Source: Oscillospiraceae bacterium | Lineage (GTDB): Bacteria > Bacillota > Clostridia > Oscillospirales > Acutalibacteraceae | NCBI GenBank assembly: GCA_015066515.1 | Contig: SVOH01000003.1 | Span: 8,535-72,534 of the forward strand | Direction: 5' to 3' | DNA: 64,000 nt | Shown: positions 1-64,000 of the stretch, piece after piece | Position numbering within the stretch: position 1 is the stretch's first letter | Layout: every line of letters starts with the position of its first letter | Position numbers and translations under genes: made by a program | Notes under the pieces: model-generated | The model's database searches: none | Seen by the model: only the letters and a program-made list of their open reading frames with translations | What the model was told of the DNA's origin: nothing

Positions 1-50
1 CATTTTTTGAGCATCTTTTGATATGATTCTCTTTGTTTTTCTTGATTCAT
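1..50 (-). CDS. 5' end of an unidentified CDS running off the left edge (MNQEKQRESYQKMLKK...)
   Basis: Minus-strand ATG at 50-48 with AGGAG at 62-58. Only 16 codons are visible, so no product can be assigned. Confidence 0.3.
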   Translation of the reverse strand, partial: MNQEKQRESYQKMLKK

Positions 51-105
51 TTTTATTCTCCTTATGTTTATTCGCCCGAGAATAGCCAAAGGAGTTTTTA
101 TTGTT

Positions 106-167
106 TTCTCGCAAATTTCTCGCAAATTTCTCGCAAAAATTCAGATGTTTTTCAAAATCTCGCAGAA
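106..167. repeat. 11-bp tandem repeat TTCTCGCAAAT x3 (106-138) plus a degenerate 4th copy ATCTCGCAGAA (157-167)
   Basis: Read directly from the sequence. Spacing is one helical turn. It lies between a divergent CDS start and the tRNA-like gene. Confidence 0.75.
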
Positions 168-196
168 CAGATGGAAATATTGCAGTTTTCAGGGAC

Positions 197-285
197 GGAG
201 AGGGGCGGTGCGGTAGATACTGCCTTTTGCTCGAAATCAGTTAGGGAGCAATCCCCCGCGAGTTCGAATCTCGCCGTCTCCGCCA
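197..285 (+). tRNA. tRNA-Ser-like gene (class II, anticodon-loop-like CTCGAAA = CGA) with a degenerate anticodon stem; possibly a pseudogene or a non-decoding tRNA-like RNA
   Basis: Acceptor GGAGAGG/CGTCTCC pairs at 6 of 7 positions, followed by discriminator G and an encoded CCA. T arm is GCGAG-TTCGAAT-CTCGC and the long variable arm is GGGA-GCAA-TCCC. The 5 nt on each side of the anticodon loop do not form a stem (at best 3 Watson-Crick pairs). Confidence 0.55.
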
Positions 286-357
286 AGGACAACCGTAATC
301 TTAGGATTGCGGTTGTTTTCTTTTTATGATATAATATCTAAAAAGGAGTGGATATTT

Positions 358-843
358 ATGGATAAAGATCTTATAGCAGATATTCGTTTTTCGTTTAATT
401 TTGAAGTTATTCCTTATCATCTTCAAAGTGAGGAAAGGGTTGACTTTGTTAAAGAGGTGGCTATAAATAAAGGTGAGTTTTTGGCCCATTTAATGAACGT
501 TTATATTGCCACGCTTGTTAAAGAGAGCGGTATGAAGGTGTCTAATGTGCCCGTGTTTACCAAAGAACAATTTAACGTTTCAGCAAAGCAAGCGGATGAA
601 CGAAGAGTTTATGTTATTGTTGAGTTGCCCGAGGACGAGAGCGACGATATGAGTTGTTTGCGATACATATTTGTTTGGGATAAAGAGGACGACTCTGTTA
701 GATATTTTACTGTAGAAAAAAATGTGGGTAAATGTCTGCTTTGTGAGGTTGATTCGGAAAAACATTCCTTATACGGTGAGATAGAGTTAGACAAAATGAA
801 AATATTGTATGCGGTATATGATATAGTTAATCAAAACATTTAA
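358..843 (+). CDS. hypothetical acidic protein, 161 aa
   Basis: ATG at 358 preceded by AAAGGAG. The ORF-track start at 307 is a TTG with no RBS. No motif recognised. Confidence 0.6.
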   Translation: MDKDLIADIRFSFNFEVIPYHLQSEERVDFVKEVAINKGEFLAHLMNVYIATLVKESGMKVSNVPVFTKEQFNVSAKQADERRVYVIVELPEDESDDMSCLRYIFVWDKEDDSVRYFTVEKNVGKCLLCEVDSEKHSLYGEIELDKMKILYAVYDIVNQNI

Positions 844-909
844 TAAGAGTTGGTATTTTTTTAAGTTTGGATTTATAGTATTTAATATAACTTTGAAAGG
901 GATAGATAT

Positions 910-1530
910 ATGAAGGTTTTAATGATTAATGGTAGTCCTCGCGCAAATGGTAATACAAGTGTTGCTCTTGCAGAAATGGAAAAGGTTTTTCACATAAACG
1001 GTATAGAAACCGAAATTTTTCAAATAGGTAATCGTGACATTCGTGGCTGTATGGCGTGCGGTTACTGCTTTAAAAACGGAAAATGTGCTATTGACGACGT
1101 TATAAATCAAGAACTTGCTCAAAAATTTGAGGAGTGTGATGGCTTGGTTGTTGGTAGCCCTGTATTTTACGCTTCGGCAAATGGCAGTCTTATTTCACTG
1201 CTTGACAGGCTTTTTTATAGCACGTCGTTTAATAAGACTATGAAGGTCGGTGCCAGCGTGGCCGTTGCGCGCCGTGGTGGCTGTACTGCCACTTTTGATC
1301 AGCTTAATAAGTACTTTACCATATCGGGTATGCCTGTAGCTTCGGGTCAGTATTGGAACAGTGTTCACGGACGCAAGGTAGGTGAGGCAGTAGGCGATGA
1401 AGAAGGTCTACAGGGTATGCGCACCTTGGCCGAGAATATGTCTTTCTTGATAAAGAGTATCGCCTTAGGCCGCGAAAAATACGGTATTCCCGAAAAAGAA
1501 AAATGGATAATGACAAATTTTGTAAGATAA
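910..1530 (+). CDS. flavodoxin-fold NAD(P)H-dependent FMN reductase / iron-sulfur flavoprotein-like protein
   Basis: N-terminus MKVLMINGSPRANGNTS. Compact Cys motif CMACGYCFKNGKC (CX2CX2CX5C), typical of iron-sulfur flavoproteins. Confidence 0.7.
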   Translation: MKVLMINGSPRANGNTSVALAEMEKVFHINGIETEIFQIGNRDIRGCMACGYCFKNGKCAIDDVINQELAQKFEECDGLVVGSPVFYASANGSLISLLDRLFYSTSFNKTMKVGASVAVARRGGCTATFDQLNKYFTISGMPVASGQYWNSVHGRKVGEAVGDEEGLQGMRTLAENMSFLIKSIALGREKYGIPEKEKWIMTNFVR

Positions 1531-1571
1531 AATCATAACTACCGGCACGGCCGGTAGTTATGATTTTTTTA
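1531..1571 (+). terminator. intrinsic terminator of the flavoprotein gene
   Basis: Stem AATCATAACTACCGG / CCGGTAGTTATGATT followed by a T-run. Confidence 0.8.
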
Positions 1572-1671
1572 TTGTTTGTTATCGTACTTATTATCGTTTT
1601 TCTTGTTGTCATTTTTATTCTGGTTGTTTTTATTTTCGTTTTTGTTTTGGTTTTTATTCTTGTTGTCGTTC

Positions 1672-1722
1672 ACAAAAATCACCCCGCTTTCAGTAGTATT
1701 GTTTACTGAGTACGGGGTGATT
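1672..1722 (-). terminator. intrinsic terminator after tatD (minus strand)
   Basis: AATCACCCCG (1677-1686) pairs with CGGGGTGATT (1713-1722), with an inner TCAGT/ACTGA pairing. A T-run follows on the minus strand. Confidence 0.6.
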
Positions 1723-1727
1723 ATTCG

Positions 1728-2510
1728 TTATTTGATTTGGAACAAATTTTTAGCATTTTTAGCCGTTAAATTTAAAATTTGTTCGGTTGTAGTACCGCGT
1801 ATTTCGGCGATTTTTTGCGCTGTGTATTTTATTAACCCTGAATGACACAACTTTCCGCGATAGGGCACGGGTGCAAGGTAGGGGCAATCGGTTTCGACGA
1901 GTAACAGCTCGTCGGGTATAATTTTTACCACGTCGGGTAATTTTTTTGCGTTATTAAAGGTAATTACACCGCCGACACCAATATACATTCCGAGTTTTAT
2001 AATTTCCTGTGCCATTTCTACACTGCCAGAAAAGCAATGCACAACACCCTTCGGCTTATACTTTTTAAGTATTTCCATTGTGTCACCGTGAGCGTCACGG
2101 TTATGGACAAGTATTGGTAAGTTGAGTTCCTTAGCGAGCAAAATCTGCTTTTCAAAAATGTCAATTTGGCTCTGCTTGTTATCGTCTACCCAATAATAGT
2201 CAAGACCAATTTCACCTATGGCTACACATTTTGGGTGATTGGCGAGCGACCTTATTTGCTCGGGTGTTGTACCCGAATCAATATTACCCGGGTGAATGCC
2301 CACAGCGGCATAAATAAAGCTATAGTCTTCTGCCATTTTAAGAGCTTTTTTAGATGATGCTTCGTCACAACCACACGTTACGATACCACACACACCGTTT
2401 TGGTGCATTTCATGGAATAACTCGTCACGAATGTAGTCAAAACGTTCATCGTCATAATGCGCGTGAGTATCAAAAATAGGGTATGAGTTTATTAAATCGT
2501 CGCTATACAT
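1728..2510 (-). CDS. tatD: TatD-family metal-dependent hydrolase (DNase)
   Basis: Motifs FDTHAHYDD and VHCFSG. The start at 2510 forms a TAATG overlap with the metG stop. An alternative ATG at 2525 would add 5 aa. Confidence 0.85.
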   Translation of the reverse strand: MYSDDLINSYPIFDTHAHYDDERFDYIRDELFHEMHQNGVCGIVTCGCDEASSKKALKMAEDYSFIYAAVGIHPGNIDSGTTPEQIRSLANHPKCVAIGEIGLDYYWVDDNKQSQIDIFEKQILLAKELNLPILVHNRDAHGDTMEILKKYKPKGVVHCFSGSVEMAQEIIKLGMYIGVGGVITFNNAKKLPDVVKIIPDELLLVETDCPYLAPVPYRGKLCHSGLIKYTAQKIAEIRGTTTEQILNLTAKNAKNLFQIK

Positions 2511-4432
2511 TATCTGATTTTGCATCCTTCGGGAATATCATCTACAAATATCACCTTAACGTCATCATCGGGGCAGTCGGCTGCCAAAATCATACCGTTT
2601 GACTCAACACCGCAAAGTGTAGCAGGCTTAAGGTTTGATACAACGATTACAGTGTGACCGATAAGCTCGTCGGGTGTATAGTATTTTGCAATGCCCGATG
2701 CTACTGTACGGGGCTTCCCACTTCCGTCGTTGAGTGTGAGTTTTAAGAGCTTCTTTGCTTTTGGAATAGGCTCGCAAGCCACGATCTTAGCAGTTGTAAG
2801 TTCAACCTTTGCAAAATCGTCAATAGAGATTTCGGGTAATTTTACTATGTTTGCAGCCTTTTCTGCCTCAGCGGCTTTTTTAGCCTGCTCGGCTGCGATT
2901 TCTTCAAGAACCTTTGGCATATCAATACGGGCAAAAAGCGGTGTTGCTTCGCCTACGGTGAATTCATTTACTTTGCCAAATGCAAGCTCATTACAATCAC
3001 TGTTGATTTGAACCGCAATACTCTTACAGCTTGACGGAATAACGGGAGTGAGCATAATGCTAAGCATACGAATACCCTCAAGCAAGTTGTAAAGTACATC
3101 GTTAAGACGGGGAAGAGTAGCCTCGTCCTTTGCAAGCACCCAAGGTGTTGTTTCGTCAATGTATTTGTTTAAGCGTTTTGCAAAGTTCATAACGCATTCG
3201 CACGCATCTGCGTTGCGGTAAGAATCCATAAGTGAATAATACTTTTGGATTGTTTCATTAGCACAAGCAATAAGCTCGTTGTCTAAATCTTCAAATGCTT
3301 CAGGTGCAGTCACCTTGCCACCAAAATACTTATTAGTCATAGCAACAGTGCGGTTTACAAGGTTGCCGAGTGTATTAGCAAGGTCAGCATTAAACTTTGT
3401 AATAAAGCTTTCGTAAGTTATGGTACCGTCTTGTGTAAACGGTATTTCAGAAAGCAGGTAGTAACGAACAGCATCTATGCCGAAACGAGCGGCAAGCTCA
3501 TCAGCATAAATAACGTTGCCCTTTGATTTAGACATTTTGTCTTCGCCTACAAGCACCCACGGGTGACCGAGAACCTGTTTTGGTAATGGCTCACCCAAAG
3601 CCATCAATATAATTGGCCAGTAAATAGTATGGAAACGCACAATATCTTTACCTATAACATGCAAATCGGCAGGCCAAAGCTTTTTGTACTGCTCGCTACT
3701 ACCATCGGGGTTGTAGCCAACACCTGTGATATAGTTTGAAAGAGCATCAATCCAAACGTAGATAACGTGTTTGTCATCAAAGCTTACGGGCACGCCCCAC
3801 TTGAATGATGAACGCGATACACAAAGGTCTTGCAGACCGGGTTTGATAAAGTTATTTAGCATTTCGTTTTTACGAGATTCAGGTTTAATAAAGTCAGGAT
3901 TTTGCTCGTAGTATTCAACTAACTTGTCCTGATATTTTGAAAGACGTAAGAAGTAAGCCTCTTCTTTAGAGTCAATAACCTCACGGCCACAGTCGGGGCA
4001 TTTGCCGTCTACAAGCTGGCTTTCGGTATAAAATGATTCACAAGGCACACAATATTTGCCTTCGTATGTGCTTTTATAGATATCTCCTTGGTCGTATAGC
4101 TTTTTAAATATCTTTTGAACAGCATCCTCGTGATAGTCATCGGTTGTACGAATGAATTTATCATAACAAGTGTCAAGTGAGTCCCAAACTGCCTTAATAT
4201 TAGCAGCAGCATTGTCAACAAATTCTTTAGGACTGATGCCGTCAGCCTTTGCATATTCTTCAATCTTCTGACCATGCTCGTCAGAGCCTGTCATTAAATA
4301 AACGTCAAAGCCCATCATTTTTTTGTAGCGGGCAATCATATCAGCAAGCACTATATCATAAGCGTTGCCTATGTGTGGCTTACGAGATGCGTAAGCAATG
4401 GCGGTGGTGATGTAAAATTTTTGTTTGTCCAT
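2510..4432 (-). CDS. metG: methionine--tRNA ligase with C-terminal tRNA-binding (EMAP-like) domain
   Basis: HIGH-type motif KPHIGNAYD, KMSKS motif DKMSKSKGN and zinc knuckle CVPC...CPDCG. SD AGGAGG lies at 4446-4441. Confidence 0.95.
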   Translation of the reverse strand: MDKQKFYITTAIAYASRKPHIGNAYDIVLADMIARYKKMMGFDVYLMTGSDEHGQKIEEYAKADGISPKEFVDNAAANIKAVWDSLDTCYDKFIRTTDDYHEDAVQKIFKKLYDQGDIYKSTYEGKYCVPCESFYTESQLVDGKCPDCGREVIDSKEEAYFLRLSKYQDKLVEYYEQNPDFIKPESRKNEMLNNFIKPGLQDLCVSRSSFKWGVPVSFDDKHVIYVWIDALSNYITGVGYNPDGSSEQYKKLWPADLHVIGKDIVRFHTIYWPIILMALGEPLPKQVLGHPWVLVGEDKMSKSKGNVIYADELAARFGIDAVRYYLLSEIPFTQDGTITYESFITKFNADLANTLGNLVNRTVAMTNKYFGGKVTAPEAFEDLDNELIACANETIQKYYSLMDSYRNADACECVMNFAKRLNKYIDETTPWVLAKDEATLPRLNDVLYNLLEGIRMLSIMLTPVIPSSCKSIAVQINSDCNELAFGKVNEFTVGEATPLFARIDMPKVLEEIAAEQAKKAAEAEKAANIVKLPEISIDDFAKVELTTAKIVACEPIPKAKKLLKLTLNDGSGKPRTVASGIAKYYTPDELIGHTVIVVSNLKPATLCGVESNGMILAADCPDDDVKVIFVDDIPEGCKIR

Positions 4433-4445
4433 AATTTATTCCTCC

Positions 4446-4722
4446 TAGGCTGACGGTGGTCGAACCGGTTATGGTTTCAAACGCCGCCTTTTGTCGATTT
4501 TCTTATATTTATGTTTGTATGACGGTAGTCTTACTGTAAACTTCACGATTCACCTCTCGTAAAAGGCGGCCGTGAGAAACTCCTTGACCTGCCAAATAAA
4601 TAATTTTTTGGGAGGGTGAAGCCGAAGAGTGCAGTAATACTGGCGTATTACAAACGATGAGGCAAGAAAAAACATAAAATTATTATTTGTCAGGCATAAC
4701 GGGTTCGGCTTCCGTCAGCCTA
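4446..4722. other. structured intercistronic element: 28-position closing inverted repeat enclosing two long hairpins (a three-way junction)
   Basis: 4446-4473 pairs with 4695-4722 (24 WC + 2 G-T in plus sense + 2 mismatches). Inner helices are 4483-4492/4561-4570 and 4588-4607/4676-4694, the latter with apical stem GTAATAC-TGGC-GTATTAC (4634-4651). The element spans exactly from the TAG stop of the upstream gene to the metG SD. Confidence 0.5.
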
Positions 4723-7320
4723 TGGTTTTCGAATGAGAAAACCGATTATTGATAAAACGGTTGTGCCAAGTGCGTAAAGCAAAACTGTTGATGCCTGTGG
4801 CATTGACATAAAGCCTGAAAAAGAGGCATACACAAAATACATAATACCGAATATCGCAAATAATATATACATAATTGTAAGCAATTTATTTGAACGTATA
4901 ATCATTGAGGCGCAATTAATGATTTTTACCAAATTTAATTGTGAGCCTCGGTATGCCGCAGGTGCGGAACAAATTGATACATCTGGTGTTATGTTTTTAA
5001 GCATATAGACACCGGCATTTGACATTACTTTTACCGAACCCTCATATAAGTCAAAATAATCACATATCATTTCCTCGGTTATATTGGGGTCGCAGTTTTC
5101 GACTAAAAGTGTAAGCCCTAAATTTGTAATTTTACGTAGCTCTTTTGCAATTTCAGTTCTCGCCTCGTATTGTATTATAATAAGTGCACAAGCGGTGTCG
5201 GTGGTTGCTACATATACAGGGAAATATCCGTTACGTAAAATCTTTTTATCTATTTCAAGACTGGGTATTTGTATGCCATGGGCCTGCATAAACGAACGGT
5301 TACCTATAAATAGCAATTCGTTATTTACCCATCCGGAAATACCAAGATTTTTTTCGTATTTTACAGTATCGGAATCGGGAATGGTGTATGAGCTGTTAGT
5401 GCCTGCAATCTGGTTAAAGATTGCCTCAAGCGGACTTTTAACAGCTGCGGTAAGCGATGCCGCACGCAAAATGGTGTCATCAATATTATTGTTGGATAAC
5501 ACCTTCATACTGTACATTTTTATAGAGCCCGTTGGGAAAATGTCGTTTATATGAACAACGGCGGCATTTGTAAGGTCTAATCTTTCGGCACCGTACATGC
5601 CCGCAATCATTGAACCTTTTGAATTAAGCTTTTTAGAAGCGACTGATAAAGGTAAGCTGTCAATAAAGAATAATGTTGGTATAGCTGTAACACACGAAAC
5701 AACAGCGGCACTATAAAACGCATCAAATATACTTTGATAATAAAAATATGCTATAATTCCACACAAGACAGAGAATACCAAACTAAAATAAAACATAAAA
5801 GGACCTTTGCCCGAAAGCTTTGGTGCAAATTCGGTATGCTTAATATAGTCTGAAAGTAGTACTGTTTTGCGGGGTGCCGCAATAAGAACATCACCGTCTA
5901 TGGTGTTTTTAGCCATTGCAAAAGTGGTTGCAGGGTCGTCTATAAGTGTTATGGCTTTTTTATCGCTGTTATTTAGAATTTGTTTAAGGTTGCCAATTTT
6001 ATAAGAAATTTCTTTAAAATTGCATATTGCTCTCATCAGCAATATTATTGCACAAAGTAAAATCATATAATACGCATTGGCATCGGTAAGTGCCGCACAA
6101 ACTGTAAGCGATAGTGAAAAAATCGCGCCAAGAGCGGCAATAGCGTCAAAACCACATTGTTTTGAGACGAGGTTTTTAAGGTCAAAAAACATATTAATGT
6201 TTGCTACGACCGAAAGCAGTAAAAATGCTCCGCAGGTAAACATTGCGTTTTTAGGTTTTGCTATAATAAAGTCAAAAATAGGGGGGAGTAAAAACACTAG
6301 CAACGCAATAACACTTAAAGCAGAAACAAAAACGCTTATAAATCCGGAACGCTTTTTTATTGCAAGCTCTCGCATAATTTTTTTACCGCTCGCAATATCA
6401 GTTATTTCATTTTTTGGTGTAAATTTTTCAAACTCGGATTGTTCAAAGCTTTGTAATGGACTTTGCGAAGAAATATCTTCAACATAATCTTCGCCCAAGT
6501 CGATGTGCCTCGTAGAGCTGCTTATAGTTATATGGTCGGTATTACCTTTGGTATCTTTCACAGGAGTAAAACGAATAGTTGCGGTATTAGACATCTCACC
6601 GGGGGTAGTTATACCAACTTCTTTGTTATCGATATCTGAAATATTGGGCACACTTGCGTCTGGAATTTCTTCTAGCTTTTTGTTGTCTGTAAAAAGATTA
6701 TCAAACATCTCTTGTGTTTCGCGCTTTTCTGATTCGATTACCATTTTTTCAAACGCTACAGTAGGTTTGATTGCAGAATTCGTTTTTTCGGAAAAGGATG
6801 GTTTGGTTGGTTCTTCGCTATTGGTGTCGGTATTGTTAATATCAATGCCGTATTTTTCCGAAAGGCTTTTCATAGCACTTTCGCCATCACTCATAAGAAT
6901 TTCTGCAACAGATTCAAGGTGATAAAGCGGTTCATTATTTTCGGAAGCATCTTTACCATGCTCATCTATTGTATATCGTTTTACTTTTTCAACAAGTGTC
7001 TTATGTGAATTATCCTCTTGGTTGTCAATGTGCTGGGTAGTTTTATCCAAATTATTTGAGTTTGGTTTAGAAGCAGGTTCTTTTGATTCTTCGCTTTGGG
7101 GTACGGTTGCCGATACGTTCATACGTTTTTTTAGCGAGTCAAGAGCTCCCGTTTGTGTTACATTAGATTCATCATCGCCAAATATCCAAAGGTTAGAGAC
7201 CTCGTCGGGAGTCATAGCGTGAGGAGCTAAATTTTGATCACCTGATATTTTTATAGGTTCATCGTCGGTATTTATAATAAATCCGTTGTTTTCATCTTTT
7301 CGTTTTGAGAAAAATCCCAT
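4720..7320 (-). CDS. polytopic membrane protein homologous to P1B-type ATPases but with degenerate catalytic motifs; ~330-aa polar/acidic N-terminal region
   Basis: Blocks are collinear with a P-type ATPase, but DKTGT is replaced by NDIFPTGS, SEHP by VKSP and TGD by NCD. There are multiple TM segments. Confidence 0.6.
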   Translation of the reverse strand: MGFFSKRKDENNGFIINTDDEPIKISGDQNLAPHAMTPDEVSNLWIFGDDESNVTQTGALDSLKKRMNVSATVPQSEESKEPASKPNSNNLDKTTQHIDNQEDNSHKTLVEKVKRYTIDEHGKDASENNEPLYHLESVAEILMSDGESAMKSLSEKYGIDINNTDTNSEEPTKPSFSEKTNSAIKPTVAFEKMVIESEKRETQEMFDNLFTDNKKLEEIPDASVPNISDIDNKEVGITTPGEMSNTATIRFTPVKDTKGNTDHITISSSTRHIDLGEDYVEDISSQSPLQSFEQSEFEKFTPKNEITDIASGKKIMRELAIKKRSGFISVFVSALSVIALLVFLLPPIFDFIIAKPKNAMFTCGAFLLLSVVANINMFFDLKNLVSKQCGFDAIAALGAIFSLSLTVCAALTDANAYYMILLCAIILLMRAICNFKEISYKIGNLKQILNNSDKKAITLIDDPATTFAMAKNTIDGDVLIAAPRKTVLLSDYIKHTEFAPKLSGKGPFMFYFSLVFSVLCGIIAYFYYQSIFDAFYSAAVVSCVTAIPTLFFIDSLPLSVASKKLNSKGSMIAGMYGAERLDLTNAAVVHINDIFPTGSIKMYSMKVLSNNNIDDTILRAASLTAAVKSPLEAIFNQIAGTNSSYTIPDSDTVKYEKNLGISGWVNNELLFIGNRSFMQAHGIQIPSLEIDKKILRNGYFPVYVATTDTACALIIIQYEARTEIAKELRKITNLGLTLLVENCDPNITEEMICDYFDLYEGSVKVMSNAGVYMLKNITPDVSICSAPAAYRGSQLNLVKIINCASMIIRSNKLLTIMYILFAIFGIMYFVYASFSGFMSMPQASTVLLYALGTTVLSIIGFLIRKP

Positions 7321-7339
7321 AATTATTTTCCCACCATTT

Positions 7340-8110
7340 TTATTTTAAATTTCTCTTTCTTACTACTTCGTACATCAATACACCGGCGGCAACAGATGCG
7401 TTGAGTGAATTAATTTTTCCGCACATAGGAAGACTAATAATGCCGTCACATTTTTTGGCAACAAGTGTTCCAATACCTTTGCCTTCATTTCCAATGACGA
7501 TAGCGCAGGGAATATTATAGTCTGTTTGTGTATAGGGTGAGCCGTCCATATCTGCACCAAAAACCCAAATACCTTTTTCTTTGAGGTCATCTATAGTATT
7601 TGCAATGTTTGTAACGCGTGCCACCTTCATATATGCTAAAGCACCGGCAGATGTTTTTTCAACCGTGGCGTTAAGTGATGCTGAACGACGCTTTGGAATG
7701 ATTATGCCGTGAACACCGCAAGCCTCGGCTGTACGTATGATAGCGCCAAGGTTGTGAGGGTCCTCGATTTCATCACAAATTACAATAAAAGGATTTTCGT
7801 TTCGTTCTTGAGCTGTTTTTAAAATATCTTCTACTGTAGAATATTCCTGACTGGCTATCATTACGGCAACGCCCTGATGGTTACCGCCGCCGCAATAGTA
7901 ATCAAGTTTTTGAGGGCTTATTTCTTTTATTAAAATACCACGCTGATTGCATTTTGCGCGAATTGCTGTAACCGAGCCGCCCGTTACACCGTGTGCTATT
8001 AAAAGACGGTCTATTTCACGACCTGAGCGTAATGCTTCCATAACAGGATTTCTGCCATATATGATGTTACCTTGCTTTGAGTCAAGATTTTCCCTATTGC
8101 CAAATTCCAT
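7340..8110 (-). CDS. rlmB: 23S rRNA (guanosine-2'-O)-methyltransferase, SpoU/TrmH family (RlmB-like)
   Basis: N-terminal IYGRNPVMEAL substrate-binding region and a SpoU methylase core (NLGAIIRTAEACG, IVIGNEGKG). ATG at 8110 is preceded by AGGTGA. Confidence 0.85.
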   Translation of the reverse strand: MEFGNRENLDSKQGNIIYGRNPVMEALRSGREIDRLLIAHGVTGGSVTAIRAKCNQRGILIKEISPQKLDYYCGGGNHQGVAVMIASQEYSTVEDILKTAQERNENPFIVICDEIEDPHNLGAIIRTAEACGVHGIIIPKRRSASLNATVEKTSAGALAYMKVARVTNIANTIDDLKEKGIWVFGADMDGSPYTQTDYNIPCAIVIGNEGKGIGTLVAKKCDGIISLPMCGKINSLNASVAAGVLMYEVVRKRNLK

Positions 8111-8162
8111 ATAATCACCTATTATATAATAATACACAATAATTATAGCACACATAAAATGA

Positions 8163-9437
<1,275 letters not shown>

Positions 9438-9474
9438 CTTTTATGCTGTTGTACTGTAAAATAGATAAGCAGTA

Positions 9475-9511
9475 GGGACTGCAACCAAATTTGGTTTGCA
9501 GTCCTTTTTTT
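9475..9511 (+). terminator. intrinsic terminator after eno
   Basis: Stem GGGACTGCAACCAA / TTGGTTTGCAGTCC followed by T7. Confidence 0.8.
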
Positions 9512-9534
9512 ACGGAAATTTACGGAGTGATTGT

Positions 9535-10908
9535 ATGAAAAAATTTGATACTGTTATTATAGGTGGCGGTATAGGCGGTCTTATGGCGGCTTATCGCTTG
9601 CGTAAAAACAGTCCTGATATGAGCATTGCTATTACCGAGCGTGGTAACGAGCTTGAAAAGCGAGTTTGCCCCGCAAGTAAAAATAACACCTGTGTTCATT
9701 GTAAGGTTTGTAGTATTACAAGCGGTTTTGCAGGGGCAGGTGCATTTAGTGACGGTAAGTTTAACCTTGGTACTGCTTATGGTGGAACATTAGGCGAAGA
9801 GCTTGGCGATGATACTGCCAATCTTTATATAGACGAGGTTGACAAAATTCTTAACGAATACTGCACTTCTGGCCTTCCAAAGGTGTTTAAATCTAATGAT
9901 GAATTACGTCTAAAATGTATACAAAACAACCTTCGTTTGCTTGATATGAACGTAAAGCATCTTGGTACCGATAATAACTACGTAACAATGCAAAATCTTA
10001 TAGCAGCTATACGTGCATCAGGAAGTGAACTATATAGCTTTTATGATTGTGTTGACATAAAAAAACAAGAGGGTACTTATATTCTTAATTATGCAAACGG
10101 CGAGGTTTTTGAAGCAAAAAATATTATAATCGCAACAGGTCGTTCGGGCGCTAATTTTGTGTCAGAGTTTTGTAAATCGAACGGTGTAAAAATGCGCTCA
10201 AACCATATAGATATTGGTGTGCGTGTTGAAATGAAGGATATTATTTGGCGTGAATTTTCTTCTAAAATTTACGAGCCAAAAATTCTTTACAAAACCAAGA
10301 CCTTTGAAGACCGCTGTCGTATGTTCTGCTTTAATCAAGGTGGTCTTGTGTCGGCTGAAAATAATCACGGTATAATTACGGCAAACGGTCACTCTTATGC
10401 TCAGGCAGAGAAAAAGACCGACAACTGCAACTTTGCAATTCTTTCAAGCATTCGCTTTACAGAGCCGTTTAATCAACCGACCGAGTACGCCGAAAATATC
10501 TCTCGCCTTGCTAATATGATAGGTAAGGGTAACGTGCTTGTGCAGCGCTTTGGTGATCTTATTCGTGGACGCCGTACAAACGACCATAGACTTTCACAAA
10601 ACACGGTAATACCAACACTCAAGGCTACGGCAGGTGATATTTCACTTGTGCTTCCGCACCGTATACTTACTAATATTATCGAAACCATTTATGCGCTTGA
10701 TAAGGTTGCACCGGGCACCGCAAATGATGATACCTTGCTTTACGGCTGTGAAAGTAAGTATTACTCAATCAGACCTGAATTTATGAACAAAAAGTTCGAG
10801 CTTATAGATAACGTCTATATAATTGGTGACGGCAGTGGCATCTGCCGCGGTCTTTCACAGTCGGGTGCAATGGGCATTTACGTAGCTGACTGTATAACAG
10901 GTGAATAA
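9535..10908 (+). CDS. NAD(P)/FAD-dependent oxidoreductase (COG2509-like)
   Basis: Dinucleotide-binding motif DTVIIGGGIGGLMAAYRL. ATG at 9535 is preceded by GGAG. The ORF-track start at 9496 lies inside the eno terminator. Confidence 0.7.
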   Translation: MKKFDTVIIGGGIGGLMAAYRLRKNSPDMSIAITERGNELEKRVCPASKNNTCVHCKVCSITSGFAGAGAFSDGKFNLGTAYGGTLGEELGDDTANLYIDEVDKILNEYCTSGLPKVFKSNDELRLKCIQNNLRLLDMNVKHLGTDNNYVTMQNLIAAIRASGSELYSFYDCVDIKKQEGTYILNYANGEVFEAKNIIIATGRSGANFVSEFCKSNGVKMRSNHIDIGVRVEMKDIIWREFSSKIYEPKILYKTKTFEDRCRMFCFNQGGLVSAENNHGIITANGHSYAQAEKKTDNCNFAILSSIRFTEPFNQPTEYAENISRLANMIGKGNVLVQRFGDLIRGRRTNDHRLSQNTVIPTLKATAGDISLVLPHRILTNIIETIYALDKVAPGTANDDTLLYGCESKYYSIRPEFMNKKFELIDNVYIIGDGSGICRGLSQSGAMGIYVADCITGE

Positions 10909-10912
10909 AAAT

Positions 10913-10950
10913 AAAAGCCGATTGAATTTACAGTCGGCTTTTGTCATTTT
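10913..10950 (+). terminator. intrinsic terminator
   Basis: Stem AAAAGCCGA...TCGGCTTTT followed by a T-rich tail. Confidence 0.7.
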
Positions 10951-10953
10951 ATT

Positions 10954-10982
10954 TTGACTTTATAGTTAATATATGATACAAT
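10954..10982 (+). promoter_or_regulatory. sigma-A-type promoter of the glycosyltransferase block
   Basis: TTGACT (10954-10959), 17-nt spacer, TACAAT (10977-10982). Confidence 0.55.
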
Positions 10983-11011
10983 TAAAGAAATATATGTAAA
11001 GTGGGTGTGGT

Positions 11012-13246
11012 ATGAACGTTTTTTGTGATGTCATAATACCTATATATAATGCTTATGATGCTACTGTTAACTGTATAGAATCGGTTATCAATAATACTGA
11101 CCTTAAAGAAAATAGGCTTGTACTCATAAACGACTGTAGTCCGGATGAAAGAATAAGCAAGCATATTAACGCTGTCAAAGTGCAACATTCTGAGCTTAAT
11201 ATTGTTGTGATTGAAAATGAAAAAAACAAGGGATTTGTTGGCACAGTTAATGTAGGTATGCGTTATTCTGACAATGATGTGTTGCTTCTTAACAGTGACA
11301 CTATTGTTGGTAAAAATTGGCTCGATAAAATGAAAAATTGTGCTTACAGTCAACCAAAGGTAGCTACGGTAACAGCGTTGTCAAATAATGCTACCTTAGT
11401 ATCTGTTCCAAAGGGCCTTATGAGAAATGAAATTCCCGATGATATAACCATTGATGAATATAACGATATGCTCACTAAATGCGCATACCGTGAATATCCT
11501 GAATTGCCTACATCGCACGGATTTTGTGTATATATACTTCGAGAAGCACTTGATAAGGTTGGCGTTTTTGACGAGGAAAGCTTTGGAAGGGGCTATGGAG
11601 AAGAAAATGATTTTTCTTTCCGTTGTATGGATTACGGATTTAAAAATCTTTTATGTGACGATGTGATTGTTTATCACCTTGAAAGTCAGTCGTTTTCAAA
11701 CGAACGTTCAAAGGTAATTGAAGAGCATCTTGAAATTATACAAAATAGATATTTAGGATATTATCAGGGTCAAGAGCATTGGTTTAGGGCGTTTCCTATT
11801 CTTCACATTTGTAGAAACGTGTATTATAACCTTGGCTTGAGAAAAAAGAAAAACGTGTTGATGGTTATTCACGAGTGGGATAATACCGTTGGTGGCACAA
11901 CGGCACACGTAAAGGATATTATATCCGCTTTATCGGGTGAGTTTAATTTTCATGTTTTATATCCTTCGGGCAGTAGATATGTAATTGAGTCCTTTTTTGG
12001 CGATGAAAGCGAAAAAATGACTTTACCATTTACGGTTGAAAAAACAGCTAGATACAATCGTTTTAACAACATTTATAGGGAAATGTTGGATTATGTTGTG
12101 CGCGCTTTTGCAATATCTACGTTACACATTCATCATATGTCCGGGCATTACTTTGACATTGCAGATGTTGCTAACAAATACAATATTAACTCAATTATTA
12201 CGTTGCATGACACGTATTCAATATGTCCGGCAGTAGGAATGCTTTATTGCAATGAAAAATATTGCGCCGACATAGCCGAGCGTGATTGCGCAAAATGTCT
12301 TATCCATACCGAAAGAGCGGCTAATAACATTATACCGGAATGGCAGAGTGATTGGCATACATTCTTAAAGAAATTTGATAGTGTTATAGTGCCATCAAAT
12401 GATACAAAACGAAGAATAAATGCTGTTTATAATGATGTGGAGTTAAAGGTTGTGGAGCACGGTGTTAACGTTGATAAGTTGGACTATACACCAAAGCTAG
12501 ACCGTAAACTTAGAATAGCATTTACAGGTGTTTTGTGTAGGCATAAAGGTGCCGAGATGTTACGAAATCTGATTAAAAATTGTAATGATCGTAATATAGA
12601 GTTTCACACCTTTGGCAGGGTTGAATCAGAGTTTGCTGATTTACAACAAAACACTTCTAATTACACCTATCACGGTCCTTACAAAAGAGAAGAAATAGGT
12701 AAACTACTTGCCAAAAATAAGATAAATTTAATTTGCTTTTTGCAGATTTGTCCCGAAACATATTCTTATACTGTAAACGAAGCAGTAGCTTCTAAAATTC
12801 CGGTTTTGTCGGTGGATTTGGGCGCTGGTGCGGATCGAATAAAAGAAAACAAACTTGGTTGGATAGTGCCTAAGGATGCTTCGTGTGAAGAGATATTAGA
12901 AACTTTAACTTCGATAAAAGATAATGTTGATGAATATCAAAAAGCAGTCTTAGATGTAGAAGAATACAATTTCAAGACCGTAGATGATATGGGTCAAGAT
13001 TATCTGAAGGTATACAATGTAAAAAATGTTGATAAAACTGTAGATTATGATGCACTAAGATATTTGGTTAAGCAGGAAGTAATACTCGCTAAAAACATAA
13101 TTTACAATAATGAAGTCGAAGTTATGCTAGATGGTATACTACGTTCGGCAAAATGGCGTATTGTAAACAAAATAAAGGTTCCAAAGATTTTATCTAAACC
13201 TTTAAAGGCAATTTTTAGACTGTTAAAAAGAATAGTTAAGAGGTAG
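11012..13246 (+). CDS. fused glycosyltransferase: N-terminal GT2 (GT-A) domain plus C-terminal GT1/GT4-like (GT-B) domain
   Basis: N-terminal motifs DVIIPIYNAYD, LINDCSPD and LLNSD. C-terminal EX7E motif ETYSYTVNEA. Confidence 0.75.
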   Translation: MNVFCDVIIPIYNAYDATVNCIESVINNTDLKENRLVLINDCSPDERISKHINAVKVQHSELNIVVIENEKNKGFVGTVNVGMRYSDNDVLLLNSDTIVGKNWLDKMKNCAYSQPKVATVTALSNNATLVSVPKGLMRNEIPDDITIDEYNDMLTKCAYREYPELPTSHGFCVYILREALDKVGVFDEESFGRGYGEENDFSFRCMDYGFKNLLCDDVIVYHLESQSFSNERSKVIEEHLEIIQNRYLGYYQGQEHWFRAFPILHICRNVYYNLGLRKKKNVLMVIHEWDNTVGGTTAHVKDIISALSGEFNFHVLYPSGSRYVIESFFGDESEKMTLPFTVEKTARYNRFNNIYREMLDYVVRAFAISTLHIHHMSGHYFDIADVANKYNINSIITLHDTYSICPAVGMLYCNEKYCADIAERDCAKCLIHTERAANNIIPEWQSDWHTFLKKFDSVIVPSNDTKRRINAVYNDVELKVVEHGVNVDKLDYTPKLDRKLRIAFTGVLCRHKGAEMLRNLIKNCNDRNIEFHTFGRVESEFADLQQNTSNYTYHGPYKREEIGKLLAKNKINLICFLQICPETYSYTVNEAVASKIPVLSVDLGAGADRIKENKLGWIVPKDASCEEILETLTSIKDNVDEYQKAVLDVEEYNFKTVDDMGQDYLKVYNVKNVDKTVDYDALRYLVKQEVILAKNIIYNNEVEVMLDGILRSAKWRIVNKIKVPKILSKPLKAIFRLLKRIVKR

Positions 13247-13250
13247 TAAA

Positions 13251-14105
13251 ATGAAACTCGCTGCGGTAGTGGTATTGTATAATCCAAGCGCAAAAATTTT
13301 AGAAAATATAAAATCATATATTGATTATGTAGATGTTGTGTATGCCGTTGATAATTCTTCGTCGGATAATAGCATACCTTTGCAATCTGACAAAATTGTC
13401 TATCTTTCAAATAGTGAAAACAAGGGAATAGCATACGCATTAAACCGTGGCGCAAAGCAGGCAATTGCTGATGGTTATGATTGGTTGCTCACGATGGACC
13501 AGGATAGCACATTCCAAGGCGACGGTGTCGATAAACTAAAAGAGTTTATTGTAGGGTGTAAGTCAGCTGACAGCGAATACCAATATGACAAAATTGGTCT
13601 TGTTACACCGTTTCATAGAACCTTGTTTAACGAAGCGGAGCAATTGAGCGAAATTGATAGTCCTGCAGTTGTTATGACTTCGGGAAATATTATTAGCCTT
13701 GAAGCTTATCAAAAAATCGGTGGCTTTAAGGATTGGATGTTTATTGATGCTGTTGATTTTGACTATTGTTTAAATTTGCGCGATCATGGATATGATATTT
13801 GGCGTTTGCCGCAGGTAGAGCTTAAACACAATTTAGGTGATGTTGTTTTTAAAACTTTTAGGGGAAAACGGTATTACGGACTTAATCACAGCCCTGTAAG
13901 AAGATATTATATTGTTAGAAACAGACATTATTTTTGCGATATGTATGAGGAACGTTACCCAGGCTTTTGCAATGCCGAAAGGCAGAGCACGAAGGTAGAG
14001 GTAAAGGGTATTTTGCTTTGTGAAAAACACAAAATACGAAAACTACTTGCTATGTTTAGAGGATATTTGGATTATAAGTTAGGTAAAAAAGGCAAAAAGG
14101 TTTAA
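13251..14105 (+). CDS. GT2-family glycosyltransferase (rhamnosyltransferase-like)
   Basis: Motifs AAVVVLYNPS, AVDNSS and LLTMDQDS. Confidence 0.75.
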   Translation: MKLAAVVVLYNPSAKILENIKSYIDYVDVVYAVDNSSSDNSIPLQSDKIVYLSNSENKGIAYALNRGAKQAIADGYDWLLTMDQDSTFQGDGVDKLKEFIVGCKSADSEYQYDKIGLVTPFHRTLFNEAEQLSEIDSPAVVMTSGNIISLEAYQKIGGFKDWMFIDAVDFDYCLNLRDHGYDIWRLPQVELKHNLGDVVFKTFRGKRYYGLNHSPVRRYYIVRNRHYFCDMYEERYPGFCNAERQSTKVEVKGILLCEKHKIRKLLAMFRGYLDYKLGKKGKKV

Positions 14106-14121
14106 AGGAATGTGATAAATA

Positions 14122-16233
14122 ATGATTAAAAGAAGTATCGGGTCTGCTTTGGTTTTAGTGGTTGTATTTATATGCCTTATAGCCATGGCATGTCCTATGC
14201 AATCAATAGCACATTTTGTTCCTGAAGGACAGGCTGTAGCCACATATTATCCAAGAGATTTATATTCGCTTTCTGGGGCAGAAGTTTATGATAACGGTGA
14301 CGTAAAAATAACCGGATCCAATCCAAATGTGTATGTAAACGAAATAAACCGTACCACAAGGACTATAGCAATAAAGCTCAAAGAACCCGTTAGCGAATCC
14401 TTTGCTGCAAATATGTATTACGATACGGGCAACGGATTGAATGAATCCGAAAAGGTTTATTCCTCAGCATTCAAGGGAGATAATTTGATATGCTTTGCTT
14501 TGCCGACTGACAGTCATTGTGTTGCTGCGAGAATTGATATAAATATTGATTATAAAATTGATAGTATCAACGTGTACGATACCGAACCTAATATGGTTTT
14601 ATCAAATATTGTAAATCCTTGGTGGGAATATCTTATTTGTGCGGTTGTGGCTATCGCTACCTTTATAGCTGTTTTCTTTTTAGATATTAAGTTTAATTTC
14701 TTTGGCAAAATATGCGATTGCTTAAGCGGCAATAAGTTTGCAATACTAAAGGGACTTATTGGCGTTTGTGGTTGCGCATTATTGGCAGCGGGTTTTGAAT
14801 TTATATGCGGTCTTATATTTGGACCAACCACTGCCGGACACAATTTTAACGTTTATCGTTTTTTATTGGTGCTGGGTGTAATTTTAACTTTAGCGGCAAT
14901 TGCGTTCTTTATTAAATCAGTTAATAAAAAGCCGGAAAACCTGTTTTTAACCATTATGCTAATTTCTGGTTTTGTTATGATTTTCGCGTCGCCGTTTGGA
15001 CATATTGCATGGGATGTGGAAACGCATTATAAATGGGCGTTGAATTCCTCTTATATTGGTCAGGCATATAAGACCGAGGCTGATAGATATGTAATAAATA
15101 ATCAAGATCTTTATTGGTCAAAAGAAAACGCTTTAGACAATCAAAATAACATTGAACTTGTTAATGCGTCTGATGACTATGTTGTTGAAGAATTTTATCA
15201 AAGCAAACGTCTTACTCATATACCAAGTGGAATATTTATTGCACTTTCAAGATTTTTTGGTCTAAATTTTTACTGGACCCTTACTTTAGGTCGAGTACCT
15301 AATCTTTTGATTTATGCTTTCGCGTGCTATTTTGGTATGAGAAAGCTAAAGAGTGGCAAAATGATAATGGCCGTTTTGGCATTCTTCCCAACAAATTTAT
15401 TTGTAGCAACTAATTTTTCGTATGATTATTGGTTAAACGGACTTTCAATGCTTGGTATTGCATATTTTGTTTCTGAAATGCAACAACCTCAAAAACAAAT
15501 TACATTAAAAGAAAACATAATAATGTGTGTTTCATTGGCGCTAGCTTGTTTGCCGAAGCAAATATATGCTCCATTATTACTAATACCATTTTTCCTTAGG
15601 AAAACTAATTTTGAAAAAAGAAAAAGGTATTATGCAATTTGTATGTCAGCATTTATAGTATTGTTGGTGTTGCTTGTTTTAAGAAGTCTTTCGTCAGTAA
15701 CGTCGTCGGGAGATTTGCGCGGCGGTTCAGATATAGGTCCAATGCAGCAGGTTAAATTTATTTTAGGCAATCCTTTCACATATGCTAAAACGCTTTTAAA
15801 TTTCTTATGGTCGTATTTATCTATCGGTGGTGCAAAAGACTATATTTGTAACATGGCATACATAGGCTATGGCTTCGGTCATGGTATAATGTTATCACTG
15901 ATGTTATTTACCGCTTTTACCGATAAGAACCAATACGATGTTAATAACAAGTATTTACTTGTGAAATGCTTTAATTTACTGTTGCTGTTTGGAGTGGCAT
16001 CGCTGGTTTCGACCGCACTTTATATTTCGTTTACAGCTGTAGGAAGCGATGTTATACGCGGCTGTCAAGGAAGATATTTAATGCCACTGCTATTACCGGT
16101 AATGTCGGTTATAGGAAGCGGATTTGTAAATAACACAATTGATCGTAAATGGTATAATAGTTTAATACTTTGTTGTTGTGGTATGGTTAATTTTGTTACA
16201 ATAGCGCTTACAATGGTATCAAAACTTTTATAA
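14122..16233 (+). CDS. large polytopic membrane protein of a polysaccharide locus (DUF2142/ArnT-like)
   Basis: A signal/TM segment, a ~150-aa extracytoplasmic domain and at least 12 TM segments. WDVETH resembles the DUF2142 DE..H motif. Confidence 0.55.
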   Translation: MIKRSIGSALVLVVVFICLIAMACPMQSIAHFVPEGQAVATYYPRDLYSLSGAEVYDNGDVKITGSNPNVYVNEINRTTRTIAIKLKEPVSESFAANMYYDTGNGLNESEKVYSSAFKGDNLICFALPTDSHCVAARIDINIDYKIDSINVYDTEPNMVLSNIVNPWWEYLICAVVAIATFIAVFFLDIKFNFFGKICDCLSGNKFAILKGLIGVCGCALLAAGFEFICGLIFGPTTAGHNFNVYRFLLVLGVILTLAAIAFFIKSVNKKPENLFLTIMLISGFVMIFASPFGHIAWDVETHYKWALNSSYIGQAYKTEADRYVINNQDLYWSKENALDNQNNIELVNASDDYVVEEFYQSKRLTHIPSGIFIALSRFFGLNFYWTLTLGRVPNLLIYAFACYFGMRKLKSGKMIMAVLAFFPTNLFVATNFSYDYWLNGLSMLGIAYFVSEMQQPQKQITLKENIIMCVSLALACLPKQIYAPLLLIPFFLRKTNFEKRKRYYAICMSAFIVLLVLLVLRSLSSVTSSGDLRGGSDIGPMQQVKFILGNPFTYAKTLLNFLWSYLSIGGAKDYICNMAYIGYGFGHGIMLSLMLFTAFTDKNQYDVNNKYLLVKCFNLLLLFGVASLVSTALYISFTAVGSDVIRGCQGRYLMPLLLPVMSVIGSGFVNNTIDRKWYNSLILCCCGMVNFVTIALTMVSKLL

Positions 16234-16238
16234 AAAAT

Positions 16239-16285
16239 AAAACCGAATGAAATGCCTTTTTAAAAGGATTTCGTTCGGTTTTTTA
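16239..16285. terminator. bidirectional terminator between convergent genes
   Basis: Stem AACCGAATGAAAT...ATTTCGTTCGGTT flanked by A and T runs. Confidence 0.7.
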
Positions 16286-16288
16286 ATT

Positions 16289-17758
16289 TTAAACCTGTTT
16301 ATTTTTTGAAAAGAAACGCCTAATATAAAGTAAAACACGCACAAAAAAATTAGCTCTGATTCTTTGATATGCAGTGTTTATCTCGTTTAATTGCTCTTGA
16401 GTTGAATGAAGAATATTTTCCAGAGATTTTATATATTGGTTTTGTTCGGTGTTATTTTTTTCTAAGTTTGATATATGATCAAGATGTTGGCTGATTATTG
16501 ACTCTAATTTTACCGAATATTCGGTTTGTGAATCTAGAGCGTTTATATACTGAATTTTTTCCCTTTCTAATCTGGATAGTTCGGGAAGGGTTTTTATTAG
16601 AGGCTTTATAAAATCCTGATAGTCGTGATTGCTTGGTTGAGTGCTTTTAATCATTAATAGTAGGTTGTCAAAATACTCATTAAGCTGAGATAAAACTTCG
16701 TTTTTTTTAGGATTAAAGCTTATTTTACCATCGTATAAATCGTTGAGTAAATTCAATGCATCCTTTGCGTTATCGACAACAAAATCAGATACACCATACA
16801 TTTTAAACATCTCTTGGTTTTTATTTTTGGGGAAAATGTAGTTGTAACTTATAGCTTTTTTTCCGTAAGCAATGGCGGTTATTGCACCGTGAAAACTTGA
16901 ACCAAAATATATTTCACAACCTGCTAAAACAGCGGCTGTTTCCATTATGTTAAGTTTTTTGTTTATAAGCACACAATCAAGATTATTGTTTTTGTTAAAC
17001 TGTTCAAGCACAAAGTCGTCGTTGTGTGTGTATCCAATTGGTAATAACACTACCGTAAGCCTCTGGGCTTTAAGTTTGTTGATTATTTCAATTAGATATT
17101 GATCATCTTCTTGCGGTTTTTGAGGGTTGAATTGAATAACAGCGTATTTGCCATCAAAGGGAAGAATATTTTGATTATAATTTTTTAGTTCTTCTAATGG
17201 AATTAAATCTGAAATACAGCAAACAGAGTCGGGATACACCTCAATTTTTGGTGGATTTTCATCGTAAATATCAAGAAGATACTGCTTTGACATATCATCT
17301 CTAAAAGAAATATAATCGCAACAACCAAACGCTGCGCGAGTAGTAGCTTGCAAAGACTCTGGAAAAGGGAAGGGGATTTGAGGCAGGTTAAAAAGCAGCT
17401 TAATATTATTACGGACGGCGAAGTCTATGGGATAATACCATGATTCGCCAATATCATACCCAACAATTTGGGTTTCTTGTGGGAATTTAACTGAGATTTT
17501 GTTGTAGTGAACAAGAGCACCACCGCCTACAACAACGGCATTTAAGGGATGCTCATTATGAATTTTGTCTATTTCGCTTATGGAAAACACAGTGGTGTTT
17601 TCATCCAAAGCCTTTTTGCAACTGCGTTCAGGGGAGAAAAGGAACAGCTCGAAATCTAAGTTACGTTTTTCCATAGCTTTTTTGAAAATCACCGGAAACA
17701 TAAGGTCGCCATAATTTTCAACATTAAAAGTACCTGATATAGCAATGTTATATTTCAT
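16289..17758 (-). CDS. polysaccharide pyruvyl transferase family protein with a ~120-aa C-terminal coiled-coil tail
   Basis: N-terminus MKYNIAISGTFNVENYGDLMFPVIF. The C-terminus is heptad-like (LSRLEREKIQYINALDSQTEY...). Confidence 0.6.
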   Translation of the reverse strand: MKYNIAISGTFNVENYGDLMFPVIFKKAMEKRNLDFELFLFSPERSCKKALDENTTVFSISEIDKIHNEHPLNAVVVGGGALVHYNKISVKFPQETQIVGYDIGESWYYPIDFAVRNNIKLLFNLPQIPFPFPESLQATTRAAFGCCDYISFRDDMSKQYLLDIYDENPPKIEVYPDSVCCISDLIPLEELKNYNQNILPFDGKYAVIQFNPQKPQEDDQYLIEIINKLKAQRLTVVLLPIGYTHNDDFVLEQFNKNNNLDCVLINKKLNIMETAAVLAGCEIYFGSSFHGAITAIAYGKKAISYNYIFPKNKNQEMFKMYGVSDFVVDNAKDALNLLNDLYDGKISFNPKKNEVLSQLNEYFDNLLLMIKSTQPSNHDYQDFIKPLIKTLPELSRLEREKIQYINALDSQTEYSVKLESIISQHLDHISNLEKNNTEQNQYIKSLENILHSTQEQLNEINTAYQRIRANFFVRVLLYIRRFFSKNKQV

Positions 17759-17881
17759 ATACTTACACCTTTATTAATCAATTTTACAGTAAAAATTCAC
17801 TGAATAAAGTATATCATAAGAGTAGTTTAATGTCAAATTGATAAAATTTTGACAATTTTTTCAAAAAATAAAATTTTATTA

Positions 17882-17910
17882 TTTACTTTTTGCGCAAGAA
17901 GTGTTATTAT
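17882..17910 (+). promoter_or_regulatory. candidate extended -10 promoter of the PFOR gene
   Basis: TTTACT (17882-17887), 17-nt spacer, TGtTATTAT (17902-17910). Confidence 0.45.
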
Positions 17911-17974
17911 GTATTCGTATGAGACTGTCTAAAGGACACAGCCTCTCGAATAAAATTTTTGGAGGAATTTTAAC

Positions 17975-20900
17975 ATGGCAAGAAAGTTTAAAACCATGGA
18001 TGGTAACAACGCTGCGGCTCACGTTTCTTATGCGTTTACCGAAGTAGCAGGTATTTATCCAATTACACCATCCAGCCCAATGGCAGACTATGTTGACCAG
18101 TGGTCAGCACAGGGCCTCAAAAACATTTTTGGAACAAAGGTTAACGTTGTAGAAATGCAGTCCGAAGCAGGTGCTGCAGGTACAGTTCACGGCTCACTCG
18201 CAGCTGGTGCTCTTACTACAACATTTACCGCTTCACAGGGTCTTCTTTTGATGATTCCTAATATGTATAAAATCGCAGGCGAATTATTGCCTTCAGTTTT
18301 CCACGTATCAGCTCGTTGCGTAGCAAGCCACGCTCTTAACATCTTTGGCGACCACTCTGACGTTTATGCATGCCGTCAGACAGGTTTTGCAATGCTTGCT
18401 GAATCAAACCCACAGGAAGTTATGGACCTTGGTGCTGTAGCACACTTAGCTTCTATCAAGGGTCGCGTACCTTTCATCAACTTCTTTGACGGTTTCCGTA
18501 CTTCACACGAGCTTCAAAAGATTCAAGTTTGGGATTTTGATGACCTTAAAGAAATGTGCGATATGGATGCAGTTGATGCATTCCGCAAGCGTGCTCTTAA
18601 CCCAGAGCGTCCTGTAATGCGTGGTTCACACCAGAACGACGATATCTTCTTCCAGAACAGAGAAGCTTGCAACAAGTATTATGAAGCTCTTCCTGCAATT
18701 GTTGAAGAATATATGGACAAGGTTAATGCTAAAATTGGCACAGACTATAAACTCTTTAACTACTACGGTGCACCTGATGCAGAGCGTGTAATCATCGCTA
18801 TGGGTTCATTCTGCGACGTTGCTGAAGAAGTTATTGACTATATGATGGCAGCAGGCGAAAAGGTTGGTCTTATCAAGGTAAGACTTTATCGTCCGTTCGC
18901 AGCTGACAAGTTTGTTGAGGCTATTCCTGTAACATGTAAAAAGATTGCTGTTCTTGACAGAACAAAAGAACCAGGCTCACTTGGTGAACCACTTTATATG
19001 GACGTTGTTAGCGCATTGGCACAAACAGGTCGCAAGATTGACACCGTTATCGGCGGTCGTTACGGTCTTGGTTCGAAAGATACTCCTCCTTCAAGCGTAT
19101 TCGCAGTATATAAGGAATTAGCTGCTGACGCTCCACGTCACAACTTCACAATCGGTATCGTTGACGACGTTACCAACCTTTCACTCCAAGAAGAAGCAGC
19201 TCCAAACACCGCTGCAGAAGGCACAATCGAGTGCAAGTTCTGGGGTCTTGGTGGTGACGGTACCGTTGGTGCTAACAAAGACTCTATCAAAATTATCGGT
19301 GACCACACCGACAAGTACGTTCAGGCTTACTTCCAGTATGACTCTAAAAAGACCGGTGGTATCACAATTTCTCACCTCCGTTTCGGCGACAAGCCAATCA
19401 AGAGCCCATACTACATCAATAAGGCTGACTTCGTTGCTTGTCACAACCCATCATACGTAATCAAGGGTTACAAGATGGTTAACGACGTTAAACCAGGCGG
19501 TGTATTCCTTATTAACTGCCAGTGGACTCCTGAAGAGCTTAACGAACATATGCCAGCAGAAGCTAAGCGCTACATTGCTAACAACAACGTTCAGCTTTAT
19601 ACTGTTAACGCTATTGATATGGCTGCAGAAATTGGTCTTGGTAAACGTACCAATACAGTTCTTCAGTCTGCATTCTTCGCACTTTCTGAAGTTCTTCCAC
19701 GTGAAGAGGCTATCGGCTACATGAAGGAAAAAGCTCAGAAGTTTATGAAGAAGGGTAAAGAAATTGTAGAAATGAACGAAAAGGCAATCGACGCAGGTGC
19801 TAACGCTTACGTTAAGATTGACGTTCCTGCTGACTGGGCAAACGCTACCGACGACAACGCTGCTGCTGCATCTGTTGGCGCAGACAAGCTTGTTAAGATG
19901 GTTGATAACATCATGAAGCCAGTTGGTCTTATGAACGGTTATGACCTTCCTGTATCTGCATTTACCGACCACGCTGACGGTACATTTGAACAGGGTGCAT
20001 CTGCTTATGAAAAGCGCGGCGTTGCTGTAATGGTACCTGAGTGGAACAACGAAACCTGTATCGGTTGTAACAAGTGCGCATTTGTTTGTCCTCATGCTAC
20101 AATTCGTCCATTTGCACTTTCAGCTGACGAAAAGGCAGCTGCTCCTGCAGATATTAAGATTGCAGTAAAAGAAAAGCTCGTTACAAACAAGGGCTATTCT
20201 TATGCGCTTACAATTTCTCCACTTGACTGTATGGGTTGCGGCGTTTGCGTTGGCGTATGTCCTACTTCATCACTCAAGATGGTATCTCAGGAATCACAGC
20301 TTTCTGAGCAAGCAAGCTTTGATTACTGTGTTGCAAACGTAACTGAAAAAGAAGGTATCGCTTCAAGCGCTAACCTTATTTCTTCGCAGTTTAAGAAACC
20401 ACTTCTCGAGTTCTCAGGTTCATGCGCAGGTTGTGCTGAAACCGCTTATGCTCGTCTTATTACACAGCTCTTTGGTGACAGAATGTACATCTCTAACGCT
20501 ACCGGTTGTTCATCAATCTGGGGCGGTCCTGCTGCTACATCACCATACACCACAGATGCTAACGGCCATGGTCCTGCTTGGGCAAACTCTCTCTTTGAAG
20601 ATAATGCAGAGCACGGCTTTGGTATGTATTTAGGTCAAAAGGCTATCCGTAACCGTCTTATCGACGATGTTAAGGCTATAGTTGACGCTTGCAAGGCACC
20701 TGAAAACGTAGTTGCTGCTGCAAATGCATACCTTGACACACTTAACGACGGCGACAAGAACGCCGCTGCATCAAAGGCTTTAGTTGAAGCACTCGAAGGC
20801 TTTGACTGTGACTGCGATATGAAGAAAGACATCCTTGCAAATCAAGAGTACCTTTCAAAGAAATCTGTATGGATCTTTGGTGGTGACGGTTGGGCATACG

Positions 20901-21517
20901 ATATCGGCTTTGGCGGTGTTGACCACGTACTTGCTACCGGCGAAAACGTAAACATTATGGTATTCGATACCGAGGTTTACTCTAACACAGGTGGTCAGGC
21001 ATCTAAGGCATCTAACATCGGTCAGGTTGCTCAGTTCGCAGCTGCTGGTAAGGCTATAAACAAGAAGAGCCTTGCTGAAATCGCAATGAGCTATGGTTAC
21101 GTTTATGTAGCACAAATCGCTATGGGCGCAGACCAGAACCAGACACTCAAGGCTATCAAGGAAGCTGAAGCTTATGACGGTCCTTCAATCATTATTGGTT
21201 ACTCACCATGCGAAATGCACTCTATTAAGGGTGGTATGGTTAACTGCCAGGCAGAAATGAAGAAGGCTGTAGATTGCGGTTATTGGGATCTCTTCCGTTA
21301 TAACCCAGCACTCAAGGCTGAAGGTAAGAATCCATTCTCACTCGACAGCAAGCCGGCTACAACCGACTATAAGGAATTCATCCTTAACGAAGCTCGTTAT
21401 TCTTCACTTACACGTTCATTCCCAGAGCGTGCAAATGAGCTCTTTGATAAGGCTGCTGACGCTGCAAAGGCACGTCGTGCTCACCTTGAAAAGCTTGTTG
21501 AGCTTTACGGTAAATAA
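17975..21517 (+). CDS. nifJ: pyruvate:ferredoxin (flavodoxin) oxidoreductase
   Basis: 1180 aa. Two ferredoxin motifs (CIGCNKCAFVCP, CMGCGVCVGVCP) and TPP-binding motif GGDGWAYDIG. Confidence 0.95.
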   Translation: MARKFKTMDGNNAAAHVSYAFTEVAGIYPITPSSPMADYVDQWSAQGLKNIFGTKVNVVEMQSEAGAAGTVHGSLAAGALTTTFTASQGLLLMIPNMYKIAGELLPSVFHVSARCVASHALNIFGDHSDVYACRQTGFAMLAESNPQEVMDLGAVAHLASIKGRVPFINFFDGFRTSHELQKIQVWDFDDLKEMCDMDAVDAFRKRALNPERPVMRGSHQNDDIFFQNREACNKYYEALPAIVEEYMDKVNAKIGTDYKLFNYYGAPDAERVIIAMGSFCDVAEEVIDYMMAAGEKVGLIKVRLYRPFAADKFVEAIPVTCKKIAVLDRTKEPGSLGEPLYMDVVSALAQTGRKIDTVIGGRYGLGSKDTPPSSVFAVYKELAADAPRHNFTIGIVDDVTNLSLQEEAAPNTAAEGTIECKFWGLGGDGTVGANKDSIKIIGDHTDKYVQAYFQYDSKKTGGITISHLRFGDKPIKSPYYINKADFVACHNPSYVIKGYKMVNDVKPGGVFLINCQWTPEELNEHMPAEAKRYIANNNVQLYTVNAIDMAAEIGLGKRTNTVLQSAFFALSEVLPREEAIGYMKEKAQKFMKKGKEIVEMNEKAIDAGANAYVKIDVPADWANATDDNAAAASVGADKLVKMVDNIMKPVGLMNGYDLPVSAFTDHADGTFEQGASAYEKRGVAVMVPEWNNETCIGCNKCAFVCPHATIRPFALSADEKAAAPADIKIAVKEKLVTNKGYSYALTISPLDCMGCGVCVGVCPTSSLKMVSQESQLSEQASFDYCVANVTEKEGIASSANLISSQFKKPLLEFSGSCAGCAETAYARLITQLFGDRMYISNATGCSSIWGGPAATSPYTTDANGHGPAWANSLFEDNAEHGFGMYLGQKAIRNRLIDDVKAIVDACKAPENVVAAANAYLDTLNDGDKNAAASKALVEALEGFDCDCDMKKDILANQEYLSKKSVWIFGGDGWAYDIGFGGVDHVLATGENVNIMVFDTEVYSNTGGQASKASNIGQVAQFAAAGKAINKKSLAEIAMSYGYVYVAQIAMGADQNQTLKAIKEAEAYDGPSIIIGYSPCEMHSIKGGMVNCQAEMKKAVDCGYWDLFRYNPALKAEGKNPFSLDSKPATTDYKEFILNEARYSSLTRSFPERANELFDKAADAAKARRAHLEKLVELYGK

Positions 21518-21542
21518 TTAAGATTTAAAAATCTTAAAATAG

Positions 21543-21575
21543 AAAAACCCACCGAGAAATCGGTGGGTTCTTTTG
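21543..21575 (+). terminator. intrinsic terminator after nifJ
   Basis: Stem AACCCACCGA-GAAA-TCGGTGGGTT followed by a T-run. Confidence 0.85.
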
Positions 21576-21627
21576 TTATGTTTATAATAAAACAAAACTT
21601 AAGATATGAAAATATCGTAGGTGTTAT

Positions 21628-22146
21628 TTATTGTTCTGTGTTTAATAGTAATTCGATTTTTTCTTTTGAAAGAGTGTCATTTTTGTCTGCGGTATAAAAG
21701 TCATAAGAAACATCGGACACTTGACTGTCGCCACACATTTGCTTTGTGGCGATGCTTCCGTCATTCATAAGATAAAGAAAATATTTTGATCCGCTTTGTG
21801 TAACGACTTCAAAGCTATAATTTGTCTTATCTTTAAGTAGTTGTTGCTCAAGTGCTTTTTTTGTGGTGTTGGAGTGACTGTAGGTATAGTTTTGTAAAAA
21901 TGCCATATCACTTGTATTGCTAATTATGGGTGAACCAACAGTGCAACTGCTTGAGACAATTTTAATACCGCCGATATTATTTAGGTCGTCACTTGCGGTT
22001 ATTGCAAGTAGCAGTGTTCTTTTGCTTTCAGCAGTTGTGGGAGTAGATGATGTTGTAGGAGTTTTGTCACTTGATTTACAAGAACAAAAAGTAAATATAA
22101 TTATAATGAGAAATAAAACTGTAAAAATTTTGGTTAACTTTTTCAT
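21628..22146 (-). CDS. probable secreted protein or lipoprotein, function unknown
   Basis: Signal peptide MKKLTKIFTVLFLIIIIFTFCSC followed by an S/T/P-rich linker. RBS is AAGGAGG. Confidence 0.65.
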   Translation of the reverse strand: MKKLTKIFTVLFLIIIIFTFCSCKSSDKTPTTSSTPTTAESKRTLLLAITASDDLNNIGGIKIVSSSCTVGSPIISNTSDMAFLQNYTYSHSNTTKKALEQQLLKDKTNYSFEVVTQSGSKYFLYLMNDGSIATKQMCGDSQVSDVSYDFYTADKNDTLSKEKIELLLNTEQ

Positions 22147-22275
22147 TTAATCAACCTCCTTGTATTTATTATAGTAAATGTTTATTTTGTTATCAATTTG
22201 TAAAATATAAAAATTTTTTGATTGTTATTTGTATAATACGACAATATTATAATATACAATATTTAATATTTATTC

Positions 22276-22305
22276 TTGACAAGCCATATATATAAATAGT
22301 AAAAT
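22276..22305 (+). promoter_or_regulatory. candidate promoter of rnj
   Basis: TTGACA (22276-22281), 18-nt spacer, TAAAAT (22300-22305). It would leave a ~115-nt leader. Confidence 0.4.
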
Positions 22306-22420
22306 AATATGGATATTATCTTGGGGTATTATCACTTGTAAAAAGACCTTTATTCTGTGTCGGTAGGATGCAGATTTGTATATTACATAGTTTTAATAGA
22401 TTGGAGGAAAATTAAATTTA

Positions 22421-24325
22421 ATGAACGAAACAAAAAATAAATCGCAAAAAGGTAAAAAGCCAAATAATAAAAAGCAAAGTACATCAAGTGCTAAAAAAGC
22501 AGTTCAAAATGTTGTGAGCGGCGGTAAAACATCAACTACAAAACAATCAAATCCTAAGTCTAATAAAGGTAAGGCTGTAAAAAATACTCAACCACAAAAT
22601 AAAAACATTTCAAAAAAGAAACCCGCAACAACGTATAAAAAGCGTAACAATGCGTCAATTACACCTGCAAAACCGGTAAAGATTATTCCGTTGGGTGGTC
22701 TCGGAGAGGTAGGTAAAAACATTACTCTTTATGAGTATGACGGAGATATGCTGATTGTCGATTGCGGTATGACCTTCCCTGATGAAGATACACCGGGTGT
22801 TGACAGTGTTATTCCCGATTTTACCTATGTGCTAGAAAATAAGGACAAAATTAAAGGTCTTGTTGTAACTCACGGTCACGAGGACCATATCGGTGCAATT
22901 CCTTATCTTTTAAAGCAGCTTAACGTACCAATTTATGCTACAAGACTTACAATAGGTCTTATTGCGGGCAAGCTTAAAGAGCATAAGCTTTTGGGCGACG
23001 CAAAGCTTAACGAGATTGCTGACGGCAAAACTATAAATTTAGGAAAATTCAGTGTTGAATTTATTCACGTAAATCACTCTATACCGGATGCCGTTGCATT
23101 TGCTATAAGCTGTGGTGCCGGTACAGTTGTGCATATGGGCGATTTTAAGATAGATACAACACCGATTGATGATAAGGTTATAGATTTGGCGCGTTTTGCC
23201 GAACTTGGTAAATCGGGCGTGCTTGCAATGCTGTCGGATTCTACCAATGCCGAAAGGCCGGGATATACCTCTTCGGAAAGAATTGTTGGTGAATCACTTT
23301 CAAATCTTTTCAAAAAAGCCGAAGGACATCGAATAGTTGTTGCAACGTTTTCTTCAAATATACATCGTATACAGCAGATTATAGACGAGGCCGCTCGCTG
23401 TAAGCGTAAGGTTGCAGTATCTGGCAGAAGTATGATAAATGTTGTAAACGTTGCGGCAGAGCTAGGATATTTGAAACTTCCCAGCGGTATACTTGTTGAG
23501 ATTGAAACCATAAAGAATTATTCACCAAGTGAATTGGTAGTAATTACAACCGGCAGTCAGGGTGAGCCTATGTCGGCGCTGACACGCATGGCTACAAATG
23601 AGCACCGTCAGGTAGAGATAGCCCCTGGTGATATGATAATTATTTCGGCAACACCGATTCCGGGTAACGAAAAACTTGTAAGCCGTGTTGTGAATGAGCT
23701 TATGAAGCGTGGTGCAAACGTGGTTTACGAGAAAATGTACGATGTTCACGTATCTGGACACGCTTGTCAAGAGGAACAAAAGTTGATGATGAGTGTTGTA
23801 AATCCAAGGTATTTTATTCCTATTCACGGTGAGCAAAAGCATCTTTATAAACACGCTCAGCTTGCATATGCTATGGGTATCGATTATAAAAACGTTATCA
23901 TAGGTGCTAACGGCAATGTCTTTGAATTGTCAAGCGCAGGTATTAAATGCACCGAAACGGTAACTGCTGGCAGAGTACTTGTTGACGGTCTTGGCGTAGG
24001 TGACGTTGGTAGTATTGTGCTTCGTGACCGTAAGCATTTGTCTGAAGATGGTATAATTGTGGTAACTGTAGCGATTGACAGCTTTACACGTGAGGTCGTG
24101 TCAGGCCCCGATATAGTTTCGCGCGGATTTGTTTACGTAAAAGAATCTGATGAGCTTATGGAAGCACTTGAAAATGTTGTTTGCACCGCACTTGAAAATT
24201 GCTACGTTTTGGGTGTTAAGGATTGGAACACTATTAAGACGCGTATTAAAGACAGTGTTGCAAAATTCTTATACAACAAGACACATCGCAGTCCTATGGT
24301 GTTGCCTGTAATTATGGAAGTATAA
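22421..24325 (+). CDS. rnj: ribonuclease J with an ~85-aa Lys-rich N-terminal extension
   Basis: Metallo-beta-lactamase motif VVTHGHEDHIG and beta-CASP/RNase J blocks (HVSGHACQEE). Confidence 0.9.
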   Translation: MNETKNKSQKGKKPNNKKQSTSSAKKAVQNVVSGGKTSTTKQSNPKSNKGKAVKNTQPQNKNISKKKPATTYKKRNNASITPAKPVKIIPLGGLGEVGKNITLYEYDGDMLIVDCGMTFPDEDTPGVDSVIPDFTYVLENKDKIKGLVVTHGHEDHIGAIPYLLKQLNVPIYATRLTIGLIAGKLKEHKLLGDAKLNEIADGKTINLGKFSVEFIHVNHSIPDAVAFAISCGAGTVVHMGDFKIDTTPIDDKVIDLARFAELGKSGVLAMLSDSTNAERPGYTSSERIVGESLSNLFKKAEGHRIVVATFSSNIHRIQQIIDEAARCKRKVAVSGRSMINVVNVAAELGYLKLPSGILVEIETIKNYSPSELVVITTGSQGEPMSALTRMATNEHRQVEIAPGDMIIISATPIPGNEKLVSRVVNELMKRGANVVYEKMYDVHVSGHACQEEQKLMMSVVNPRYFIPIHGEQKHLYKHAQLAYAMGIDYKNVIIGANGNVFELSSAGIKCTETVTAGRVLVDGLGVGDVGSIVLRDRKHLSEDGIIVVTVAIDSFTREVVSGPDIVSRGFVYVKESDELMEALENVVCTALENCYVLGVKDWNTIKTRIKDSVAKFLYNKTHRSPMVLPVIMEV

Positions 24326-24390
24326 GAATTTTAGGAAAAGCTGCTGTGTGCAAACTGAATTTAGATTGATTTGGAAAGGAAGTTTTATAT

Positions 24391-24831
24391 ATGAAGGTTA
24401 TTTTATTACAGGACATAAAGGGTAAGGGTAAAAAAGGCGAGCTTTGCAATGTATCTGACGGATATGCTCGCAACTTCTTATTTCCCAAAAATTTGGCAAT
24501 AGAGGCTGACTCTGCTGCAATGAGCGAACTTAAAAGTCGTGAGGCAGCGGCAGCTCACCACAAGCAAGAAGAAATTGATGCCGCAAATGCAACCGCTTCA
24601 AAGCTGGAGGGTAAATCTGTTACTATAAAAGCAAAAGCGGGCTCAAATGGCCGACTTTTTGGTAGTGTTACCTCAAAAGAAATCGCTGAGCAGATAGCTA
24701 AAGAACTTGGTATTACAGTTGACCGTAAAAAAATGAATGTTGCTGACATTAAAAACTTTGGTGAATATACTGCAGAAATTAAGCTTTATGTTGGCATTAC
24801 AGCAAAAATTACAGTAAAAGTAACGGAGTAA
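24391..24831 (+). CDS. rplI: 50S ribosomal protein L9
   Basis: [36 protein letters not shown]; 146 aa. Confidence 0.95.
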
Positions 24832-24838
24832 TGTTGTT

Positions 24839-26209
24839 ATGAGCGAAAACAACCTTATTTATGATATTGATGGTGCAAGATTGCCGTATTCAATAAGTGC
24901 TGAGCAGGCGGTTTTGGGCGCAATGATTATTGACCCAAACTGTATAGACGAGGTAGCGGTTTGTGTTAAGGCTGATTATTTTTACCTTAAGCAGCACAAA
25001 CAGATTTTTGAAGCCATTTCTTCTATGTATCAGTTCAGTCAGGCAATTGATTTTATATCGCTTCTTGCACGACTTAAAAAAGACGGCGTTTATGATGAGG
25101 CATCGGGTAAAGAGTATTTGACACAGCTTGTTCAAAAGGTTCCTTCATCGGCAAATGTAATGACCTATGTTGGTATTGTGCGCGAGCATTATTATCAGCG
25201 TGCATTGGCGGGTGCCGCTCAGGATATACTTAAGGATATAAGTGAAAACTCTATGGACTCCGGCAAAATGCTGGATGCTGCCGAGCAACGTATTTATGAA
25301 ATTCGTGATGGTAGAGAAATTGGTGGTCTTACACATATTAAGGATGTAATTATAACGGAAACCTACGACCGCCTTACTAAAATAAATGATCCTGAAACAC
25401 GAAATGATTACATAGGTATACCTTCGGGAATAGGTGCGCTAGATAAAATGATTACAGGCCTTAACAAGTCTGACCTTATCATTTTGGGTGCGCGTCCCGG
25501 TATGGGTAAAACCTCTTTTGCACTCAATATTGCACGAAATGTTGCTGTTACAGCCGGTAAAACGGTATGTTTTTTCTCGCTTGAAATGTCGCGTGACCAG
25601 TTAGCACAGCGTATGCTTTCCAGCGAAGCTGCAATAAGCAGTGAAAAGTTGCGTACAGGCGAGTTGCAGCCGGAAGAGTGGACAAGACTTATGCAGGCGG
25701 GTGAGTGCCTTTCAAAAGCTGAGCTATATTTCGACGAAAGTTCAAATATAACCGTTCCCGAAATGATGGCAAAGTTGCGTCGTATGAAAAAATGCGACCT
25801 TGTTGTTATTGACTACCTTGGTCTTATGCATTCGGCAAGAAAGACCGACAACCGAGTTCAAGAGGTTTCGGAAATTACACGCAGTCTTAAAATTATGGCA
25901 AAAGAGCTTAAGGTTCCGGTAATTGCGTGTGCACAGTTGTCGCGTGGTACTGAAACAAAAGGTAAGTCGCACAAGCCGGCTCTTGCTGATTTGCGTGATT
26001 CGGGTTCTATTGAGCAGGACGCAGATATAGTATTGTTCCTTTATCGTGAAGCCTACTATGACGGCGAAAAAAATACCGATGAGGATAAAAGTGACACCAC
26101 AAAATCAGAGTGTATTGTTGCTAAAAACCGTCACGGTAGTGTAGGTTCTGTACCGCTTCACTGGGATGGTGACCATACAAGATTTACATCGGTGGATGTG
26201 TTTAGATAA
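24839..26209 (+). CDS. dnaB: replicative DNA helicase
   Basis: Walker A motif GARPGMGKTSFAL and the C-terminal motif NRHGSVG. Position after rplI is conserved. Confidence 0.95.
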   Translation: MSENNLIYDIDGARLPYSISAEQAVLGAMIIDPNCIDEVAVCVKADYFYLKQHKQIFEAISSMYQFSQAIDFISLLARLKKDGVYDEASGKEYLTQLVQKVPSSANVMTYVGIVREHYYQRALAGAAQDILKDISENSMDSGKMLDAAEQRIYEIRDGREIGGLTHIKDVIITETYDRLTKINDPETRNDYIGIPSGIGALDKMITGLNKSDLIILGARPGMGKTSFALNIARNVAVTAGKTVCFFSLEMSRDQLAQRMLSSEAAISSEKLRTGELQPEEWTRLMQAGECLSKAELYFDESSNITVPEMMAKLRRMKKCDLVVIDYLGLMHSARKTDNRVQEVSEITRSLKIMAKELKVPVIACAQLSRGTETKGKSHKPALADLRDSGSIEQDADIVLFLYREAYYDGEKNTDEDKSDTTKSECIVAKNRHGSVGSVPLHWDGDHTRFTSVDVFR

Positions 26210-27510
26210 TGCTTAAAAAAGTAGTTGAGGCAGTAAAGGGCTTTGATATGCCTACAAATGATAAGCATATCACGGTAGCTCTTTCGGGCGGTGCTGATTC
26301 GATGGCGTTGCTTGAAGTACTGCTTACATTAAAGGAAGAACTTAACATAAAAAAAATAAGTGCTGCGCACTTTAATCATCAAATTCGTGGAGCCGAAGCA
26401 CTTCGCGATCAAAACTTTGTGGAAGATTATTGCAAGCAAAGGAATGTAGATTGCTTTGTTGGTAGTGCCGATGTTTTAGGGTATGCAAAGCAAAACGGTC
26501 TTAGTACAGAGCTTGCCGCAAGAAAATTGCGTTACGCTTTTTTTGACTCTCTTGATACCGACCTTATTGCCACGGCACATACAGCAAGCGACAATATAGA
26601 AACAGTGCTTTTTAATCTTACGCGTGGCACGGCACTATCGGGGCTTTGCGGTATTCCCCCTGTGCGTGATAGATATATACGACCAATTATTCTTTGTACG
26701 CGTGAGGATATTGAGAACTATTGCAAGCAAAAATCGATAGCTTTTGTAACCGATAGCACAAATTTATGCGATGACTACACCCGCAACAAAATACGTCACA
26801 ATGTAGTACCAATACTAAAAGATGTGAATTCTTCGGCAGAAAATGCTGTGTCGCGAATGGGCGCATCACTGCGTGAGGATGAGAATTTTATTGGTGGTAT
26901 TGCAAGGCAAAAATATGGTGAGTTGCTTCGTGAAAACGGACTTGCGATTGATGGCTTTGAGGCGCTTCATTCTGCTGTTGCTAAAAGAATTATTGCATAC
27001 TTTTGTAATGACTCAGGGCTAGAGATTGACAGTTTTCATATAAATGCGGTATATGATATTTGTTTGCGTGGAGGCAAAATGAGCTTACCGCTTAATAAAT
27101 CGGCGGTTATTTGTGACGGCGTTTTAATGATTGTTGACAACAATGTCCAACCTAAAAATATTGAGTTTTTAGTTGATGTAATTAAAACTGATAACGATTT
27201 ATTTAAAAAAGATGAAAAAGTTCATAATTTGTTTTTAAAAAATATATTGGACTATGATAAAATAGTAGGCGAGCTGGTTTTAAGAAAAAGACAATCGGGC
27301 GACAGTATAAGACTTAAAAATAAAAATGGTACCAAAACGCTAAAAAAACTTTTTTGCGAATACAAAATACCACACAATGAGCGCGAGAATTTACCCGTTC
27401 TTTGTGATGAAAGTGGAATTGTATGGGTGTATAAAATTGGCGTAGCCGAGCGTTGTGCCGCAGATGAAAATAGTACGAGCATATATAAAATAAATGTCAA
27501 GAAACTTTAA
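26209..27510 (+). CDS. tilS: tRNA(Ile)-lysidine synthase
   Basis: PP-loop motif ALSGGADSMAL. TAATG overlap with dnaB. Followed by hpt-ftsH as in many Firmicutes. Confidence 0.9.
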   Translation: MLKKVVEAVKGFDMPTNDKHITVALSGGADSMALLEVLLTLKEELNIKKISAAHFNHQIRGAEALRDQNFVEDYCKQRNVDCFVGSADVLGYAKQNGLSTELAARKLRYAFFDSLDTDLIATAHTASDNIETVLFNLTRGTALSGLCGIPPVRDRYIRPIILCTREDIENYCKQKSIAFVTDSTNLCDDYTRNKIRHNVVPILKDVNSSAENAVSRMGASLREDENFIGGIARQKYGELLRENGLAIDGFEALHSAVAKRIIAYFCNDSGLEIDSFHINAVYDICLRGGKMSLPLNKSAVICDGVLMIVDNNVQPKNIEFLVDVIKTDNDLFKKDEKVHNLFLKNILDYDKIVGELVLRKRQSGDSIRLKNKNGTKTLKKLFCEYKIPHNERENLPVLCDESGIVWVYKIGVAERCAADENSTSIYKINVKKL

Positions 27511-27522
27511 GGGGATAAAGAT

Positions 27523-28065
27523 ATGGAGAAAGATGTAAAAAGCATTTTGATATCTGAAGAAGAAATTAAACAAATCTGTAAAAGACTTGGCGAGCAGATA
27601 ACACGCGATTACGAGGGTAAAAATTTGTTGGTTGTAAGCGTGTTAAAAGGTAGCATAATGTTTATGGCTGACTTGCTTCGCGAAATTAAGTGCCTTTGCC
27701 AGATAGATTTCTTATCGGTATCATCGTATAGCGGTACAAAAACCACCGGCGTTGTAAAATTTAAAAAAGACCTTGATATAGATCCCGACGGTATGGACAT
27801 ACTTATAGTTGAGGATATTTTGGATTCGGGTGTTACATTGTCGTATCTTAGCGGTGTGCTTATGGGTCGAAATGCAAATAGCATTAAAATTTGTACCCTG
27901 CTTGACAAACCTGCAAACCGCAGAGCTGATATCAAGGCTGATTATGTTGGTAAGGTTATCCCCGATGAGTTCGTTATAGGCTATGGCCTTGATTACGATG
28001 AAAAATATAGAAATTTACCATACATAGGTATACTTGCTCCTTCGGTTTACGGTGGGGAAGAATAA
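27523..28065 (+). CDS. hpt: hypoxanthine phosphoribosyltransferase
   Basis: PRPP-binding motif LIVEDILDSGVTL; 180 aa. Confidence 0.9.
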   Translation: MEKDVKSILISEEEIKQICKRLGEQITRDYEGKNLLVVSVLKGSIMFMADLLREIKCLCQIDFLSVSSYSGTKTTGVVKFKKDLDIDPDGMDILIVEDILDSGVTLSYLSGVLMGRNANSIKICTLLDKPANRRADIKADYVGKVIPDEFVIGYGLDYDEKYRNLPYIGILAPSVYGGEE

Positions 28066-28094
28066 CGGCAATATTGAAAGGTGAGTAACTTATT

Positions 28095-29939
28095 TTGAAA
28101 AAGAATTTTAAAAGTATATTATTGATTCTAATAATACCAGTGTTGTTGTTTGGTTCATTTTTTGTAGCGTCAAGGGTTGCAAACACAACAGAAAAGGTAA
28201 AGTATTATGAGATTGTAGAACTTATTGAAAACAACAAGGTGTCAGAGTTTAAGTTGAATCTGTATAATGGAGATTTAACCTACAAACTTCGTGAAGACGG
28301 TAAGTCCTATCGTTATAGAGTAGCAGATGCATCGCTTTTCTATTATGATATTGATGAGGCTATTGACACCATAAACCGCGAAAATGCGGGCACTGATAAG
28401 ACAATTAAATACGACTACATCAAGGGTGGACAAAGTTCTTGGCTTGTGGCAATGATACCTAACATATTACTTATTGGTGTTATGATTCTTTTTGCCGTAA
28501 TGTTTATGCGAAAGATGAATTCAACAATGGGCGCCGATAAGACTATGGGCTTTGGTAAGGCCAAGGTTCGTAAGGATGATGGCCGTAAAAAGACCACCTT
28601 TGCAGATGTTGCAGGCGCCGATGAAGAAAAACAGGAAATGGCCGAGATAGTAGACTTTTTAAAGGACCCCAAAAAGTTCAACGAGCTTGGTGCCCGTATT
28701 CCAAAAGGTGTATTGCTTGTTGGCCCTCCAGGTACAGGTAAAACCTTGCTCGCTCGTGCAGTTGCAGGTGAGGCGGGTGTACCGTTTTTCTCGATTTCGG
28801 GCTCTGACTTTGTAGAAATGTATGTAGGTGTGGGTGCGTCACGTGTGCGTGACCTTTTTGGTGAAGCCAAGAAAAACGCTCCTGCAATTATATTTATAGA
28901 CGAAATTGATGCTGTTGGTCGTCAGCGTGGTGCAGGTCTTGGCGGCGGTCACGATGAAAGAGAGCAAACCCTTAACCAAATGCTAGTTGAAATGGACGGC
29001 TTCGGCACTAACGAGGGCGTAATAGTTATGGCGGCAACCAACCGCCCCGATATACTTGATAAAGCGCTTTTGCGTCCCGGCCGTTTCGACCGTCAGATTA
29101 CCGTTAACTATCCTGATGTTAAGGGTAGAGAAGAGATACTAAAGGTTCATTCTCGCGGTAAGCCTTTAGGCCCTGATGTAAATCTTGCTACAATTGCAAA
29201 ATCAACCTCGGGCTTTACGGGTGCTGACCTTGAAAACCTGCTTAACGAAGCAGCACTTCTTGCGGTTCGTCACAATAAAAAGGCTATTACTCAAGAAGAA
29301 ATTGAGGAAGCTACCATTAAGGTTGTAATGGGTACCGAAAAGAAATCTCACAAGGTGAGCGAAAAAGACAAAATGGTAACCTCTTATCACGAGGCAGGTC
29401 ATGCTATTGTATCGTATTTCTTGCCAACGCAAGACCCTGTGCATCAAATCTCGATTATTCCACGCGGTATGGCGGCGGGTTATACAATGTATTTGCCTAC
29501 CGAAGAAAAGGGTCACACCAGTAAAAATCAGATTTTAGAGCAGATTTGTTCACTGCTTGGTGGTCGTGCCGCAGAGCAGCTAACCCAAGATGACGTTTGC
29601 ACCGGCGCTTCAAACGATATTCAGCGCGCTACAGAGCTTGCACGCAAAATGGTTACACGATTTGGTATGAGCGACAAGTTGGGACTTGTAGTTTACGGTG
29701 ACGATAATAACGAGGTATTCTTAGGTCGTGATTTCTCGTCAACACCTAACTACTCTGAAAAGACAGCCGCTACCATTGACGACGAAATTGAAGCAGTTGT
29801 TATGAAGCAGTATGAAAAAGCGCTTGAGCTTCTTAAAGGCGCTATGCCAAAGCTTCACGAGGTTGCAAAGGTACTGTTTGAAAACGAAAAGATTTCGGGC
29901 GACGAATTCCGCACTATAATGGAAGCAAAAGCAGAATAA
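28095..29939 (+). CDS. ftsH: ATP-dependent zinc metalloprotease FtsH
   Basis: Walker A motif [11 protein letters not shown], second region of homology and zinc motif HEAGHA. TTG start with AAAGGTGAG RBS. Confidence 0.95.
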
Positions 29940-29947
29940 AAAGACAC

Positions 29948-29982
29948 AAGGCTTGAGGTTAAACCTCAAGCCTTAATTTTTT
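29948..29982 (+). terminator. intrinsic terminator after ftsH
   Basis: Stem AAGGCTTGAGGTT-AA-ACCTCAAGCCTT followed by a T-run. Confidence 0.85.
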
Positions 29983-29983
29983 A

Positions 29984-30012
29984 TTGATATTTAATTTTAT
30001 TAGTGTTATAAT
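29984..30012 (+). promoter_or_regulatory. strong extended -10 sigma-A promoter
   Basis: TTGATA (29984-29989), 17-nt spacer, TGtTATAAT (30004-30012). Predicted TSS is near 30019. Confidence 0.65.
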
Positions 30013-30018
30013 AAACCC

Positions 30019-30191
30019 ATACCACACAAACTTAATATTGGGAACATATGCGGAGTCGTATTTTTATTTTGGTAAAAATGCAGGCTTCTTATTTGGCGTA
30101 CTCTTGTGTATGTTCCAAAGTTTGTGTGGTAGCAAATCGAGGTCGCATTTTTCGGTGTGTGTGACTTCGGTTGCACACACTTTTTAATTTT
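30019..30191 (+). ncRNA. candidate cis-regulatory leader (attenuator/riboswitch-like) or sRNA of unrecognised class
   Basis: 14-bp perfect helix 30020-30033/30118-31; 8-bp helix 30041-48/30109-16; AU hairpin 30058-66/30073-81; ends in a terminator. The unit lies between a consensus promoter and the SD of the next gene. Confidence 0.5.
30155..30191 (+). terminator. intrinsic terminator inside the leader, 16 nt before the ATG at 30207
   Basis: 11-bp stem GGTGTGTGTGAC / GTTGCACACAC with a UUCG loop, then TTTTTAATTTT. Confidence 0.8.
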
Positions 30192-30206
30192 AAGGGGGAT
30201 ATTAAA

Positions 30207-30950
30207 ATGAACATCACTTTTAATCCAAGAGGGAAAAAACAATGGACGATTACCGATACCGAAATTATCTGTGGCAAAAAGGAAATACTACTTCCAACTA
30301 TTTGTAGAATTATTCATACCCTACCTACAAAATTTCCCGGTGCACAAGGTTCAATATTTATAAATTATAAAAAAGATAGTGAAGAGTATTATTTAAATAA
30401 TTCAATAGAACTAAAATATGACAAAAAAGATATTGAAAACGCAAAAATAGGAGCAGAATATTTATTAAAACTTTTTGATAACGACAATTATAATATAATT
30501 GTCGACGAAAAAAAGGGTAAAACTTATACAACTAAAAAACGAGAACCTGTAAAAGAACCAATACAATTTTATAAAAAATGTAACACTTGTGGTCATATTT
30601 ACTGTTATACCCAAGCCGATTTAAACAAAAACAAGCAACTTTCAAGACAAGCTGCGGCAAACAGTTTTGCTTCTGCATTTGGTCCTGCTATTATGAGTGC
30701 AACATATAATCAGACTGCTGCTGACAACAAAAGCAGAATTATTGATTATGATAAATGTCCAAATTGCAATTCATTAGATGTTGTTTCCATAACCGAAGAA
30801 GAAGTTAGAAACATTTCTAAAAATCAAGATACCCAACAATCAAATATATCACAAGCAGATGAATTAAAGAAATTCAAAGATTTACTTGATAGCGGTGTTA
30901 TTACCCAAGAAGAATTTGATGCAAAGAAAAAGCAGTTATTAGGTTTATAA
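30207..30950 (+). CDS. hypothetical protein with a split zinc ribbon and a C-terminal SHOCT domain
   Basis: ATG at 30207 with AAGGGGG RBS. CNTCGH...CPNCNS are two CxxC pairs about 55 aa apart. The C-terminus LKKFKDLLDSGVITQEEFDAKKKQLLGL matches the SHOCT pattern. Confidence 0.7.
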   Translation: MNITFNPRGKKQWTITDTEIICGKKEILLPTICRIIHTLPTKFPGAQGSIFINYKKDSEEYYLNNSIELKYDKKDIENAKIGAEYLLKLFDNDNYNIIVDEKKGKTYTTKKREPVKEPIQFYKKCNTCGHIYCYTQADLNKNKQLSRQAAANSFASAFGPAIMSATYNQTAADNKSRIIDYDKCPNCNSLDVVSITEEEVRNISKNQDTQQSNISQADELKKFKDLLDSGVITQEEFDAKKKQLLGL

Positions 30951-30963
30951 TACATAAAAATTT

Positions 30964-30992
30964 GAGAGTGGTATATACCACTCTCTTTTCTT
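30964..30992 (+). terminator. intrinsic terminator
   Basis: Perfect 22-bp palindrome GAGAGTGGTATATACCACTCTC followed by a T-run. Confidence 0.8.
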
Positions 30993-31034
30993 GTATTAGA
31001 TAATAATTTATGATATAATGTTCTCGGTGATAAT

Positions 31035-31541
31035 ATGAATTTACCCAAACGCAAGCCGACACGGCTCGTCGATTACGATTACAGTAGCGAGGGTGCATAT
31101 TTTATAACAATATGTACGCATAATCGCAAAAATTTATTTTCAAATATCGTAGGGGCGATTCACGAATCGCCCGAAAACAAATTGAATTCAAATGGCAAAA
31201 TCGTAGATTATTATATAAACAAATTAAATGATAGATTTGAATTAAAAGTTGACAAATATATTATAATGCCAAATCATATTCATTTGATTGTCGTCATCGA
31301 GAAAAACGAACGGTCGATTCGTGAATCGACCCTACAAAAACGCGCGTTAATTTCAAAAGCAATGGGATATTTAAAGATGAATGTATCACGTGATATTCAT
31401 AAAAACGGATATAGCAAAAACATTTGGCAACGCTCATTTCACGACCATATTATTCGTGACGAAAAGGATTATTTAAAAATTTGGAATTATATTGACACAA
31501 ATCCTCAAAAATGGAGTGACGATTGTTTTTACACAGAATAA
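31035..31541 (+). CDS. REP-associated tyrosine transposase (RAYT) / IS200-like Y1 HUH transposase family protein
   Basis: HUH motif IMPNHIHLIVVI. C-terminal block WQRSFHDHIIRDEKDYLKIWNYIDTNPQKW is typical of COG1943 proteins. 168 aa. Confidence 0.8.
   Translation: MNLPKRKPTRLVDYDYSSEGAYFITICTHNRKNLFSNIVGAIHESPENKLNSNGKIVDYYINKLNDRFELKVDKYIIMPNHIHLIVVIEKNERSIRESTLQKRALISKAMGYLKMNVSRDIHKNGYSKNIWQRSFHDHIIRDEKDYLKIWNYIDTNPQKWSDDCFYTE
31149..31173. repeat. 25-bp hairpin element, copy A, inside the RAYT CDS (encodes VGAIHESP)
   Basis: GTAGGGGCGATTCACGAATCGCCCG; a 9-bp stem. Confidence 0.8.
31311..31335. repeat. 25-bp hairpin element, copy B, inverted relative to copy A (encodes RSIRESTL)
   Basis: The reverse complement GTAGGGTCGATTCACGAATCGACCG matches copy A at 23 of 25 positions. 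The two differences (G>T and C>A) are the two halves of one base pair. Confidence 0.8.
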
Positions 31542-31570
31542 AAGACCTTCGGTAATGCGAAGGCCTTTTG
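31541..31570. terminator. bidirectional terminator between the RAYT gene and the convergent AraC gene
   Basis: Stem AAAGACCTTCG-GTAATG-CGAAGGCCTTTT. Confidence 0.7.
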
Positions 31571-32443
31571 CTATTTTCTATATTCCGACGGGCTTACGCC
31601 ACAGTGGCGCTTAAATGCGCGTGTAAAGCAGGATATTGATTCAAAACCTACAGCGTCGGATATTTCGGTTATACTTTTATTTGTATTGCTTAGCAGATAT
31701 TGCGAGCGATTTATTCGTGCGCTTGATATAAACTGTTGCGGTGACATATCGGTAAATTCGTAAAAATACCTTCGCAGTGTGGCAGTGCTTATAAAGCATT
31801 TGCTAGCCAAAACATCGAGTGTTAATTCTCCTGAGTTGCTAAGGTTTTCGGATATATGTGTAAGTGCCGGCAACATTTTATCGAAACTGCGTCGACGTGT
31901 GACAATGTTATTTTTTAAATCACATTCAATTCGCGACAATTCAAGAATCAGCTGTTGCACAAGCAAAAGAGCATAAAGCTGTGAAAGACCTTTGCCGTTT
32001 TGTGTTTCGTCAATACACTTGCTTATGATTGCGGAAAGTTCTGGGTATTCTTGCGGAGAAAAAACACCGCTAAAGTTTACCTTCTTTTCAATTATTTTTG
32101 CAATGCGGTTGCCTATATCGTCGTTAGATGTTAGTTTATATGGGTCATAAGAAAACCAAATCCATCTGCCACGGTTATCATAGTCGCCATTCGCAAGGTG
32201 CGGTTGATAGGGTAAAACGATTTGTATATCACCTTTATTATATCTATAGAGGCGGTTGTCGATTATGCAGTTGCCACTACCTGCAGTACACACACCTATT
32301 TCAAGACACTTATGAAAATGGAGTGAGGTTATCTCGTTGGTAGAAAGCGGTGTCTGGCCGTTATAGCAAACAAATCGCTCGGTGTTACCTATGTATACGG
32401 GACTGTAAAATGCAGGTAATTGTGAAATTAAGTTGTATTGCAT
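31571..32443 (-). CDS. AraC-family transcriptional regulator (N-terminal cupin, C-terminal HTH)
   Basis: C-terminal AraC HTH (TLDVLASKCFISTATLRRYF...ITEISDAVGFESISCFTRAFKRHCGVSPSEYRK). The start at 32443 (MQYNL) follows GGTGA. The longer ORF would overlap the divergent gene. Confidence 0.85.
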   Translation of the reverse strand: MQYNLISQLPAFYSPVYIGNTERFVCYNGQTPLSTNEITSLHFHKCLEIGVCTAGSGNCIIDNRLYRYNKGDIQIVLPYQPHLANGDYDNRGRWIWFSYDPYKLTSNDDIGNRIAKIIEKKVNFSGVFSPQEYPELSAIISKCIDETQNGKGLSQLYALLLVQQLILELSRIECDLKNNIVTRRRSFDKMLPALTHISENLSNSGELTLDVLASKCFISTATLRRYFYEFTDMSPQQFISSARINRSQYLLSNTNKSITEISDAVGFESISCFTRAFKRHCGVSPSEYRK

Positions 32444-32563
32444 TTGTATCACCACTTTGCGCATTTGATTGATTGGGTTAAATTTATGATAGATAACGAC
32501 TTGCAAATTTATGCTGTTATTAGTATATTAAAAATAGCAATAAATTACAAGGAGAAATTTGCT

Positions 32564-34009
32564 ATGAATATGAATTTTAATCGTGCAGAACTTCGCGACA
32601 AGATCCACGGCTGTTGGATAGGTAAAAATATCGGTGGCACAATGGGTGGACCTTTTGAGGGTAAAAGGGAACTTTTAGATATTCCGGGCTTTACCACACC
32701 AAAGGGTGAGCCGCTACCTAATGATGACCTTGATTTGCAGCTTGTATGGCTTAGATACCTTGAAGAAAACGGTCCTTTTAATATGACCGCTTTAGATCTT
32801 GGCGAGTATTGGATAAGCTTTATAGTACCTCACTGGGCAGAATACGGTATCGGTAAATCTAATATGAGATACGGCATACAGCCACCTCTTTGTGGTGCTA
32901 TAAACAATGATTATTGGAGAAATTCAAACGGTGCTTGGATTCGTACTGAAATCTGGGCTTGTTTAAATCCCGGAAATCCTGATGCCGCTATTAAATATGC
33001 GTTTAAAGATGCGTGTATTGACCACGGTATAGGCGAGGGTACATATGCCGCTGTGTTTGTAGCTGCACTCGAAAGTGCTGCTTTTGTTGAAAGCAATATA
33101 AGAAAGCTTATTGATATTGGTCTTACAAAAATCCCCGAAGACTGTCGTATGGCAAAGGCTATAAAGCTATTGCTTGATAACTATGATAACGGTGTTGATT
33201 GGGTAACCACAAGAAATGATTTGGTTAAGCAGTCAGAGGATATTGGCTGGTTCCAGGCTCCCGCTAACGTTGCATTTGCTATTTTAGGTATACTTTATGG
33301 CGAGGGAGATTTCAAAAAATCAATGATTACAGCCATTAACTGTGGTGACGACACCGACTGTACCGCTGCAACTGTTGGTTCTATTCTTGGTATTATAAAC
33401 GGCAAGGACGGTATTCCTGAGGATTGGCAAGAATACATTGGTGATAAAATTGTTACTATATCCATAAATATGGGCTGTGATCCAAGATATCCACTTACAA
33501 TAACCGACCTTACCGACCGAGTTTTGAAGCTTGTACCGGTTACTGCATCTACCATCCGTAACTATAGCGTTACCGTAACCGACGAGCCTACCGACACCGA
33601 AACACCGCCACTTTATGGAACTCTTGAAGGAAAGCATCTTTTTGAGAGAAGTGAGTATTCTTTTGACGCCGACTTAGGTTATGGTAATGCTGTTATTTCT
33701 TACGACAGATGTCCACGCATTAAGCCGGGTGAGAGCCTTGGTGTAAATATTAGAATTGTCGGTCGTTTCTGGGGTATTCCGGAAAATCTATCAATCAGAT
33801 TTATAACTCCCGATGGTTTTAGGGTTGATGGCCCAAGGTCTTTCCATATGGAACAGGGTAGTCAAAGGAACGACTACTATCCTACCGCTAATAACGATTA
33901 CGTTATAACAGCAGGCGAAAACGTTGAGGCGCAAAACCGCATTATAGTCGAGGTTGTATGTCAGGGTCGTCCTTCTGTGGGACTTTTTGAAATGATTGTA
34001 CTTGGATAA
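32564..34009 (+). CDS. ADP-ribosylglycohydrolase-family protein with a ~150-aa C-terminal extension
   Basis: ATG at 32564 after AAGGAG. ARH-like blocks IHGCWIGKNIGGTMGGPFEG, DDLDLQ and CGDDTDCTAATVGSILG. Confidence 0.7.
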   Translation: MNMNFNRAELRDKIHGCWIGKNIGGTMGGPFEGKRELLDIPGFTTPKGEPLPNDDLDLQLVWLRYLEENGPFNMTALDLGEYWISFIVPHWAEYGIGKSNMRYGIQPPLCGAINNDYWRNSNGAWIRTEIWACLNPGNPDAAIKYAFKDACIDHGIGEGTYAAVFVAALESAAFVESNIRKLIDIGLTKIPEDCRMAKAIKLLLDNYDNGVDWVTTRNDLVKQSEDIGWFQAPANVAFAILGILYGEGDFKKSMITAINCGDDTDCTAATVGSILGIINGKDGIPEDWQEYIGDKIVTISINMGCDPRYPLTITDLTDRVLKLVPVTASTIRNYSVTVTDEPTDTETPPLYGTLEGKHLFERSEYSFDADLGYGNAVISYDRCPRIKPGESLGVNIRIVGRFWGIPENLSIRFITPDGFRVDGPRSFHMEQGSQRNDYYPTANNDYVITAGENVEAQNRIIVEVVCQGRPSVGLFEMIVLG

Positions 34010-34103
34010 TATGTGAAAATATGGAAAATACCGATTGACATTTCAATCGGTATTTTTTATAATATAACGTGAATGTATAATTATTCATTTTGGGGGCAAT
34101 GGA

Positions 34104-35774
34104 ATGAAATTTGAATCAAGAATAGTGTCTTCGCTTGAAAAATGCTTTTTAACATCTGACATTACAAAATTTACCGAGATAAAACAAGAGAATATTTTTA
34201 AGAACCAAAAGTATTCTTTTCAGTTGGCAGCGCGTTTTGAAGACGATTGGCAAATAGCTTTAAAACCTGTTGTAGAAGGCGATTTAGCACCTTATGTTAC
34301 AATTCGTGAAATTGTGAATATTCCTGCAGAAATACCTACATATACAAACTGTACTCCAATGCCGAAGGTGCACGAGCCGGGTCTTTATCCCGACTTGTTA
34401 CGTCCGCTTAAATATCGTGGAACATTTCGTTTGTTCCCTATGCAAAGTCGTGCACTTTGGTTTGATATTGACCCCAAAGGCGAAATTACGGGTGAACATG
34501 TATTAAAGATTAAATTGTTACGTGTTGGCATTACAAGCAAGGGATTTACACCCACGGAAGATGTAGTTGCCGAGCACGAGCTTAAAATCGATATTAAGGA
34601 CATAGAAATTCCGGAGCAAACACTTAAATTTACACAGTGGTTTTATGCCGACTGTCTTGCAGACTACTATAATGTAGAGGTATTTAGTGACCGCCATTTT
34701 GAAATTTGCGAAAACTTTGCTAAAACTGCTGTTGAAAACGGTAGAAATATGCTTATGGTACCGATTCTTACCTATGCGCTTGATACCTACGGTGGTGGAG
34801 AAAGAACTACCACACAGCTTATTGACGTTTATAAAGACGGAGACAACTACACATTTGGTTATGAAAATCTTGACCGTTGGCTTGATATGTATAAGCGTAT
34901 CGGTGTTAAATACTATGAAATTTCACCCGTATTTTCACAGTGGGGTGCTGACAGCACACCTAAAGTTGTAGCAACTGTAAACGGTGAAAAGAAGGCAATT
35001 TTTGGTTGGGGCACAAATCCGCTGTCAGAAGAATATAATACCTTTATTCGTGCCTTCTTAAGTGGATTCATTGCTCACATGAAAGAGCGTGGCGAAGATA
35101 AAAAGTGTTGGTTTCATGTTTCTGACGAGCCAATTGCCGAACACTTTGAACAGTACAAAAAGGTTAGAGATTCAATATATGACTTAGTAGAGGATTATGA
35201 AACACTTGATGCTATATCACATTATGAATTTTGTAAATTAGGCCTTAGTAAACATCCTGTACCAAAGACGATGGTTGTTCACGAGTTTATTGAAAACGGC
35301 GTGAAAGACCTATGGACATACTATTGCGGTGGTCAGTGTACCAATGTTAGTAACTGTCACTTCGCTATGGAGCTTGCTCGTGTGCGTTGTCTTGGTGTTC
35401 AGATGTTCAAATATGATATACAGGGCTTTTTGCATTGGGGCTATAACTTCTATAATAACCAATGGTCATACGATAAACTTGACCCGTTTGCAACTTCTGA
35501 TGCCGAAAGCTTTGTTGCGAGCGGTGACGCTTATATGGTATATCCGGCACCGGACGGTACCGCTTGGGAGTCAACACGCATCCGTGCTCTTTATGAAGGT
35601 ATGGAGGATATGCGAGTAATGCAGCTTGCCGAGACACTTTGTGGTAAAGAAGCTGTGGTTAAGGCTGTTGAAGATATTGTTGGTGAGGTACGCTTTGACA
35701 AGTGTATACTTGAAGCCGATACTATGCTTGCAGTACGCAGAGCAGTTGACCAGATGATATTTGATAAAATCTAA
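34104..35774 (+). CDS. DUF4091-like putative glycoside hydrolase
   Basis: The N-terminus VSSLEKCFL and the overall size resemble DUF4091/GH123-like proteins. The assignment is from memory only. Confidence 0.5.
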   Translation: MKFESRIVSSLEKCFLTSDITKFTEIKQENIFKNQKYSFQLAARFEDDWQIALKPVVEGDLAPYVTIREIVNIPAEIPTYTNCTPMPKVHEPGLYPDLLRPLKYRGTFRLFPMQSRALWFDIDPKGEITGEHVLKIKLLRVGITSKGFTPTEDVVAEHELKIDIKDIEIPEQTLKFTQWFYADCLADYYNVEVFSDRHFEICENFAKTAVENGRNMLMVPILTYALDTYGGGERTTTQLIDVYKDGDNYTFGYENLDRWLDMYKRIGVKYYEISPVFSQWGADSTPKVVATVNGEKKAIFGWGTNPLSEEYNTFIRAFLSGFIAHMKERGEDKKCWFHVSDEPIAEHFEQYKKVRDSIYDLVEDYETLDAISHYEFCKLGLSKHPVPKTMVVHEFIENGVKDLWTYYCGGQCTNVSNCHFAMELARVRCLGVQMFKYDIQGFLHWGYNFYNNQWSYDKLDPFATSDAESFVASGDAYMVYPAPDGTAWESTRIRALYEGMEDMRVMQLAETLCGKEAVVKAVEDIVGEVRFDKCILEADTMLAVRRAVDQMIFDKI

Positions 35775-35815
35775 GTTAACACATATCGGTTAATAACAAA
35801 TTTAAAATTGAAAAA

Positions 35816-35850
35816 CAAAAAGCACTTACTGTTAAAAGTAAGTGCTTTTT
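35816..35850. terminator. bidirectional terminator
   Basis: Stem AAAAAGCACTTACT-GTTAAA-AGTAAGTGCTTTTT. Confidence 0.8.
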
Positions 35851-35861
35851 ATTGTTATTGT

Positions 35862-36998
35862 TTAAGAATTTTTTTCTGCCTCGTATTTAGCAACAGCAGC
35901 TTTTATTTTGTCAGCAGGATTAAGAAGCTTGCTGATTGAATTGTCGTTGTTAAGTGTTTCTACAATAAGTGCAATGTACTTTGACATATTTACACTGCAG
36001 TACCATTCGCGAGAGAGAAGCTCGGGTGTTTGGTAAATAAGGTTTGTAGTAAATACCTTGTCAATAAGACCGTTTTGATAATAGTCGTCAAATTTTTCAA
36101 GTCCATCAACAAAAAGACCAAAAGTAGAGAATACAAATATTCTACCTGCACCACGTTCTTTGAGTTTTGCGGCTATGTCCAGCATTGATTCGCCGCTTGA
36201 TATCATATCGTCTACAAGGATAAGGTCTTTACCTACTATGTCATTGCCGAGGAATTCGTGTGCTTCGATTGGATTCTTGCCGTTTACGATTATTGAGTAG
36301 TTACGACGTTTATAGAACATACCAAGGTCGAGACCTAAAACAGAGGAGTAGTAGATGCATCGGCCCATACCACCTTCGTCAGGGGATACGATCATAGTAT
36401 GATCTCGGTCTAACTTAACATCAGGAACACTGCGGAGAAGTGCTTTGATCATCTGATAAGCGGCTTGTACGTTGTCGAAACCATCAAGCGGAATTGCGTT
36501 GTTAACACGGGGATCATGTGCGTCGAAGGTGATTATGTTTTTAACACCCATTGAAACGAGCTCTTGTAAAGCCATTGCACAGTCCATAGATTCACGTGCA
36601 GTTCGGCGGTGCTGTCTGCCTTCATAAAGCATAGGCATAATAACGGTGATGCGTCGTGCTTTACCGCCAAATGCGGCAATAACGCGCTTTAAATCTTGGA
36701 AGTGATCATCGGGACTCATAGGAACTGTTTGACCGTACATTTTGTAGGTCACATTGTAGTTGAAGCAGTCACAAATTATGAATGCATCAAGACCACGTGC
36801 AGAGTGGTTGAGAACTGCCTTTGCTTCGCCTGTGCCAAAACGTGGACAGTTGGCATCGATTACAAAGGATTGGTCCTCATCGATGTTACGCCATTGCTTG
36901 AGGTAGAAGTCTACCTGAGAAGAAATGTCTTCACAGCCACGCATACTGATAAGTGCAAGGTCGCCATAGGGTGTGTGTTTGAAATTAATACTGGACAT
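35862..36998 (-). CDS. prs: ribose-phosphate pyrophosphokinase family protein (long 378-aa form)
   Basis: PRPP-binding loop LILVDDMISSGESM and FDAHDPRV. RBS is GGAGGG. Confidence 0.7.
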   Translation of the reverse strand: MSSINFKHTPYGDLALISMRGCEDISSQVDFYLKQWRNIDEDQSFVIDANCPRFGTGEAKAVLNHSARGLDAFIICDCFNYNVTYKMYGQTVPMSPDDHFQDLKRVIAAFGGKARRITVIMPMLYEGRQHRRTARESMDCAMALQELVSMGVKNIITFDAHDPRVNNAIPLDGFDNVQAAYQMIKALLRSVPDVKLDRDHTMIVSPDEGGMGRCIYYSSVLGLDLGMFYKRRNYSIIVNGKNPIEAHEFLGNDIVGKDLILVDDMISSGESMLDIAAKLKERGAGRIFVFSTFGLFVDGLEKFDDYYQNGLIDKVFTTNLIYQTPELLSREWYCSVNMSKYIALIVETLNNDNSISKLLNPADKIKAAVAKYEAEKNS

Positions 36999-37125
36999 AT
37001 GAAATCCCTCCGCAAGATATTAAATTTTTGATAAACACATTGTATCATATTTTGTGTTACAAAAAAAGACCTTTTTTAAAAAATTTTTACATTTTTTTAT
37101 TTTATATTAATGTTATAAAATTTGA

Positions 37126-37154
37126 TTGATATTATTTGTGCTATATGGTATAAT
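37126..37154 (+). promoter_or_regulatory. extended -10 promoter of the thyX operon
   Basis: TTGATA (37126-37131), 17-nt spacer, TGgTATAAT (37146-37154). Confidence 0.55.
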
Positions 37155-37197
37155 ATGTAGGATTATAAAGTAAATTATTGTCAGGAGTTGTAAGTCT

Positions 37198-37962
37198 ATG
37201 CCAACCGTAACATTACTTGCCCATACACCTAATCCGGAAAAAACAATTGCCTCTGCGGCAAAGTTGTGCTATAGTTCGTCTACTATAGGGGAGTTATATG
37301 ATGGACTTACCGATGAAAAGGCGGCAGATTTTGTCGAGATGTTATCTGAAATAGGTCACGAAAGCCCTATAGAGCATGCTTCGTTTACGTTTGGTATAGA
37401 GGGTGTCTCACGTGCCTTTTTGGCGCAAATAACCCGTCATAGACTTGCATCTTATTCGGTTAAGAGTCAACGCTATGTAAAGGAAGGCGAGTTTGAATTT
37501 GTAATTCCACCTGAAATAGAGGCTGACCCAATAGCACTTGATGCTTATAAAGAATCAATGAGACTAGCACAAGAAGCTTACGACAAAATTGCTGAAATAC
37601 TTACCGAAAAGCACAAGGCTAAATTTATAGCTGAGGGCAAAGACGAAAAAACCGCCGCAAGACTTGCGTCTAAAAAGGCTATTGAGGATGCTAGATTTGT
37701 ACTTCCTAATGCTTGCGAAACAAAAATGGTGGTAACAATGAACGCTCGTTCGTTACATAACTTTTTCCGTCATCGTTGTTGCAACCGCGCTCAGTGGGAG
37801 ATACAGGAGGTTGCCAATCAAATGCTTAAGCTTGTAAAAGAGGTAGCACCCGAATTGTTTAAAAAAGCAGGTCCACCTTGCCTTAACGGTCATTGCCCTG
37901 AGGGAAAAATGAGCTGCGGTAAGGCAGGAGAAATAAAGAAGTTTTATGAGGAAATGAAGTAA
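37198..37962 (+). CDS. thyX: FAD-dependent thymidylate synthase
   Basis: ThyX signature [16 protein letters not shown] (RHRxxSxxxxSQR). Confidence 0.95.
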
Positions 37963-38625
37963 ATGGGTAAGTTGATTGTAATTGAAGGACTTGATGGCAG
38001 CGGTAAGTCAACACAACTGGAGCTTTTGCCTCAAAATCTTAAAAAATCTGGCATTGATAGCAGAAGTGTTTCTTTTCCTGATTATGATAGCAATTCAAGC
38101 GCTCTTGTTAAAATGTATTTGGGTGGTGAATTTGGTAAAAAGCCAGGGGACGTAAACGCCTATGCAGCCTCTCTTTTTTACGCTGTGGATCGTTTTGCCT
38201 CATACAAGACCAATTGGGGTGATTATTATAACCAAAACGGTGTAATAGTATCCGGAAGATATACCACCTCAAATGCTGTGCATCAAACCTCTAAAATGGA
38301 CGAGTGTGAGTGGGAAGGTTTTTTGGATTGGTTATATGACCTTGAATACAATAAGGTTGCAATTCCAAAACCTGATAAAGTAATCTTTTTGGATATGCCA
38401 ATTGAGGTATCTCAAAAACTTCTGTCCGGTCGTTACAAAGGCGACGAAACAAAGAAGGATATTCACGAAAGTGACACAGCCTACCTTAATAAGTGTCGCA
38501 AGGCAGCGATGTTTACAGCCGAGTATTCGGGTTGGACAATTGTTCCATGCGCTAAGGATGGCGAGCCCCGCTCGATAGATGATATTGCAAACGACGTTTT
38601 AAAAGAAGCATTAAAGGTGATATAA
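37963..38625 (+). CDS. tmk: dTMP (thymidylate) kinase
   Basis: P-loop IEGLDGSGKSTQ. Directly abuts thyX. Confidence 0.85.
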   Translation: MGKLIVIEGLDGSGKSTQLELLPQNLKKSGIDSRSVSFPDYDSNSSALVKMYLGGEFGKKPGDVNAYAASLFYAVDRFASYKTNWGDYYNQNGVIVSGRYTTSNAVHQTSKMDECEWEGFLDWLYDLEYNKVAIPKPDKVIFLDMPIEVSQKLLSGRYKGDETKKDIHESDTAYLNKCRKAAMFTAEYSGWTIVPCAKDGEPRSIDDIANDVLKEALKVI

Positions 38626-39171
38626 ATGGTATATGTGTTTTTAGCAAAAGGATTTGAAGAGCTTGAAGCATTGGCTCCCGTAGATGTGCTACGCCGCGCT
38701 AATATTGAAGTTAAAACTGTAGGCGTTACAGGTAAAAGGGTTTCCGGTTCACACGGTATATCGGTAAATTGTGATATAACCATAAACGAGGCGGTATTTG
38801 ACGAACTTGAGGGTATTGTACTTCCGGGTGGACTACCGGGTACTACAAATCTGGAAAACGATGAAATTGTAAATAAGTTTATAGACTACGCATGGGACAA
38901 CGGCAAAATAATTGGCGCTATTTGTGCGGCCCCAATTATTTTGGGACATAAGGGTCTTTTACGTGGGAAAAATGCTGTGTGCTACACAGGCTTTGAAAAA
39001 GAACTTACCGGCGCCCATGTGCTTGACAGACCGGCTGTTCGTGACGGTAACATAGTTACCGGTTGGGGAGCGGGTGGCGCTATGGATTTTGCATTGGCTT
39101 TTTTGGAAGCAATAAGCGAAAATGAGGAATTAGCAAAAAAAATTGCACGTAATATGCGTTGCAGTTCATAA
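38626..39171 (+). CDS. DJ-1/PfpI family protein
   Basis: LPGG...GAICAAP nucleophile-elbow cysteine; 181 aa. Confidence 0.8.
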   Translation: MVYVFLAKGFEELEALAPVDVLRRANIEVKTVGVTGKRVSGSHGISVNCDITINEAVFDELEGIVLPGGLPGTTNLENDEIVNKFIDYAWDNGKIIGAICAAPIILGHKGLLRGKNAVCYTGFEKELTGAHVLDRPAVRDGNIVTGWGAGGAMDFALAFLEAISENEELAKKIARNMRCSS

Positions 39172-39180
39172 GAGGTAAAT

Positions 39181-40386
39181 ATGCAAAACAATAATTTTAA
39201 TATGAATGATGATGATTTTGTAATTGGTAAAGGCTTTAATGTAAGTGAGCCTGAGACTAAAAATCGTAAAAATAAGAAAGCTAAAAAAGGTAGCTCGATA
39301 ATTAAAAACATAATATGGATTTTAAGTATTATTGTTGTATCGGTTGCCTTGGCTGGCTCGGTTATAATAGGACTTTTTGACTATGTAGGCTTAGGTTTTG
39401 GTAGGGGAGAAGCAGTACAGGTGGACATACCCTACGGCTCGTCTACTGTTGCGATTGCCGAAAAGTTGGAAGAGTCCGGTGCCGTAAAGATGCCAATCTT
39501 TTTCAGAATCTATTCAAAGCTCAAGGGTTATGAGAGCCAATATAAATATGGACTTTATACCTTTAGCAGTGATATAGGCTACAGTAACATTGCTGATATG
39601 CTTATGAATGACGGAGCTAAGGCTGAGAGTGTAAAGGTAACAATTCCTGAGGGTACAGGCATTAACGACTACACCCATATTGTTGATGGTGAAGAAAAAA
39701 CCATAAAGGGTATAGCAACTATACTTGAAGAGAAGGGTGTATGCGAAAGAAGCGATTTTATATATGCGCTTAACGAGGTAGAGCTTGATTCAAAGTTGCT
39801 TAAAAACTGCAACGACGGAAGAACCTACTATACACTTGAGGGATACTTGTTCCCCGATACGTATGAATTTTATTCATATGATTCTGAGGAATGTGCACGT
39901 ATGGTTGTTGAAAAAATGATTAAGCAAACCGAAAGCAAGATAACCGACGATATGTATAAGCGTGCTGAAGAATTGGGATACAGTATGAACGAAATTTTGA
40001 CCTTGGCATCTATTGTTCAAATGGAATCGGGTCAGAGTATTGAGCATATGCCAAGTGTTGCGGCAGTTTTTTATAATCGTCTTGATAGTAAAGATTTTAG
40101 CACATTGGGCTCTAGTCCTACCTGTTATTATGGAAAATCGTTTAAAAACGATGATGGCAGATATGATACCTACAAGGCAAAGGGCTTACCACCGGGACCG
40201 TTGTGTTCACCCGGAATTGATGCTATAAAAGCGGTTCTTCATCCATCAACCGATAAAGAGGGATTTTATTATTTTGTTACTGATAAAGATGGTAATTTCT
40301 ACTTCCATAAAACTTTAGCAGAGCAAAATGCTACAATTGCAAAACTTAAACAAGGTGATAATTGGGTGTATGAAACATTTGAATAA
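39181..40386 (+). CDS. mltG: endolytic murein transglycosylase MltG (YceG-like)
   Basis: N-terminal TM segment and YceG blocks (LASIVQMES, VFYNRL, YDTYKAKGLPPGPLCSPG). Confidence 0.85.
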   Translation: MQNNNFNMNDDDFVIGKGFNVSEPETKNRKNKKAKKGSSIIKNIIWILSIIVVSVALAGSVIIGLFDYVGLGFGRGEAVQVDIPYGSSTVAIAEKLEESGAVKMPIFFRIYSKLKGYESQYKYGLYTFSSDIGYSNIADMLMNDGAKAESVKVTIPEGTGINDYTHIVDGEEKTIKGIATILEEKGVCERSDFIYALNEVELDSKLLKNCNDGRTYYTLEGYLFPDTYEFYSYDSEECARMVVEKMIKQTESKITDDMYKRAEELGYSMNEILTLASIVQMESGQSIEHMPSVAAVFYNRLDSKDFSTLGSSPTCYYGKSFKNDDGRYDTYKAKGLPPGPLCSPGIDAIKAVLHPSTDKEGFYYFVTDKDGNFYFHKTLAEQNATIAKLKQGDNWVYETFE

Positions 40387-41596
40387 AAAATTAGAGCTTT
40401 TGTGTCCGGCGGGCGATTTGACACGCCTTAAAACAGCGGTAGATTTTGGCGCAGATGCTGTGTATATAGCGGGTGAAGAGTTTGGTATGCGAACTGCCAG
40501 CGCTAATTTTAACCGCGAGGATTTAAAGCAGGGTGTTGAGTACGCACACACTCACGGCGTTAAGGTGCACGTTACTTGTAACACCATTCCGCACGAGGAC
40601 GAAATTGCCCGTTTGCCCGAATTTTTGACATATCTTAACGAAATAAGTGTTGACGCGGTTATTGCGTCCGACCTTGGCACCATTGGTATGGTTAAAGAGT
40701 ATGCGCCAAATTGTGAGCTACACGTATCGGTGCAGTCGGGTATTGTAAACAGCGCAACGGCAAATGCGTTTTATGAAATGGGTGCTAAACGCGTGGTGCT
40801 TGCACGAGAATTATCACTCGAAGAAATTGCAAAAATCCGCGCAAACATTCCACCCCAGCTTGAAATAGAAGCCTTTGCTCACGGTGCGATGTGTGTATCT
40901 TTTTCGGCAAGATGCTTGCTTTCAAGCTATATGACAGGTCGTGACGCTAACCGCGGTGACTGTGCTCAGCCATGTCGTTGGAGTTACAGCCTTATGGAAG
41001 AAAAACGCCCCGGTCAGTATTTTGATATTACCGAAACCGAAAAGGGCACTTATATACTTAACGCTAACGATATGTGTATGGCGCCACATCTTGACAAGAT
41101 GCTTGCGGCCGGCGTATCGAGTATTAAGATAGAGGGCAGAGCAAAAACCGAGTATTATGTGGCGGTTACTGCAAATGCATATCGTGGTGCGGTTGATAGT
41201 CTACTTAACTGTGATGGCGAATGGACATTACCAAATTGGGTAAGCGAAGAGCTTAATAAAATGAGCCATCGCACCTATTCTACAGGATTTTATTTTGGTC
41301 GTCCCGAAAATGCGCAGACCTATGAAAATGCGGGCTATATACGCGACTATGCTATTGCGGCTATAGTTGACGGTTATGAAGACGGATGTATAGTAGCCAC
41401 GCTTAAAAACAAGTTCGCAAGCGGAACAATGCTTGACTGTCTTGAGGCGGGCAGTATTCCATTTAGTGTTGATACAACCACGCTTTATGATGAAAAGGGT
41501 AAGCAGATTGAAAGCGCATATCAGCCTATGAGCAAAATAAAAATACCGTTTGACCGTGAGGTTAAAGTTGGTTCTATGCTTAGAATGAAAGTATAA
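40370..41596 (+). CDS. U32-family peptidase-like protein
   Basis: LELLCPAGDL N-terminus and the conserved E.F.HGAMC..SARCLLS block. ATG at 40370 overlaps the end of mltG. Confidence 0.8.
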   Translation: MKHLNKKLELLCPAGDLTRLKTAVDFGADAVYIAGEEFGMRTASANFNREDLKQGVEYAHTHGVKVHVTCNTIPHEDEIARLPEFLTYLNEISVDAVIASDLGTIGMVKEYAPNCELHVSVQSGIVNSATANAFYEMGAKRVVLARELSLEEIAKIRANIPPQLEIEAFAHGAMCVSFSARCLLSSYMTGRDANRGDCAQPCRWSYSLMEEKRPGQYFDITETEKGTYILNANDMCMAPHLDKMLAAGVSSIKIEGRAKTEYYVAVTANAYRGAVDSLLNCDGEWTLPNWVSEELNKMSHRTYSTGFYFGRPENAQTYENAGYIRDYAIAAIVDGYEDGCIVATLKNKFASGTMLDCLEAGSIPFSVDTTTLYDEKGKQIESAYQPMSKIKIPFDREVKVGSMLRMKV

Positions 41597-41669
41597 GTAT
41601 TATTGTCTTGCAAAATATGTCAAATTATGGTAGAATAACTCTACCCCAAAAATAAAGGAGTCTTTAAAG

Positions 41670-42242
41670 ATGAAAAAGGAAGTATTAGTTGAAATTTCAG
41701 CTCGTCACGTACACGTGACACAAGCTACACTCGAAACACTTTTTGGCGCAGGTCATACCCTCACCAATAAAAAAGACTTGTCTCAGCCGGGACAGTTTGC
41801 TTGTGAAGAAAAGGTTACGGTTGTAGGTCCTAAGGGTAGCCTTAAGGCTTCAATTCTTGGCCCTTGCCGTCCTGCAGACCAAGTAGAGCTTTCTCTTACC
41901 GATGCTCGTACAATCGGTGTAGTAGCACCTATTCGTGAATCAGGCGATGTTGCAGGCAGTGGTGCTTGCAAGCTTGTTGGCCCTTGTGGCGAGGTGGAGC
42001 TTACTGAAGGCGTTATCGCAGCAAAGCGCCATATACATATGACTTGTGCAGACGGTGAAAAGTACGGTATTGTTGACAAGCAGATTGTAAGTGTTAAAAT
42101 TCCAACCGAGGACAGAGCACTTATTTTTGGTGATGTTGTAGCACGTGTAAGTGATAGTTATGCTCTTGCTATGCATATTGATACTGACGAAGCAAATGCC
42201 GCTTGTGTACCTGGTAGCTGCATAGGTGAAATCCTTGACTAA
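41670..42242 (+). CDS. pduL: PduL-type phosphate acyltransferase (phosphotransacetylase/propanoyltransferase)
   Basis: Two PduL repeats: ISARHVHV and AKRHIHM. 190 aa. Confidence 0.8.
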   Translation: MKKEVLVEISARHVHVTQATLETLFGAGHTLTNKKDLSQPGQFACEEKVTVVGPKGSLKASILGPCRPADQVELSLTDARTIGVVAPIRESGDVAGSGACKLVGPCGEVELTEGVIAAKRHIHMTCADGEKYGIVDKQIVSVKIPTEDRALIFGDVVARVSDSYALAMHIDTDEANAACVPGSCIGEILD

Positions 42243-43332
42243 TCCGTTAGGACTTTATATTCACATACCTTTTTGTGAGAAAAAATGTAATTATTGCGAC
42301 TTTTATTCCGCATTTTACAACAAAGATATATTAATTTCTTATCTAACCACACTTAAAGGTGAAATCAACAAATGGGGCGGCACTATACACCGCCCCATTG
42401 ATACTATTTATATTGGCGGCGGTACACCGTCACTTTTGAGCGAAGAGATTATTCCGCTGCTTGACTGTGTAAAAGCTAATTTTACAGTTTTGGATAACGC
42501 CGAAATAACGGTGGAGGCGAACCCCAGCTCAAGTGGCGATTTTTTAGAATTTGCAAAGCGTGCGGGTGTAAACCGACTGTCTATAGGTGTGCAATCCGGG
42601 TGTGATGATACCCTTAAAACCTTGGGTAGAACACACACGTCACGTGATGCCGCAATAACCGTGCAAAAGGCACGCAAGTTGGGTTTTGATAATATTTCAC
42701 TTGACCTTATGATTGCGCTACCTGACAGTAATTTGCAAACATTAAAAAATGATATAGATTTTATCTTGTCTTTAAACCCGGAGCATATTTCATCTTACAT
42801 TCTAAAGATAGAACAAAACACTGCATTTTTTAAAAAGCAAGATGCGCTAAATCTACCAGATGATGACGATAGTGCCGAACAATATCTATTTATGTGCGAA
42901 ATGTTTGAGAAAAGTGGGTATAATCATTACGAAATATCTAATTTTTCGCGTGAAAATAAGGAAAGCCGTCACAATATAAAATACTGGTTAGGTGAAGATT
43001 ATCTTGGACTTGGTCCTGCGGCACATTCTTGTCTTGACAGTAAGCGATTTTACTACCCACGCGATTTAATTGGATTTATAAAAAATCCGCAAACTGTATA
43101 CGACGGTGAAGCGGGCAGTAAGCAAGAAGCGTTAATGTTAGGTCTGCGGCTGTCACGCGGTGTTGACCTATCAAAAATCTACGGTGAAATACCCGAAAGC
43201 ATTAAAACTAAAATAAACCTGCTTCAAAAAGCAGGATATATAAAGGTAAGTTTGCCACACATATCGCTTACTAATAGCGGTATGCTTATTTCAAACAGCA
43301 TTATTACGGAATTACTTGGTGATTATTTATGA
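42226..43332 (+). CDS. hemW: radical SAM heme chaperone HemW (HemN-like, oxygen-independent coproporphyrinogen oxidase family)
   Basis: LYIHIPFCEKKCNYCDF (CX3CX2C). The start is either GTG 42226 or, better spaced from AGGTGA, TTG 42235. Confidence 0.85.
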   Translation: MKSLTNPLGLYIHIPFCEKKCNYCDFYSAFYNKDILISYLTTLKGEINKWGGTIHRPIDTIYIGGGTPSLLSEEIIPLLDCVKANFTVLDNAEITVEANPSSSGDFLEFAKRAGVNRLSIGVQSGCDDTLKTLGRTHTSRDAAITVQKARKLGFDNISLDLMIALPDSNLQTLKNDIDFILSLNPEHISSYILKIEQNTAFFKKQDALNLPDDDDSAEQYLFMCEMFEKSGYNHYEISNFSRENKESRHNIKYWLGEDYLGLGPAAHSCLDSKRFYYPRDLIGFIKNPQTVYDGEAGSKQEALMLGLRLSRGVDLSKIYGEIPESIKTKINLLQKAGYIKVSLPHISLTNSGMLISNSIITELLGDYL

Positions 43333-43934
43333 AGACATTTAAAATACATTTAATTCGTCACGGCGCTACCGATGCCAATACTGCGGGTATGTATATCGGC
43401 AATCGCACCGATTTGCCTCTTTCTCCCGAGGGTGTTCGTGAGCTGCAGCAGATGCGTGAAATGGTAGAATACCCAGATATTGAGCGCCTTTATACAAGTC
43501 CCATGCTTCGTTGTAGGCAAAGTGCAAATATTATTTACCCCGGTTTTGAGGCGCACGTTATTGACGAGCTTACCGAATATGACTTTGGTGAGTTTGAGGG
43601 CAAAACCGCAAGCCAGCTTGAGCTAATGCCCGAGTATGCGGAATGGACAAGCGGCAAGTTAGAGGCACCGTCAGGTGGCGAGACCACTCAAAATTTTGTA
43701 AAGCGTCAAGCCTTGGCTCTTAATATGATTGTGCGTGATATGATGGCTAATGATGTAACCAGCGCGGGTGTTATTATGCACGGTGGCGCTATTATGATGC
43801 TGTTGGCTGCTTGTGCTGTACCACGTAAGCATTCGGTTGAGTGGACAAGTGATAACGGTCGCGGCTACTCAATTATGGTAACCCCTTCGCTTTATCATTC
43901 AAGCGGCATTGTTGAAGTATACGACTATATTTAA
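43329..43934 (+). CDS. histidine phosphatase family protein (phosphoglycerate mutase-like)
   Basis: RHG motif HLIRHGAT and a late H (VIMHGG). Confidence 0.8.
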   Translation: MKTFKIHLIRHGATDANTAGMYIGNRTDLPLSPEGVRELQQMREMVEYPDIERLYTSPMLRCRQSANIIYPGFEAHVIDELTEYDFGEFEGKTASQLELMPEYAEWTSGKLEAPSGGETTQNFVKRQALALNMIVRDMMANDVTSAGVIMHGGAIMMLLAACAVPRKHSVEWTSDNGRGYSIMVTPSLYHSSGIVEVYDYI

Positions 43935-43944
43935 GGTGTGAATT

Positions 43945-44613
43945 ATGGTAAATATAGGTAATGATTGGGACGGTATTTTGGCTGACGAATGGCAAAAGCC
44001 ATATTATCAAAATTTGCGTGGTTTTTTAAAGAAAGAATATGGCAGTCGCACAATATACCCTAATATGAACGATATTTTTAATGCGCTAAAGTTTACATCG
44101 TTTGAAAACACAAAGGTTGTAATAATAGGACAAGACCCATATCACGGTGCCGGTCAAGCGCACGGACTGTGTTTTTCGGTTAAAAAGGGAATTGAGCCAC
44201 CACCATCACTTAAAAATATTTATAAAGAGTTGCACGATGATATTGATTTTACTATACCAAATCACGGCGAATTAACTTCTTGGGCGCGTCAAGGTGTATT
44301 AATGCTTAACGCTGTGCTAACCGTACGAGAGGCATCACCTAACAGCCATAAGGGTATGGGTTGGGAGCAGTTTACCGATAGGGTTATTGCTGAACTTGAC
44401 AAAAAACAAACACCTGTAGTCTTTTTGCTTTGGGGCGCCAATGCACGCAAAAAGGCAGAAATAATCACAAATCCTATACATAAAAAGTTAATTACAGTGC
44501 ATCCAAGCCCACTTTCCGCTTATAACGGATTTTTTGGCTGCAAGCATTTTTCAAAAACCAACGAAATATTATTATCCACTGGTCAGACTCCAATAGATTG
44601 GACTATTGATTAA
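43945..44613 (+). CDS. ung: uracil-DNA glycosylase
   Basis: Motifs VIIGQDPYHG, GVLMLNAVLTV and HPSPLSA. Confidence 0.95.
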   Translation: MVNIGNDWDGILADEWQKPYYQNLRGFLKKEYGSRTIYPNMNDIFNALKFTSFENTKVVIIGQDPYHGAGQAHGLCFSVKKGIEPPPSLKNIYKELHDDIDFTIPNHGELTSWARQGVLMLNAVLTVREASPNSHKGMGWEQFTDRVIAELDKKQTPVVFLLWGANARKKAEIITNPIHKKLITVHPSPLSAYNGFFGCKHFSKTNEILLSTGQTPIDWTID

Positions 44614-44625
44614 AGGAGATTTTTT

Positions 44626-44892
44626 ATGAAATCAACAGGAATTATTCGCGGACTTGACAATATGGGTAGGGTAGTAATACCTAAAGAAATACGCAAATTT
44701 TTAGATATGACCGAAGGTGAAGACGCAATTGAAATCTATATGCAGGACGATTGCATAGTGCTTAAAAAGCATAAACCAAGCTGTATATTTTGCAACAATG
44801 AAGATGACTGTATAGAGTTTGAAAATCAAACCGTTTGTAAAGCGTGTGTTGAAAGATTGCTTTTAAAAGTAAAGGAAAACGAAATCATATAA
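44626..44892 (+). CDS. AbrB/SpoVT-family DNA-binding protein with a C-terminal 4-Cys tail
   Basis: Swapped-hairpin motif GIIRGLDNMGRVVIPKEIRK followed by CIFC...CKAC. Confidence 0.75.
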   Translation: MKSTGIIRGLDNMGRVVIPKEIRKFLDMTEGEDAIEIYMQDDCIVLKKHKPSCIFCNNEDDCIEFENQTVCKACVERLLLKVKENEII

Positions 44893-44896
44893 AAAT

Positions 44897-44937
44897 AAAC
44901 CTCTGTATGACTAAACATACAGAGGTTTTAATTTTTT
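44897..44937. terminator. bidirectional terminator
   Basis: Stem AAACCTCTGTATG-ACTAAA-CATACAGAGGTTT followed by a T-run. Confidence 0.8.
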
Positions 44938-44941
44938 AACA

Positions 44942-45352
44942 TTAGCAAACAACAGCTTCCCACGCAAAAGGTAATAAATCACGAGCAGTTACTTTTATAA
45001 GATTTCCGTCAACATCATTTACTATTACCTTAATATCGGGGCAGTATTCAAAAAGCATTTGACGGCAGTTGCCACATGGTGGAATAACACAGTTAGTAGC
45101 CTTTTCGTGTACCGCTACAATTGTGTCAAAATCACGTTCGCCTTGTGATACAGCAATTCCCATTGTTATATATTCGGCGCAAGAGCCGTGTATTCCGTCA
45201 CAGTTTACACCTTTATAAATGTTTCCGTTTTTGCACAAAATTGCACAGCCTACGGTGTGATTGTATATTCCGTCATCAAAGTTTTCTTCTAATACTTTTA
45301 GTGCAGCTTGTATGAGTTGCTCATCTTTATCGTTTAATTTAAATTTTTTCAT
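44942..45352 (-). CDS. cytidine deaminase-fold protein (cytidine / blasticidin-S deaminase-like)
   Basis: Zinc ligand motifs CAE (SCAEYITMG) and PCGNCRQ. 136 aa. Confidence 0.75.
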   Translation of the reverse strand: MKKFKLNDKDEQLIQAALKVLEENFDDGIYNHTVGCAILCKNGNIYKGVNCDGIHGSCAEYITMGIAVSQGERDFDTIVAVHEKATNCVIPPCGNCRQMLFEYCPDIKVIVNDVDGNLIKVTARDLLPFAWEAVVC

Positions 45353-45909
45353 TTTAAATCCTCACAGTAATGCGCCCGTTCTCCGCCTATAAATTTAGGT
45401 CGGGTTCTTGCACAAACTATTGGTGCTTTACCAATTTTGTTTATAGATAGTCTAACAGGCACTGCCACTTCTTTTAGATGCATACCAATAAGCGTGTTGC
45501 CTATGTCAAGACCGGCACTCGCTTTTATATGTTCGACTGCTACGGGGTGCTCCATATTTTGCCATACGACAGTGGCAAATGAGCCGCCCGCTTTTGTCTG
45601 CGGTATAACGTTTACAATTTCTAAATTATATTTTTCTGCCACTGATTGTTCAATTATGATAGCGCGGTTAAGGTGTTCGCAGCACTGTGCTGCAAGAAAG
45701 ATACCTTCTTCTTTTAAGATGGGGTATATGCCGTCAAAGACTGCCTTTGCCGCATCCATGCTTGATGCTTTACCAATATCTCCACCCATAATTTCACTTG
45801 ACGAGCAACCAATTACAAGTATGTTTCCCGACTTAATGCCGGATATTTCAATAAGCTCGGTTATAGCTATTTTCGCTTCGTTTGCTATATTATTTAACAT
45901 ATGTATCAC
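45349..45909 (-). CDS. TIGR01440 / UPF0340 (YwlG-like) family protein
   Basis: Motifs AAQCCEHLNRAIIIE, KAGGSFATV and GLDIGNTLIGMHLKEVAVPVR. Confidence 0.75.
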   Translation of the reverse strand: MIHMLNNIANEAKIAITELIEISGIKSGNILVIGCSSSEIMGGDIGKASSMDAAKAVFDGIYPILKEEGIFLAAQCCEHLNRAIIIEQSVAEKYNLEIVNVIPQTKAGGSFATVVWQNMEHPVAVEHIKASAGLDIGNTLIGMHLKEVAVPVRLSINKIGKAPIVCARTRPKFIGGERAHYCEDLK

Positions 45910-46041
45910 CTGAAAGTATTATATGACAAAACAAAAATATATTCAATGTTTTTTTAGTGTACGTAAATCAAGACATTAAAAGAATTATAATTGTATTACA
46001 CTTTAAATTGTGGTATAATTTTATCAAAAGGCGGTGGGTTT

Positions 46042-49000
46042 ATGCTACAGTTTATTTTAGGACGCGCTTCAAGCGGTAAAACCTATTTGGTAACTCAAAA
46101 AATTGCAGAGTGTTTGGCACAGGGCAAAAGCCCTGTTCTTTTGGTGCCTGAACAGTTTTCTTTTGAGAGTGAAAAGAATATTCTTGACATGGTTGGTGAC
46201 GGTGCCGCAGGTCGCGTTTCGGTTATCAGTTTTACGCGTCTTTGTGACGAAATTGAGCGTGTTAATGGTGGCGTTTGCGGTGAAGGTATTACCGATGCTG
46301 ATAGAGTAATTTTAATGACACGGGCAATTAAAATTTGCCGTGAAGAACTTAATCGCTTTAAAAAATATTCATCTTCAAGAAGCTTTGCGCGTTTGATGAT
46401 TGATACAATCGGCGAATTCAAAATGAATTTTATTACAGCCGAAGATTTGCGTAATGCGGCAAACGATACCGACGATGAGCTATTAAGGCTTAAACTTATT
46501 GATACAGCACTCATTTATGAGAATTATGATGCAATAGTTGCGGAAAAATTTATAGATAACACCGACCGTATTACTAAGCTTTATTATGCGTTGGGTAATT
46601 ATAATTATTTTGAAGATAAAACCGTTTTTATTGATTCTTTTAAAAGTTTTTCGGGTCAACAATACAAAATACTTGAAAGAATAATTTCACAAGCAAGCGA
46701 TGTTACTGTGACATTGACCGACAATGCCAATGATAATCGTTCGCTTGGGCTGTTTGCAAATATTAAAAGAGTTAAAGCCCGTATTACAGCTATAGCCAAG
46801 AGATTTGCAGTAAATATTTTAGATGATATTGTTTTAAACGGCAAAAATTATTCAAGTGAAGAACTTTCTTGTTTAGAAGATTTTATGGCTACCGGAAAAA
46901 CAGACTTTGCGGGAGAAAGTAGTGATATTACAATTTGTCGCGCCGATAGTATCTATAGCGAGGCGGATTTTGTTGCGCGTAATATTAGACGTATTGTGCG
47001 TGAAAAGGATGCCAGATATAGTGATTTTGTAATAATAGCACGTGATACTGCAACCTATGAAGATGCACTTGACACCGCTTGTAGAAAAAACAATGTAAGC
47101 TGTTTCATTGATAAGCGAGTACCGCTTATAGATCTGCCAACTGCAGTTGCCGTGCTTTCTGCCGCTAATGTAGCGCAAAATTTTTGCACTGAAAATATAT
47201 TGCGTTTTCATAAATCGGGTGTTGAAAATTTAAGTATTGATGAAATAACTACACTTGAAAACTATGCTTTTTTATGGGGCATTGACGGTATGCTTTGGCA
47301 AAACGAATGGACAATGGACCCTGATGGTTTTTCGTCTGGCGGTGAGTTGACACAAAGCAAAAGGGAACGACTCGCTTATATTAATAAGTTGCGAAAAATA
47401 GCCGTTGAACCACTGCTTGAATTTAAAAAGAGTTTTGGAGGCACCGCGCGTGATATGTCACGAGCACTCGTAAATCTACTTACGAACATTAATGCGGCTG
47501 AGCATTTTAAAGCACTGTCTAAACAATATAGTGACACTGTTTATCGTGATGCGATAAAGCAGTCATGGGACAGCGTTATGAATATATTAAACAGCCTTGT
47601 TCTGTGCTTTGGCGAAACACAGATAAGCATTGCTGAGTTTTGCGATGCGTTAAGAATGGCATTATCGCTCGAAACGGTGGGTGTCATTCCCCAAATGATA
47701 GATGAAGCTATATTTGGTGCGGCTGACCGTATACGTCCTTCACGTCCTAAATATGTGTTTATTATGGGTGCAAATCAAAATGTATTTCCGCGAGTACAAC
47801 AAAGTGGCGGACTTTTTTCTGTTAATGAGCGTCAAAAGTTGATAGAGCTTGAATTAGAAATACCAGATAATACATTTTCGTTTGCAATTGATGAAGAATG
47901 CTTGCTTTATAGTTGTGTTTGTTGTGCTACACACGGCGTATTTTTAAGCTATACGACCTCACTCGACGGAGTAGGTGTGGCTGAGGCATCAGCCTTTGTT
48001 AGCGATATAAAGAAAAGGTTTAACTGCCGCGTTTTTGAGGAGCCGTCTGCATTGAGCGCAGATTACCTACCCGAAACACGAGAGGATGCGTTTTCGTGGC
48101 TTTGCGGTACCATGCAGGGCCAGTGCGATGATACAAATACAATTATACGTTCGCTTGAAGATTGTGAAATAAACGCAAGAATAAACGCTGTTTTACAAAG
48201 TCGTAATAGAATAGTACATTCAATTACCGACGATACAGCACGCAATCTTTTCGGCAAAAAGCTTACAATGTCACCATCAAAATTCGACACCTTTAACCGT
48301 TGTAGATTTATGTATTTTTGTCGTTATGGTTTGCGTGCGGAGAGTCTTCAGCCTGCAGAGTTTAATGCTATGCAACGTGGTACGATTGTACATTATGTGT
48401 TAGAGCGTGCGGTAGAAGATTGCGGAAAAAAATTATCTCAGCTTGAAAGTGATCAAATTTACGAGTTGGTTGATAAATATATAAATGAATATCTTGAAAA
48501 TATAGCCGGATACACCGATATTGAAACCCCATATCTTAAATATCTGATTTCGACAATTAAACGCACGCTAAATTATGTGGTAGAACGATTGGCGCTGGAA
48601 TTTGCTCAAAGTGATTTTGAGCCTGTAAAATGTGAACTTAAAATTGCCGCTGACGGTGACTTGCCCGCAATAGAAATACCTATTGAGGATAAAGGCGTAC
48701 TAGAATTAAAAGGCGTGGTTGACCGATTAGATAAATGGAATGGCTACATAAGAATAGTTGATTATAAAACCGGACATCGAGATTTTCGCTTACCGGATAT
48801 TCTATTTGGCCAAAATATGCAAATGCTTATTTACCTTTACGCAGTGTCGCGTAGTGATAAATTTGGCGGAAAAACCGCCGGTATATTTTATATGCCGGCA
48901 AGTCGCGATAAAACAGGCTCTAAATCGGCACGTCGTATGAACGGACTTATCGCAGCAGATGCTGAACTGGTAACGGCCATGGAAAAAGAAAACGCAGGCG

Positions 49001-49293
49001 AATTTGTGCCAAAATATTCAGAGAAATCACCCTCTGACAGTTTTATAAAAGAGGAAGATTTTAATAAGATATTTGATTTTATTGAAAATAGGTTAAAACA
49101 AACGGGTAGTGGAATTTACGGTGGCGATATTGCCGCTGATCCTGTTGACGGTCTCGACAGTGGCGCTTGTAAGTATTGCGAGTATAAAAATGTTTGCCGC
49201 ATAGGCGACGAGGCACATAAACAGGTTCCAAAGCTTACTAATGAAGAAGTGCTTAAAGAAATTGAAAGGCAGGTGAGCGACAGTGACATTTAA
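46042..49293 (+). CDS. addB: helicase-exonuclease AddAB, subunit AddB
   Basis: Walker A motif LGRASSGKT at the N-terminus. C-terminal RecB-type nuclease with Fe-S cysteines (CRF...CKYCEYKNVC). ATG at 46042 follows GGCGGTGGG. Confidence 0.9.
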   Translation: MLQFILGRASSGKTYLVTQKIAECLAQGKSPVLLVPEQFSFESEKNILDMVGDGAAGRVSVISFTRLCDEIERVNGGVCGEGITDADRVILMTRAIKICREELNRFKKYSSSRSFARLMIDTIGEFKMNFITAEDLRNAANDTDDELLRLKLIDTALIYENYDAIVAEKFIDNTDRITKLYYALGNYNYFEDKTVFIDSFKSFSGQQYKILERIISQASDVTVTLTDNANDNRSLGLFANIKRVKARITAIAKRFAVNILDDIVLNGKNYSSEELSCLEDFMATGKTDFAGESSDITICRADSIYSEADFVARNIRRIVREKDARYSDFVIIARDTATYEDALDTACRKNNVSCFIDKRVPLIDLPTAVAVLSAANVAQNFCTENILRFHKSGVENLSIDEITTLENYAFLWGIDGMLWQNEWTMDPDGFSSGGELTQSKRERLAYINKLRKIAVEPLLEFKKSFGGTARDMSRALVNLLTNINAAEHFKALSKQYSDTVYRDAIKQSWDSVMNILNSLVLCFGETQISIAEFCDALRMALSLETVGVIPQMIDEAIFGAADRIRPSRPKYVFIMGANQNVFPRVQQSGGLFSVNERQKLIELELEIPDNTFSFAIDEECLLYSCVCCATHGVFLSYTTSLDGVGVAEASAFVSDIKKRFNCRVFEEPSALSADYLPETREDAFSWLCGTMQGQCDDTNTIIRSLEDCEINARINAVLQSRNRIVHSITDDTARNLFGKKLTMSPSKFDTFNRCRFMYFCRYGLRAESLQPAEFNAMQRGTIVHYVLERAVEDCGKKLSQLESDQIYELVDKYINEYLENIAGYTDIETPYLKYLISTIKRTLNYVVERLALEFAQSDFEPVKCELKIAADGDLPAIEIPIEDKGVLELKGVVDRLDKWNGYIRIVDYKTGHRDFRLPDILFGQNMQMLIYLYAVSRSDKFGGKTAGIFYMPASRDKTGSKSARRMNGLIAADAELVTAMEKENAGEFVPKYSEKSPSDSFIKEEDFNKIFDFIENRLKQTGSGIYGGDIAADPVDGLDSGACKYCEYKNVCRIGDEAHKQVPKLTNEEVLKEIERQVSDSDI

Positions 49294-52200
49294 ACCTACT
49301 GAAATGCAGGAAAAGGCGATTAAAACGCGTGGTAATATTCTTGTATCTGCGGCGGCAGGCTCAGGTAAAACGGCTGTTTTGGTAGAGCGTGTTATAAATA
49401 TGCTCACTGATAAAGACTCACCTATAAGTGCCGATAGATTGCTTATTGTTACTTTTACAAATGCCGCTGCCGCAGAAATGCGCAGTAGAATAGAAGCGCG
49501 TATTTACGAAGAAATACAGAAAAAGCCTGATGATGTGATGCTTCAAAGGCAAAAATATTTGTTGCAAAATGCTGAGATTTGTACGATAGATTCTTTCTGC
49601 ATTAAGCTTGTACGTGAAAATTTTGAAAAATGCGGAATAGAACCAGACTTTAAAATAAGTGACGGTACACAACAGGCGGCAAGCTGTAATCGTATAATGT
49701 CAGAGCTTATTGCACAACAGTTAGAAAATCCAAACGATGACTTTTACCGTCTTTTAGAACTTACGTGTTGCGAATATGACGAAAAGAATCTTACAGAACT
49801 TATAAACCGAGTTTATCTTTATAGTCAACAATTGCCATTTCCAAATAATTTTATAAACGGTTTGTCATTACCGTATGAGACGGATTTTATATCCGGCAAC
49901 GTATGGTACGATATGGCTTTTGATGTTGCAAAAAAACGTGTTGATACGGCACGTAAATGTGCAATGCGTATGGCAGATGTTGCACCTTACACCAATAAAA
50001 ACAGTGAAAAACATATTGCTTATGTAGAAAATATAACTGCAATGCTTGAAAATCTTGATGCTGTTACGCACTTAAATGATTGGGATAGGTTGAATGAGGC
50101 GTTAGGCAAAATAACATTTGACCGTGTGCCGTCAAGTGATAAAGAAGATGAGTGTGCTAATGTATTTAAAGATAAACAAAAGCAAATTAAAGCATTAATT
50201 GGTGAGCTTTGTGAGCTTTTTGTCTTTACGCGTGAAGAAACACAAAAAGCTATTAAAGAAAATCTTGGTGCAATCAAGCTTTTGCAAAAGCTTATTATCG
50301 AGTATGGCAACAGGCTATTTGATTGCTTTAGAAAAGAAAACTCATTTACATTTTACAATATGGAACAAATGGCACTGGACCTGCTTTGTGAGTATAAAGA
50401 CGGGCATATTGTAATACGTGACGAAGCGCGAGAGCTTTGCTCTAAGTATGATGAGGTATTGGTTGACGAGTTTCAAGATGTAAATGATTTGCAAGATACA
50501 CTTTTTAACATACTTTCTAACAACGAGGAAAGATTATTTGTAGTTGGTGATGTAAAGCAAAGTATTTATGGCTTTAGGGGCTCTAATCCTGAAAATTTTC
50601 TCGGCAAAAAGGACCGATACATACCGATTGAAATTGCTCGAGAAAAAGAGGCTAAAAAAATATTTTTGTCAGACAACTTTCGTTCTCGTAAAGGAGTTTG
50701 CGATGCGGTTAACTTTTTCTTTTCTTACCTTTTGGCCGGTCAATGCGGTTCAATAGTCTACAGCGAGGAGGAAAAACTTAACGCAGGAGGCACATTTCCA
50801 AAAAGCGATGCACCAACCACCGAGTTATTGGTCGTAGATAAATACGGCGATGACGATGATTCGTTACTTGAAACCGAAGCACAAAGGATAGCTGAGTACA
50901 TTATTTCGGTAATGCGTGAAGGAAGCGTTATAAGCCATGGTGATACATTGCGCTTGGCACAATACAGCGATTTTGCAATATTGCTTGACAAGGTAAAGGA
51001 CAAGGCTACCGTTATTGCAGAGGTATTATCATCTTATGGAATACCTGTATCTTTAGGTGGCGATTCCTTTATGGAAAGCACTGAAATTGCCACTGTTATG
51101 TCCCTTTTACAGGTTATAGATAATCCTAAGTGTGACGTTGAACTGCTTGCAACAATGATGTCGCCCGTGTTTGCCTTTAGCGCTGAAGAAATGGCTAAAA
51201 TAAGGATAAATCAAAAATACGGACCACTGTATTCTGCTGTGGTGGCGTATAGTGAGTTGGGTGACAGTAAAACCACCGCATTTTTACATAGACTTACCGA
51301 GCTTCGTCGTGAAGCGGCTGTGCTGTCGGTTGATAGGCTAATTTCAAAGTTGATACATTCAACCGATATATTAAATATGATGTCGGCACTGCCCGGAGGC
51401 AGAGTGAGGCGTGCTAATCTTTTTGCACTTATTAACTATGCAAAATCTTTTGCTGCGCGTAGTGATTCGGGTGTATATGGATTTATAAGATATATGAAAT
51501 CTTTGCCTGAAAACAGTTTTAAAGGTGTTAATGTGGGCGGAGAAAACAGTGTAAAAATTATGTCGATGCATAATTCAAAAGGATTACAGTTTCCGGTTTG
51601 CATAGTTGCGAATTTGTCTTCACAAATTAATAATGCCGATTCTATAAGCCGTGTGTTGTTTAGCGAAAAACTCGGTATTGCCTTTAAGTATTATGATGAA
51701 AGGACAGGTTTTGATACCGAAATATTGGGTCATGCACTTATGGCTGATGCTGCACAGATTAAAACGGTAGAAGAAAAGCTTCGACTTTTGTATGTTGCTA
51801 TGACACGAGCAATTGATAGACTTTGTTTGGTGTACTCGACTAAAAATCTCGATAAAAAAATTCAAAAACTTTCATCAACACTGCTTGATGACGCACCATA
51901 TATAAGCAGAGAATTTCTTGAAAAAGGTCGGAATATGGGTGATTGGATTTTGAGCTGTGCATTGGTACACCCGAGCGGTGAGGTCTTGTGTAAGTATGCA
52001 GATATAGGCGTACCCAAAATTCAAAATGAAGCGGATATTAAGATAACAATTTTAAACAGCGAAGCGGCGTCTATAGAAATGACAGATAAAGCAGACGGCA
52101 AAGAGGGGACTTGTAATACTGAATTTGCTGATAAAATAAAATCAAACGCAGATTATGTATACAAATATGAAAATTTGCGGTTTTTACAGTCAAAGGCATC

Positions 52201-52777
52201 GGTGTCACGACTTGTTCACTCAGCCGAAGATGATCGTTTTGCCTTTGTTGAAAGGCCTGCATTTATGACTGGCAATAAGCTTTCGGGGGCACAGCGTGGT
52301 ACTGCAATGCACCACATTATGCAATTTATAAATTTTGAGAAAACTGTTGATGTCAAGGCTGAAATTGAACGTCTTATTGAATGGAAATTTATTACCGAGC
52401 AAGAAGCGGCTTCTGTCGATGTTGCGGCTATAGAACAATTTTTTAAAGGAAAATTATATAGCCGTATTATTTCGGCAAATGAGGTCAAACGCGAGATGCG
52501 TTTTATAACCGAGATTGCGGCTAGTCGATTGGATCCTACGGTGAATAGTGATGCCGGAATTATTGTTCAGGGTGCGGTTGACCTCTGCTTTGTTGAAGAT
52601 GACGGAGTGGTGGTGCTTGACTTTAAGACTGATAGAGTAGCTGAGTTAAGCAAGCTTGTTGATTGTTACGGTGAACAGTTAGAGATTTATTCTGCTGCGG
52701 CAGAAAAGATTTTTGGTCTACCCGTAAAAGAAAAAATTATATACTCTTTCCATTTAGGAGATAGCATTTCGTTTTAG
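49283..52777 (+). CDS. addA: helicase-exonuclease AddAB, subunit AddA (UvrD/PcrA-type helicase plus nuclease)
   Basis: Motifs VSAAAGSGKT, VDEFQDVN and the C-terminal nuclease motif GAVDLCF...VLDFKTD. GTG start overlaps the end of addB. Confidence 0.9.
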   Translation: MTFKPTEMQEKAIKTRGNILVSAAAGSGKTAVLVERVINMLTDKDSPISADRLLIVTFTNAAAAEMRSRIEARIYEEIQKKPDDVMLQRQKYLLQNAEICTIDSFCIKLVRENFEKCGIEPDFKISDGTQQAASCNRIMSELIAQQLENPNDDFYRLLELTCCEYDEKNLTELINRVYLYSQQLPFPNNFINGLSLPYETDFISGNVWYDMAFDVAKKRVDTARKCAMRMADVAPYTNKNSEKHIAYVENITAMLENLDAVTHLNDWDRLNEALGKITFDRVPSSDKEDECANVFKDKQKQIKALIGELCELFVFTREETQKAIKENLGAIKLLQKLIIEYGNRLFDCFRKENSFTFYNMEQMALDLLCEYKDGHIVIRDEARELCSKYDEVLVDEFQDVNDLQDTLFNILSNNEERLFVVGDVKQSIYGFRGSNPENFLGKKDRYIPIEIAREKEAKKIFLSDNFRSRKGVCDAVNFFFSYLLAGQCGSIVYSEEEKLNAGGTFPKSDAPTTELLVVDKYGDDDDSLLETEAQRIAEYIISVMREGSVISHGDTLRLAQYSDFAILLDKVKDKATVIAEVLSSYGIPVSLGGDSFMESTEIATVMSLLQVIDNPKCDVELLATMMSPVFAFSAEEMAKIRINQKYGPLYSAVVAYSELGDSKTTAFLHRLTELRREAAVLSVDRLISKLIHSTDILNMMSALPGGRVRRANLFALINYAKSFAARSDSGVYGFIRYMKSLPENSFKGVNVGGENSVKIMSMHNSKGLQFPVCIVANLSSQINNADSISRVLFSEKLGIAFKYYDERTGFDTEILGHALMADAAQIKTVEEKLRLLYVAMTRAIDRLCLVYSTKNLDKKIQKLSSTLLDDAPYISREFLEKGRNMGDWILSCALVHPSGEVLCKYADIGVPKIQNEADIKITILNSEAASIEMTDKADGKEGTCNTEFADKIKSNADYVYKYENLRFLQSKASVSRLVHSAEDDRFAFVERPAFMTGNKLSGAQRGTAMHHIMQFINFEKTVDVKAEIERLIEWKFITEQEAASVDVAAIEQFFKGKLYSRIISANEVKREMRFITEIAASRLDPTVNSDAGIIVQGAVDLCFVEDDGVVVLDFKTDRVAELSKLVDCYGEQLEIYSAAAEKIFGLPVKEKIIYSFHLGDSISF

Positions 52778-52786
52778 AGGTTTATT

Positions 52787-53344
52787 ATGGATTTAGTACT
52801 TAAAAAGGGCCGTCCTGAAATATTGGACGGCCGCGAAGAAAAAGAATTAAAATGTTATGATTTTTTAGATAATCTGGGTGTTGAGTATTATCACGTGGAT
52901 CACCGAGATATGCCTGCCGATACAATGGAAGCGTGTGTGGCGATAGATAGGGCACTTGATTGTAAGATATGTAAAAATTTGTTTTTGTGTAATCGCCAAA
53001 AAACAGATTTTTATCTGCTAATGATGCCTGCTGACAAGCCATTTAAAACCAAGGATTTAACAGCACAGATTAATTCGGCGCGGCTGTCGTTTGCTGACAG
53101 TGATGCTATGCTAAAATATCTTAATATTACACCGGGTGCTGTGAGTGTTTTAGGACTAATGAATGATACCGAGTGTAGCGTGCGTTTGCTTGTTGACAAG
53201 GATATTTTGAATGATGAGTATATAGGTTGTCATCCGTGCGTAAATACTACAAGTATGAAAATTAAAACCGATGATATTTTTGATAAAATAATTTCTGCTA
53301 CAAATCATACAAAAACGGTAGTTGAGTTGCCGTGGTATGAATAA
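52787..53344 (+). CDS. YbaK/ProX-type aminoacyl-tRNA editing domain protein
   Basis: Size and the CKNLFLCNRQKTDFYLLMMPADK...PGAVSVLGL pattern match trans-editing domains. Confidence 0.6.
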   Translation: MDLVLKKGRPEILDGREEKELKCYDFLDNLGVEYYHVDHRDMPADTMEACVAIDRALDCKICKNLFLCNRQKTDFYLLMMPADKPFKTKDLTAQINSARLSFADSDAMLKYLNITPGAVSVLGLMNDTECSVRLLVDKDILNDEYIGCHPCVNTTSMKIKTDDIFDKIISATNHTKTVVELPWYE

Positions 53345-53410
53345 CTCAACCAACGGTGTGTAGACATTCCTCAGTGAATTGTTTATATTAATGATAAAGG
53401 AGGCGCGCGA

Positions 53411-54031
53411 ATGGATCAGGTAAAGATAGGTAAATTTATAGCCGAATGCAGAAAAGCGCAAAAGCTTACTCAAATGCAGTTGGCTGAAAAGCTTGGTATT
53501 ACCGATAGGGCAGTATCAAAGTGGGAAACGGGTAAGTCGTTACCCGATTCTGCAATAATGCTTTCCCTTTGTAGCCTTCTTAAAATAACGGTAAACGATT
53601 TACTTAGTGGGGAGGTAGTTATAATGGAAAATTATAACAAAGAAATGGAAAACAAATTATTAGAAATGGTAAGGCAAAAAGAGTCGGACGACAAAAGAAT
53701 GTTGGCTTTGGAAATATTTATTGGCGTGATATTTTCGGTTGTTATGTTTGTTTTAATAATGGTGGCATCGTTTGTTCAAATGACTGATTGGATTAGAATA
53801 TTGCTTATACTGTTAGGTTTTATCCCGTTTGTTGTGGCAGTGCCGTTTATGATAAAAATCGAGCAGACGGCAGGTTATTATGAATGTCAAAAATGCGGTC
53901 ACCGTTACGTGCCTACATTTAGCAGTGTGTTATGGGCAATGCACGTAAATAGGACACGTTATATGAAATGCCCTGAGTGTCACCAAAAGTCTTGGCAAAA
54001 AAAGGTGCTAGGTAAATACGCAGACCAATAA
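53411..54031 (+). CDS. membrane-tethered XRE-family HTH regulator with a C-terminal zinc ribbon
   Basis: HTH_3 region (LTQMQLAEKLGITDRAVSKWETGKSLP), two TM helices, then CQKCGH...CPECH. Confidence 0.8.
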   Translation: MDQVKIGKFIAECRKAQKLTQMQLAEKLGITDRAVSKWETGKSLPDSAIMLSLCSLLKITVNDLLSGEVVIMENYNKEMENKLLEMVRQKESDDKRMLALEIFIGVIFSVVMFVLIMVASFVQMTDWIRILLILLGFIPFVVAVPFMIKIEQTAGYYECQKCGHRYVPTFSSVLWAMHVNRTRYMKCPECHQKSWQKKVLGKYADQ

Positions 54032-54099
54032 TAAAGTTGAAATATCAAAATTGGTATGATATTATAACCTTGCCAATATAAATTATTTGGGGTGAGTAA

Positions 54100-54324
54100 A
54101 TGAAGTCTCACAAAACAAAAATGATAGCACCTATAGTAGTTGCGGTCGTTGCGGTTTTGTATTACGCGGTTTACTTTGGCTTTTTAATGTGGCTTGTAGG
54201 CGGTGTGTGGAGATGGCTTTTGGGCATTATACCACTTGCATTTTCAGCATTAATAGTTAAGGTTTGCTGTGAAAGAATTAATGAAATTAAGAAGGGTGAA
54301 GAAGATGATCTTAGTAAATACTGA
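54100..54324 (+). CDS. small two-TM membrane protein, 74 aa
   Basis: RBS GGGGTGAG. Two hydrophobic helices and an acidic tail. Confidence 0.6.
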   Translation: MKSHKTKMIAPIVVAVVAVLYYAVYFGFLMWLVGGVWRWLLGIIPLAFSALIVKVCCERINEIKKGEEDDLSKY

Positions 54325-54616
54325 TTTTATCAGCGGTAAAGAACTTGAAACAATAAGTCTTGTAAAGGGAAGTACAATTCAGTCAAAGCACATTGGTAAG
54401 GATATTGCTCAAAGCTTTAAAACCTTGGTAGGTGGAGAATTGAAAGCATATAACGAAATGATGAATGAGGCTCGCGCGCTCGCTACCAAGCGTATGGTAG
54501 CCGAAGCGGAAACGCTTGGTGCTGATGCGATTATAAATATCCGCTATGCATCATCAGCTGTTATGCAGGGCGCAGCTGAAGTTATTGTTTACGGAACAGC
54601 GGTAAAATTTATTTAA
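54305..54616 (+). CDS. YbjQ (UPF0145) family protein
   Basis: MILVNTDFISGKELETISLVKGS...DAIINIRY. ATG at 54305 follows GGGTGA. Confidence 0.8.
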   Translation: MILVNTDFISGKELETISLVKGSTIQSKHIGKDIAQSFKTLVGGELKAYNEMMNEARALATKRMVAEAETLGADAIINIRYASSAVMQGAAEVIVYGTAVKFI

Positions 54617-54624
54617 GAAACAAC

Positions 54625-54657
54625 AAAAAAGATGTCGCTCTGCGACATCTTTTTTTA
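54625..54657. terminator. bidirectional terminator
   Basis: Stem AAAAAAGATGTCGC-TC-TGCGACATCTTTTTTT. Confidence 0.85.
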
Positions 54658-55536
54658 ACTTAATATAGAAAGTAATGTGTTAATATTTTCATCAGAGTAT
54701 TCAATTTCGGAGGAATAAATACGGGCTATTTCAATAAGTTCTTCTATAGTGTTTGATATGTTCATAGTTTTAATAACTTTATATATCAGTACCGCAAATA
54801 AAACGCGCTCTTTAAACATATCATCATATTGACCATCAAGAAAATGCCTGAAAATAAGATATACAAGTAGCTGCTCGTAAGAGGTATCAAGCGAGTTGTC
54901 GGGTGTGGAGGAGTCGATTCCGTTTTTAATTCGCAACAAATATTCGTCCCATGCGTTATCCAATTTTTCAAGGCCGCTAAAAACTTGATGCCAGTCGGTA
55001 TTGGTCTGTAATTGACCGTCAACCAAACACAGCATATTGTCTATACGTTTATCAAGCGGAAGTGTTCTGTCTTGTAGAATATCAAAAAGCTTTTCTCTAA
55101 AATTTATGGTAGGTATTTGTTTTATTTTGGCGGGTATGTTAAGTGTAGTTTTTTCTTTTTGGGTAAGTATAATTTTGGCGGCTGCTTCGCAAGCAAGACC
55201 AAGTCCAATTTCAACAAAATCGTCATAAAAATTGCGAAAACGTGGGTGATCGCTACATATCTGACACAGCATATCCTCGCCTAAGTTTACAATAATGTCG
55301 CATAGTCCTTGCTTATTTAAAAAAGGGCAGCGTTCGTTATTGTCTAATTTAAAATGTGGGGTGTCGCCAAACTCAATGTTCGATTTTATTTTTGACGCAA
55401 AATCGCTCTGAAGATTCTTATATTTTTCTAAAGTGATATCATCAATATCTATTTCCCAACCAATGCAACACGAGTGTTTGCATTTGTCGGCAATACACTT
55501 AAATTTATTATAATAATTTGGTGTTATGGTAGTCAT
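54655..55536 (-). CDS. FliB-family (flagellin lysine-N-methylase-like) Cys-rich protein
   Basis: N-terminal motif YYNKFKCIADKCKHSCCIGWEIDID plus later CPF...C..C cysteines. Confidence 0.6.
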   Translation of the reverse strand: MTTITPNYYNKFKCIADKCKHSCCIGWEIDIDDITLEKYKNLQSDFASKIKSNIEFGDTPHFKLDNNERCPFLNKQGLCDIIVNLGEDMLCQICSDHPRFRNFYDDFVEIGLGLACEAAAKIILTQKEKTTLNIPAKIKQIPTINFREKLFDILQDRTLPLDKRIDNMLCLVDGQLQTNTDWHQVFSGLEKLDNAWDEYLLRIKNGIDSSTPDNSLDTSYEQLLVYLIFRHFLDGQYDDMFKERVLFAVLIYKVIKTMNISNTIEELIEIARIYSSEIEYSDENINTLLSILS

Positions 55537-55631
55537 AAATTATCCTTTGTATTTTTTAAAAAATATAACATATTTCTTGTTGCTAGTCAAATATAAACTG
55601 TGGTATAATGACAACATAGTAAAAAACAGGG

Positions 55632-56810
55632 ATGAATATAATGCTTTTAAAACGTTTAGCGGCTTTTGCTGTCGCTTTAATACTAGTTGTACAGCTTACT
55701 GCTTGCCGACCAAATACATCGGTAGACGATACTAGTCGCATTGATACGAGCAGTTTGGCGGTAGGCACCAATGACACGCTATCAAGTGATATCAGTGAGG
55801 ATAATCCAAAAGAAGATATTATCAGTGATTCATATTCCTCTTCATTGGTAGGGGGGATTACCGATAACGGTAGTGAAGAAATACCTATTGTTGATATTAC
55901 TTCAAGCGAAACTCAAGATACTGATGTTCCACAACAAGATAATAACAATGAAACCAATAACGGTAACAGTGTTACAGGTTGTACTCACGGCGATGAGGAC
56001 CCGTATCTTGATGTTAGTAAATCAGAATTTTATGCTGATTATAAAGCTGCTTGCTGCAATACCGATGCTAGTTACCGTTCAAAGCACGGATTTTTATCGG
56101 GGTCCTTAGAGGTGCCGGGTCAGTATGCTACAGAGACCGAAAACCGCCCTATGTTAAACGGTAAATTTGTACGAAATACTGCCGCTGTTTATTTAGACAA
56201 TGGTAATACATATATGGTAATGGATGCTGACGGCCGCGAGGTTATGCGAATACATAAAGCCGGTGGGTATATAACGCTTGAAGAAGTGGCGGCCTATATG
56301 TATGCTTTTGGCGGTAGCGGAAAAATACCTGCAAACTATATCTCTAAAAAGAAGGGTAGACCAAATAGCAGTATTTGGGGTGAGTATCTGCGCGTAAATC
56401 ATTCCTATTTTATAGGTGATACAGATAAGTACCCGTACGAACCTGAGCTTCCTAATATTTCGGGTTGCGGCGGAGATTTAAGGTATTATGAGATGGATAT
56501 AGGTACCACCGGTACCTCAACACCCGGTTATCCGCCTCAAGCCTATATACAGGGTAATTCTATAGAGCGTGGCGCTGCGAGAATAGTTTATGCTCGGGAT
56601 GATCTTAACGGAAACGGAGTATATGAAAATAACGAGGTATACGTTTTCTATACCCATAATCACTATAACGATTTTAGAGAATATCTTAACTACTATGGCG
56701 GTTGGGGAGAAATGTTTGGTAACGTAACAGGTGGCGGAGAATATAGCAGTAAATATAACGCTAACCCAACCCCGTACGTACCAACCGCATATGCCGATTT
56801 TACGAAATAA
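55632..56810 (+). CDS. lipoprotein with a C-terminal barnase/RNase Sa-type (N1/T1 superfamily) ribonuclease domain
   Basis: Lipobox LTAC, then an acidic S/T/D linker. The C-terminus aligns by eye with barnase: IPANYISKKKG, YYEMDIG (catalytic Glu), RGAARIVY and THNHYNDF (catalytic His). The start may be the ATG at 55641. Confidence 0.7.
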   Translation: MNIMLLKRLAAFAVALILVVQLTACRPNTSVDDTSRIDTSSLAVGTNDTLSSDISEDNPKEDIISDSYSSSLVGGITDNGSEEIPIVDITSSETQDTDVPQQDNNNETNNGNSVTGCTHGDEDPYLDVSKSEFYADYKAACCNTDASYRSKHGFLSGSLEVPGQYATETENRPMLNGKFVRNTAAVYLDNGNTYMVMDADGREVMRIHKAGGYITLEEVAAYMYAFGGSGKIPANYISKKKGRPNSSIWGEYLRVNHSYFIGDTDKYPYEPELPNISGCGGDLRYYEMDIGTTGTSTPGYPPQAYIQGNSIERGAARIVYARDDLNGNGVYENNEVYVFYTHNHYNDFREYLNYYGGWGEMFGNVTGGGEYSSKYNANPTPYVPTAYADFTK

Positions 56811-56821
56811 TATATAGCAAA

Positions 56822-56851
56822 AAAAGAGCAGTGAATATTCACTGCTCTTTT
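56822..56851. terminator. bidirectional terminator
   Basis: Stem AAAAGAGCAGTGAATATTCACTGCTCTTTT. Confidence 0.8.
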
Positions 56852-56891
56852 ACTTTTATGTGAAATATAACGTTTAATATTTTATGTTTAT

Positions 56892-58445
56892 CTATTTTTT
56901 AAAAACATACCAAAACGGGTCTTCACCACCAAAAGAATAGTCACCACTTTTCCATTCAATAAACAAATACTCTACGTTATCGTGTTTTTGAATAATGTAT
57001 TTGCTTGCAGTTTGTCGCGGATTACATATTACATATTCATTTACCCAATGCCAAATATTTGATGGGTCGGTATGCGATTTCGTTTCTTCGTAGGTTTTAA
57101 ATGTGTTAATCATTGCGCCATCGCTTAAAAATTCCGCATTGCGCCAATAGAGTGCTTCATAAGGTACAAAAGAACACATACTTTGTGAGTTGAAGTCATT
57201 AGGTGAGCGTACCAAATCACAAACATTCCATTTTCCTATAACATTTATATCGGTGATAGGTGCTGTTGGAATTTTGTCTTTTATCATAATTTCATTTTTT
57301 GTATATGTTTTAGAATCTGTTTTTTTAAGTACTAAAATTTCAGGTATTCCTCCTTGAAAATAATCATAGGTTTTAAACTCTATGAACATAAAAGTATCTT
57401 TCCCGATTTTTTCTATGGTATATTTATTCTGACTTTTTCGGTGTGGATATCCGCAGTTTGACAAAAGAATCCCTTTTGTCCAGTTGAAACACCAATATTT
57501 TTCACCATCAGGCAAAAAATAGAGTTCTTTGATCAAATCATTTGACAATAATGATTTTGTTTTTTGTGGATTGAACATCTCTTTGCAAGGCAAACCGTCA
57601 AATACAACCCAACGACCTATAACTTCGGGGTCATTTTCAAAAGGAATATTTATATCATCGTTATAATTTATATCAAATTTTCCGAGTTTTACAATAGGTA
57701 GTTTGATTTCGATTGTATTATCAGAATAAATTATTTTATATATTGGACCTACAATTTGATAATTATTGTCTAATGTGTACTTGTTAAGTTGCTTCACAGC
57801 CTTTTCATAATCTTTTTCCAAGCAGATAAGACTCGCGGTATCAGTTGTGAAATCAATTGTTTTTTCAATCAGGTTAGATGATTTTGGCAGTTTTCCAATT
57901 ATTTCGACACCAAAACCTGTATCGAAATCTCTATTTGCAAATTCTGTTTCGTAGTCGATAATTACCTTTCTATCGCCGATAATTTCATTTGGAATGGCTT
58001 TTTTAATTTTGCATAATATATCATTATACTGAGATTTGCTATTAACAATTTTACGGCAATATGCAATAGTCAATCTGTCACTTTTCTTTATGATTATATT
58101 AAACATAGACTCATTCTCCTTTAATGATGAATTTAGTAAATGGAGAGTGTTTATGCGTTTTTCGGTTTCTGTCATCAAAAGTTCAAGCTCTTTTGTCTTT
58201 TGAGCGATAAGTTTTGAATATTCGTCTTTAGTAAGTGAAAAAATTGACTTAATTTCTGAAAGGCTAAACCCTAACTCTTTTAAGGTTAAAATTTTATAGC
58301 AATCAGAAAGTTTAGACGCATTATAATAACGATATCCTGTAAAATCATCAATTCTATCAGGTTGTAAAATGCCTTCATGATCGTAAAATCTCAACGTTTT
58401 TACAGGAATATTTGACAGTTTTGACAGTTCACCGATTTTATACAT
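56892..58445 (-). CDS. MerR-family regulator with a GyrI-like effector domain and an extra ~250-aa C-terminal domain
   Basis: MYKIGELSKLSNIPVKTLRFYDHEGIL followed by a coiled coil. ATG at 58445 follows GAGGTGA. Confidence 0.8.
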   Translation of the reverse strand: MYKIGELSKLSNIPVKTLRFYDHEGILQPDRIDDFTGYRYYNASKLSDCYKILTLKELGFSLSEIKSIFSLTKDEYSKLIAQKTKELELLMTETEKRINTLHLLNSSLKENESMFNIIIKKSDRLTIAYCRKIVNSKSQYNDILCKIKKAIPNEIIGDRKVIIDYETEFANRDFDTGFGVEIIGKLPKSSNLIEKTIDFTTDTASLICLEKDYEKAVKQLNKYTLDNNYQIVGPIYKIIYSDNTIEIKLPIVKLGKFDINYNDDINIPFENDPEVIGRWVVFDGLPCKEMFNPQKTKSLLSNDLIKELYFLPDGEKYWCFNWTKGILLSNCGYPHRKSQNKYTIEKIGKDTFMFIEFKTYDYFQGGIPEILVLKKTDSKTYTKNEIMIKDKIPTAPITDINVIGKWNVCDLVRSPNDFNSQSMCSFVPYEALYWRNAEFLSDGAMINTFKTYEETKSHTDPSNIWHWVNEYVICNPRQTASKYIIQKHDNVEYLFIEWKSGDYSFGGEDPFWYVFKK

Positions 58446-58489
58446 AAATATCACCTCATTAAAAATGTGTATAGGTACCTTACAGGTGT

Positions 58490-58520
58490 ATGATAACATT
58501 ACAGTAAAGGGGAGAGTCAA
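58490..58520 (-). promoter_or_regulatory. MerR-type promoter with a 19-bp spacer
   Basis: On the minus strand: TTGACT (58520-58515), 19-nt spacer, TATCAT (58495-58490). Confidence 0.5.
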
Positions 58521-58584
58521 GTGTCATTTTGAAAATTTTTGTAGTAAGTATTTTTGGGTTTTATAGAATTTCAAGTTTTTATAT

Positions 58585-58623
58585 AAAAAATCTCAGCTCA
58601 CCCAAAAGAGTGAACTGAGATTT
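58585..58623 (-). terminator. intrinsic terminator of the tRNA operon
   Basis: On the minus strand: AATCTCAGTTCAC...GTGAGCTGAGATT followed by TTTTTT. Confidence 0.8.
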
Positions 58624-58698
58624 TGGCAGGGGTAGAAGGACTCGAACCCTCACAAACGGTTTTGGAGACCGGTGTGCTACCATTGACACCATACCCCT
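58624..58698 (-). tRNA. tRNA-Trp (CCA)
   Basis: The reverse complement AGGGGTATGG...GGTCTCCAAAACC...GGGTTCGAGTCC...CCCCTGCCA forms a cloverleaf with anticodon loop CTCCAAA and an encoded CCA. Confidence 0.95.
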
Positions 58699-58747
58699 AA
58701 ATAAAAATATGCCTCTTATAAAGAAGCTATATTATATAAAAAATAAA

Positions 58748-58824
58748 TGGTGGACCAACAGGGACTCGAACCCCGGACCAACCGGTTATGAGCCGGTTGC
58801 TCTAACCAACTGAGCTATTGGTCC
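58748..58824 (-). tRNA. tRNA-Ile2 (CAU, substrate for lysidine modification); elongator tRNA-Met is the alternative
   Basis: GGACCAATAGCTCAGTTGGTTAGAGCAACCGGCTCATAACCGGTTGGTCCGGGGTTCGAGTCCCTGTTGGTCCACCA. C4-G69 and C5-G68 in the acceptor stem plus a TTGGTC variable loop match tRNA-Ile2. Confidence 0.85.
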
Positions 58825-58854
58825 ACATATGCTACCTTTGTGACAGCAAAAATT

Positions 58855-58883
58855 ATTATACATTTATTTTTAAATTTTGTCAA
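58855..58883 (-). promoter_or_regulatory. consensus sigma-A promoter of the tRNA-Ile2/tRNA-Trp operon
   Basis: On the minus strand: TTGACA (58883-58878), 17-nt spacer, TATAAT (58860-58855). Confidence 0.75.
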
Positions 58884-59035
58884 CATAAATTTTAAATATT
58901 TTTATATTATGGTTTTTTGTAAGTTTAGCATTACTGAGTAATATAAATTTATATAATAAAAGTCCTAAAATTGTCAAAATGTGTCTTGAAATGCTCTTTT
59001 TTGTTATCTATAATGGGCTTAAAGGAGATGATTTT

Positions 59036-61420
59036 ATGCAAAAATTTGATTTAAACGGTATTTGGCATCTTGTAGGCGGAGAATATGACTGTAACGGTAC
59101 AATTCCCGGCTCGGTCTATTCGTTTTTGCTTGATAATAAACTTATTGATGACCCATACTACCGTGATAACGAGCTTAAATGCATTGGCATAATGGACAAT
59201 GAGTTTGAGTTTTCACGCAAGTTTGATTACTCACCCGACGGCAACACAGTTTTACTTTGCTGTGACGGTCTTGATACCTTATGTGATATATATTTAAACG
59301 GCACACATATTGCCTATACCGATAATATGCACCGCAGTTATGAATTTGACGTGACTGGTGTTTTGGTTGATGGTGAAAACAAAATCAAAATTGCATTTCA
59401 TCCGGCAGATGCCTACATAAAAGAAAAAGAGGCAAAACAACCTACATTTTATGCTAAAGAGGCAATGGCGGGCTTTGGTAATATACGAAAAGCGCACTGT
59501 ATGTTTGGTTGGGACTGGGGTCCTCGTCTTCCTGACGCAGGTATATGGAAAGATATTTATCTGCTTAAAAAAGACAGCGCTCGTATTAGTGATGTTTATA
59601 TCACACAGCGCCATGACAGTGGTCGTGTGTTTGTTACACCAAAGGTTGAAATTGACGGTGAAGCAGAGGTGAAAATTAACTGCACCATACCCGATGGCAG
59701 CAATTTTGAACTTATAGCAAACGAAGAAAATGAGATTTTAAATCCACAGCTTTGGATGCCTCGAGGTCTTGGCGAACAGCCGCTTTATACAATAAAGGTT
59801 GAGCTTATTGAAAATGGTGTGGTTGTTGACTCGGTTAGTAAAAGAATAGGTCTTCGCACAGTAAAGCTTATTCGCGAAAAAGATAAATGGGGCGAGTCCT
59901 TTTGTCACGAGGTTAACGGTGTTCGCTTTTTTGCAATGGGCGCCGACTATGTACCCGAAGATAATATACTTTCGCGCCTTAGCGAAGAGCGTACACGTGA
60001 CCTTATAACACAGTGCTGTCGTTGTAATTTTAACTGCTTGCGCGTTTGGGGTGGCGGTTTTTACCCGCACGACTATTTCTTTGATATTTGTGACGAAATG
60101 GGTATTACTGTATTTATGGACCTTATGTTTGCCTGCTCGAGTATGAACCCCGATGACGAAATGATGGAAAACATTAAAATAGAAGCCGAGCAAAATCTTG
60201 CAAGACTTCGTCATCATCCGTCAATTGTTATTATAAGCGGTAATAACGAAATCGAGCTTTGGTGCACATGGCAGCCTGTTAAATACCCACGTTATCTCGA
60301 GATTTTTGAGGATGTTTTAGCCGACGTTGCCGACCGCATTTGCCCCGATATTCCTTACGTTCCGTCATCACCCTCGTCAATAGGTCACTTTATGGACCCA
60401 CAAAATGAGAACTTTGGCGACTGCCATTACTATGATGTATGGTGTGGTAAGCCTATTACCGAATACCGTACAAAGCATTGGCGTTATATGAGTGAGTTTG
60501 GTGTGCAGTCATATCCGGGCGAAAAGACCGTAAACGCTTATACCTTGCCCGAAGACCGCAACGTATTTTCACGCGTTATGGAAATGCATCAGCGCTCTAT
60601 TCCTGCAAATCAATTCCTTATGCAGTATCTTTCCGAAAACTTTAAGTATCCAAACAGCCTTCCAGCATTCCTTTATGCAACACAACTTTTCCAAGCAGAA
60701 GCCATTAAGTATTGCGTAGAGCATTTGCGTCGTCATAGAGGCAGATGTATGGGTGCGCTTTATTGGCAGCTTAACGATATATGGCCTGTGGCTTCGTGGG
60801 CAAGTATTGATTCTTACGGCAGATATAAAGCACTTCAGTATTATTCAAAGCGTTTTTATGAGCCTGTGCTTATCTCTTGCCGTGAGGTAGGAGAAATGGA
60901 CGTTCGTCCGTTTATCAATACCGAGCGTAATATAGAGCTTGTAACTACTGCCGAGCTTACCGTTACAAATGATACGTTAAATGATGTTACAGGTGTTGTA
61001 AATTGGGAGCTTCGCGATAATAAGGCTAATATAATTAAGAGCGGTGAGCAAACCGTTACAGTGCCTGCACTTTCGTATGTAACGCTCGATAATATGGACT
61101 TTAACAAAACAGACCCATATACAACCTATATCAGTTATTCTTATACGGTTGACGGTAAGGTGGTTTCAAGCGGTACAACGCTTTTTGCGGCGCACAAGCG
61201 TTTTGATTTTATAGAGCCTAATCTGCGTTATGAAATTAATGGCGACGAAATTACTGTTTATGCCGATACTTATGCCAAGGCGGTTGAAATAGATTCGCTT
61301 GATAGCGACTTTATACTAAGTGACAACTACTTTGATATGAACGCAGGCAGTAAGACCGTAAAAATAGTTGAAGGCACACCAAAGACTATAAGACTAAGAA
61401 GTGTTTATGATATAAAATAA
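59036..61420 (+). CDS. GH2-family beta-mannosidase
   Basis: GH2 blocks NCLRVWGGGFYP, ISGNNE (acid/base) and MSEFGVQSYP (nucleophile). ATG at 59036 follows AAAGGAG. Confidence 0.8.
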   Translation: MQKFDLNGIWHLVGGEYDCNGTIPGSVYSFLLDNKLIDDPYYRDNELKCIGIMDNEFEFSRKFDYSPDGNTVLLCCDGLDTLCDIYLNGTHIAYTDNMHRSYEFDVTGVLVDGENKIKIAFHPADAYIKEKEAKQPTFYAKEAMAGFGNIRKAHCMFGWDWGPRLPDAGIWKDIYLLKKDSARISDVYITQRHDSGRVFVTPKVEIDGEAEVKINCTIPDGSNFELIANEENEILNPQLWMPRGLGEQPLYTIKVELIENGVVVDSVSKRIGLRTVKLIREKDKWGESFCHEVNGVRFFAMGADYVPEDNILSRLSEERTRDLITQCCRCNFNCLRVWGGGFYPHDYFFDICDEMGITVFMDLMFACSSMNPDDEMMENIKIEAEQNLARLRHHPSIVIISGNNEIELWCTWQPVKYPRYLEIFEDVLADVADRICPDIPYVPSSPSSIGHFMDPQNENFGDCHYYDVWCGKPITEYRTKHWRYMSEFGVQSYPGEKTVNAYTLPEDRNVFSRVMEMHQRSIPANQFLMQYLSENFKYPNSLPAFLYATQLFQAEAIKYCVEHLRRHRGRCMGALYWQLNDIWPVASWASIDSYGRYKALQYYSKRFYEPVLISCREVGEMDVRPFINTERNIELVTTAELTVTNDTLNDVTGVVNWELRDNKANIIKSGEQTVTVPALSYVTLDNMDFNKTDPYTTYISYSYTVDGKVVSSGTTLFAAHKRFDFIEPNLRYEINGDEITVYADTYAKAVEIDSLDSDFILSDNYFDMNAGSKTVKIVEGTPKTIRLRSVYDIK

Positions 61421-61424
61421 ATTT

Positions 61425-61454
61425 AAAGGGAGGCATTGTGCCTCCCTTTATTTT
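61425..61454 (+). terminator. intrinsic terminator
   Basis: Stem AAAGGGAGGC-ATTGT-GCCTCCCTTT followed by a T-run. Confidence 0.85.
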
Positions 61455-61490
61455 GTGGTATAATTATAAAAAATTTAGTGGGGTAATAAA

Positions 61491-61943
61491 ATGACTAAAA
61501 TACTTTTCGTCTGTCACGGCAATATTTGCCGCAGTCCTATGGCGGAGTTTTTGATGAAAGAATTGGTGCGTGAGCAAGGACTTGAAAATGAATTTTACAT
61601 TGAATCGGCGGCAACCTCTACCGAAGAAATCGGTAACGGGGTTTACCCACCTGTAAAACGCATACTTAAAGCAAGAGGAATTGACTGTAGCGCAAAACGC
61701 GCTCGTCAAATGACGAGGGCTGACTATGATAAATTTGATTACATAGTTTGTATGGACGGCAAAAATTTACGCAATATGGGTTACATTGCTATTGACACCC
61801 AAAATAAATATAGTCGTTTGCTTGATTACACGGCACATCCTCACGATGTTGCTGACCCGTGGTATAGCGGTGATTTTGAAACTACAGAGTGCGAGGTGCA
61901 ACAAGGTTGCAAGGCTTTGCTTGAATATATAATTAACAAATAA
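61491..61943 (+). CDS. low-molecular-weight protein-tyrosine phosphatase
   Basis: CX5R(S) P-loop VCHGNICRSPMAE and a DP loop (VADPWY). Confidence 0.9.
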   Translation: MTKILFVCHGNICRSPMAEFLMKELVREQGLENEFYIESAATSTEEIGNGVYPPVKRILKARGIDCSAKRARQMTRADYDKFDYIVCMDGKNLRNMGYIAIDTQNKYSRLLDYTAHPHDVADPWYSGDFETTECEVQQGCKALLEYIINK

Positions 61944-61968
61944 ACGGATGCGAATTTCGCATCCGTTT
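61942..61968. terminator. bidirectional terminator
   Basis: Stem AAACGGATGCGAA-T-TTCGCATCCGTTT. Confidence 0.85.
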
Positions 61969-61973
61969 TATAT

Positions 61974-62807
61974 TTATTGTTTTTCGAAACCTATTAGCAC
62001 GCCACCCTTTTCGGCATAAAAGCTACAAAGCCCACGACATTCATAAACTGTAATATCAATGTTACCGAATTCTTTGGTAAGGGCTTGTTTTATGCTCTCG
62101 GCATATAGTGGGTTTTGGCAGTGGGCTATTCGCACTTTGCCGCCCCAGTAGCCTTCTTTTCGAAGACGGTCGATGATAGTAGCGCGTGTCTTTACTTTAC
62201 CACGAACCTTATCAAGCGGTTGTAGATCTCCCTTGTCGCTTGCTTTGCCTATTACTCTAATTCCAAGTAGTCCTGCTGCTTTGGCGGTAATGTGACTTAC
62301 TCTGCCGTTATTGGCAAGATTTTTCATAGACTCTAACACAAATAAAAGTCCTGTTTTTTGCATATATATTTTTATTTCTTCACATATTTCTTCATATGTT
62401 TTGTCAAGTAGAATAAGCTCATTGATTTTTTCTATTATGAGCTTCATTTCGGGACCGGTTGATAGCGAATTAATTACCGTAACCTTGCGTTCGGGATACT
62501 GCTCCTCATATATTTCTTTTGCAATGCAGGCGGCGTTATAGCTTCCTGAGAGCGTACCTGTTATAGTTACACAAAAAATGTATTGTGTATCGCCAAATGC
62601 TGTTAACCATTCGTCTGTATTTGGACAAGAAGATGACGATTTCCCTTTATAAGAAAAAAGCTCTTCTACCATACCGTTTACGTCTAAACTTATGTCATCA
62701 ATATATTCTTTATTACTAGTTACAATCTTGAGTGGTGTTACTTCAAAAGGTGCTCCGTCAAGACTTAGCATATCGGCTGATGAATCAGCAATAATTTTAA
62801 AATTCAT
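61974..62807 (-). CDS. DegV-family fatty-acid-binding protein
   Basis: MNFKIIADSSADM N-terminus and DegV-like length. ATG at 62807 follows AAGGAG. The ORF-track start at 62918 has no RBS. Confidence 0.8.
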   Translation of the reverse strand: MNFKIIADSSADMLSLDGAPFEVTPLKIVTSNKEYIDDISLDVNGMVEELFSYKGKSSSSCPNTDEWLTAFGDTQYIFCVTITGTLSGSYNAACIAKEIYEEQYPERKVTVINSLSTGPEMKLIIEKINELILLDKTYEEICEEIKIYMQKTGLLFVLESMKNLANNGRVSHITAKAAGLLGIRVIGKASDKGDLQPLDKVRGKVKTRATIIDRLRKEGYWGGKVRIAHCQNPLYAESIKQALTKEFGNIDITVYECRGLCSFYAEKGGVLIGFEKQ

Positions 62808-62946
62808 AATAAATCTCCTTATGTGAATTGATGAAGCAATTATAAATCCTGTGTATAAAAAATACAAGCTACTGTAATTGTTGACAGTTCTACTCACGGA
62901 AATTCGAATTCTACCCATAATAGAGGACGTAAATCACAAGAAAATA

Positions 62947-62975
62947 TTGCCTTTAGTCATAATTTAGGATATAAT
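62947..62975 (+). promoter_or_regulatory. sigma-A promoter of the DUF951-prfA operon
   Basis: TTGCCT (62947-62952), 17-nt spacer, TATAAT (62970-62975). Confidence 0.55.
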
Positions 62976-63008
62976 ATTATGTTAGAAGAATAGGCGGTGA
63001 GAAGTATT

Positions 63009-63203
63009 ATGAATATTAATGTAGGTGACGTTTTACAATTAAAGAAAAATCATCCTTGTGGTTGCAACACCTTTACTGTGCACCGTGTGGGAATGGATTT
63101 TAAAATTATGTGTAACGGTTGTGGACACGAGGTAATGCTTCCGCGAAAGACTGTTGAAAAAAGTATTAAAAAGATAATAACTTCTGATGGAGAGAATAAA
63201 TAA
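63009..63203 (+). CDS. DUF951-family small zinc-ribbon protein
   Basis: [56 protein letters not shown]. Confidence 0.75.
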
Positions 63204-64000
63204 TGTTTGAAAAACTTTCGGCGGTAGAGAACCGCTACGAACAAATCGGTGTAGAACTTACACGACCTGAGGTTGCCAGTGATAATGCCACCTTTACAAA
63301 ACTGATGAAAGAGCATAGTGAGCTTACACCTATTGTAGAAAAATATCGAGAATATTCGGCTGCTGTAAAGGCTGAAAAGGAAGCGCTTGAAATGCTTGAG
63401 GCGGGTGGTCTTGACAAGGATTTTAAAGAGCTTGTAGAAGAAGAGCTTTCTACTGCTAAAGAGAATATTGCGATATTTTCTGATGAACTTAAGATTTTGC
63501 TACTTCCTAAGGATCCTAACGATGACAAAAACGTTATTGTAGAAATTCGCGGCGGTGCCGGTGGCGAAGAGGCAGCGCTTTTTGCGGGCTCGCTTTTTAG
63601 AATGTACTCAATGTATGCCGAAAGTAAGCGTTGGCACATTGATATTACCAATGCTAATGAAACCGAGCTTGGCGGCTATAAAGAAATTAGCTTTATGATT
63701 GAGGGAGCGGGCGCATATTCACGCTTCAAATATGAAAGTGGTGTTCACCGTGTTCAGCGTGTGCCCGATACCGAAACACAGGGTAGAATTCACACGTCTA
63801 CTGTAACGGTAGCAGTATTGCCCGAAGCCGACGAAGTTGAGTTTGAGCTTAATCCCGCCGATTTAAAAATTGATACCTTCCGTTCATCAGGCGCAGGTGG
63901 TCAGCACATAAACAAGACATCATCGGCTATACGCGTAACGCATATACCCACAGGTACTGTGGTTGAGTGTCAGGATGAACGCAGTCAGTTTAAAAATAAA
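63203..64000 (+). CDS. prfA: peptide chain release factor 1 (N-terminal 266 codons; continues past the right edge)
   Basis: Own translation: [16 protein letters not shown]...[14 protein letters not shown] (PxT region)...[11 protein letters not shown] (GGQ). TAATG overlap with the DUF951 gene. No stop codon before the window ends. Confidence 0.9.

Follow-up and report, generated by a model that had tools for sequence, protein, structure and literature searches.

The window (the whole 64,000-nt stretch of DNA that we analyzed) contains, immediately upstream of metG, a region of 277 nt that is closed by a long inverted repeat and that fills the space between the stop codon of one gene and the Shine-Dalgarno (SD) sequence of the next. 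Is this region a leader that regulates metG, or did it arrive there in some other way? A preliminary description favored an RNA that couples the translation of metG to that of the upstream gene or that affects the processing or stability of the mRNA, and gave a MITE-like insertion as the alternative. We find that the region is very probably a non-autonomous, MITE-like mobile DNA element of about 275 nt that duplicates TA.

The element and its host genes

The inverted repeat exists as first described: its arms of 28 nt are complementary at 24 of 28 positions (86%), and all 24 are Watson-Crick pairs. A 23-nt probe from the arms, with up to 3 mismatches, has one occurrence in the 64-kb window and none in 100 shuffles, and we found no further copies in the window with either a pattern that allows 3 mismatches or blastn with a word size of 7. 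The two inner helices and their cap are also present (Table 1); the first helix is complementary at 10 of 10 positions and the second at 79%. One arm starts on the TAG stop codon of an 866-aa open reading frame on the minus strand, as had been noticed. The other arm does adjoin the metG SD, but it does not lie one nucleotide away: it overlaps the first A of AGGAGG.

The upstream gene had been labeled ATPase-like, but its product has no match in Pfam and is a polytopic membrane protein instead. In the mRNA sense, neither a promoter nor a U-run terminator was found in 4300-4900, which agrees with the preliminary description; nor did this interval contain a sigma-70-like promoter, and no promoter or terminator was found on either strand. 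Given these results and the gaps of 12-19 nt between the genes, metG is likely to be co-transcribed with the upstream genes, as was suggested.

The element is 43% G+C over its 277 nt. The open reading frames inside the window copy are all 41 aa or shorter, that is, without coding capacity for a transposase. A 41-aa frame (4675-4550, minus strand) was considered as a conserved micro-ORF and rejected: it resembles an open reading frame in the L123 copy by nucleotide similarity only. Its ATG is absent from L092-type copies, there is a frame shift, L124 has stops, and the differences are spread over the three codon positions (12/12/16).

Table 1. Parts of the element and the adjoining host signals, by position in the window
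Feature	Position	Strand	Remark
Entire inserted element	4446..4722		275 nt and a duplicated TA (277 nt with the TA on both sides)
TA, one copy of the target dinucleotide	4446..4447		All copies are TA-bounded, with only one TA in each empty site; on the minus strand, GGAGG follows directly, and the metG SD starts with the A
TA, second copy of the target dinucleotide	4721..4722		On the minus strand, the TA of the TAG stop
Left terminal inverted repeat, TAGGCTGACGGTGGTCGAACCGGTTATG	4446..4473		The family terminus TAGGCTGACGGGAGTCGAACCCGT is homologous
Right terminal inverted repeat, CATAACGGGTTCGGCTTCCGTCAGCCTA	4695..4722		Pairs with the left arm
tRNA-like terminus, a decayed form of the canonical ACGGGTTCGACTCCCGTCAGCCTA	4699..4722	+	The canonical terminus matches tRNA-Leu(GAG)
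T-stem ACGGG/TCCGT of the tRNA-like terminus	4699-4703 / 4711-4715	+	Within 4699..4722
T-loop-like TTCGGCT of the tRNA-like terminus	4704-4710	+	Within 4699..4722
Acceptor-like CAGCCTA of the tRNA-like terminus	4716-4722	+	Within 4699..4722
Internal hairpin 1, GGTTTC...GAAAC	4474..4580		Holds GCCGCCTTTT/AAAAGGCGGC at 4483-4492/4561-4570
Internal hairpin 2, AU-rich stem 4588-4606/4676-4694	4588..4694		Helices 6-9 of the family consensus
Cap GTAATAC-TGGC-GTATTAC of internal hairpin 2	4634-4651		UA<->CG covariation in the cap helix
TAG stop of the 866-aa membrane-protein ORF	4720..4722	-	Rebuilt from the target TA and the G with which the element starts
metG SD AGGAGG 4446-4441, 8-nt spacer 4440-4433, ATG 4432-4430	4430..4446	-	Host flank of the insertion

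Filled and empty sites

Four relatives (L126, L127, L129, and L130) are syntenic at this locus, with the gene order enolase / SpoU methylase / 87x-aa protein / metG / tatD / FMN reductase. In each of them, the metG junction is empty: the two genes are 12 nt apart, the stop codon overlaps the SD, and the junction reads ...CCG TAG GAGGAATAnAnn ATG (with upstream context, ...CGAAAACCG TAG GAGGAATAnAnn ATG). This is what remains of the window sequence once the element and one TA are taken out. At L128, the junction is TAG-GCTGACGG-CC-TAGGAGG, which is a 13-nt remnant of the element's termini.

A second pair of filled and empty sites lies at a Zn-ribbon gene, where the target is TA|GGAGGAAT, as at the metG junction. 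L135 is empty at this site (...TTTATA TAG GAGGAATGAGA ATG), and L123 is filled at that TA, with the upstream open reading frame ending at 4327 on TA plus the G of the element, the same arrangement as at metG. L131-133 have an internally deleted copy of 47 nt at this site, and the flanking protein is 99% identical. At both of these independent loci, there is a single TA in the empty site and a TA at each end of the element in the filled site; a 2-bp TA duplication is formally equivalent to the insertion, beside a TA, of an element that carries one terminal TA.

Judged by these sequence comparisons, the region at 4446-4722 is an insertion and not a dedicated metG leader. The target was very probably the TA of ...CCR-TAG-GAGGAAT..., where the upstream stop codon overlapped the metG SD, and this TA was duplicated. 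With an element that starts with G and ends with ...CC, the TAG stop was rebuilt on one side and TA-GGAGG kept on the other, which is very probably why the arms appear to start at the stop codon and to end at the SD.

Dispersed copies

BLAST found full-length homologues at L098, L116, L092, L005, L123, and L124. Homologues occur at unrelated genes in other Oscillospirales genomes, and every copy is bounded by TA. The L123/L062 copy is between genes for Prok-RING and Zn-ribbon proteins; a copy of 160 nt (L125) is between the genes for V-ATPase subunits F and A; the L092 copy is at the 3' end of tyrS; and the L005 copy is upstream of a gene for a Cys/Met PLP enzyme. L124 has a degenerate full copy as well as a mini copy of 31 nt, and L010 has a 31-nt mini copy. 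The size classes are the full element (~277 nt) and deleted forms of 160, 47, and 31 nt, and some copies have decayed to shorter forms in place. Both orientations relative to the downstream gene are represented, with the window copy opposite to L123/L125. L092-type copies are 92-95% identical across different genomes and contexts. The preliminary description had named dispersed copies and absence from close relatives as grounds against a metG-specific regulator; we found both, and the empty sites and the dispersed, TA-bounded homologues bear out the MITE-like insertion that it gave as the alternative. The element at the level of DNA, which it had left open, turned out to be the answer.

The family has termini of the type TAGGCTGACGG..., and the pair of termini has the pattern TAGGCTGAC...GTCAGCCTA. 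The base before TA varies among copies (C, A, G, or T). The matches listed put the family at no fewer than 7 separate sites, in 8 or more genomes or contigs, with an apparent copy number of about 1 per contig of 64-213 kb; also among the matches listed, two genomes have multiple pieces (L124, full and mini copies within 2.2 kb; L005, a copy and a fragment). A scan of metagenomes with a TA-anchored pattern for the terminus gave three stretches only. The apparently low copy number is unusual for MITEs and counts against that reading.

Bacterial MITEs have terminal inverted repeats (TIRs), 5'-TA-3' termini, a target-site duplication, transcripts that form long stem-loops, and filled and empty sites (PMC2229807). 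Classic bacterial MITEs are under 200 bp, and this element is longer and less A+T-rich than these (PMC2229807). The best reading is that the copies form an undescribed and apparently low-copy MITE family with TA duplication. Neither a transposase nor a full-length insertion sequence with matching termini was found in the flanks of any copy or in the window, and no HUH or RAYT gene was near the copies; blastn against annotated plasmids and phages gave no match, and a scan of viral contigs gave 0. This, too, counts against the MITE reading. By analogy with RUP, we give roughly an even chance to mobilization in trans by a TA-duplicating transposase, with the IS630/Tc1-mariner type being the likeliest.

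Such a family would add to the mobile elements known from uncultured Clostridia of the gut and the rumen, and it has three unusual traits: termini like the 3' end of tRNA-Leu; a preference for TA|GGAGG junctions, or survivorship at them, with both signals regenerated; and one insertion allele that is spread patchily across species.

Fold and its conservation

The element has a predicted folding energy of -93 kcal/mol in the mRNA sense (z = -6.4) and of -113 kcal/mol on the plus strand (z = -9.1), and 0 of 200 shuffles were as good in either case. The three-way junction that the preliminary description had put together from the helices was recovered as the minimum free energy (MFE) structure of the window copy's mRNA-sense strand, as that of the best-preserved relatives, and as the RNAalifold consensus over seven family members (81 pairs, with 95.6% of cells paired). 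A rod-shaped fold was rejected: it is the MFE structure of the window's plus strand alone, and the three-way junction was obtained both for the consensus and for the copies that are best preserved.

In the closing helix, 96.2% of cells are paired across the seven copies, and the arms are conserved. Across the consensus, 23 pairs changed on both sides; shuffles gave 13.2 +/- 1.9 such pairs, and slid controls gave 2-5. Both-side changes affect 3 of the 14 pairs of helix 2 (hairpin 1; 96.9% of cells paired) and 7 of the 17 pairs of helix 6 (hairpin 2). These compensatory changes across subfamilies show that something maintains the fold itself, and to that extent they count against the MITE reading.

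At the family level, the fold is strand symmetric. The consensus folds at -81.19 kcal/mol on one strand and at -81.15 kcal/mol on the other, and the L092-type copies fold at -135 and -134 kcal/mol; a strand-specific RNA as a property of the family was rejected because of these equal energies. In the metG-site copies, non-Watson-Crick pairs are biased such that the antisense fold is stronger than the mRNA-sense fold by 20-28 kcal/mol, a pattern that is based on three related copies. The predicted closing helix pairs the side of the stop codon with the first 3 nt of the metG SD.

We searched Rfam with the element region on both strands at E <= 10 and found no family except for chance matches to miRNA- or snoRNA-like hairpins, and at the gathering score nothing in the window fell on the element. 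ARAGORN called tRNA-Trp and tRNA-Met elsewhere in the window but no tRNA or tmRNA at the element. The novelty relative to known RNA families that was assumed earlier is consistent with the Rfam result.

Termini that resemble the 3' end of a tRNA

The canonical terminus of the family, ACGGG-TTCGACT-CCCGT-CAGCC, matches the 3' end of tRNA-Leu(GAG) from Oscillospiraceae perfectly, over 22 of 22 nt. The Rfam tmRNA model has a local match of 17 nt to the T-arm in the canonical L123 copy (14.4 bits, versus a gathering score of 47). In the L124 variant, the acceptor/T-stem/T-loop architecture is kept with different letters. The motif is on both strands, being part of the inverted repeat. The solo forms of 31 nt are exact minihelices (12 bp and a 7-nt loop); in full-length copies, a large insert is enclosed by the paired 5' and 3' ends, which resemble an acceptor stem, as in tmRNA. 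The element differs from a tRNA acceptor/T-arm minihelix and from the tRNA-like domain of tmRNA in that it is without D or anticodon arms, a discriminator, or CCA and has TA in place of GC at the acceptor end. In the literature on bacterial MITEs, we found no report of tRNA-like termini or of targeting to stop/SD junctions.

The family may, though we consider this improbable, be a mobile tRNA-minihelix cassette whose termini are functional and which homes to TA|GGAGG stop/SD junctions. If so, the cassette would be a transposable module of operon punctuation that turns coupled gene pairs into separately processed cistrons; RNase P, RNase Z, CCA-adding enzyme, enzymes that modify T-loops, or RNase III would act on its transcript; and the spread of the filled allele between species could be accounted for. 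We counted for this reading the match to tRNA-Leu(GAG) and the kept architecture of L124, the local compensatory changes within single termini, the two independent insertions at one 10-nt stop/SD target, and the unusually high cross-species identity of the metG-site copies.

Age and spread of the insertion at metG

Six metG-site sequences (the window, L098, L116, and L120-122) have the element in the same orientation. L098 is 97.5% identical to the window element, and L116 is 87.7% identical. Between species, the element is more similar (97.5%) than metG (89%) or the 866-aa gene (71%), and four-fold sites in the neighboring genes are only 0.45-0.73 identical, which is near saturation. Substitutions in the metG-site copies affect paired columns (0.111) and unpaired columns (0.139) alike and are mostly one-sided. 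High identity next to near-saturated synonymous sites, together with substitutions that are blind to structure, points to a young insertion allele and not to a constrained regulator. The 97.5% identity across species would also be expected under strong purifying selection, and to that extent it counts against the MITE reading. We rejected vertical inheritance under purifying selection as the main cause because the synonymous sites are near saturation and yet the element is 88-97.5% identical, the filled loci are polyphyletic in the tree of the neighboring gene, and the substitutions ignore the structure.

In a tree of the 866-aa gene, filled loci are interleaved with empty ones. The filled allele is present in at least 3 lineages and in all of the inspected contigs with this exact MetG, and the excess similarity among filled loci reaches only ~300 nt into metG. 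The filled allele is probably younger than the species splits, with a patchy spread. It would have spread most simply via short-tract homologous recombination through the highly conserved flanks; alternatively, the element may have inserted repeatedly at a preferred target.

Alternative explanations

Could the element instead be a cis-regulatory RNA that is dedicated to metG and acts in the mRNA sense, either as an intercistronic leader or as a divergent T-box-like riboswitch? Its location, which extends exactly from a stop codon to the SD of a gene for an aminoacyl-tRNA synthetase, its very stable fold, the covariation in the three-way junction, and the lack of an internal promoter or terminator would all fit. 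However, neither T-box nor any other Rfam family matched at E <= 10; close relatives without the element have the same SD 12 nt after the upstream stop; copies are found at the V-ATPase, Zn-ribbon, tyrS-3', and PLP-enzyme loci, with the opposite orientation relative to the downstream gene; and structure is equal on both strands at the family level, with the mRNA sense being the weaker one at the metG site. We consider such an RNA very unlikely. The absence of the element from four relatives, the copies at unrelated genes, and the structure-blind substitutions speak against a metG-specific coupling or processing RNA as its identity, and translational coupling survives only as a plausible reason for the toleration of the insertion. 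Equally unlikely is a gene for a strand-specific small RNA that would be encoded on the plus strand, in antisense to the operon, and have an acceptor/T-arm domain like that of tRNA or tmRNA. The window copy folds better on that strand (-113 versus -93 kcal/mol), G.U pairs in window-type copies favor it, its 3' end mimics a T-arm and acceptor better, and the tmRNA model matches the canonical terminus locally. But ARAGORN made no call, the tmRNA match covers 17 nt at 14.4 bits versus 47, no Rfam family reached its threshold, neither strand has a promoter or terminator, L092-type copies and the family as a whole have no strand bias, and the element is absent from close relatives. Least likely of all, in our view, is an inverton, in which a recombinase would act at the inverted repeats and flip the segment, thereby controlling metG. 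A segment of ~220 bp between 28-bp inverted repeats directly upstream of a gene has the right form, the T-arm-like dyads resemble the core sites of recombinases, and family members do occur in both orientations relative to downstream genes; yet all six metG-site sequences are in one orientation, there is no promoter inside the segment and no recombinase gene among the neighbors, and the empty sites and the TA duplication point to insertion and not to a resident switch.

Two further alternatives accept that the element is mobile, and we regard each of them as unlikely, though clearly less so than the readings above. One is that the element moves as a single-stranded hairpin, by an HUH/Y1 enzyme (as in PATEs, which derive from IS200/IS605) or as in REP/REPIN-RAYT systems, and not by a DDE transposase. 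Each terminus is itself a dyad (ACGGG-7 nt-CCCGT), compensatory changes in L124 and L005 keep the dyad of one terminus at a cost to the pairing between termini, and internal hairpins are also kept by compensatory change; REPINs share the layout of two inverted palindromes, a hairpin abuts the TA at two target sites, and an element with one TA of its own could likewise produce TA...TA by inserting 3' of another TA. Against this, 28-bp TIRs and symmetric TA are typical of DDE elements and not of IS200/IS605 ends, the varying base before TA leaves no GTAG-type or 4-5-nt cleavage motif, the copy number among the matches listed is far below that of REP/REPIN families, and the local dyad of the left terminus is broken in 3 of 7 copies. 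The other alternative is exaptation: the element arrived by mobility, and the filled allele was then kept and passed between species for a benefit to the host, such as uncoupling metG from a fast-evolving membrane gene, providing an RNase III site, or stabilizing the 5' end of the metG mRNA. Several observations are consistent with exaptation: between species, no segment of the locus is as conserved as the element (97.5%, versus 89% and 71%); the filled allele is in at least 3 lineages and all inspected contigs with the exact MetG; the SD has its first 3 nt paired in the closing helix; non-Watson-Crick pairs at the metG site weaken the mRNA-sense fold by 20-28 kcal/mol relative to the antisense fold; and Correia and ERIC elements provide a precedent for changed mRNA processing and stability. 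However, the G.U bias is based on three related copies, and recent transfer accounts for the identity equally well and is supported by the ~300-nt halo of similarity in metG. In addition, the element is absent from four syntenic relatives and was deleted at L128, there is a deletion among near-identical relatives at the L123 site, and substitutions between the window and L116 are equal in paired and unpaired positions and rarely compensatory.

Comparison to known elements

By description, one close likeness to the MITE-like element at metG is in the Correia/NEMIS elements of Neisseria. These have TIRs of 24-26 bp, 5'-TA-3' termini, a target-site duplication, filled and empty sites, and both full-length and internally deleted size classes (PMC2229807); they are co-transcribed as a long hairpin (PMC2229807), and the duplex formed by their TIRs is a substrate for RNase III (PMC10969869). 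Correia elements differ in being 100-155 bp and present in hundreds of copies, with a possible IHF site and promoters, whereas our element is 277 nt and apparently low-copy, with a three-way junction, tRNA-like termini, and no promoter-like site. RUP of Streptococcus pneumoniae, which is mobilized by IS630-Spn1, is likewise a non-coding MITE of a Firmicute that inserts at TA, with inferred mobilization in trans by a TA-duplicating transposase (PMC2229807). RUP is only 107 bp, has ~108 copies per genome, and has TIRs that match a known insertion sequence; for our element, no such match was found and the copy number is apparently low. ERIC/IRU elements of enterobacteria, which are also imperfect palindromes, are transcribed together with the genes beside them and can make the flanking mRNA more or less stable (PMC2229807), but they are 127 bp, with short TIRs, are from Proteobacteria, and have no tRNA-like termini.

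REP doublets and REPINs share with the element two small inverted palindromes that form a long hairpin and are kept by compensatory change. They have a conserved 5' tetranucleotide of the GTAG type, hundreds of copies, and a RAYT gene, whereas here the base before TA varies, there are 1-2 copies per contig among the matches listed, and no RAYT gene was seen. T-box leaders, like the element, are structured regions of 200-300 nt directly upstream of aminoacyl-tRNA synthetase genes in Firmicutes. Unlike them, the element matches no T-box model in Rfam at E <= 10, has no terminator or antiterminator, is absent from close relatives, and is found at genes that do not encode synthetases and in both orientations. 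For annotation, this means that a stable and covarying structure that extends from a stop codon to the SD of a synthetase gene can mimic a riboregulator and yet be the scar of a transposon.

The element is probably transcribed within the operon of the rlmB-like gene, the membrane-protein gene, and metG. Its insertion may have been tolerated because the stop codon and the SD were regenerated and the closing helix would bring the two together again. A terminating ribosome could free the partly paired SD. RNase III, which cleaves the TIR duplexes of Correia elements (PMC10969869), could also free it by cutting the 28-bp duplex; Correia and ERIC elements are known to alter the processing and stability of mRNAs (PMC2229807, PMC10969869). 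The matched genomes are a natural experiment in which an essential, translationally coupled gene has had its SD separated from the preceding stop codon by 275 nt of hairpin.

A mobile element at the metG site

The preliminary description of this region proposed that the 277-nt inverted-repeat segment upstream of metG is an intercistronic RNA element, with a MITE-like insertion as the alternative. The inverted repeat and the inner helices are present as described (see the table): the terminal arms are complementary at 24 of 28 positions (86%), and a 23-nt arm probe, with up to 3 mismatches, had 1 occurrence in the 64-kb window and 0 in 100 shuffles. As had also been reported, 4300-4900 contains neither a promoter-like site nor a minus-strand terminator. 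Rfam searches of both strands of the element region found no family at E <= 10, nothing there reached a gathering score, and ARAGORN called no tRNA or tmRNA in it. The upstream gene had been called ATPase-like, but its product is not recognizable as an ATPase: it is a polytopic membrane protein without a Pfam match, in which a hydrophilic N-terminus of about 320 amino acids precedes several hydrophobic segments.

Coordinates of the element, its neighbors, and the sites and copies compared with it
Locus	Feature	Coordinates	Strand	Description
Window	metG	2510-4432	minus	640 aa; class-I Met-tRNA ligase domains
Window	metG Shine-Dalgarno sequence (SD), AGGAGG	4446-4441	minus	
Window	Upstream ORF	4720-7320	minus	866 aa; TAG stop at 4722-4720
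Window	Arms of element	4446-4473/4695-4722		
Window	Inner helix	4483-4492/4561-4570		10/10 complementary
Window	Inner helix	4588-4606/4676-4694		79% complementary
Window	Cap hairpin GTAATAC-TGGC-GTATTAC	4634-4651		
Window	Hairpin beside target	4723-4744		8 bp
L098 (goat MAG RGIG3004)	Filled metG site	4771-5047		Same TA as window
L116 (sheep MAG RGIG6394)	Filled metG site	1583-1856		Same TA as window
L120-L122	Filled metG site			Three inspected contigs; same TA; MetG identical to window's
L126, L127, L129, L130	Empty metG site			...CGAAAACCG TAG GAGGAATAnAnn ATG; 12-nt gap
L128 (GCA_054285285.1)	Remnant at metG junction	6237-6264		TAG-GCTGACGG-CC-TAGGAGG; 13-nt remnant
L123 (= L062, UMGS976)	Copy			277 nt; between Prok-RING gene and Zn-ribbon gene
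L131-L133	Copy at L123 site			47 nt, internally deleted; protein 99% identical
L134	L123-type site			Unrelated spacer
L135	Empty L123-type site			...GCTATGTTTATA TAG GAGGAATGAGA ATG; protein 74% identical
L125	Copy			160 nt, internally deleted; between V-ATPase subunits F and A; site TA|AAGGAG
L092	Copy	1513-1786		274 nt; overlaps tyrS 3' end
L005	Copy and fragment			275 nt, plus 53 nt 1.1 kb away; upstream of Cys/Met PLP enzyme gene
L124 (2.2-kb contig)	Degenerate full copy	82-343		
L124	Window-type mini copy	1354-1384		31 nt; 1 kb from full copy
L010	Mini copy			31 nt; upstream of AzlC-family gene (1601-2317)
L101	Copy			Truncated by contig end

In the window, the element's ends read cc|TA|GGCTGACGG ... 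CCGTCAGCC|TA|tgg. Removing the element and one TA predicts the minus-strand junction ...GAAAACCA TAG GAGGAATAAATT ATG, in which the stop codon overlaps the metG SD. Homologues of the 866-aa protein are numerous in uncultured Clostridia, and we searched for empty metG sites in the DNA around five of them (L126-L130). All five loci have the gene order enolase, SpoU-type methylase, 87x-aa protein, metG, tatD, and FMN reductase. Four of them match the predicted junction, so the element is absent from syntenic relatives, which the preliminary description had said would count against its regulatory reading. The remnant in the fifth, L128, consists of the element's two extreme ends. Given the clean empty site in its sister lineage, L129, the remnant shows that the element was gained and later lost at one and the same TA.

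A search that started from the Zn-ribbon protein encoded downstream of the L123 copy gave a second filled/empty pair. L123 carries the element at exactly the TA that is empty in L135, where the TAG stop overlaps the SD, as in the empty metG sites. The metG and L123 sites have the same 10-nt target, TA|GGAGGAAT; the filled/empty comparisons therefore indicate that one 10-nt sequence was struck by two independent insertions. Both times, the TAG stop was rebuilt by the element's first G, and the SD is intact.

A dispersed family of copies

We searched species-representative genomes with the arm consensus and metagenomes with a TA-anchored version of it. Homologous elements turned up in other Oscillospirales genomes, and every copy recovered is bounded by TA. 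Compared end to end, window-type and L092-type copies share about 70% identity; L092-type copies taken from different genomes and contexts share 92-95%. The window copy points the opposite way from those in L123 and L125 when each is read relative to its downstream gene. The comparisons show an insertion that is flanked by TA on each side, and empty sites have one TA only. The element is found at unrelated loci, in either orientation, contains no conserved ORF, and decays through internal deletion. Deletion between short direct repeats (ACGGG, CCCGT, GGTT) that each palindromic terminus makes can account for the short forms. The viral contigs, plasmids, and phages that we searched gave no match.

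In L092, the tyrS frame (299-1552) runs 40 nt into the element before its stop, so the last TyrS codons were probably replaced by the insertion. Of the arm-pattern matches listed, those in high-GC genomes such as Streptomyces and haloarchaea have the look of chance ones, the pattern itself being rich in GC.

Architecture and strand symmetry

An alignment of seven copies (A1) has a three-way junction as its consensus, with the terminal-repeat helix and two long hairpins (81 pairs; 95.6% of cells paired). L123 and L092, the best-preserved copies, have the same junction as their minimum free energy (MFE) structure (-134 and -135 kcal/mol, respectively), so the three-way junction drawn in the preliminary description was correct. 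Changes on both sides were seen in 23 pairs, versus 13.2 +/- 1.9 in column shuffles (0 of 500 reached 23) and 2-5 in slid controls, but these counts overstate the number of independent events, as there are effectively three lineages (window-type, L092-type, and L124).

The two strands of the family consensus have nearly the same energy (-81.19 vs. -81.15 kcal/mol), as do those of L092-type copies (-135/-134 kcal/mol), and G.U counts over the union of both strand predictions are 32 and 22. A strand-specific RNA fits this pattern less well than does a palindromic DNA element; the preliminary description had allowed for a DNA-level element. For the window's own copy, the mRNA-sense strand forms a three-way junction (-93 kcal/mol; z = -6.4 vs. 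shuffles), and the plus strand forms a single rod (-113 kcal/mol; z = -9.1).

In the metG-site copies of the window, L098, and L116, the non-Watson-Crick pairs are mostly plus-strand G.U, antisense to metG (ratios of 4:1, 6:0, and 10:4), so that the mRNA-sense fold falls short of the antisense fold by 17-28 kcal/mol. L092-type copies have no such bias. The bias might be a product of chance, of mutation bias, or of selection for a weaker mRNA hairpin.

tRNA-like termini

About 60 of the genome-scan matches listed (among L001-L119; for example, L007 48-134 and L032 2211-2297) are tRNA-Leu(GAG) and not elements: they match the reverse complement of the 3' end of the Oscillospiraceae tRNA, ...ACGGGTTCGACTCCCGTCAGCC-GCACCA. 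The canonical terminus of the element, ACGGG-TTCGACT-CCCGT-CAGCC-TA, equals this 3' end over 22 nt, and beyond a 1-nt indel a further 5 nt on the variable-arm side are also similar. The acceptor-end GC of the tRNA is TA in the element. The 31-nt mini copies are exact acceptor/T-arm minihelices. In L124, the divergent terminus ACAGG-TTCGAGT-CCTGT-CACAC-TA has changed letters but keeps the acceptor/T-stem/T-loop layout; its two termini, TAGTGTGGCAGGACTCGAACCTGCC and GACAGGTTCGAGTCCTGTCACACTA, differ by a compensatory pair that retains each local dyad, and L005 has a comparable local double change. The window's termini have decayed, to ACGGG-TTCGGCT-TCCGT at the plus-strand 3' end and to ACCGG-TTCGACC-ACCGT, with two mismatches in the 5-bp stem, at the mRNA-sense 3' end adjoining the SD. 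The Rfam tmRNA model gave a 17-nt local match to the T-arm-like hairpin of L123, at 14.4 bits, far below the gathering score of 47. Many species of Lawsonibacter, Pseudoflavonifractor, and Flintibacter have exactly the same 3' 22 nt in tRNA-Leu(GAG).

Age and spread of the metG-site copy

Between the window and L098, nucleotide identity is 97.5% for the element, 89% for metG, 85% for tatD, and 71% for the 866-aa gene; the element is 87.7% identical between the window and L116. Identity at four-fold degenerate sites of the neighboring genes is only 0.45-0.73, close to saturation. The tree of the 866-aa gene intersperses filled loci among empty ones: the window falls with empty L126 and L127 (82% amino acid identity), L098 with empty L130 (84%), and remnant-bearing L128 with empty L129 (80%), and L116 is the outgroup. 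Unlike this tree, synonymous sites of metG and tatD put the window closest to L098, a conflict that implies a recombination breakpoint at or near the element. The extra similarity common to filled loci covers only about the first 300 nt of metG. Substitutions between the window and L116 are about as frequent in paired columns (0.111) as in unpaired ones (0.139), and 2 of 16 affected pairs changed on both sides. Together, the element's identity set against saturated four-fold sites, the interleaved tree, the 300-nt similarity, and the structure-blind substitutions indicate that the filled allele is much younger than its host lineages, is decaying neutrally, and has repeatedly been acquired, lost, or exchanged. 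Its spread would be explained most simply by short-tract homologous recombination through the very conserved flanks; the alternative is repeated insertion at a preferred target.

The 866-aa ORF evolves much faster than its neighbors (59-90% amino acid identity where MetG has 92-97%).

Mobility or regulation

The structure is real and striking, but what looks like design is the footprint left by a mobile element that targets TA. Filled and empty sites at two loci, TA ends, and dispersed copies all bear out the MITE-like alternative. It has the features that define bacterial MITEs in a review (PMC2229807): terminal inverted repeats, filled/empty sites, 5'-TA-3' ends with target-site duplication, and, probably, long stem-loop transcripts. 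Unlike the described families, which are under 200 nt, it is 277 nt long, forms a three-way junction, has tRNA-Leu-derived termini, targets a stop/SD overlap, and has an apparently low copy number. Neither PMC2229807 nor PMC10969869 mentions tRNA, and the full-text literature searched gave no account of such an element. No transposase gene lies beside any copy, and the searches turned up no partner IS. We infer mobilization in trans by a TA-duplicating transposase, perhaps of the IS630/Tc1-mariner type, for which RUP and IS630-Spn1 are a precedent (PMC2229807). The rival to such a transposase is a single-strand mechanism that recognizes hairpins. That the minihelix termini work at the RNA level, making the element a mobile operon-punctuation cassette, seems quite improbable.

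The element is probably transcribed within the operon. In the mRNA-sense MFE structure, the closing helix extends two pairs past the arms, so the first three bases of the SD (A-G-G) are paired with the stop-codon side. Initiation at metG would then probably depend on ribosomes terminating at the TAG to open the helix, or on RNase III cleavage of the 28-bp duplex, a reaction that has been shown in Correia elements (PMC10969869). The translational coupling proposed earlier is not supported as an evolved regulator, but it may account for the tolerance of the insertion: the SD/stop pairing and its opening or cutting are a plausible reason that the insertion is tolerated and not evidence of regulation that evolved.

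The hairpin at 4723-4744 (mRNA sense, CGGTTTTC-TCATTC-GAAAACCR) comprises the last 7 codons of the 866-aa ORF and directly abuts the TAG/TA target. Its nucleotides are near-invariant in 8 of 8 lineages, though the protein is only 59-90% identical among them. It may be a conserved hairpin that serves the coupling or stability of metG, or it may guide the element to its target. The L125 insertion site likewise has a hairpin immediately before it (GACCGC-TTTTTT-GCGGTC|TA).

Follow-up and report, generated by a model that had tools for sequence, protein, structure and literature searches.

What is encoded in the segment that separates a promoter-like site from a zinc-ribbon gene in a 64,000-nucleotide stretch of DNA (hereafter the window) from an Oscillospiraceae bacterium? 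The Oscillospirales (Acutalibacteraceae, Oscillospiraceae, Ruminococcaceae) are abundant in the gut and rumen and mostly uncultured, and their gene regulation is nearly unknown. A preliminary description of the window had listed a promoter, a hairpin, a terminator and an SD/ATG in this segment, all of which we recovered at the places it gave, and had considered a regulatory leader and a stand-alone sRNA as equally live readings. On the evidence of sequence comparison, the segment is predicted to specify a structured leader RNA of ~170 nt, which is conserved, matches no described family and appears to be laid out like a riboswitch-type terminate/read-through switch. As the leader of the downstream mRNA, it probably belongs to an undescribed family of cis-acting conditional transcription terminators of the Oscillospirales, and is a candidate orphan type of riboswitch or attenuator. 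No further copy of the element was found within the 64-kb window. Its features are as follows:

29984..30012, + strand: sigma-70-type promoter, with the -35 TTGATA at 29984-29989, a 17-nt spacer and the extended -10 TGtTATAAT at 30004-30012
30020..30033, + strand: P1 5' strand (UACCACACAAACUU), at the predicted extreme 5' end of the transcript; one arm of a 14-bp inverted repeat (100%)
30034..30040, + strand: J1/2, the 5'-side asymmetric bulge AAUAUUG with a conserved AUA
30041..30057, + strand: P2 5' strand, variable in sequence with conserved pairing
30058..30067, + strand: segment A (GUAUUUUUAU), 5' arm of the local hairpin P3 in the MFE fold and a direct repeat with segment D
30068..30073, + strand: P3 loop and junction UUGGUA, including a highly conserved GGU
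30074..30088, + strand: segment B and its extension (AAAAAUGC-A-GGCUUC), with A (in P3) or D (in the pseudoknot) as partner
30098..30116, + strand: P2 3' strand, from the MFE fold and the family duplex test
30118..30131, + strand: P1 3' strand (AAGUUUGUGUGGUA), pairing with 30020-30033
30132..30148, + strand: antiterminator 5' strand, made up of a conserved GCAA junction, a GAGG(U) segment and the GCAU of D
30139..30152, + strand: segment D and its extension (GAGGUC-GCAUUUUU), the pseudoknot 3' strand, overlapping the antiterminator 5' strand
30154..30191, + strand: intrinsic terminator, with a 12-bp stem (30154-30165 / 30170-30181), a UUCG loop and a U-tract (30182-30191)
30159..30174, + strand: antiterminator 3' strand, running from the distal portion of the terminator 5' arm across the UUCG loop into the proximal portion of its 3' arm
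30192..30950, + strand: SD AAGGGGGA (30192-30199) and an ORF from ATG 30207, stop included

The promoter, described earlier as a near-consensus extended -10 type, scores 11/12 plus the TG, the best among 9 promoter-like sites in the region. It predicts a transcription start at ~30018-30020, in keeping with the earlier placement (~30019) at the 5' arm of the outer helix, P1 beginning at 30020. The same arrangement recurs across 97 family loci: TTGnnn-17-TAnnnT is present in 93, of which 84 carry the TG, and 4-6 nt separate the end of the -10 from the first P1 pair in most.

The fold of this leader is not due to chance. The MFE of 30017-30135 is -45.1 kcal/mol, against -23.3 +/- 3.2 for shuffled sequences (z = -6.8; 0/200 shuffles as good), and the whole leader has an MFE z of -7.5 against shuffles. 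The 14-bp outer helix of the preliminary description is indeed a perfect inverted repeat (30020-30033 / 30118-30131), and this helix, P1, is 13-15 bp long across the family, with z = -28 in a comparison of cognate and non-cognate duplexes. It is joined to P2 by J1/2, likely a hinge, whose 5' and 3' sides have median lengths of 5 nt and 1 nt, respectively, and which contains AUA in 69/99 members. The inner helix had been noted too, though at 8 bp its length was underestimated: the inverted repeat spans 30038-30048 / 30109-30119, and the MFE fold stretches P2 to ~17 bp (30041-30057 / 30098-30116). Across the family P2 has a median length of 17 bp (IQR 15-19), and its cognate duplexes give -18.4 against -6.8 kcal/mol for non-cognate ones (z = -40). 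The AU hairpin, P3, likewise appears in the MFE fold (30058-30067 / 30072-30081), and is followed by ~16 unpaired nt rather than the ~25 given before. A leader-peptide attenuator was also considered and rejected: the lone ORF across the leader (29984-30187) begins upstream of the predicted transcription start, and P2 varies by compensatory base changes and not codon-wise, which indicates that it is not coding.

Homologs of the leader were recovered from Oscillospirales MAGs, where 19 copies precede SHOCT genes (the protein-anchored genome loci), and from metagenomes, with at least 120 copies (pattern-anchored), for which nhmmer confirmed 120/120; a CM search gave 102 matches. They come from gut and rumen Clostridia, where many unrelated small genes lie downstream. 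The neighbours of the element include no recurrent linked trans-factor gene or recombinase, and those upstream are unrelated housekeeping genes. Specificity to phages or mobile elements was rejected on the grounds of these upstream neighbours and of a count of only 2 matches among 2.9 million viral contigs. The earlier claim of a conserved structured RNA with its own promoter is borne out by these homologous leaders and their many compensatory changes, the check which that description had proposed; on an alignment of the family (A2), such changes affect 14/14 pairs of P1, with 94.5% of its cells paired, and 8/12 pairs of the terminator. For the structure as a whole, 94.9% of cells in A2 are paired as against 81.6% in shuffles and at most 57% when the alignment is slid; as the family sequences are phylogenetically related, shuffle statistics of this kind overstate significance.

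Such inverted repeats could in principle belong to a DNA-level element, such as an invertible promoter segment, an integron attC-like site or a MITE, and only resemble RNA helices. The perfect 14-bp inverted repeat around ~85 bp would suit such an element, as would its scattered chromosomal sites beside heterogeneous small accessory genes. However, on the + strand G.U pairs far outnumber A.C pairs in the family, by 71 vs 16 in P1 and 214 vs 1 in the terminator; because of this excess the element is taken to act as RNA on that strand, and a DNA-level inverted repeat was rejected. The promoter and terminator are moreover strand-specific and conserved in position, the pseudoknot and antiterminator described below covary, the window holds a single copy and no recombinase is linked to it. 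A DNA element is, in our judgment, barely conceivable.

Beyond the 5' hairpin, the comparison brought out a helix absent from the preliminary description, namely a long-range pseudoknot of 14 bp between 30074-30088 and 30139-30152, which is supported by covariation. The U-rich segment A is nearly repeated by segment D, and both are complementary to B. A:B is 88% paired, with AU/GC/GU swaps at columns 71:218 and a cognate-test z of -5.9. B:D is 96.8% paired, columns 218:314 of A2 holding CG 33, UA 30, UG 29 and other 2; the pattern used for metagenome retrieval fixes the cores of B and D and thereby inflates their conservation, while leaving the Y:R covariation and the other helices unforced. 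In the protein-anchored subset, which was chosen independently of the DNA pattern, 94.7% of B:D is paired. A:B and B:D use identical B columns, and each covaries at the Y/R position. The full pseudoknot duplex has a median of 15 bp and z = -8.8, to which the GCUC:GGAG extension contributes only jointly with the B:D core, its own covariation not being significant (z = -0.7). The linkers measure 4 and 6 nt, and the lengths of helices and linkers are narrowly spread across the family; as far as sterics can be judged from lengths, this would be compatible with a pseudoknot folding back alongside P1-P2.

The intrinsic terminator, UUCG-capped and followed by a U-run as previously described, has a stem of 12 bp (11 bp in that account), whose 12 pairs are 94-100% paired on A2. 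Its competitor is a hairpin that had gone unnoticed, the covariation-supported antiterminator 30132-30148 / 30159-30174, which is present in the unconstrained MFE fold of the full leader while the terminator is absent from it. In the cognate test across the family the antiterminator reaches z = -13.5. On the CM alignment A7 it is 96.1% paired, against at most 48.6% when slid, with compensatory changes at 8/16 pairs and 92 doubly changed cells vs 30 in shuffles, the CM alignments being fitted to the structures tested. When RNAalifold was applied to the linker-terminator region in a plain MAFFT alignment, indels limited the recovery to 5 inner antiterminator pairs, and a small CM (R2) was needed. 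The two hairpins are closely matched in mean energy (-18.0 kcal/mol for the antiterminator vs -17.7 for the terminator), the antiterminator being at least as stable in 61/101 members. Furthermore, the antiterminator (5' strand 30132-30148) and the pseudoknot (3' strand 30139-30152) have linker bases in common, so that the expression platform shares a strand with the sensor. Two further readings, the linker GGAG as an SD mimic and the frequent AUG in 'GGAGNNAUGCG' as the start of a short ORF, were rejected, since the spacing is insufficient and not all members have the AUG; pairing to B and to the top of the terminator accounts for the bases concerned.

The attenuation-type design suggested earlier thus stands, terminator and antiterminator being mutually exclusive and both covarying, whereas the particular switch that had been envisaged fares poorly. 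In that mechanism the P1 arms (CACACA / UGUGUG) would compete with the arms of the terminator, and opening of P1 would bring about antitermination. The complementarity is present in the window, and the 3' strand of P1 weakly prefers its cognate 3' arm of the terminator (z = -4.5). Family-wide, however, the complementarity is only weakly borne out: the 5' strand of P1 with the terminator 5' arm gives z = -2.8, as compared to -1.5 and -1.7 for negative controls and -13.5 for the linker antiterminator. The GCCAAACAA subgroup lacks it, the P1 3'-strand signal derives in part from the AGCAA junction that belongs to the real antiterminator, and opening the stack of 14 bp and 17 bp would cost ~45 kcal/mol. 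We consider this mechanism highly improbable. The competitor of the terminator is, according to the predicted pairings, the linker 30132-30148, for which the 30074-30088 strand of the pseudoknot would in turn compete. Comparative analysis establishes six predicted helices, together with their mutual exclusivity, their covariation and the near-equal computed stability of antiterminator and terminator.

These features also bear on the idea of a stand-alone sRNA of ~165 nt, which would end at the terminator and act in trans, the downstream gene being transcribed by incidental read-through. Such an RNA would be served by the strong promoter of its own, by the efficient-looking terminator and by a long hairpin stable enough to stabilise it, and the lack of relationship among the downstream genes points the same way. 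Yet in place of the constitutive terminator and separately promoted downstream gene of a trans-acting sRNA there is a conserved competing antiterminator, which covaries, is as stable as the terminator and would have no purpose under constitutive termination. The element has a constant orientation, an ORF always coming next downstream; in the window the U-tract passes straight into the SD (30192-30199), whose position, like that of the ATG (30207), is as noted before, and in most loci U-tract and SD lie ~3-30 nt apart, a second estimate being only ~3-15 nt. Between terminator and SD the window contains no promoter and has no room for one. In addition, P2 is free to vary, and no obvious conserved single-stranded seed was found outside the intramolecular alternatives. 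The sRNA reading, once thought equally live, is decidedly improbable. The general attributes of a riboswitch, by comparison, are present: a covarying structured 5'-UTR domain (P1, P2, P3 and the pseudoknot, with a promoter upstream and an ORF downstream), and an exclusive terminator/antiterminator pair that overlaps the sensor.

What, then, does the leader control? In the window the encoded protein is 247 aa long; it carries two CxxC motifs of zinc-ribbon-like type and, at its C-terminus, a SHOCT domain (E = 1.5e-10). The preliminary description had asked whether homologs always precede SHOCT-type genes, and in the RNA-anchored metagenome sample they do not: a C-terminal motif search recovered SHOCT in 0/69, inspection revealed one or two SHOCT-like tails, and the genes are heterogeneous. 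SHOCT does occur in 16/75 of all the downstream proteins, nearly all from loci retrieved via the SHOCT protein, and a SHOCT-specific leader was rejected, the link being a sampling artefact. The 75 proteins match 37 different Pfam families, many having no match at all, and besides the ascertainment-biased SHOCT the commonest families are zinc ribbons, with 3-5 members each. The gene types include lipoproteins, zinc-ribbon membrane proteins, small peptides and surface proteins; among the 69 ORFs of the RNA-anchored set, hydrophobic/TM segments occur in 32, a lipobox in 10 and at least two CxxC motifs in 13. No coherent ligand-related gene set or common pathway was found among the 75 proteins. 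A riboswitch ligand can thus not be traced in the usual way, through a pathway common to the regulated genes, and on this count a protein effector is just as possible.

Such an effector might be an Oscillospirales RNA-binding protein, or another trans-acting factor, which biases A:B vs B:D within the same helix relay, with the ACACAA/UUGUGU of P1, the AUA bulge, GGU and AGCAA as recognition parts. The sequence conservation of P1, unusual for the closing helix of a riboswitch, points in this direction, heterogeneous target genes are familiar from protein-controlled regulons, and no coherent metabolic theme points to a ligand. Against this, no candidate protein is linked to the element, the upstream neighbours being unrelated housekeeping genes, and the large size of the RNA, its intricate fold and its pseudoknot are what is typically seen in an aptamer that binds a ligand. 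A protein-dependent attenuator of this kind, which amounts to a sub-case of the preferred reading with another effector, is unlikely, though it deserves to be taken seriously. The absence of a gene theme would also suit a constitutive 5' module without sensing, in which a decay-protecting hairpin is combined with a terminator acting as a fixed partial 'leak valve', or a switch responding only to temperature, Mg2+ or elongation rate. In almost every member only a few nt separate the predicted 5' end from the start of the hairpin, as would be the case for a 5' stabiliser, and temperature and ions would affect the A-U-rich helices that compete. However, three layers of exclusive, covarying helices along with conserved unpaired nucleotides exceed what a stabiliser or a leaky terminator needs, and we hold such a module to be improbable.

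Returning to the conditional terminator, we propose that it may operate as follows: 1) A strong sigma-A promoter would start the transcript, whose first nucleotides would form the base of the long 5' hairpin. 2) This hairpin, with P1 (~14 bp), the 5-nt AUA bulge and P2 (~17 bp), would present the A-rich segment B at its tip. 3) B could pair either with the U-rich A upstream, giving P3, or with the near-identical D in the linker, giving the 14-bp pseudoknot. 4) The linker (GCAA...GGAG...GCR) could alternatively pair with the terminator top to form the antiterminator hairpin. 5) With B held by A, the linker would be free, the antiterminator would form and RNA polymerase would read into the gene. 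6) Were B and its extension to take the linker, the antiterminator would be blocked, and the terminator would stop transcription at ~30185-30191. 7) A cellular signal (small molecule, ion or protein) would tip A:B against B:D; in the polarity that we prefer it would stabilise the fold-back pseudoknot and turn the gene OFF. We offer, as a tentative proposal that could well prove wrong, that this is a new riboswitch class, which senses a global intracellular signal (e.g. a nucleotide second messenger or a metal ion) by means of the fold-back pseudoknot and decoy strand, controls, in gut and rumen Oscillospirales, a scattered regulon of small genes for membrane proteins, zinc-ribbon proteins, lipoproteins and surface proteins, and has even been borrowed by the phages of these bacteria for moron genes.

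The recurrence of one leader before unrelated, mostly uncharacterised small genes would delineate a regulon defined by sequence, and offers a route to the stimulus of these genes. If a ligand exists, the class would be new and of unusual build, with its 5'-terminal bulged hairpin, 14-bp A/U pseudoknot and internal decoy strand arranged in a three-layer relay. The identity of the ligand would provide physiological context for dozens of orphan protein families, including the SHOCT and zinc-ribbon membrane proteins, and the compact cassette of promoter, leader and terminator could serve as a ready regulatory part for engineering gut Clostridia.

With respect to known RNAs, Rfam 15, whose 4227 families cover every named motif of the riboswitch, T-box, leader and gut-metagenome kinds, gave no match at the gathering threshold to the leader in the window or to those of 18 homologous loci, in agreement with the earlier impression of an unrecognised fold; a permissive Rfam scan yielded only sub-threshold chance matches, the best at 28.8 bits against a gathering score of 100. 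In the literature, no paper was found that joins SHOCT with a riboswitch or RNA motif. A search of 200 of the 408 supplement files of the catalogue of Fremin & Bhatt 2021 (PMC8040213) did not turn up the element, nor did keywords for taxon and gene type reveal any sign of it in the main texts of Narunsky 2024 and Brewer 2021. The leader resembles the orphan RNAs of gut metagenomes, such as Gut-1 and Clostridiales-1, in habitat and in the logic of discovery, but matches neither of these two, both being in Rfam. A Gut-1 match was observed elsewhere in locus L125.

Among regulatory leaders, the T-box leaders of Firmicutes similarly begin with a long 5' hairpin, interrupted by an internal bulge, and continue into an antiterminator and a terminator that exclude each other. 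The present leader, however, has neither a T-box sequence nor a UGGN bulge, and forms a predicted linker pseudoknot in place of a contact with the tRNA acceptor end; a T-box assignment was rejected, there being no RF00230 match and no aminoacyl-tRNA synthetase or amino-acid genes downstream. As in the classical attenuators (trp, pyr), with their 1:2 / 2:3 / 3:4 logic, a chain of overlapping helices would decide the final terminator, but the leader has no leader peptide ORF and no site for a known binding protein such as TRAP or PyrR. A functional analogy is provided by the c-di-GMP-I/II riboswitch regulons of Clostridia, where multiple copies with terminator-based control precede unrelated genes, among them many for surface, membrane, secreted and hypothetical small proteins; the leader nevertheless has no GEMM-I/GEMM-II match, and differs in its conserved nucleotides and fold. 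That it senses a second messenger is, on this analogy, speculation.

SAM-I/S-box and preQ1-I are transcriptional OFF riboswitches with an anti-antiterminator relay, preQ1-I being closed by a pseudoknot. The leader is like them a 5'-UTR element with its own promoter and with an SD and ORF directly after it, in which the 3'-most strand of the predicted sensor is shared with the antiterminator and an antiterminator strand is shared with an intrinsic terminator of nearly equal energy. It differs from them in lacking an Rfam 15 match, in preceding genes that give no hint of a ligand, in the long bulged hairpin, which an A/U-rich pseudoknot of 14 bp would anchor to the 3' tail of the same RNA, and in the additional internal decoy strand A, which duplicates the linker strand D.

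The leader RNA upstream of the SHOCT-domain gene contains, at sequence level, the promoter, outer helix, small A/U hairpin, terminator and ribosome-binding site attributed to it in the preliminary description; its inner helix is also present, and in the minimum-free-energy (MFE) fold extends further than the 8 bp noted there.

Features of the leader and its surroundings
29948-29974, both strands: bidirectional ftsH terminator, a perfect palindrome scored on both strands, 5' of the leader
ending at 30012, +: promoter TTGATA-17-TGtTATAAT, 11/12 plus the extended TG, top of nine regional sites
30020-30033 / 30118-30131, +: outer helix P1, a perfect 14-bp inverted repeat
30041-30057 / 30098-30116, +: inner helix P2, about 17 bp
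30058-30067 / 30072-30081, +: small hairpin P3, with 5' arm A and 3' arm B
30154-30181, +: UUCG-capped terminator with a 12-bp stem, followed by a T-run
30207, +: ATG 3' of the terminator, preceded by AAGGGGGA; start of a 247-aa ORF ending in the SHOCT domain
30964-30985, both strands: SHOCT-gene terminator, a perfect palindrome scored on both strands

The hairpin is far more stable than its dinucleotide shuffles (-45.1 versus -23.3 +/- 3.2 kcal/mol, z = -6.8), as is the fold of the whole leader (z = -7.5). One palindromic terminator ends ftsH and the other the SHOCT gene, so that the two bound a self-contained, monocistronic cassette of leader plus gene. The genes 5' of the leader (24839-29939) are, in order, a dnaB-like helicase, tilS, hpt and ftsH. 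Directly 3' of the SHOCT gene lies an ORF (31035-31541, +) with a weak Pfam match to the IS200-like Y1 transposases (PF01797, E = 5e-6), possibly encoding a REP-associated tyrosine transposase-like protein; no connection between this ORF and the leader was found.

Homologous leaders, whose existence across Clostridia and metagenomes the preliminary description had left to database searches, were recovered from both sources. Protein-anchored loci, which encode relatives of the downstream protein and were limited to one genome per species, were searched with the intergenic DNA of the window. Clear non-coding homologs emerged at about 20 loci, belonging to Acutalibacteraceae, Oscillospiraceae, Ruminococcus, Faecousia and unclassified Clostridia MAGs; all carry a TTGnnn-17-TGnTAnnAT promoter directly 5'. 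In the best homolog, from an Acutalibacteraceae MAG (L001; L-numbers denote homologous loci), a terminator hairpin near-identical to that of the window lies immediately 5' of the leader, and conserved synteny of the upstream region is only suggested. A DNA pattern combining two conserved blocks (GGTAAAAAYGC and, after a gap of 50-80 nt, GYRTTTTTCGGTGYG) matched at least 120 metagenome contigs, the RNA-anchored set, with a profile search confirming 120/120 of the matches listed; among 2.9 million viral contigs it occurred in only 2. The promoter is at the conserved position in 93/97 loci, with a 17-nt spacer in 86/93 and the TG in 84/93, and since in most of these 4-6 nt separate the end of its -10 element from the first P1 pair, the transcript starts with P1.

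We aligned 102 copies with a covariance model, R1, giving alignment A2, and the compensatory changes sought in the outer helix and terminator are present in it. P1 is 94.5% paired, with compensatory changes at 14/14 pairs (for example UACCACACAA/UUGUGUGGUA, UGCGACACAA/UUGUGUCGCA and UGCCAAACAA/UUGUUUGGCG), and the terminator is 94-100% paired, with 8/12 pairs compensatory. Pairing over the entire structure reaches 94.9%, compared with 81.6% after column shuffling and no more than 57% with partners slid, figures to be read in the light of the bias of such alignments towards the structures modelled and of the kinship among the sequences, which renders shuffle statistics optimistic. The sequence of P2 is not conserved while its pairing is always kept, with a duplex energy of -18.4 kcal/mol for cognate and -6.8 kcal/mol for non-cognate arms (z = -40). 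G.U greatly outnumbers A.C in both P1 (71 versus 16) and the terminator (214 versus 1), which points to selection on the plus-strand RNA and rules out a DNA palindrome as the selected unit.

The unconstrained MFE structure of the full leader lacks the terminator, and instead pairs 30132-30148 (GCAA-UCGAGGUCGCAU) with 30159-30174 (GUGUGACUUCGGUUGC), the latter strand spanning the distal 5' arm, UUCG loop and proximal 3' arm of the terminator. We take this hairpin, which is absent from the preliminary description, to be a predicted antiterminator. A dedicated covariance model, R2, was built to align this region; in the resulting alignment 96.1% of the hairpin is paired, compared with 92.0% after shuffling and no more than 48.6% with partners slid, 8/16 pairs are compensatory, and doubly changed cells number 92 versus 30 in shuffles. 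The hairpin is conserved and its strands covary, as in AAAUGGAG/CUCCAUUU, AAACGGGG/UUCCGUUU, AAGUGAGG/UCUCACUU and AAUCGAGG/ACUUCGGUU, and cognate strands pair better than non-cognate ones (-18.3 versus -14.2 kcal/mol, z = -13.5). Over 101 members the mean energies of antiterminator and terminator are -18.0 and -17.7 kcal/mol, the former being at least as stable in 61/101.

A further set of exclusive pairings centers on the A-rich segment B (AAAAAUGC, 30074-30081), which is complementary both to A and to D (GCAUUUUU, 30145-30152), a linker segment that nearly duplicates A (direct repeat D2, inverted repeat I11). Neither helix figured among the pairings named for the switch in the preliminary description, and B:D is newly recognised here; as the P1-P2 hairpin encloses B but not D, B:D constitutes a pseudoknot. 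In A2, A:B is 88% paired (AU 42, GC 26, GU 10 at the B column shared with B:D), and B:D is 96.8% paired, its sole variable position being CG in 33, UA in 30, UG in 29 and other in 2, the metagenome copies having been collected with the B and D cores fixed. The protein-anchored subset, selected without the DNA pattern, shows 94.7% pairing and double changes in two loci (ACA/UGU in L070, UAC/GUA in L075). The cognate versus non-cognate test gave z = -5.9 for A:B and B:D alike. B:D is extended by GGCUUC (30083-30088) pairing with GAGGUC (30139-30144) into a duplex of 14 bp in the window and a median of 15 bp in the family (cognate -16.0 versus non-cognate -13.7 kcal/mol, z = -8.8).

These helices would form a chain of overlapping strands, in which B takes A or D, D with its GGAG-type extension takes B or the terminator top, and the terminator top takes the linker or the terminator base. 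P3 with the antiterminator would thus be the ON state, allowing read-through, and the pseudoknot with the terminator the OFF state. The nested ON state is the window MFE (-66 kcal/mol); the OFF state exchanges P3 and the antiterminator (-20.9 kcal/mol) for the duplex (about -14.7) and the terminator (-16.5), pseudoknot loop penalty not included. Allowing for this penalty, of unfixed size, the two states would be similarly stable, as a switch requires. Lengths are tightly held while sequences drift: P1 has a median of 14 bp (IQR 13-15), P2 of 17 bp (IQR 15-19) and the 5' bulge of 5 nt, with linkers of 4 nt from P1 to the pseudoknot and 6 nt from the pseudoknot to P2. These ten nucleotides are too short for a coaxial 31-bp stack, so that the pseudoknot can coexist with P1/P2 only if the hairpin folds back; judging from the lengths, it would do so at the conserved AUA bulge, bringing its tip beside its base. 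Our preferred reading is an OFF switch, in which an effector would stabilise the fold-back pseudoknot and thereby cause termination; the opposite polarity may apply if the effector instead locks P3 or masks the GCUC toehold.

The association with SHOCT genes did not hold beyond the loci retrieved with the SHOCT protein, among which alone it dominates. First downstream ORFs of the RNA-anchored set are heterogeneous, many of them lacking a Pfam match.

Products of downstream genes in the RNA-anchored set
Lipoproteins; membrane proteins with C-terminal zinc ribbons
BspA-type LRR, SLH and Big_2 surface proteins; DUF1413
Small Cys-rich peptides (..CLGNGE.GFECCCDECD..)
XRE and AbrB/MazE-type small regulators; ECF sigma factor
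FecCD permease; AMP-binding enzyme

The genes 5' of leader copies are likewise unrelated housekeeping genes (for example recA, ffh, rsgA, ppa and tex). That unrelated genes repeatedly follow a near-consensus promoter and a common leader is suggestive of an RNA-defined regulon. In one subfamily (L190, L184, L105, L081, L117) the U-tract is separated from the start codons of different ORFs by a shared, conserved stretch of about 25 nt, CACCGAGAAAUAAAUUUUGGAGGG.

About 20% of members are longer (210-230 nt) owing to a domain inserted within P2, comprising a conserved hairpin (GGGG..UAUACCCUUU) and an extra helix; they include L074 (32-264), L036, L006, L024, L009, L136 and L191, and most have a P1 of the GCCAAACRAAC type. 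The regulated gene of this subgroup encodes a 54-84-aa Cys-rich peptide family without any Pfam match (M.KNIQKK.IDITG.EL.PG.P..CLGNGE.GFECCCDECDYYLLCFPE; L191 531-734, L141, L088, L089, L120, L101, L168, L136). In L140 the whole promoter-plus-leader unit is tandemly duplicated (5418-5584 and 5655-5816), the hairpin of the first copy being degenerate; a small XRE-type HTH ORF follows, with a lysine riboswitch 250 nt beyond (6081-6243). L125 has two full copies 1.5 kb apart (737-901 and 2260-2424), preceding different genes and flanking an Rfam Gut-1 RNA (1905-1980). In L010 (2616-2746) the linker and terminator (GAGGUUACGCAUUUUUCGGUGUGUG...) are all that is retained, an unrelated AT-rich hairpin taking the place of the P1-P2-P3 sensor; this copy is possibly decayed or rewired. 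L202, one of the two viral matches, is genuinely phage DNA, carrying capsid, scaffold, terminase and HNH genes; there (6817-7556) the leader precedes a membrane protein of 188 aa whose zinc ribbon is C-terminal, its gene being inserted, in moron-like fashion, on the opposite strand. L201 carries a copy near a contig end, and an unannotated 6.5-kb 'Bacteriophage sp.' record from human faeces (MT837627.1, 2226-2346, -) is 72.7% identical to window 30061-30185 and probably represents a further copy.

Consistent with the novelty proposed earlier, no Rfam 15 family reached threshold in the window leader or 18 homologous loci, and a permissive scan of the leader gave nothing beyond sub-threshold noise; across the 64-kb window the only Rfam matches are two adjoining tRNA genes (58627-58824, -). 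Literature text searches returned no description of the leader; it might be listed without a name in a large metagenomic catalogue. No T-box features, leader peptide or recognisable binding-protein motif were found in it. Like riboswitches in general, it combines a covarying aptamer-like domain with an expression platform overlapping that domain; its downstream genes do not form a coherent set, and by analogy its putative regulon may resemble those of second-messenger riboswitches in Clostridia. Its anti-antiterminator, antiterminator and terminator would follow the same logic as S-box-type OFF riboswitches and classical attenuators, and given this shared relay logic and its position outside every described family, we class the leader as a putative orphan riboswitch or attenuator.
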